Below, in pieces: positions 1 to 7,576 of a DNA stretch of 7,576 nucleotides; the first letter of the stretch is position 1, and every line of letters begins with the position of its first letter. The stretch is from positions 1 to 7,576 of the forward strand of contig NZ_JAYKGW010000225.1 of NCBI RefSeq assembly GCF_035285525.1, given 5' to 3'. The position numbers and the translations under genes were made by a program. The DNA is from Okeania sp. (GTDB lineage Bacteria > Cyanobacteriota > Cyanobacteriia > Cyanobacteriales > Microcoleaceae). The notes below the pieces were generated by a model. That model saw only the letters and a program-made list of their open reading frames with translations, ran no database searches and had not been told where the DNA came from.

Positions 1-147
1 CAACAAAACTTTGAACAGTTGTAGGTTGGGTTGAGGGACGAAACCCAACAAAACTTTGAACAGTTGTAGGTTGGGTTGAGGGACGAAACCCAACAAAACT
101 TTGAACAGTTGTAGTTGGGTTGAGGGACGAAACCCAACAAAACTTTA
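1..147. repeat. Tandem array of a 45-bp unit (about 3.3 copies), each with a GTTGGGTT-N9-AACCCAAC hairpin
   Basis: Unit caacaaaactttgaacagttgtaggttgggttgagggacgaaacc starts at 1, 46 and 91, with a partial copy at 135. Copy 3 lacks one g (gtagttggg). Each unit has an 8-bp inverted repeat, gttgggtt / aacccaac. Units abut with no spacers. Confidence 0.9.
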
Positions 148-205
148 CAGCAGTAGAAACAAAGGTTAGGACAGTTCAAAAGCTGAAAACTCAGACAACG
201 TCAGA

Positions 206-244
206 TTCTTCCTTCTTTCTTCTTCCTTCTTCCTTCTTTCTTCT
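206..244. repeat. 39-nt uninterrupted polypyrimidine (TTC/TTCC)n tract
   Basis: Positions 206-244 contain only t and c (ttcttccttctttcttcttccttcttccttctttcttct). The minus strand is polypurine. Confidence 0.9.
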
Positions 245-252
245 GCTATACT
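244..252 (+). promoter_or_regulatory. Possible extended -10 element (TGcTATACT)
   Basis: tgctatact fits TGnTATAAT at 8 of 9 positions, directly after the polypyrimidine tract. No convincing -35. Sequence match only. Confidence 0.25.
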
Positions 253-334
253 AGTTTTCGGTTTATCCTTATCTTAGGAATGAGCTGCGATAACGTTCCA
301 TGTTTTGCAACGAAATTCGTCTTAATGTCGCGTC

Positions 335-472
335 AGTGAAACAACACAACCCACCCCTAATGTTGGGTTTCGTTCCTCAACCCAACCTACGCAGATCGCT
401 AAAAGTGAAACAACACAACCCACCCCTAATGTTGGGTTTCGTTCCTCAACCCAACCTACGCAGATCGCTAAA
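335..472. repeat. Tandem duplication of a 69-bp unit carrying the 1-147 hairpin core in opposite orientation
   Basis: agtgaaacaacacaacccacccctaatgttgggtttcgttcctcaacccaacctacgcagatcgctaaa starts at 335 and again at 404. The core gttgggtttcgttcctcaacccaacctac is the reverse complement of gtaggttgggttgaggaacgaaacccaac, one mismatch from the 1-147 units. Confidence 0.9.
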
Positions 473-491
473 ATAGTGCCTTAGCTTTTTT
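467..491 (+). terminator. Weak candidate intrinsic terminator (5-bp stem plus T6)
   Basis: gctaa (467-471) pairs with ttagc (481-485), followed by tttttt (486-491). The stem is short and the loop is 9 nt, so support is marginal. Confidence 0.25.
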
Positions 492-555
492 CGTCATCCC
501 ATCACCCCATCACCCGATCGCCCCATCACCCTATCAATCTGTCAACCCATGCTCC
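492..555. repeat. Degenerate octamer repeat (CATCACCC-like, period 8), C-rich on plus and G-rich on minus
   Basis: Reads in register as cgtcatcc/catcaccc/catcaccc/gatcgccc/catcaccc/tatcaatc/tgtcaacc/catgctcc. It overlaps the stop codon and last codons of the response regulator. It resembles cyanobacterial STRR-type short tandem repeats. Confidence 0.8.
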
Positions 556-1226
556 AAAGCATATCGAACTAATTCTGTTCGACTATTTGTTCCAGTTTTA
601 GTGAATAGTCTACTCACATATTTTTCCACATTTCTCACACTTGTATTTAAGTCTCTAGCAATTTCTTTATTCATTAAACCTCTAGCTACTAAATCTAAAA
701 CACTCTGTTCTCTAGGAGTCAAATCTATTTTTATTGGTGAAGGACTTTGAGCGATCGCATTCTTCCCCATCAACATTGCCTTGATTTCCGCAATTTGATT
801 TGCTAAAGCAGCAATATCAGGAGTATTTTCCCCTTCATTAGTTGTTTGTGCAGATGCTTGACGCTTCAACAAATTTTCCACAATAGCGATCAACTCTTCT
901 GGATCAAAAGGTTTAGAAAGGTAAGCATCACAACCTGCTTGATAACCCTGAATACGATCTGTAGTCATTCCTTTAGCAGTCAAAAAAACCACAGGTAAAG
1001 CTTGAAACCTTGGTTCGTCTCTTAATTTTTGCAGAAATTGATAACCATCTACTTGAGGCATCATCACATCTGTAATTACTAAATCAGGTAAACCTAATTG
1101 CAAGATATCCCATCCTTCATTAGCGTTACTAGCGGCATTTACTTCAAAACCACTATCTTCTAAATAAGCTTGTACGGCTTCCCGTAATCCAGGCTCATCA
1201 TCTACTAATAATATTTTTCCTGACAT
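534..1226 (-). CDS. Two-component response regulator, receiver domain plus LuxR/NarL (GerE)-type HTH output
   Basis: 230-aa ORF. Receiver signature: D9-D10 (LLVDDEPG), phospho-acceptor D53 (LVITDVMMP), T83 (FLTAKG), K105 (LSKPF). C-terminal LuxR-type HTH: LTPREQSVLDLVARGLMNKEIARDLNTSVRNVEKYVSRLFTKTG. It may be the conserved cyanobacterial Rre1/Ycf29-like NarL regulator, but I cannot verify that from memory. No histidine kinase gene is adjacent. Confidence 0.93.
   Translation of the reverse strand: MSGKILLVDDEPGLREAVQAYLEDSGFEVNAASNANEGWDILQLGLPDLVITDVMMPQVDGYQFLQKLRDEPRFQALPVVFLTAKGMTTDRIQGYQAGCDAYLSKPFDPEELIAIVENLLKRQASAQTTNEGENTPDIAALANQIAEIKAMLMGKNAIAQSPSPIKIDLTPREQSVLDLVARGLMNKEIARDLNTSVRNVEKYVSRLFTKTGTNSRTELVRYALEHGLTD
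751..758. repeat. HIP1 octamer GCGATCGC
   Basis: Exact gcgatcgc inside the response regulator gene. HIP1 is a highly iterated palindrome typical of cyanobacterial genomes. It is the only exact copy in the window. Confidence 0.7.
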
Positions 1227-1236
1227 TTTTAATTTT

Positions 1237-1241
1237 TCCTC
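1237..1241 (-). promoter_or_regulatory. Shine-Dalgarno-like GAGGA for the response regulator
   Basis: The minus strand reads taaGAGGAaaaattaaaaATG. GAGGA lies 10 nt upstream of the start codon at 1226. Confidence 0.5.
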
Positions 1242-1400
1242 TTAGTTATTTTTAGCCTGAATTATTTGAGGCTTATGGATTTATCTTAACTTTAAATTGT
1301 TTTTTATAATTTACCTAATTTTGATTATGAGTGGAGTGAAAAAAATATACTGTCTCCAACACTTGACTAAAATTTATTCTTGTGATAAAAAAATCACTAT

Positions 1401-1485
1401 CGTAGGGGTTTGGTCTCCAAACCCCTCCCAGGCAAGATGCCCCCACTACAATTTTTGCACCATTTGCCCGGAATATGCTGTAGTT
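1401..1485. repeat. Dispersed-repeat copy a: GTAGGGG hairpin plus caagatgcccccact module plus gaatatgctgta module
   Basis: cgtaggggtttggtctccaaacccctcccaggcaagatgcccccactacaatttttgcaccatttgcccggaatatgctgtagtt. It contains a 9-bp stem, ggggtttgg (1405-1413) / ccaaacccc (1417-1425). Related copies are at 1504-1589, 3007-3066 and 6823-6878. Confidence 0.8.
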
Positions 1486-1498
1486 AACGGCCGTTAAC
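1483..1498. repeat. Perfect 16-bp palindrome GTTAACGGCCGTTAAC
   Basis: gttaacggccgttaac equals its own reverse complement. It sits between repeat copies a and b. Confidence 0.85.
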
Positions 1499-1503
1499 CC
1501 CAT

Positions 1504-1589
1504 TGTAGGGGTCCTCTCCCAAGCAAGATGCCCCCACTGCAATTTTTTCACTATTTATAAGGTAAATCATTTACCCAAAATCTACTATA
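1504..1589. repeat. Dispersed-repeat copy b, same family as 1401-1485
   Basis: tgtaggggtcctctcccaagcaagatgcccccactgcaattttttcactattt parallels copy a but lacks the inner part of the hairpin. Its 3' part (1535-1589) aligns ungapped to 3007-3061 at 42 of 55 positions (counted by hand). Confidence 0.8.
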
Positions 1590-1603
1590 TTTCCCCCTAC
1601 TCC

Positions 1604-2434
1604 CTACTCCCTGATAGTCAAAATTTCATAACCATTATTTGTCACCAAAACGGTATGCTCAAACTGAGCAGAAAGACAATTATCAACAGTAACAGCAGTC
1701 CACCTATCCGATAAAAACTTAGTAAATCTGGAACCTGCATTAAGAATAGGTTCAATAGCCAAAGTCATACCTGCTCGGAGCTTCACATTAGGCAAATTTT
1801 TAGTCCGAAAATTAAATACGGAAGGTTCTTCATGCAAATTTCTGCCCACACCATGACCAGCAAACTCCTCAACTATGCAAAAACCATTTGCCTCAGTATG
1901 ATCTTGAATAGCTCCAGCAATATCAAGTAAATAAGCACCTGCTTTCACTTGTTCAATACCCTTATACATTGCCTCCTCTGCAACCCGAATCAACTTAGCA
2001 GCTTCTGGAGCAACTTCAACTACACCAATAGTGATACAAGAATCACCATGAAACTCTTGATAATAAGCACCCGTATCTACTTTTAAAACATCACCCACTC
2101 GAATCACTTTTTTCGGACTCGGAATACCATGTACAACTTCATTATTGATACAAGCACAAATAGAAGCAGGAAAACCCTGATAACCCTTAAAACTTGGTAC
2201 TGCTCCCATTTCCCGAATGCGTTTTTCCGCATAAGCATCTAAATCAGCAGTAGTCATTCCTGGTTGCACAATCTGAGAAATTTCTTTAAGTACGGTGGCG
2301 ACTATTTGGCCTGATTGTCGCATGATTGCAATTTCTCGTTCAGATTTAATTTCTATGCCACGACGTTGTTTATTGATAACAGGAAGTGGTTTAAGTTTTG
2401 CAGGAGTCGTGAGTGTATTATTAGATATTTTCAT
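1604..2434 (-). CDS. map: Type I methionine aminopeptidase
   Basis: 276-aa ORF with the characteristic MetAP-I blocks [40 protein letters not shown] and FEHTVLVT, which carry the metal-ligand Asp/Asp/His/Glu/Glu positions. The ~30-aa N-terminal extension makes the exact start slightly uncertain. Confidence 0.96.
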
Positions 2435-2557
2435 TTTTTACTCTCAAAGAAACTGTTATGATAGTCTAGCGTAGTTTTAAGGAACAGGGAATAGAGAAGA
2501 GAATAAAAATATAAGTAATTAATTAGGACTTACACATGAACGCTGTTTGCAGTGAAC

Positions 2558-2850
2558 TGTTTCACCTAAAATAGTGCATGATTATTTGTCCGAAGCGTTA
2601 GCGCAGCTTTGCGATAGCAAACGATAGTGTTTGCGTAGCATTCCAGACCGAAAGCAATCTCAGACCAATTTGCTATTGCAGCATTTTAAGATGAAACAAT
2701 GCACTACTCAATTGTTTCACCTAAAATAGTGCATGATTATTTCTCCGAAGCGTTAGCGCAGCTTTGCGATAGCAAACGACAGTGTTTGCGTAGCATTCCG
2801 GACCGAAAGCAATCTCAGACCAATTTGCTATTGCAGCATTTAAGATGAAA
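2558..2850. repeat. Two tandem ~138-nt units at a 155-nt period (2558-2696 and 2713-2850)
   Basis: tgtttcacctaaaatagtgcatgattattt(g/c)tccgaagcgttagcgcagctttgcgatagcaaacga(t/c)agtgtttgcgtagcattcc(a/g)gaccgaaagcaatctcagaccaatttgctattgcagcatt(t)taagatgaaa occurs twice. The copies differ by 3 substitutions and 1 indel. A 16-nt linker separates them. No ORF spans them. Confidence 0.9.
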
Positions 2851-2882
2851 TAGTCCAGTAGGATGAGTTAGCGGAGCGTAAC

Positions 2883-2923
2883 GCACCGAAACATTTAGGA
2901 GAGGTAGTGTGTTACATTTCATT
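2883..2923. repeat. Left copy of a 41-nt direct repeat bracketing the Rpn-like cassette
   Basis: gcaccgaaacatttaggagaggtagtgtgttacatttcatt compared with 4263-4303 gcacggaaaaatttaggagaggtggtgcattacatttcatt gives 36 of 41 identical (aligned by hand). Confidence 0.8.
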
Positions 2924-3006
2924 AATGCACCAAGAACCGATATATATTACCTTTCTTTGCGTAAGTCGTCGTTATCAAGTATATCCCGAAGCGAACTTCC
3001 AGCTCG

Positions 3007-3066
3007 CACTATAAAATTTTCACCATTTATCCTGTACATCATTTACCCGAAATATGCTGTAATTAA
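3007..3066. repeat. Third copy of the 3' module of the 1401/1504 repeat family, just upstream of the Rpn-like gene; contains an extended -10-like TGcTGTAAT
   Basis: cactataaaattttcaccatttatcctgtacatcatttacccgaaatatgctgtaattaat aligns to 1535-1589. tgctgtaat lies at 3055-3063, 30 nt before the GTG start at 3093. Any promoter role is inference. Confidence 0.6.
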
Positions 3067-3092
3067 TATTGATGAACTAAAAGCTAATCAGA

Positions 3093-3899
3093 GTGAAAAC
3101 AGACAGCATTTTCTATGAACTATTTCTCACATTTCCAGAGAGTTTTTTTGAATTAATTGGTATTAATAAACAGGAAGCTAATAATTATAAATTTACTTCC
3201 CGTGAAGTCAAACAATTAGCATTTCGTATGGATGGATTATTTATGCCTAAAAATAATAATCCAGCTAAACCGTTCTATTTAGTAGAAGTACAATTTCAAC
3301 CCAAAAATGAATTATATTATCGTATTTTTACAGAACTTTTTCTGTATTTCAAACAATATTGACCCATTCATCCTGGGAGGGTAGTAGTCATCTATCCAAG
3401 TCGTAGTATTGAGAGGGAAGAAGCTCATCAATTTGGAGAAATTTTAAGTTTAGAAAGAGTCCAACGAATCTATTTAGATGAGTTAAAATCTAATTCATTA
3501 GGAGTAGGAATTGTTAAACTGGTAGTAGAACCAGAAGAAACCGCAGTCGATCTGGCTAAGTCGTTAGTTGAAAAATCTAAAGCTCAATTAACAGATCCAG
3601 TCAGACAACAAAATATTATCGAATTATTAGAGACGATAATAGTTTATAAATTACCAGAAAAAAGTCGGGAGGAAATTACAGCAATGTTTAGTTTAGGTGA
3701 TTTGAAACAAACTAGATTTTATCGAGATGCTTTTGCTGATGGTGAACAACGAGGAGAACAAAGAGGCCAACAGAAGGCCAAAGAAGAAGCAGTTACTCGA
3801 TTGCTCAAATTAGGATTGAGTTTAGAGGTAATTGCTGAGTCTTTAGATTTACCTTTGTCTGTTGTTCAAGAAATAGCTAATTCTGCTAATAATAATTAG
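3093..3899 (+). pseudogene. Rpn-family / cyanobacterial DUF2887-type PD-(D/E)XK nuclease (putative transposase) homologue interrupted by an in-frame TGA at 3360-3362
   Basis: The listed ORFs 3093-3362 and 3684-3899 share one frame. I translated 3363-3683 by hand and found no further stop, so this is one 268-codon reading frame with a single TGA. The N-terminus MKTDSIFYELFLTFPESFFELIG, then FRMDGLF...YLVEVQFQ (a D...ExQ nuclease-like motif), VVVIYPSRSIE, and the C-terminal LGDLKQTRFY...LLKLGLSLEVIAESLDLP module match my recollection of this multi-copy cyanobacterial family. The start is GTG. Confidence 0.8.
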
Positions 3900-3919
3900 A
3901 TAACTGAAGATATTTAGGC

Positions 3920-3974
3920 TAACTTGACTACAAAATATTTTGATAAATGATTAATTTTATTTGTAGTCAAGTTA
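3920..3974. repeat. Perfect 15-bp inverted repeat (hairpin) between the two copies of the duplicated 3' module
   Basis: taacttgactacaaa (3920-3934) and tttgtagtcaagtta (3960-3974) are exact reverse complements, separated by a 25-nt AT-rich loop. No T-run follows on either strand. Confidence 0.85.
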
Positions 3975-4004
3975 CTAAAAAAAATTAGGGAGAGAATTAC
4001 GGCA

Positions 4005-4244
4005 ATGTTTAGTTTAGGCGATCTGAAACAAACTAGATTTTATCGAGATGCTTTTGCTGATGGTGAACTAATTGGAGAACAACGAGGTGAAGAAATAGGA
4101 GAACAAAGAGGCCAACAGAAGGCCAAAGAAAAAGCAGTTCCTCAATTGCTCAAATTAGGGTTGAGTTTAGAGGTAATTGCTGAGTCTTTAGGCTTACCTT
4201 TGTCTGATGTTCAAAAAATAGCTAATTCGGCTAATAATAATTAG
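4005..4244 (+). CDS. Stand-alone duplicate of the C-terminal module of the upstream Rpn/DUF2887-like gene (79 aa); possibly a gene remnant
   Basis: MFSLGDLKQTRFYRDAFADGE...QKAKE.AV..LLKLGLSLEVIAESL.LPLS.VQ.IANSANNN is nearly identical to residues encoded at 3684-3899, plus 8 extra residues in the GEQRG repeat. Nucleotide similarity runs 3972-4263 versus 3651-3917 and includes sequence past the stop codons. Expression is unknown. Confidence 0.4.
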   Translation: MFSLGDLKQTRFYRDAFADGELIGEQRGEEIGEQRGQQKAKEKAVPQLLKLGLSLEVIAESLGLPLSDVQKIANSANNN

Positions 4245-4262
4245 ATAACTTGAAGATATTTA

Positions 4263-4303
4263 GCACGGAAAAATTTAGGAGAGGTGGTGCATTACATTTC
4301 ATT
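4263..4303. repeat. Right copy of the 41-nt direct repeat bracketing the Rpn-like cassette
   Basis: See 2883-2923. It starts exactly where the duplicated 3' module ends. Confidence 0.8.
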
Positions 4304-4396
4304 TTTCGTATAGGGAATGCTGCCTAAACATGTCACGCAGCAAAATGCACTCTAGTGGACTTACGGAAATTCTAAAATAATACCCTATCTGTAAGA

Positions 4397-4415
4397 GGGC
4401 AAATGCCATTTGCCC
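4397..4415. terminator. GC-containing palindrome between convergent genes; possible bidirectional terminator or repeat hairpin
   Basis: gggcaaatg c catttgccc is a perfect palindrome, effectively a 7-bp stem with a 5-nt loop. It lies 88 nt beyond the PCAT stop and 153 nt beyond the 4005-4244 stop. No clear U-tract on either strand. Confidence 0.3.
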
Positions 4416-4502
4416 CTACATTATAACTAAAATACAGATGCACAGAATAATCCCAAATAATTAATCCGTTTATCCGTGCCAAAATCCGTGTCTAGCTACT
4501 AG

Positions 4503-6713
4503 CTAAGGATTTAAAAAGTCTAAATGATTCCCATGTTTTGCCCGTAAAGATGCGACAGAACCTTCCAATTCTAACTTTCCATGATTCAATAAAATAATCC
4601 ATTCTGCTCTACTAATAACCCTTGGTCTATGACTAATAAAAATTGTTGTTTTCCCCCGACGATAAGATAATAAACTTTCCAAAACTTCGGACTCAGCAAT
4701 CGGGTCTAAACCGGAAGTTGACTCATCTAAAATTAATACAGAGGGGTCATTAATAATACCTCTTGCTATTGCTAAACGTTGCCTTTGTCCGCCAGAGATA
4801 TTCGCTCCAAATTCTCCTAAAACTGTTTGATATTTATCAGGTAAACGACTAATAAATTCATCGGCTCCAGAAATTTGACAAGCTTGAACTATTTGTTCAA
4901 ATGTTACCCCCGGCGCTGCTAAATGGAAATTTTCAATAATCGAACGACTCCAAAAATGAGCATCTTGAGGAACTAATACAACTTGTTTTCTAAAAGAATT
5001 TATATCTAAATCTTGCAAATTATAAATACCAATTTGCACATTACCAGATTGCACTGGATATAAACCAGCAATTAATTTAGCAACTGTACTTTTTCCACAG
5101 CCAGACTGACCAATTAAAGCAATAGATTTACCACCAGGAAACCTCACGGAAAAATTTTCTAATAAATCAATTCTTCCAGCGTAGTGAAAACTAATATTAG
5201 AGCAAATAATATCAGCATTATTCTGAATTTTAGCCTCTGGTTTTTGATGTTTTTCATCAGTTTCTGGAGGATAATCAATTACTTCTGAAAGTCGTTTAGT
5301 TGCAGTCTGAACTTTTGCCAATTCATCCATCAATCCCACTAACGTACTCACCAAACTTGATACATATTGATTCATAGCAATAAAAGCCAATAACTGACCA
5401 ATACTTAATTGTTCAGCAATCACTAAATTACTGCCAAACCATAACAGAAAAATATTACCAATATTACTAACTAAACCGGAAAATACATCATTCACAATTC
5501 CAATTTGAGTAGTTCTCAAACTCAAATTAGCCAACTTGCCAAATCTACCTTGATATTCTTCCCAAAACTGAGGAGCGCTAGAAGTAGTTTTGAGAGTCAT
5601 TGCACCTTTAAAAGTTTCTACTAAAACACCCTGAGTTTCTGCTTCTAAAGCAAATAAATTTCTAGTTTTTTGCTGTAATATTGGCAACAAAGCAATAGTT
5701 GATAAAGTCATAACTACCGCCATAAAAACAGCAACTATAGTTAGGGAAAAACTATAGATACACATCACAATCACAGAAACTAAAGCAATAAAAAATTGAC
5801 TAGGCAAACTTACAATTACTTGGGAAACTAACTGATTAATCTCTTTAATATCTGTCAACCTGCTAACAATTTCACCACTACGTCGCGTTTCATAATAATT
5901 TAATGGCAAACGCAAAATTTGTCTGCCAAATTCCATCACTAATCCTAACTCCAAACGTTGAGCAAAATGAGCAATCATATTAGATTGAACTAACTCCAAA
6001 CAACTGCTAAATATATTCATCACAATTACAGCAATTACTACACTGGTAAGTAATTGAAAATCGCCCCTAACTAACACATCATCAGTAAGAATTTGCACCA
6101 AAAAAGGAGAAGCAATAGAAAGTAAACCTAAAACAATATTTAGCAAAAATACTTGAATAATAATTTGTCGATAATACCAAACTCGTCTGAGTAATCTGCT
6201 AATATTACTTACCTTTTCATCAGCCTCAGAAAAAAACCTTTTAGCATCAGGTTCTACTAATAAACAAACCCAATCTTGCCAAGCTTCAGCTAATTCTTTT
6301 GCCGACAAAAAACGAACTCCAATCCCAGGGTCAGCAATCACATATTTATCCCCTTGTCTACCATACAATACTACCCAATGATAGCCTTGCCAATGAATAA
6401 TTGCTGGTAAAGGAGCTTGGTCAATTTTATTTAAAATTCCTGGATTTGCTTTGACAGACCTAGCATTAAAACCAATACTATCTGCACCTTGTTTTAAACC
6501 TAATAATGTGGTTCCTTTTTGATTAGTACCTATAGTTTCTCTAATTCGATTAATTGTTAAATTACGACCATAATATTTAGCAATAGAAGCTAAACAAGCA
6601 GCTCCACAATCTTCCTCACTTTGTTGGAGAATTAAGGGATATTTATTAAAGTTATTTACCTCTCGTTCAGTAGATGCTTTTGGTAATATTGGTACTGGTA
6701 CAATATCTAACAT
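4503..6713 (-). CDS. Peptidase C39 domain-containing ABC transporter (PCAT; double-glycine peptide processing and export ATPase/permease)
   Basis: 736-aa ORF. The N-terminal C39 domain has Gln30, Cys36 (LQQSEEDCGAACL, codon 6606-6608), His112 (YHWVVLYG, 6378-6380) and Asp128 (VIADPG, 6330-6332). The central part is hydrophobic and consistent with a type I exporter TMD. The C-terminal NBD has Walker A GQSGCGKST (5085-5111), signature ISGGQRQR, Walker B VLILDESTSGLD and H-loop FISHR. Confidence 0.97.
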   Translation of the reverse strand: MLDIVPVPILPKASTEREVNNFNKYPLILQQSEEDCGAACLASIAKYYGRNLTINRIRETIGTNQKGTTLLGLKQGADSIGFNARSVKANPGILNKIDQAPLPAIIHWQGYHWVVLYGRQGDKYVIADPGIGVRFLSAKELAEAWQDWVCLLVEPDAKRFFSEADEKVSNISRLLRRVWYYRQIIIQVFLLNIVLGLLSIASPFLVQILTDDVLVRGDFQLLTSVVIAVIVMNIFSSCLELVQSNMIAHFAQRLELGLVMEFGRQILRLPLNYYETRRSGEIVSRLTDIKEINQLVSQVIVSLPSQFFIALVSVIVMCIYSFSLTIVAVFMAVVMTLSTIALLPILQQKTRNLFALEAETQGVLVETFKGAMTLKTTSSAPQFWEEYQGRFGKLANLSLRTTQIGIVNDVFSGLVSNIGNIFLLWFGSNLVIAEQLSIGQLLAFIAMNQYVSSLVSTLVGLMDELAKVQTATKRLSEVIDYPPETDEKHQKPEAKIQNNADIICSNISFHYAGRIDLLENFSVRFPGGKSIALIGQSGCGKSTVAKLIAGLYPVQSGNVQIGIYNLQDLDINSFRKQVVLVPQDAHFWSRSIIENFHLAAPGVTFEQIVQACQISGADEFISRLPDKYQTVLGEFGANISGGQRQRLAIARGIINDPSVLILDESTSGLDPIAESEVLESLLSYRRGKTTIFISHRPRVISRAEWIILLNHGKLELEGSVASLRAKHGNHLDFLNP

Positions 6714-6822
6714 AATAATTAAATTTTTAAATTAAAAATAATAAGTAAGCAGTCAGCTATCAGCTTAATTGCCTTTGAAAAAAGCAGTTATAGCAATCCT
6801 AAATAGGTTGTAGTATTTTATA

Positions 6823-6878
6823 GTAGGGGTTTGGTCTCCAAACCCAATTTATAAGGGATTTGGAGACCAAACCCCTAC
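6823..6878. repeat. Head-to-head pair of the GTAGGGGTTTGGTCTCCAAA element (20-bp perfect inverted repeat, 16-nt spacer)
   Basis: gtaggggtttggtctccaaa (6823-6842) and tttggagaccaaacccctac (6859-6878) are exact reverse complements. The same element occurs at 1402-1421. It lies 110-165 nt upstream of the PCAT start codon. Confidence 0.85.
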
Positions 6879-7098
6879 AGATTTTTCTCACATCTCATTC
6901 CTGATTACTATAGCATTGAGTATTAATAGAATTATGTTTCTTAAAAGTTTAGAATAGAAGTGAATTTAACTCCTTCTAAAGTATCCAATTTATAGAAACT
7001 AGGGATTAACCCAAATTCAAAAAGCTAATAGCTAAATACTTATAACGGATAAATTTTACATACAAATAATTCTTTCTATTAATAGACAATTAAATCAG

Positions 7099-7132
7099 AA
7101 AAAAACACCTATAAAATTAATTATAGGTGTTT
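7099..7132 (-). terminator. Rho-independent terminator downstream of the peptide gene
   Basis: The minus strand reads aaacacctataa-ttaatt-ttataggtgttt followed by a T-run; 7099-7105 are seven A on the plus strand. The perfect 12-bp stem is AT-rich with 4 G:C pairs. It lies about 170 nt after the peptide stop codon. Confidence 0.6.
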
Positions 7133-7140
7133 GATTTAAT

Positions 7141-7211
7141 CAGGACTTACGCGAAGAAACCCGGTACGAGCGTAGAAACCGGGTTTCTGGGTTCGCGTGG
7201 CTTTAGTCCTG
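7141..7211. repeat. 71-nt imperfect long hairpin (REP/MITE-like structured element)
   Basis: Nested pairings are caggact (7141-7147) / agtcctg (7205-7211), cgcgaa (7150-7155) / ttcgcg (7192-7197), and gaaacccggt (7156-7165) / accgggtttc (7178-7187). An aggacttac-like end motif also occurs at 2525-2533 and, with one mismatch, at 4358-4366. Confidence 0.7.
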
Positions 7212-7230
7212 TTAATTAAATGTCTCTAGT

Positions 7231-7247
7231 GCGGGAATTTTGCCCGC
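7231..7247 (-). promoter_or_regulatory. Small GC hairpin in the 3' UTR of the peptide gene
   Basis: gcggg (7231-7235) pairs with cccgc (7243-7247) around a 7-nt loop, about 58 nt after the stop codon. No U-tract follows. A stabiliser or pause role is inference. Confidence 0.3.
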
Positions 7248-7304
7248 GACAGGTGTACCTCAACAAAATCGAATCTGCTGTATAATTCCGATATGATATG
7301 GCTT

Positions 7305-7535
7305 TTAGTAGCAACCACCAGGACGGTAGGTAACATGATGGTAGTCATAACCAGGACGACGGTAGCTATAACTTACACTGCGACCATATCCATAATCACC
7401 ATAGTAATAGTCACGGCGACCATAACTTACAGAGCGACTGTAACCATCGCAACCACAACCATGACCACCATTAATAGCAGCAGATTCTTCAGTAGAAATA
7501 TCAGAAAAGAGTTCGTTATTTTGAGTTTCTTGCAT
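7305..7535 (-). CDS. Double-glycine-leader precursor peptide with a Tyr/Gly/Arg-rich repetitive core (predicted PCAT substrate)
   Basis: 76-aa ORF with leader MQETQNNELFSDISTEESAAINGG and core HGCGCDGYSRSVSYGRRDYYYGDYGYGRSVSYSYRRPGYDYHHVTYRPGGCY. The leader matches the L(-12)S(-11)xxE(-8)L(-7)xxI(-4)xGG pattern at I-12, S-11, E-8, I-4 and GG, and has F-15. It is co-oriented with, and upstream of, the C39 exporter. No obvious SD, which is common in cyanobacteria. Confidence 0.8.
   Translation of the reverse strand: MQETQNNELFSDISTEESAAINGGHGCGCDGYSRSVSYGRRDYYYGDYGYGRSVSYSYRRPGYDYHHVTYRPGGCY
7308..7463 (-). other. Predicted 52-aa mature core peptide
   Basis: Hand count over 52 residues gives 13 Tyr, 10 Gly, 7 Arg, 5 Ser, 4 Asp, 3 His and 3 Cys. 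There is an internal 18-residue duplication: RSVSY is encoded twice, at 7422-7436 and 7368-7382, exactly 54 nt apart. Confidence 0.7.
7464..7535 (-). other. Predicted 24-aa double-glycine leader
   Basis: The Gly23-Gly24 codons are at 7464-7469 (acc acc on plus, ggt ggt on minus). Cleavage is predicted between Gly24 and His25. Confidence 0.7.
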
Positions 7536-7576
7536 CGTTTTTGCTTGGGATTTAATTCAATGAATAAGATAGTTTA

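Follow-up and report, generated by a model that had tools for sequence, protein, structure and literature searches.

The closest described counterpart of the locus analysed here lies in Trichodesmium erythraeum IMS101, in which Wang, Fewer and Sivonen listed CDS31, CDS32, CDS33 and Tery_0624 as "group III" putative bacteriocin precursors, in a cluster that includes a short-type C39 ABC transporter and an HlyD protein, without comment on their composition, family or function (2011, PMC3140520, Table S3). The coordinates of these four frames are exactly those of the type A, B, C and D open reading frames that we recovered in that genome (locus L011), and Tery_0624 is the T. erythraeum orthologue of the peptide encoded in the window, by which we mean the whole 7,576-nucleotide stretch of Okeania DNA. 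The T. erythraeum cluster is the orthologous locus: its PCAT is 91% identical to that of the window, and the two agree in leader, gene order, terminator and spacer. The Okeania window, for its part, includes just the final precursor and the PCAT, and its spacer carries two insertions. Because this matching Trichodesmium locus was catalogued in 2011, the system is ordinary in kind, and the cargo that the first-pass annotation had called unrecognisable belongs to a small cyanobacterial family. The Nostocales host presumed there gives way to Okeania (Oscillatoriales, Microcoleaceae). We found no experiment on any member of the peptide family in the searchable literature, and Tery_0622 to Tery_0625 were absent both from that literature and from one Trichodesmium proteome supplement.

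The EbfG1-4 cluster of Synechococcus elongatus PCC 7942 is also placed in group III (PMC3140520, Table S3), and likewise has four small GG-motif proteins beside a short-type PCAT, PteB. According to the accessible sections of the EbfG papers, secretion of EbfG1-4 and biofilm formation depend on the catalytic Cys of PteB (PMC4997328), EbfG1-3 are amyloid-forming and EbfG4 occurs in the matrix and at the cell surface (PMC9981879), and mature EbfG1-4 lack homologues in other cyanobacteria (Parnasa et al., PMC4997328). Those sections report no immunity gene, and none was found in the Okeania-type loci; the peptides of both systems are described as unmodified, about 6-7 kDa and extracellular (here predicted). 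Compared with the published descriptions of EbfG rather than its sequence, the cores here differ in their extreme Tyr/Arg/Gly/Ser low complexity and terminal cysteines, and the amyloid hotspot given in those sections, A-hydrophobic-N-I-small (PMC9981879), is missing from them on reading by eye.

The exporter shares the three-domain architecture of PCAT1 of Clostridium thermocellum (4RY2) and ComA of Streptococcus (3K8U, 8HF4) and aligns full-length with both (E 3e-109 and E 1e-95, respectively), 4RY2 and 8HF4 being its best solved relatives. Unlike these Gram-positive proteins, which need no adaptor or outer-membrane channel, it is paired with an HlyD-type adaptor, and its cargo leader has Ser at position -7. 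In joining a GG leader cut by a C39 exporter to an HlyD-family adaptor, the locus resembles microcin secretion (colicin V, CvaA/CvaB/TolC), which relies on the same three elements. Microcin loci, however, carry an immunity gene, and microcin cores are Gly/Ser/Ala-rich with hydrophobic segments, whereas the loci studied here have no conserved immunity gene and Tyr/Arg-rich cores. By composition only (Tyr, Arg, Gly, Ser, Asn; 5-7 kDa), and with no homology, the cores are reminiscent of mussel foot proteins 3 and 5 and FUS-type low-complexity domains, which are Tyr/Arg/Gly-rich and adhesive or phase-separating, and of the C. elegans NLP family of Gly/Tyr-rich antimicrobial peptides.

The exporter and the peptide gene

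The two reading frames described in the first-pass annotation, a 76-aa ORF and a 736-aa exporter on the minus strand, lie where it had placed them, as do the 591-nt gap between them (6714-7304, with the exporter downstream) and the 41 nt separating the ATG of the peptide gene from the end of the window (Table 1). All three domains that it had suggested searching for were found in the exporter, namely Peptidase_C39 (126.8 bits, cut-off 22), ABC_membrane (121.8 bits) and ABC_tran (102.4 bits). The C39 residues and their spacings (Q-6-C and H-16-D) had been likened to those of processing-competent peptidases. This likeness is complete for PCAT1 (4RY2), in which the same four residues match Gln30, Cys36, His112 and Asp128 column for column; for the ComA peptidase domain (3K8U) it extends to Gln, Cys and His, but a Gly stands opposite Asp128 and the Asp of ComA falls one column further. 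The nucleotide-binding domain reads Walker A GQSGCGKST, signature ISGGQRQR, Walker B with catalytic Glu ILDEST, and an H-loop. Judged from the sequence, the exporter has kept its catalytic residues and its ATPase motifs; it is 90-96% identical to its orthologues in 19 clade loci and 66% identical to that of the outlying locus L036.

Table 1. Features of the exporter and peptide-gene region of the window
Feature	Positions	Strand	Basis
PCAT, short-type, 736 aa	4503-6713	minus	Pfam and structural relatives
ABC_tran nucleotide-binding domain, aa 518-667	4713-5162	minus	Pfam; motifs from translation/alignment
ABC_membrane transmembrane domain, aa 187-452	5358-6155	minus	Pfam
C39 cysteine-peptidase domain, aa 24-156	6246-6644	minus	Pfam E 6.4e-37; 4RY2/3K8U alignments
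Insertion 2 in spacer	6728-7025 (approximate limits)		alignment and repeats
Intrinsic-terminator-like hairpin, 12-bp stem CACCTATA...TATAGGTG then T-run, between peptide gene and exporter	7093-7132	minus	
Insertion 1 in spacer, with GAAACCCGG/CCGGGTTTC hairpin	7158-7280 (approximate limits)		alignment
76-aa type D double-glycine-leader precursor gene	7305-7535 (stop codon included)	minus	ORF listing and homologues
Core peptide, 52 aa, 6.1 kDa, pI 8.8, HGCGCDGYSRSVSYGRRDYYYGDYGYGRSVSYSYRRPGYDYHHVTYRPGGCY	7308-7463	minus	composition
Leader, codons 1-24, MQETQNNELFSDISTEESAAINGG	7464-7535	minus	near-invariant across four peptide types
5′ region of peptide gene	7536-7576	minus	upstream-region alignment

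The 76-aa precursor consists of the leader MQETQNNELFSDISTEESAAINGG followed by a core that begins HGCGC and ends GGCY, with the C39 cut predicted after Gly24. The leader carries I-4, E-8, S-11, I-12 and F-15 relative to the GG, as previously read, and the exception noted at -7 is a Ser, at a position that is hydrophobic in characterised leaders. The peptide was matched by none of the curated HMMs for leaders, which had been proposed as a check, or for bacteriocins. The core contains two RSVSY motifs, with CGC at its N-terminus and Cys-Tyr at its C-terminus, and its DNA holds an internal repeat (7359-7393 / 7413-7447); AlphaFold2 gave it no confident fold (pLDDT 49.5).

Alignment with relatives resolves the spacer into an ancestral segment of ~167 nt, which lacks insertion 1, and the two insertions, the second of which contains a dispersed palindrome (6823-6878) that recurs at 1402-1426. 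The terminator hairpin is kept in the peptide-exporter spacers of the T. erythraeum, Dapis and Microcoleaceae loci and is also found 3′ of type C and D genes in loci L008 and L009; transcription of the exporter probably starts from a separate promoter past this terminator. Upstream of the peptide gene lies the 3′ arm of a conserved palindrome, ACTATCTTA (7565-7573); the arm ends 29 nt before the ATG, and the contig breaks within the palindrome. Of 41 matches to this palindrome in relatives, 33 stop 29-30 nt short of the start codon of a type C or D gene.

A peptide family of marine Microcoleaceae

In comparison with related genomes, the window proves to contain the terminal part of a longer locus, conserved in the marine Microcoleaceae clade Trichodesmium/Okeania/Dapis, with hosts in these three genera and other Microcoleaceae. 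The full locus consists of a divergent HlyD-type adaptor (358 aa; HlyD_3, E 6.7e-22, Pfam), precursors A-B-C-D, with one to three copies of type D, and then the short-type PCAT; the A-B-C-D-PCAT order is unchanged in every related genome recovered. A peptide gene lies upstream of the exporter in 20/20 related exporter-bearing loci, and type D, to which the 76-aa ORF belongs, is always the precursor gene nearest the exporter; each of the 19 clade loci with an exporter has it immediately upstream in the same orientation. Even in seven genomes in which the locus is split (six Okeania and one tar-biofilm MAG), D remains with the PCAT and A-C with HlyD. The adaptor and the other precursors are absent from the window itself and probably lie beyond base 7576, as the first-pass annotation had anticipated: relatives carry types A, B and C, extra D copies and the adaptor. 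The only conserved neighbours of the precursors are the PCAT (21 loci) and HlyD (20 loci). A giant protein with TPR and Sulfotransfer_2 regions follows the PCAT in four loci, including that of T. erythraeum, and an FHA-kinase and a PP2C phosphatase flank many full loci. The window also holds a response regulator (534-1226), 3 kb away with unrelated genes between.

The window peptide has 16 homologues with 53-86% identity, and the whole set comprises 83 distinct peptides of four types from 30 related loci, 27 of them distinct type D sequences. The 24-aa leader is near-invariant throughout, always ending in INGG or INGA, with a mean pairwise identity of 0.91 in type D. The pN/pS values (leader 0.26 and core 0.54 in type D; cores 0.25-0.54 across types) indicate that leaders and cores evolve under purifying selection. 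The reading frame is maintained though core length varies from 51 to 60 aa, and the type D sequences keep frame, leader and C-terminal Cys-Tyr despite these changes. On these alignments, the conservation of the peptide is far beyond chance, and we infer from it that the peptide genes are transcribed and translated.

The cores are low-complexity, Cys-capped and apparently disordered. Tyr (29%), Arg (18%), Gly (17%) and Ser (10%) make up 74% of their residues, Met and Trp are absent, and Leu, Ile and Ala almost so; they are cationic (pI 8.8-10.6, net charge up to +12), and 59 of 64 type B-D cores end in Cys-Tyr. Relative to neighbouring genes, which served as the baseline in place of known highly expressed genes of the same genome, codon usage is skewed: CGT/CGC account for 89% of core Arg codons versus about 24-35% in the PCAT, and TAC for 42% of Tyr codons versus 0-5%. 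With its palindrome, terminator hairpin and codon usage unlike that of its neighbours, each precursor gene appears to form its own small expression unit.

Secretion and possible roles of the peptides

As a whole explanation, we favour, with a probability of roughly 75%, a dedicated secretion locus in which the D precursor is handled by its cognate PCAT, with a matrix-like role of the product as its more tentative part. The cognate pair releasing a 52-aa product, already put forward in the first-pass annotation, is supported by synteny, and the pairing is strengthened because type D adjoins the PCAT in every exporter-bearing clade locus. By analogy with solved or characterised PCATs, the acidic 24-residue leader would dock in the C39 domain, Cys36, His112 and Asp128 would cleave after Gly24, and the ABC core would export the peptide core by way of the adaptor and an outer-membrane channel whose gene lies elsewhere; no further tailoring would be expected, with disulfides possible.

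Several other readings deserve consideration. A chance ORF or pseudogene in low-complexity DNA, with the PCAT exporting something else, might be suspected from the repetitive core DNA, from by-product ORFs in other frames and on the opposite strand, and from a ribosome-binding region (AAGCAAAAA) that differs from the family consensus (GAGGAAAAAA), but the retention of frame, leader and Cys-Tyr end across 27 distinct type D sequences, a pN/pS below 1, and a fixed placement and orientation with respect to the PCAT effectively refute it. We give very little credence to diffusible signals (quorum or developmental pheromones) processed as ComC is by ComA. Gram-positive PCATs do export pheromones, one of the best structural matches is to the ComA peptidase domain, and regulatory genes occur in the window (the response regulator) or beside many full loci (the FHA-kinase and the PP2C phosphatase); however, four paralogous, multi-copy, low-complexity peptides of 31-60 aa with odd codon usage are unlike known pheromones, the distant response regulator is not conserved beside the locus in relatives, and the locus has no conserved gene for a histidine-kinase receptor. 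Export of modified natural products, with the peptides as RiPP precursors and their tailoring enzymes elsewhere or loosely linked, is improbable. Cyanobacterial PCATs export RiPPs with distantly encoded modifying enzymes (prochlorosins), and the cores, dense in modifiable residues (Tyr and Cys, among them those of the conserved CGC and Cys-Tyr end), could undergo Tyr or Cys cross-linking, or Tyr sulfation or hydroxylation, the last-but-one recalling the Sulfotransfer_2 protein; yet that protein is found in only four loci and not in the window, its Pfam family is carbohydrate-type, the leader matches neither Nif11 nor NHLP models, and the tailoring genes sought further along the locus did not emerge, with no radical-SAM, P450, LanM, cyclodehydratase or similar gene conserved within 10 kb of any locus.

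The remaining reading, which is possible although we consider it doubtful, is that of unmodified class II bacteriocins or microcin-like toxins that leave the cell by the same PCAT/HlyD route and kill competing cyanobacteria or bacteria, as implied by the listing of Wang et al. (2011, PMC3140520). Loci for microcins and class II bacteriocins show a like combination of GG leader, PCAT and HlyD, the cores carry a strong positive charge, and type A and C leaders weakly resemble the "CTB family bacteriocin" model NF038167 (17.8 bits, below its cut-off of 32). Furthermore, Gly/Tyr-rich cationic antimicrobial peptides occur in nematodes and arthropods. Nevertheless, bacteriocin loci are typically patchy and diversifying, whereas here the array order is fixed and purifying selection acts on the cores; the neighbours in about 30 loci include no conserved immunity gene, the composition of the cores reveals no amphipathic or hydrophobic segment, and EbfG/PteB, the sole characterised group III cyanobacterial system, is not antimicrobial according to the accessible sections of its reports.

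Between these two roles, we lean tentatively towards EbfG-like matrix or adhesion material rather than a toxin, an assignment suggested by the analogy with EbfG, the composition, conservation and codon bias of the cores, and the lack of a conserved immunity gene. The same evidence is compatible with an antimicrobial role, since cationic peptides rich in Arg and aromatic residues are typical antimicrobials. If the matrix reading holds, the secreted Tyr/Arg/Gly/Ser-rich peptides would act jointly outside the cell as self-associating, adhesive or matrix material.

The exporter and the double-glycine peptide

The first-pass annotation described a 76-aa double-glycine leader peptide encoded upstream of a 736-aa C39-peptidase ABC exporter (PCAT), and both open reading frames were recovered at the same coordinates, as were the 591-nt gap between them and the 41 nt that separate the small open reading frame from the end of the window. 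The Pfam search proposed there found all three exporter domains, Peptidase_C39 (PF03412, 126.8 bits against a cut-off of 22, residues 24-156), ABC_membrane (PF00664, 121.8 bits), and ABC_tran (PF00005, 102.4 bits). True PCATs are divided from the C39-like domains of HlyB-type exporters by the catalytic Cys, His, and Asp together with the oxyanion Gln. In alignments, the corresponding columns of PCAT1 (4RY2) fall on Gln30, Cys36, His112, and Asp128 of the exporter, and the Gln, Cys, and His of the ComA peptidase domain (3K8U) match Gln30, Cys36, and His112, with the 3K8U Asp lying one column off. The solved structures thus bear out the complete catalytic set, with Gln six residues before Cys and Asp 16 residues after His. 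Walker A, the signature, Walker B with its catalytic Glu, and the H-loop are also intact in the alignment with 4RY2. The protein consists of C39, TMD, and NBD domains only and has no N-terminal CAP_ED, that is, it is a short-type PCAT. The NCBIfam models that rank highest are those for NHLP-type and then bacteriocin-type peptide exporters, both below their curated cut-offs (466.5 vs 853.3 bits for TIGR03796, NHLP bacteriocin export ABC1; 425.9 vs 523.85 bits for TIGR01193, bacteriocin_ABC), and on these scores, the exporter is related to both families and is a member of neither model.

The peptide reads MQETQNNELFSDISTEESAAINGG followed by HGCGC...GGCY. Its leader of 24 residues ends in INGG and follows the classical pattern in the way previously described, with Ile at -4, Glu at -8, Ile at -12, Phe at -15, and an exception at -7, where a hydrophobic residue is expected and where the window peptide and almost every other family member have Ser. 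It matched no Pfam or NCBIfam model even at E ≤ 10, and none of the leader and bacteriocin models (bacteriocin signal, Nif11, NHLP, and CTB family) was matched at its curated threshold. The related precursor types A and C reached only 17.8 and 13.5 bits against NF038167 (CTB family), whose cut-off is 32. NCBI annotates the window peptide as "hypothetical protein [Okeania sp.]". Among 5.8 billion proteins, a word-indexed search recovered 16 homologues with 53-86% identity in Okeania, Trichodesmium, and other Microcoleaceae, and a scan of species-representative genomes yielded 27 loci. The first-pass annotation had assumed that relatives should be sought in Nostocales, but Okeania belongs to Oscillatoriales, family Microcoleaceae.

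Every open reading frame with the leader motif was extracted from all loci, giving 83 distinct peptides that fall into four types, A to D, the window peptide being of type D. All leaders have 24 residues with an invariant GG (or GA), and they end in INGG (INGA in one outlying genome). The pN/pS values are 0.26-0.57 for the leaders and 0.25, 0.44, 0.27, and 0.54 for the cores (the predicted mature peptides) of types A, B, C, and D, respectively. Type D cores are 51-60 residues long, and 26 of the 27 have a C-terminal Cys-Tyr. These observations point to selection acting on the protein sequence of the peptides, and a chance open reading frame is excluded by the pN/pS values, the Cys-Tyr end, and the frame that is kept despite changes in length. 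In fact, conservation of the frame in related genomes, on which the earlier reading had been made to depend, was found in all type D genes.

Locus architecture and neighbouring sequence

An exact-sequence look-up found no other contig with the window peptide, and a look-up with the PCAT returned only one 2.7-kb contig. The window could not be extended past position 7576, and its context was therefore taken from homologues, through their gene contexts and tblastn searches with the exporter and the adaptor. The conserved order is a divergent HlyD-type adaptor (about 358 aa; HlyD_3, E = 6.7e-22), precursors A, B, C, and D, with one to three copies of D, and the 736-aa PCAT in last place. Full loci carry arrays of four to six double-glycine precursors, and no additional ABC gene is conserved. 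This full form is found in T. erythraeum IMS101, Trichodesmium MAGs, three Dapis genomes, Okeania SIO3I5, and several Microcoleaceae MAGs. In seven genomes (Okeania SIO2C9, KiyG1, SIO2B3, SIO1I7, O. hirsuta, and SIO3B5, and the tar-biofilm MAG08), type D and the PCAT lie at one site, beside CobN and DUF6887, and HlyD and types A, B, and C lie at a second site, beside glycogen phosphorylase, as seen by comparing loci L002/L010, L003/L023, L013, L014, L021, L024, and L026 with L007, L017, L022, L027, L028, and L030-L032. Given this split, the PCAT must serve types A to C in trans in these seven genomes.

The linkage between exporter and peptide is invariant. Each of the 19 clade loci with a PCAT (Trichodesmium, Okeania, Dapis, and other Microcoleaceae) has a type D gene immediately upstream of the exporter gene and in the same orientation, and a GG/GA-leader peptide occupies that position in 20 of 20 related PCAT-bearing loci, with a related double-glycine peptide in the place of type D in an outlying Coleofasciculaceae genome. 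The co-occurrence that the first-pass annotation proposed to check was observed, and no syntenic locus lacks the peptide. HlyD adjoins the precursor array in 20 related loci, and it is missing from the window because the contig ends. The window PCAT shares 95-96% identity with the exporters of full loci and about 90% with those of the split group (tblastn), and therefore further precursors and HlyD are most likely encoded in the missing upstream part, as had been suspected. The Coleofasciculaceae MAG is a distant relative (PCAT 66% and HlyD 43% identical), and its three GG/GA-leader peptides have Tyr/Arg/Pro-rich cores that end differently, in the tail TVNVKVKVNVDS, and P0027, P0033, and P0036 have tails resembling it.

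When all open reading frames of at least 90 aa from 30 loci were clustered, the only conserved neighbours were the PCAT (21 loci) and HlyD (20 loci). Neither a tailoring enzyme linked to the precursors nor a dedicated immunity gene was recurrent in this set, in agreement with what had been noted for the window, but a very small immunity gene could escape, because the clustering covered only that size range. Several candidate partners were set aside: an Rce1-like (CPBP) gene is next to the peptide gene in a single genome, Okeania SIO2C9; an FHA-kinase and PP2C pair belongs to the flank synteny of the full-locus group; and a HEAT-repeat protein of 613-641 aa, encoded 1-4 kb downstream of the exporter gene in seven loci that include both forms, is absent from the window. 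The N-terminus of this protein is hydrophobic and signal-peptide-like, and the protein is predicted to be secreted. A TPR-sulfotransferase was likewise rejected, being present in four loci only (L009, L011, L016, and L033) and not in the window. This giant protein (2059 aa in T. erythraeum) combines TPRs with a Sulfotransfer_2 domain at its C-terminus and is encoded directly downstream of the PCAT, and any tie to sulfated polysaccharide or peptide modification is speculative.

The ancestral spacer between peptide gene and exporter is about 167 nt long, and the 591 nt of the window correspond to this spacer plus two insertions. A terminator-like hairpin is kept in the spacer from T. erythraeum to Dapis, and in other loci it also occurs 3′ of type C and type D genes. 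One of the insertions contains a palindrome that is dispersed in the window. A different palindrome, made up of CAAGATAGT, an AT-rich loop, and ACTATCTTG, precedes 33 type C or D genes, with its end 29-30 nt from the ATG, and of the eight remaining matches, seven are these palindromes read on the opposite strand. The window holds only its 3′ arm, because the contig breaks inside the element, which could be an operator or a 5′-UTR hairpin. Type B genes have another palindrome, TAATTCCT...AGGAATTA. No RNA family was found in the window with Rfam. Elsewhere in the window, positions 1-545 are dense in repeats, and a DUF2887/Rpn-family gene (recombination-promoting nuclease or transposase-like) looks pseudogenised and partly duplicated.

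Positions of features in the window and in related loci
Sequence	Feature	Positions	Remarks
Window	Three 45-nt tandem copies	1-135	
Window	Two identical 69-nt copies	335-472	Cores inverted relative to the 45-nt set
Window	CCCATCAC-like octamer run	490-545	Abuts 3′ end of response-regulator gene
Window	Dispersed palindrome GTAGGGGTTTGGTCTCCAAACCCCTAC	1402-1426	Between methionine aminopeptidase and response-regulator genes
Window	Two 132-nt direct repeats	2555-2841	97% identical, 155 nt start to start; non-coding, upstream of methionine aminopeptidase gene
Window	DUF2887/Rpn-family gene fragments	3093-4250	
Window	DUF2887/Rpn N-terminal piece	3093-3362	89 aa
Window	DUF2887/Rpn duplicated C-terminal pieces	3684-3899, 4005-4244	About 87-93% identical
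Window	Exporter (PCAT) gene	4503-6713 (-)	736 aa
Window	Spacer insertion	roughly 6728-7025	From spacer alignment; contains dispersed palindrome
Window	Dispersed palindrome GTAGGGGTTTGGTCTCCAAACCCCTAC	6823-6878	Hairpin pair in spacer
Window	Terminator-like hairpin	about 7103-7132	Stem CACCTATA...TATAGGTG plus T-run; after peptide gene
Window	Spacer insertion	roughly 7158-7280	From spacer alignment
Window	Frame-shifted/antisense ORF	7226-7348	
Window	Peptide gene (type D)	7305-7535 (-)	76 aa
Window	Core-coding segment	7308-7463	
Window	Upstream palindrome, 3′ arm	7565-7573	
L002	HEAT-repeat protein	15129-16970	Orthologues in L003, L013, L014, L019, L026, L029
L008	Upstream palindrome	around 9130-9150	
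L009	Upstream palindrome	around 5590-5610	
L009	Frame-shifted/antisense ORFs	4770-4901, 5770-5898, 7235-7363	
L011 (T. erythraeum IMS101)	Full-form locus	1,007,944-1,028,177	NC_008312
L011	Frame-shifted/antisense ORFs	9290-9445, 9712-9867, 10119-10262	
L011	TPR/Sulfotransfer_2 protein	12878-19057	
L036 (Coleofasciculaceae MAG)	Distantly related locus	9992-11686	

Relation to catalogued and characterised clusters

Wang, Fewer and Sivonen catalogued 145 cyanobacterial "bacteriocin" clusters in 2011 (PMC3140520), and their Table S3 lists CDS31, CDS32, CDS33, and Tery_0624 of T. erythraeum as group III precursors, without comment on composition and without experiment. The type A, B, C, and D open reading frames of the T. 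erythraeum locus have exactly the coordinates of these entries, and therefore the family had already been recorded by genome mining. The earlier statement that the cargo matches no known precursor must be corrected accordingly, as Tery_0624 is the orthologue of the window peptide. Of the marks of group III, a short-type PCAT is present in the window, several small double-glycine precursors occur in the full loci, and no peptidase-lacking second ABC transporter is conserved; the HlyD adaptor of that group accompanies the precursor array in the 20 related loci but is not in the window. Judged from sequence, the locus is a new member, from Okeania, of these already catalogued group III clusters of double-glycine peptides and PCATs.

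The EbfG1-4 peptides of Synechococcus elongatus also belong to group III (PMC3140520, Table S3), of which they are the sole members with demonstrated function. As the first-pass annotation stated, they are secreted via the PCAT PteB; in PMC4997328, Parnasa et al. add that the catalytic cysteine is needed and that biofilm formation depends on the peptides, and they report no EbfG homologues in other cyanobacteria. Amyloid formation by EbfG1-3 is described in PMC9981879, as is the location of EbfG4 in the matrix and at the cell surface. Our literature searches found no later work on the Trichodesmium or Okeania peptides or naming Tery_0622 to Tery_0626, nothing on tyrosine-rich double-glycine peptides in cyanobacteria, and nothing relevant tying Trichodesmium to EbfG or Okeania to bacteriocin. 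One Trichodesmium proteome supplement contained no matches; the Arg-rich cores would give very short tryptic peptides.

Composition of the cores and possible roles

The conserved precursor, the complete PCAT, and their invariant linkage support the proposal that the two form a cognate pair, with cleavage and export predicted from sequence. As in characterised PCATs, the leader would dock in the C39 domain, which would cut after Gly24, and the core would leave through the PCAT and the adaptor and then through an outer-membrane channel whose gene lies elsewhere. Such cleavage would free 52 residues (computed mass of 6.1 kDa and pI of 8.8). Tyr (29%), Arg (18%), Gly (17%), and Ser (10%) make up 74% of the family cores, which lack Met and Trp and are nearly devoid of Ala, Thr, Glu, Ile, Lys, and Leu. 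An R-x-[V/I]-x-Y motif, present twice in the window as RSVSY, and the C-terminal Cys-Tyr are common to types B, C, and D, and type D additionally has an N-terminal CGC. AlphaFold2, run on a 17-sequence family alignment, gave neither a fold nor any secondary structure (pLDDT 49.5, pTM 0.10), and this poor model, from a shallow alignment, is compatible with a disordered peptide of low complexity. When the core was searched against PDB sequences, the only match was a chance one to an antibody (E = 0.92). Searched exhaustively with a profile, 1.84 billion representative proteins gave only 25 clusters at E < 0.001, and all 22 that were retrieved combine similar leaders with cationic cores rich in Tyr, Arg, His, and Gly and are annotated as hypothetical. 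Those with a name are from the filamentous cyanobacteria Symploca, Microcoleus, Kovacikia, and Zarconia.

Codon usage is also skewed. In the cores of the window and of the related loci L002-L036, CGT/CGC make up 89% of Arg codons, TAC 42% of Tyr codons, and GGT/GGC 88% of Gly codons, with about 24-35%, 0-5%, and about 61-70%, respectively, in the PCAT genes, which may hint at high expression, the comparison being with neighbouring genes only. The peptide genes also contain same-strand frame-shifted open reading frames with very hydrophobic products of 40-51 aa (MVMV...VVAATN) and antisense ones with Thr/Ile/Val-rich products. We rejected the idea that the hydrophobic ones are hidden immunity genes, because the window keeps no internal one, and they are, like the antisense ones, most likely by-products of TAT/GGT/CGT codon runs.

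As to what the peptides do, we tentatively favour, with a probability of about 0.4, an extracellular role as self-associating adhesive or matrix material in the manner of EbfG. This preference draws on the fixed set of four types in every related genome recovered, the purifying selection on the cores, the codon bias, the EbfG precedent, and an extreme Tyr/Arg "sticker" composition with cross-linkable cysteines. The lack of an immunity gene also argues for it and weighs against a bacteriocin-like antimicrobial role, since none recurs among the open reading frames of at least 90 aa in 30 loci; such a role, which is the published label and fits the charge and the aromatic/Arg composition of the core, seems somewhat less likely to us. 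That the peptides are RiPP precursors whose enzymes are encoded at a distance is improbable, as no linked tailoring enzyme emerged from the same clustering, and we consider a function as signalling peptides very improbable.

Within the preferred matrix role, a narrower and rather unlikely proposal is that types A to D are a secreted "glue" of small, cationic, disordered, Tyr/Arg-extreme peptides whose terminal cysteines may cross-link. Tyr and Arg drive cation-pi association, and the peptides could self-associate outside the cell or coacervate with exopolysaccharide that is anionic or sulfated, by which trichomes might be bundled, mats or colonies built, or particles held in Trichodesmium, Okeania, and Dapis. 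If this were true, bacteria would have a counterpart of the mussel-type adhesive peptides, and EbfG would be joined by a second, unrelated case of matrix peptides exported by a PCAT.

The locus is an Okeania orthologue of an already catalogued cluster and so changes little as it stands, and the system itself will not surprise a specialist; the Tyr/Arg-rich peptide set is nevertheless a reasonable experimental target. Trichodesmium is a globally important nitrogen fixer, and its clade keeps a fixed set of four extremely Tyr/Arg-rich peptides that are predicted to be secreted. If they are antimicrobials, they would represent an unusual bacterial class of Gly/Tyr/Arg-rich peptides. If they are matrix or adhesion factors, they would bear on the cohesion of Trichodesmium colonies and of Okeania and Dapis mats, and the idea drawn from EbfG and PteB, that PCATs export structural "public goods" and not toxins only, would reach filamentous marine cyanobacteria.

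What the first reader, a model, noticed from the sequence alone, without database searches (positions are those of the whole stretch)
7308..7463. Core peptide is a Tyr/Gly/Arg-rich low-complexity repeat with four Y-x-R triads, four [G/S]-Y-[G/S] motifs and terminal cysteines
Seen by hand count: 13 of 52 residues are Tyr, 10 Gly, 7 Arg, 4 Asp, 3 His and 3 Cys (Cys3 and Cys5 near the N-terminus, Cys51 next to the C-terminal Tyr). The core contains an 18-residue internal duplication, GYSRSVSYGRRDYYYGDY versus GYGRSVSYSYRRPGYDYH. The duplication is visible at DNA level, with RSVSY codons 54 nt apart. Y-x-R occurs four times (YSR, YGR, YGR, YRR) and [G/S]Y[G/S] four times (GYS, SYG, GYG, SYS). Two hypotheses follow, both inference. 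(a) It is a self-assembling matrix or adhesive peptide: [G/S]Y[G/S] repeats drive cross-beta assembly in eukaryotic low-complexity domains, and PCAT-exported EbfG peptides build cyanobacterial biofilm matrix. (b) It is a RiPP substrate in which aromatic-x-basic triads are crosslinked, as in three-residue cyclophane (triceptide) chemistry on glycine-rich repeat precursors by radical-SAM enzymes, or by oxidative Tyr coupling. An N-to-C disulfide could close the peptide into a loop. The composition is unlike typical amphipathic or hydrophobic class II bacteriocins.
Basis: partly seen in the sequence, partly recalled or inferred. Interest (0 to 1): 0.7.

Follow-up and report, generated by a model that had tools for sequence, protein, structure and literature searches.

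The report
Secreted tyrosine/arginine-rich cyanobacterial peptide family
This is a real, conserved gene for a small tyrosine-, glycine- and arginine-rich peptide that marine filamentous cyanobacteria (Okeania, Trichodesmium and relatives) cut from a leader and export through a dedicated pump; its job is unknown, but it looks more like an extracellular "sticky" matrix peptide, or an unusual antimicrobial, than an enzyme-modified natural product.

Summary
The 52-residue core lies on the minus strand at 7308-7463. It belongs to a 76-aa precursor (7305-7535) with a canonical double-glycine leader, and an intact C39-peptidase ABC exporter (PCAT, 4503-6713) sits directly downstream.

The window is a whole Okeania contig. 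Homologues occur in Okeania, Trichodesmium (IMS101 Tery_0624), Dapis and other Microcoleaceae, with more distant relatives in a few other filamentous cyanobacteria. In related genomes the peptide is class "D" of four conserved Tyr/Arg-rich classes, arranged HlyD - A - B - C - D(1-3 copies) - PCAT.

Class D always keeps GCGC near the N-terminus, two Y-G-R-S-V-S-Y-x-Y-R-R repeats and a C-terminal GGCY. All four cores are under purifying selection (dN/dS 0.19-0.46). They are very hydrophilic, basic and predicted disordered.

No radical-SAM, P450, YcaO or other conserved tailoring gene, and no immunity-like gene, lies within 10 kb in 34 related loci. The crosslinked-RiPP reading is therefore unsupported.

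Best guess (about 0.4): an untailored, exported peptide that acts as a multivalent Tyr/Arg, disulfide-capable matrix component. Main rival (about 0.3): a cationic antimicrobial. The family appears undescribed.

The parts
7305..7535 (-). Precursor gene, 76 aa plus stop: MQETQNNELFSDISTEESAAINGG | 52-aa core
   Evidence: ORF list. It is 100% identical to an Okeania sp. hypothetical protein whose contig is 7576 bp, the length of the window. There are 17 close homologues. dN/dS is below 1.
7464..7535 (-). Double-glycine leader (24 codons). It has I at -4, E at -8, I at -12, F at -15 and GG at -2/-1. Net charge is -5.
   Evidence: Translation. The leader is nearly invariant across 17 homologues and 92 peptide genes in related loci. 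Charge.
7308..7463 (-). Core peptide, 52 aa: Y25%, G19%, R13%; about 6.10 kDa; pI 8.8; GRAVY -1.24
   Evidence: AlphaFold2 gives mean pLDDT 49.5 and no secondary structure.
7449..7460 (-). GCGC motif (core residues 2-5; Cys3 and Cys5)
   Evidence: Translation. Present in 27 of 27 distinct class D genes.
7392..7445 (-). Repeat unit 1: GYSRSVSYGRRDYYYGDY (core residues 7-24)
   Evidence: DNA direct repeat at 54-nt spacing. The duplication has P about 0.0008 against shuffles.
7338..7391 (-). Repeat unit 2: GYGRSVSYSYRRPGYDYH (core residues 25-42)
   Evidence: Both Y-G-R-[SP]-V-x-Y units are conserved in class D.
7308..7319 (-). C-terminal GGCY (Cys51, Tyr52)
   Evidence: Translation. The penultimate Cys is invariant in alignment A1 and is shared by classes B, C and D.
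7093..7132 (-). Terminator-like hairpin (12-bp stem, 6-nt loop, T-run) about 170 nt downstream of the peptide stop and upstream of the PCAT gene
   Evidence: One search found one site where shuffles give 0.5. Perfect 12-nt inverted repeat. A terminator role is inferred, not shown.
4503..6713 (-). Peptidase-containing ABC transporter (PCAT), 736 aa: C39 peptidase, transmembrane domain and ATPase. Catalytic Cys36, His112 and Asp128 are present.
   Evidence: Pfam hits PF03412, PF00664 and PF00005. NCBIfam bacteriocin-export families. Full-length alignment to PCAT1 (4RY2), E 3e-109, with DCGAAC, H and ADPG aligned. Residue numbers.

Best explanation
The gene encodes a ribosomal precursor. Its 24-residue double-glycine leader is cut off by the C39 domain of the adjacent PCAT while the 52-residue core is pumped out of the cell. 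The outer-membrane step presumably uses a HlyD-family adaptor encoded elsewhere and a TolC-like channel; this step is inferred from homology and context.

The exported core is not enzymatically tailored beyond disulfide formation. That is inferred from the absence of any conserved tailoring gene.

The core is one of four conserved classes (A-D) of intrinsically disordered, cationic Tyr/Arg-rich peptides. I propose that it acts outside the cell as a multivalent 'sticker' peptide. Alternating Tyr, Arg and the repeated Y-G-R-S-V-S-Y-x-Y-R-R units would make many weak pi-cation, pi-pi and charge contacts with each other and with anionic sheath or exopolysaccharide. The conserved Cys residues (1, 1, 2 and 3 per peptide in classes A, B, C and D) would allow looping and intermolecular disulfide linking.

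On this reading the peptide is a cohesive or adhesive matrix component of trichomes, sheaths or colonies. It would be functionally analogous to EbfG/PteB in Synechococcus but built on a completely different sequence chemistry. This functional step is inference.

Confidence by step: precursor, cleavage and export about 0.9; no tailoring about 0.6; matrix or cohesion role about 0.4.
For: Export machinery.
- The leader matches the double-glycine consensus and is nearly invariant.
- The PCAT is intact with its catalytic triad and aligns end to end with PCAT1.
- In relatives the layout is HlyD - A - B - C - D(n) - PCAT.

Evolution.
- The four classes are orthologous across Trichodesmium, Okeania, Dapis and other Microcoleaceae.
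- Upstream flanks are syntenic in the unsplit loci: DUF4327 then HlyD in ten loci, plus an FHA-kinase in the two with gene calls.
- When the locus is split in Okeania, both halves persist.
- Cores are under purifying selection (dN/dS 0.19-0.46). The class A core (83% identity) is more conserved than its leader (76%).
- This is the opposite of the usual conserved-leader, hypervariable-core pattern of bacteriocins and RiPPs (my knowledge of those families).

Locus content.
- No conserved small hydrophobic immunity-like ORF was found.
- No radical-SAM motif occurs in any of 233 neighbouring ORFs.

Peptide chemistry.
- Class means are GRAVY -1.2 to -1.9 and pI 9.4-10.2, and AF2 predicts no structure for the window precursor.
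- Y-x-R and Y-x-Y spacing is enriched.
- Class D genes are tandemly amplified (1-3 copies) with Gly-Tyr repeat expansion.
- Cys number is fixed within each class.

Precedent. Four tandem GG-motif proteins exported by a PCAT build the biofilm matrix in S. elongatus.
Against: - There is no direct evidence of secretion, assembly, adhesion or localisation for any family member.
- No paper in the searched library mentions the peptides or Tery_0623-0626.
- The EbfG amyloid hotspots are hydrophobic (A-Phi-N-I-Pi). Nothing similar occurs in class D.
- Cationic Arg/Tyr-rich linear peptides can be antimicrobial. Myticalin A, with its PRY repeats, is an example.
- Conservation across a clade also fits a conserved defence cocktail.
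- Tailoring enzymes can be encoded far from their substrates.
- The window peptide is the least basic class D member (net +3), so the polyanion-binding argument is weakest for this copy.
Confidence: 0.4

Rival explanations
1. A cationic antimicrobial peptide, that is an unusual class II microcin-like or host-defence-like cocktail. The four exported Tyr/Arg-rich peptides would bind anionic envelopes of competing or epibiotic microbes and inhibit them without needing a dedicated immunity protein.
For: - The PCAT plus HlyD plus several tandem GG-leader peptides is the classic bacteriocin or microcin export layout.
- Net charge runs from +3 to +12 across most members.
- Arg/Pro/Tyr-rich myticalins are described as linear cationic antimicrobial peptides.
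- Basic Gly/aromatic NLP/CNC peptides of nematodes are infection-induced.
- One Okeania genome (L001, and L008 for the same contig) has an Rce1-like CPBP protease gene next to the D gene. That family often supplies bacteriocin immunity (my knowledge).
Against: - No conserved immunity-like gene was found. The CPBP gene occurs in that one genome only.
- Cores are under purifying selection and are orthologous across genera. They are not diversifying or patchily distributed.
- There is no amphipathic or hydrophobic segment.
- The NLP/CNC review states that antimicrobial activity had not been tested directly for those peptides.
Confidence: 0.3
2. A RiPP precursor whose Tyr residues are modified before export. 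Candidate modifications are aromatic-x-basic cyclophane crosslinks, oxidative Tyr coupling, or Tyr O-sulfation as in RaxX. The enzyme would be encoded either at a distance or, in some genomes, by the TPR-sulfotransferase gene just downstream of the PCAT.
For: - Y-x-R triads are conserved and enriched.
- Radical-SAM enzymes do crosslink aromatic-x-Arg motifs, for example WprB.
- RaxX is a GG-leader, Tyr-sulfated peptide processed and secreted by a PCAT.
- A TPR plus Sulfotransfer_2 protein (PF03567, E 6e-29) lies downstream of the PCAT in T. erythraeum IMS101, intact in L016, and fragmented in L014 and L031.
- The core has three D-Y dipeptides (direct reading of the sequence).
Against: - No radical-SAM, P450, YcaO, LanM or tyrosinase gene was called in the six loci with Pfam gene calls.
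- None of 233 ORFs of 150 aa or more across 35 sequences has CxxxCxxC.
- The sulfotransferase is missing from the window, from Dapis and from most Okeania loci, and is decayed in two genomes. It is therefore not required by the system.
- PF03567 is mainly a carbohydrate-sulfotransferase family (my knowledge).
Confidence: 0.12
3. An exported signal or metal-handling peptide: either a pheromone sensed by the producer population, or a Cys/His/Tyr ligand set (HGCGC...GCY) that binds Cu, Zn or Fe at the cell surface.
For: - GG-leader and PCAT systems export pheromones such as ComC; ComA is among the closest solved homologues.
- A LuxR-type response regulator lies in the window at 534-1226.
- The H-G-C-G-C motif and the C-terminal Cys are conserved.
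Against: - The response regulator and other window neighbours are not conserved next to the locus in relatives.
- No histidine kinase is adjacent.
- Four long, low-complexity peptide classes are atypical for pheromones.
- Many class D members lack the His, and classes A and B have a single Cys.
Confidence: 0.1

Closest known systems
EbfG1-4 / PteB of Synechococcus elongatus PCC 7942 (GG-motif biofilm matrix proteins exported by a PCAT)
   Same: - Cyanobacterial.
- Four tandem small genes with double-glycine leaders next to a C39-peptidase ABC transporter.
- No tailoring enzymes.
- An extracellular, non-antibiotic structural role has been demonstrated for EbfG.
- The architecture in relatives of the window is analogous.
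   Different: - No sequence relationship was established here.
- The paper states that mature EbfG1-4 have no homologues in other cyanobacteria.
- EbfG cores carry hydrophobic amyloid hotspots (A-Phi-N-I-Pi). The peptides here are extremely hydrophilic, Tyr/Arg-rich and cationic.
- Function is untested here.
Class II microcins and class II bacteriocins (for example colicin V with CvaAB)
   Same: A double-glycine leader, a PCAT and a HlyD-family adaptor, ribosomal peptides of about 50 residues, and sometimes several peptides per locus.
   Different: - No immunity gene.
- No hydrophobic or amphipathic core.
- Cores conserved under purifying selection across genera rather than strain-variable.
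Eukaryotic Tyr/Gly/Arg low-complexity peptides: myticalin A (PRY repeats), nematode NLP/CNC (YGGYG), and, from memory, mussel foot protein Mfp-3 and FUS-type [G/S]Y[G/S] domains
   Same: Similar composition (Tyr plus Arg plus Gly/Ser/Pro), similar length of 30-60 residues, basic, secreted and non-globular.
   Different: - Unrelated origin and secretion route; the similarity is compositional only.
- The Mfp-3 and FUS comparisons rest on my recollection and were not tested here.
- Mfp adhesion depends on Tyr-to-DOPA conversion, and no enzyme for that is seen here.
RaxX / RaxST / RaxAB of Xanthomonas (sulfated-Tyr RiPP exported by a PCAT)
   Same: A GG-type leader cleaved and exported by a PCAT with a HlyD-type adaptor, and a Tyr-centred core. 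A sulfotransferase gene lies next to the PCAT in some Trichodesmium-clade genomes.
   Different: - The sulfotransferase is absent from the window and most relatives.
- It is a TPR-fused PF03567 protein, not a RaxST/TPST-type enzyme (the family assignment of RaxST is from memory).
- RaxX has one sulfated Tyr, not 13 Tyr.

Membership tests
Double-glycine-leader PCAT substrates | N-terminal leader ending in GG (or GA/GS), hydrophobic residues at -4, -7, -12 and -15, and an acidic residue at -8 | tested here: met
   Read from ...ELFSDISTEESAAINGG|H: I(-4), E(-8), I(-12), F(-15), G(-2), G(-1). Position -7 is Ser rather than hydrophobic. The pattern is conserved in 92 peptide genes.
Double-glycine-leader PCAT substrates | Cognate ABC transporter with an active N-terminal C39 peptidase (Cys/His/Asp) | tested here: met
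   Window 4503-6713 (-), 592 nt downstream of the peptide stop. PF03412 E 6e-37. Cys36, His112 and Asp128 align with the PCAT1 catalytic residues.
Double-glycine-leader PCAT substrates | HlyD-family membrane-fusion partner (Gram-negative type I secretion) | tested here: inconclusive
   Not in the window; the contig ends 41 nt upstream of the start codon. Present at the locus in 25 of the 34 fetched locus records (23 distinct contigs; L005/L023 duplicate each other), either beside the peptides or, in Okeania with split loci, beside classes A-C.
Double-glycine-leader PCAT substrates | Demonstrated leader cleavage and export | not testable with these tools
   Needs an in vitro C39 assay or exoproteome mass spectrometry.
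Class II bacteriocin / class II microcin | Dedicated immunity gene in the locus | tested here: not met
   Gene calls in six loci and a homology check of five small neighbouring ORFs show no conserved small membrane protein. The Rce1-like CPBP gene occurs in one Okeania genome only. No systematic hydrophobicity screen of all small ORFs was run.
Class II bacteriocin / class II microcin | Amphipathic or hydrophobic membrane-active core | tested here: not met
   GRAVY is -1.24 for the window and -1.2 to -1.9 for class means. There is no hydrophobic stretch.
Class II bacteriocin / class II microcin | Antimicrobial activity | not testable with these tools
   Needs synthetic peptide assays.
Triceptide / three-residue cyclophane RiPPs | Aromatic-x-(polar or basic) motifs in the core | tested here: met
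   Four Y-x-R in the window (P=0.054 alone). The motif is enriched in all four classes (z +2.5 to +7).
Triceptide / three-residue cyclophane RiPPs | Radical-SAM (SPASM) cyclophane synthase encoded with the precursor | tested here: not met
   No such Pfam family in the gene calls. None of 233 ORFs of 150 aa or more has CxxxCxxC within 10 kb across 35 sequences.
EbfG-type biofilm GG-peptides | Tandem set of GG-motif small proteins co-located with a PCAT | tested here: met
   A-B-C-D(n)-PCAT in relatives. Only D-PCAT is visible in the window.
EbfG-type biofilm GG-peptides | Sequence homology to EbfG1-4, or a hydrophobic amyloid hotspot | not tested
The paper says the mature EbfGs have no cyanobacterial homologues. 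No A-Phi-N-I-like hydrophobic motif is visible in class D.
RaxX-type sulfotyrosine RiPPs | Sulfotransferase gene in the cluster | tested here: not met
   Absent from the window. A TPR-Sulfotransfer_2 gene follows the PCAT in only 4 of the related genomes, and 2 of those copies are fragmented.

The most novel reading that the evidence does not exclude
The A-D peptides form a bacterial, PCAT-secreted, multi-component 'curable glue'. Tyr/Arg sticker peptides would coacervate with each other and with anionic exopolysaccharide. They would then be fixed covalently through a class-coded Cys valence: 1, 1, 2 and 3 thiols acting as caps, a chain extender and a brancher. Oxidative Tyr coupling might add further links. 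In Trichodesmium the adjacent TPR-sulfotransferase might tune the system by Tyr sulfation. This would be a prokaryotic counterpart of mussel-foot, resilin or extensin chemistry that holds trichomes, sheaths or colonies together.
Probability: 0.15. Interest if true: 0.85.

Novelty: new variant of a known kind. Interest (0 to 1): 0.55.

Why it matters
Trichodesmium and its benthic relatives are ecologically major nitrogen fixers and mat formers. Their trichomes aggregate into colonies by poorly understood means.

This family gives a small, conserved, experimentally tractable set of secreted peptides with a dedicated exporter: Tery_0623-0625 plus three genes that were unannotated in the original IMS101 record. 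Their chemistry (25-35% Tyr, 12-27% Arg) has no described bacterial counterpart in the libraries searched.

If the peptides are matrix components, they extend the EbfG paradigm that PCAT cargo can be structural rather than antibiotic, and they do so with a new sequence logic. If they are antimicrobial, they are a new hydrophilic bacteriocin type without an immunity gene. Either way, they correct the default annotation of such loci as 'bacteriocin'.

Tried and rejected
- Pfam and NCBIfam scans of the peptide gave no family.
- An Rfam scan of the window gave nothing.
- A PDB sequence search with the core gave only a chance antibody hit at E 0.9.
- AlphaFold2 on the 17-sequence alignment gave pLDDT 49.5 with no secondary structure. 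It was therefore not used for fold search.
- Literature searches for Tery_0623-0626 and for peptide strings found no papers.
- Wang et al. 2011, Table S3: the two passages displayed list group VII Trichodesmium precursors near 1.419 Mb; the other five 'Tery' occurrences were not read. The strings INGGH and INGGY do not occur in the file, though the passages shown list locus tags and coordinates rather than sequences. The IMS101 locus described here, near 1.01-1.02 Mb, was not seen.
- A Trichodesmium paper that mentions HlyD proved irrelevant.
- The HEAT-repeat protein and the TPR-sulfotransferase were tested as conserved neighbours. Each is present in only some lineages and neither is in the window.
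- DUF4327 and small ORFs near HlyD were checked as immunity candidates. They are soluble proteins or repeat-element artefacts.
- The structured element at 7141-7211 and the flanking sequences were compared with related loci. Only scattered repeat fragments matched.
- The non-coding reading was rejected on conservation and dN/dS.
Full report
**1. Observation**

The feature lies on the minus strand. ORF 7305-7535 encodes a 76-aa protein. The finding's coordinates, 7308-7463, are exactly the last 52 codons before the stop: HGCGCDGYSRSVSYGRRDYYYGDYGYGRSVSYSYRRPGYDYHHVTYRPGGCY.

All hand counts are right.
- Composition is Y13, G10, R7, S6, D4, H3 and C3.
- Cys sits at positions 3, 5 and 51.
- There are four Y-x-R and four [GS]Y[GS].
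- Two 18-mers, at core residues 7 and 25, share 9 of 18 residues.
- The RSVSY codons are 54 nt apart.
- At the DNA level there is a 35-nt direct repeat, 74% identical, at 54-nt spacing.

Against composition-preserving shuffles the duplication is significant (P about 0.0008). The two motif counts are only marginal in this single peptide: Y-x-R P=0.054 and [GS]Y[GS] P=0.02.

**2. What it is**

The first 24 residues, MQETQNNELFSDISTEESAAINGG, form a double-glycine leader with I(-4), E(-8), I(-12) and F(-15).

A 736-aa peptidase-containing ABC transporter lies 592 nt downstream on the same strand, at 4503-6713.
- It has C39, ABC-membrane and ABC-ATPase domains.
- It matches the bacteriocin-export ABC families.
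- It aligns end to end with PCAT1 (4RY2, E 3e-109), and the catalytic Cys, His and Asp are present.

A terminator-like hairpin with a T-run (7093-7132, minus strand) separates the peptide gene from the PCAT gene. A terminator here would allow the peptide transcript to exceed the transporter transcript; both the terminator role and that consequence are inferred.

The peptide has no Pfam or NCBIfam family, and Rfam finds nothing in the window.

**3. Relatives**

The window is an entire 7576-bp contig of an Okeania sp..

*Distribution*
- A word-indexed search of 5.8 billion proteins found 17 homologues.
- A full HMM search of 1.84 billion cluster representatives found only 25 clusters.
- A scan of GTDB species genomes found 27 loci. 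They are in Okeania, Trichodesmium (including T. erythraeum IMS101), Dapis, other Microcoleaceae and two unplaced cyanobacterial MAGs, with one divergent locus in Coleofasciculaceae.
- More distant members with the same leader and aromatic/basic cores occur in Symploca, Microcoleus, Kovacikia and Zarconia. All are annotated 'hypothetical protein'.

*Four classes*

From these loci I extracted 92 GG-leader peptide genes, which fall into four orthologous classes.

| Class | Core length | Typical sequence | Cys |
|---|---|---|---|
| A | 47 aa | YNENxQYRRSFLGFQLCPRSYYGYNR...KGNIRGYY | 1 |
| B | 31-47 aa | HGYYGRY...RRPVRYYSRRRYYGGCY (about 35% Tyr, 27% Arg) | 1, C-terminal |
| C | 42-48 aa | HYYDDCYGYGR..RRPVSYHYRSY...YDCY | usually 2 |
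| D (window type) | 51-60 aa | GCGC...GRSVSY...YRR...GGCY | always 3 |

*Locus architecture*
- The ancestral layout is HlyD (divergent) - A - B - C - D (1-3 tandem copies) - PCAT.
- In several Okeania genomes it is split into D-PCAT and HlyD-A-B-C at separate places, and both halves are retained.
- The window's PCAT is 94-96% identical to those of unsplit loci and 90-91% identical to the split type. More peptide genes and HlyD therefore probably lie just beyond position 7576. This is inference.
- In IMS101 the genes are Tery_0623 (HlyD), Tery_0624 (class D) and Tery_0625 (PCAT). Classes A-C carry no IMS101 GenBank (ABG) accession, only later RefSeq ones, so they were apparently not called in the original record.

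**4. Conserved anatomy of class D**
- GCGC is present in all 27 distinct genes.
- Two copies of Y-G-R-[SP]-V-x-Y-x-Y-R-R are conserved, as is the C-terminal GGCY.
- The motif R-[PS]-V-x-Y is shared by classes B, C and D.
- At family level, Y-x-R is enriched in all four classes. In class D, Y-x-Y is enriched and YY is depleted.

dN/dS is 0.19, 0.40, 0.23 and 0.46 for the A, B, C and D cores, and 0.16-0.50 for the leaders. These are real genes under purifying selection. The class A core is more conserved than its own leader.

Class means are hydrophilic (GRAVY -1.2 to -1.9) and basic (pI 9.4-10.2). The window copy is the least basic class D member, at pI 8.8 and net +3. AlphaFold2 gives pLDDT 49.5 and no secondary structure, which is consistent with disorder.

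**5. Testing the interpretations**

*(b) Crosslinked RiPP*

Radical-SAM enzymes do crosslink aromatic-x-Arg motifs, but they are encoded next to their substrates.
- The six loci with Pfam gene calls show no radical-SAM, P450, YcaO or LanM gene.
- None of 233 ORFs of 150 aa or more, in 35 sequences spanning up to 10 kb each side, has CxxxCxxC.

The only enzyme-like neighbour is a TPR plus Sulfotransfer_2 protein downstream of the PCAT.
- It occurs in IMS101 and three other genomes.
- It is fragmented in two of those.
- It is absent from the window and from most loci.

It recalls RaxX/RaxST/RaxB but is not a conserved part of the system. Tailoring is therefore unsupported, though not excluded.

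*(a) Matrix or adhesive peptide*

The closest experimentally characterised system is EbfG1-4/PteB. There, four tandem GG-motif proteins exported by a PCAT act as adhesin and amyloid matrix. Indirect support here comes from four points.
- Retention across the clade is vertical and syntenic.
- Selection is purifying rather than diversifying.
- There is no immunity-like gene.
- Class D shows tandem amplification and Gly-Tyr repeat expansion.

The Cys pattern also speaks to mechanism. Class C has one Cys near each end, which suggests an N-to-C loop. Class D adds a third Cys. Class B, and D-like variants that have lost GCGC, keep only the C-terminal Cys. That residue must therefore have a role beyond an intramolecular loop, most simply an intermolecular disulfide.

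*Antimicrobial rival*

The export layout is the classic bacteriocin one, and Arg/Pro/Tyr-rich myticalins are described as cationic antimicrobial peptides. This remains a strong alternative.

**6. Verdict**

The object is a new, apparently undescribed family of PCAT-exported Tyr/Arg-rich peptides. The kind of system is known, but the cargo chemistry and its four-class organisation are new.

| Reading | Estimate |
|---|---|
| Precursor is cleaved and exported by the PCAT | about 0.9 |
| No enzymatic tailoring beyond disulfides | about 0.6 |
| Extracellular cohesive or matrix role | about 0.4 |
| Antimicrobial | about 0.3 |
| Modified RiPP | about 0.12 |
| Signal or metal handling | about 0.1 |

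The first two rows are steps of the favoured model; the last four are alternative functions.

Noticed in passing
L009 12839-19057 (T. erythraeum IMS101, directly after the PCAT); also L016 10754-13849, L014 10251-13352, L031 6311-9156: A giant TPR-repeat protein with a C-terminal Sulfotransfer_2 domain (PF03567, E 6e-29) follows the PCAT in four genomes. It is intact in two and fragmented in two. It is absent from the window. The arrangement recalls the RaxST/RaxB sulfotyrosine system.
   Followed up: partly
L001 15129-16970, L017 15066-16988, L027 14548-16473 and six other locus records: A 613-641-aa HEAT-repeat protein lies 1-4 kb downstream of the PCAT in many Okeania and Dapis loci. In L017 (Dapis) and L027 it has an N-terminal signal-peptide-like sequence. 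It is not in the window. A secreted HEAT-repeat partner for Tyr/Arg-rich peptides would be unusual.
   Followed up: partly
L001/L002/L011/L012/L021/L024 versus L007/L015/L020/L025/L026/L028-L030: In several Okeania genomes the locus is split into D-PCAT and HlyD-A-B-C at separate chromosomal sites. Both halves are kept intact.
   Followed up: yes
Window 3093-3362, 3684-3899 and 4005-4244 (+): Fragments of a DUF2887 / Rpn-family recombination-promoting nuclease (putative transposase) sit just downstream of the PCAT. They include two near-identical C-terminal fragments in tandem. This looks like decayed mobile-element debris where other genomes have the HEAT or sulfotransferase genes.
   Followed up: partly
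Window 1-146, 335-473, 2558-2850 and 6823-6878: Several interspersed or tandem repeats: 45-nt x3.3, 69-nt x2 and 155-nt x1.9 arrays, plus a 23-nt near-perfect palindrome (GTAGGGGTTTGG...CCAAACCCCTAC). They generate spurious ORFs such as MLGFVPQPNL and WRPNPY. Related copies occur in the other loci.
   Followed up: partly
Window 7141-7211: A GC-rich nested inverted-repeat element (AGGACTTACGC...GAAACCCGGT/ACCGGGTTTC...GCTTTAGTCCT) lies between the peptide stop codon and the terminator-like hairpin. It has no Rfam match, and only fragments match elsewhere.
   Followed up: partly
L034 10001-11001; proteins P0027, P0032, P0033, P0036: Distant family members (Coleofasciculaceae and others) carry the same leader and a Tyr/Arg/Pro-rich core. 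They end in an alternating beta-strand-like tail (TTVNVKVKVNVDS or VNVRVNVDVDS). This hints at an assembly or anchoring module that is absent from the Okeania/Trichodesmium classes.
   Followed up: no
L001 8615-9460 (-): An Rce1-like CPBP intramembrane protease gene lies immediately upstream of the class D gene in Okeania sp. SIO2C9 only. That family often serves as bacteriocin immunity.
   Followed up: partly
L003 3252-3470 and nine other unsplit loci: A soluble 72-aa DUF4327 protein is conserved just beyond HlyD. In L003 and L004, the two unsplit loci with gene calls, an FHA-domain Ser/Thr kinase lies further out, and L004 also has a PP2C phosphatase. These could be regulators of the locus.
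   Followed up: no
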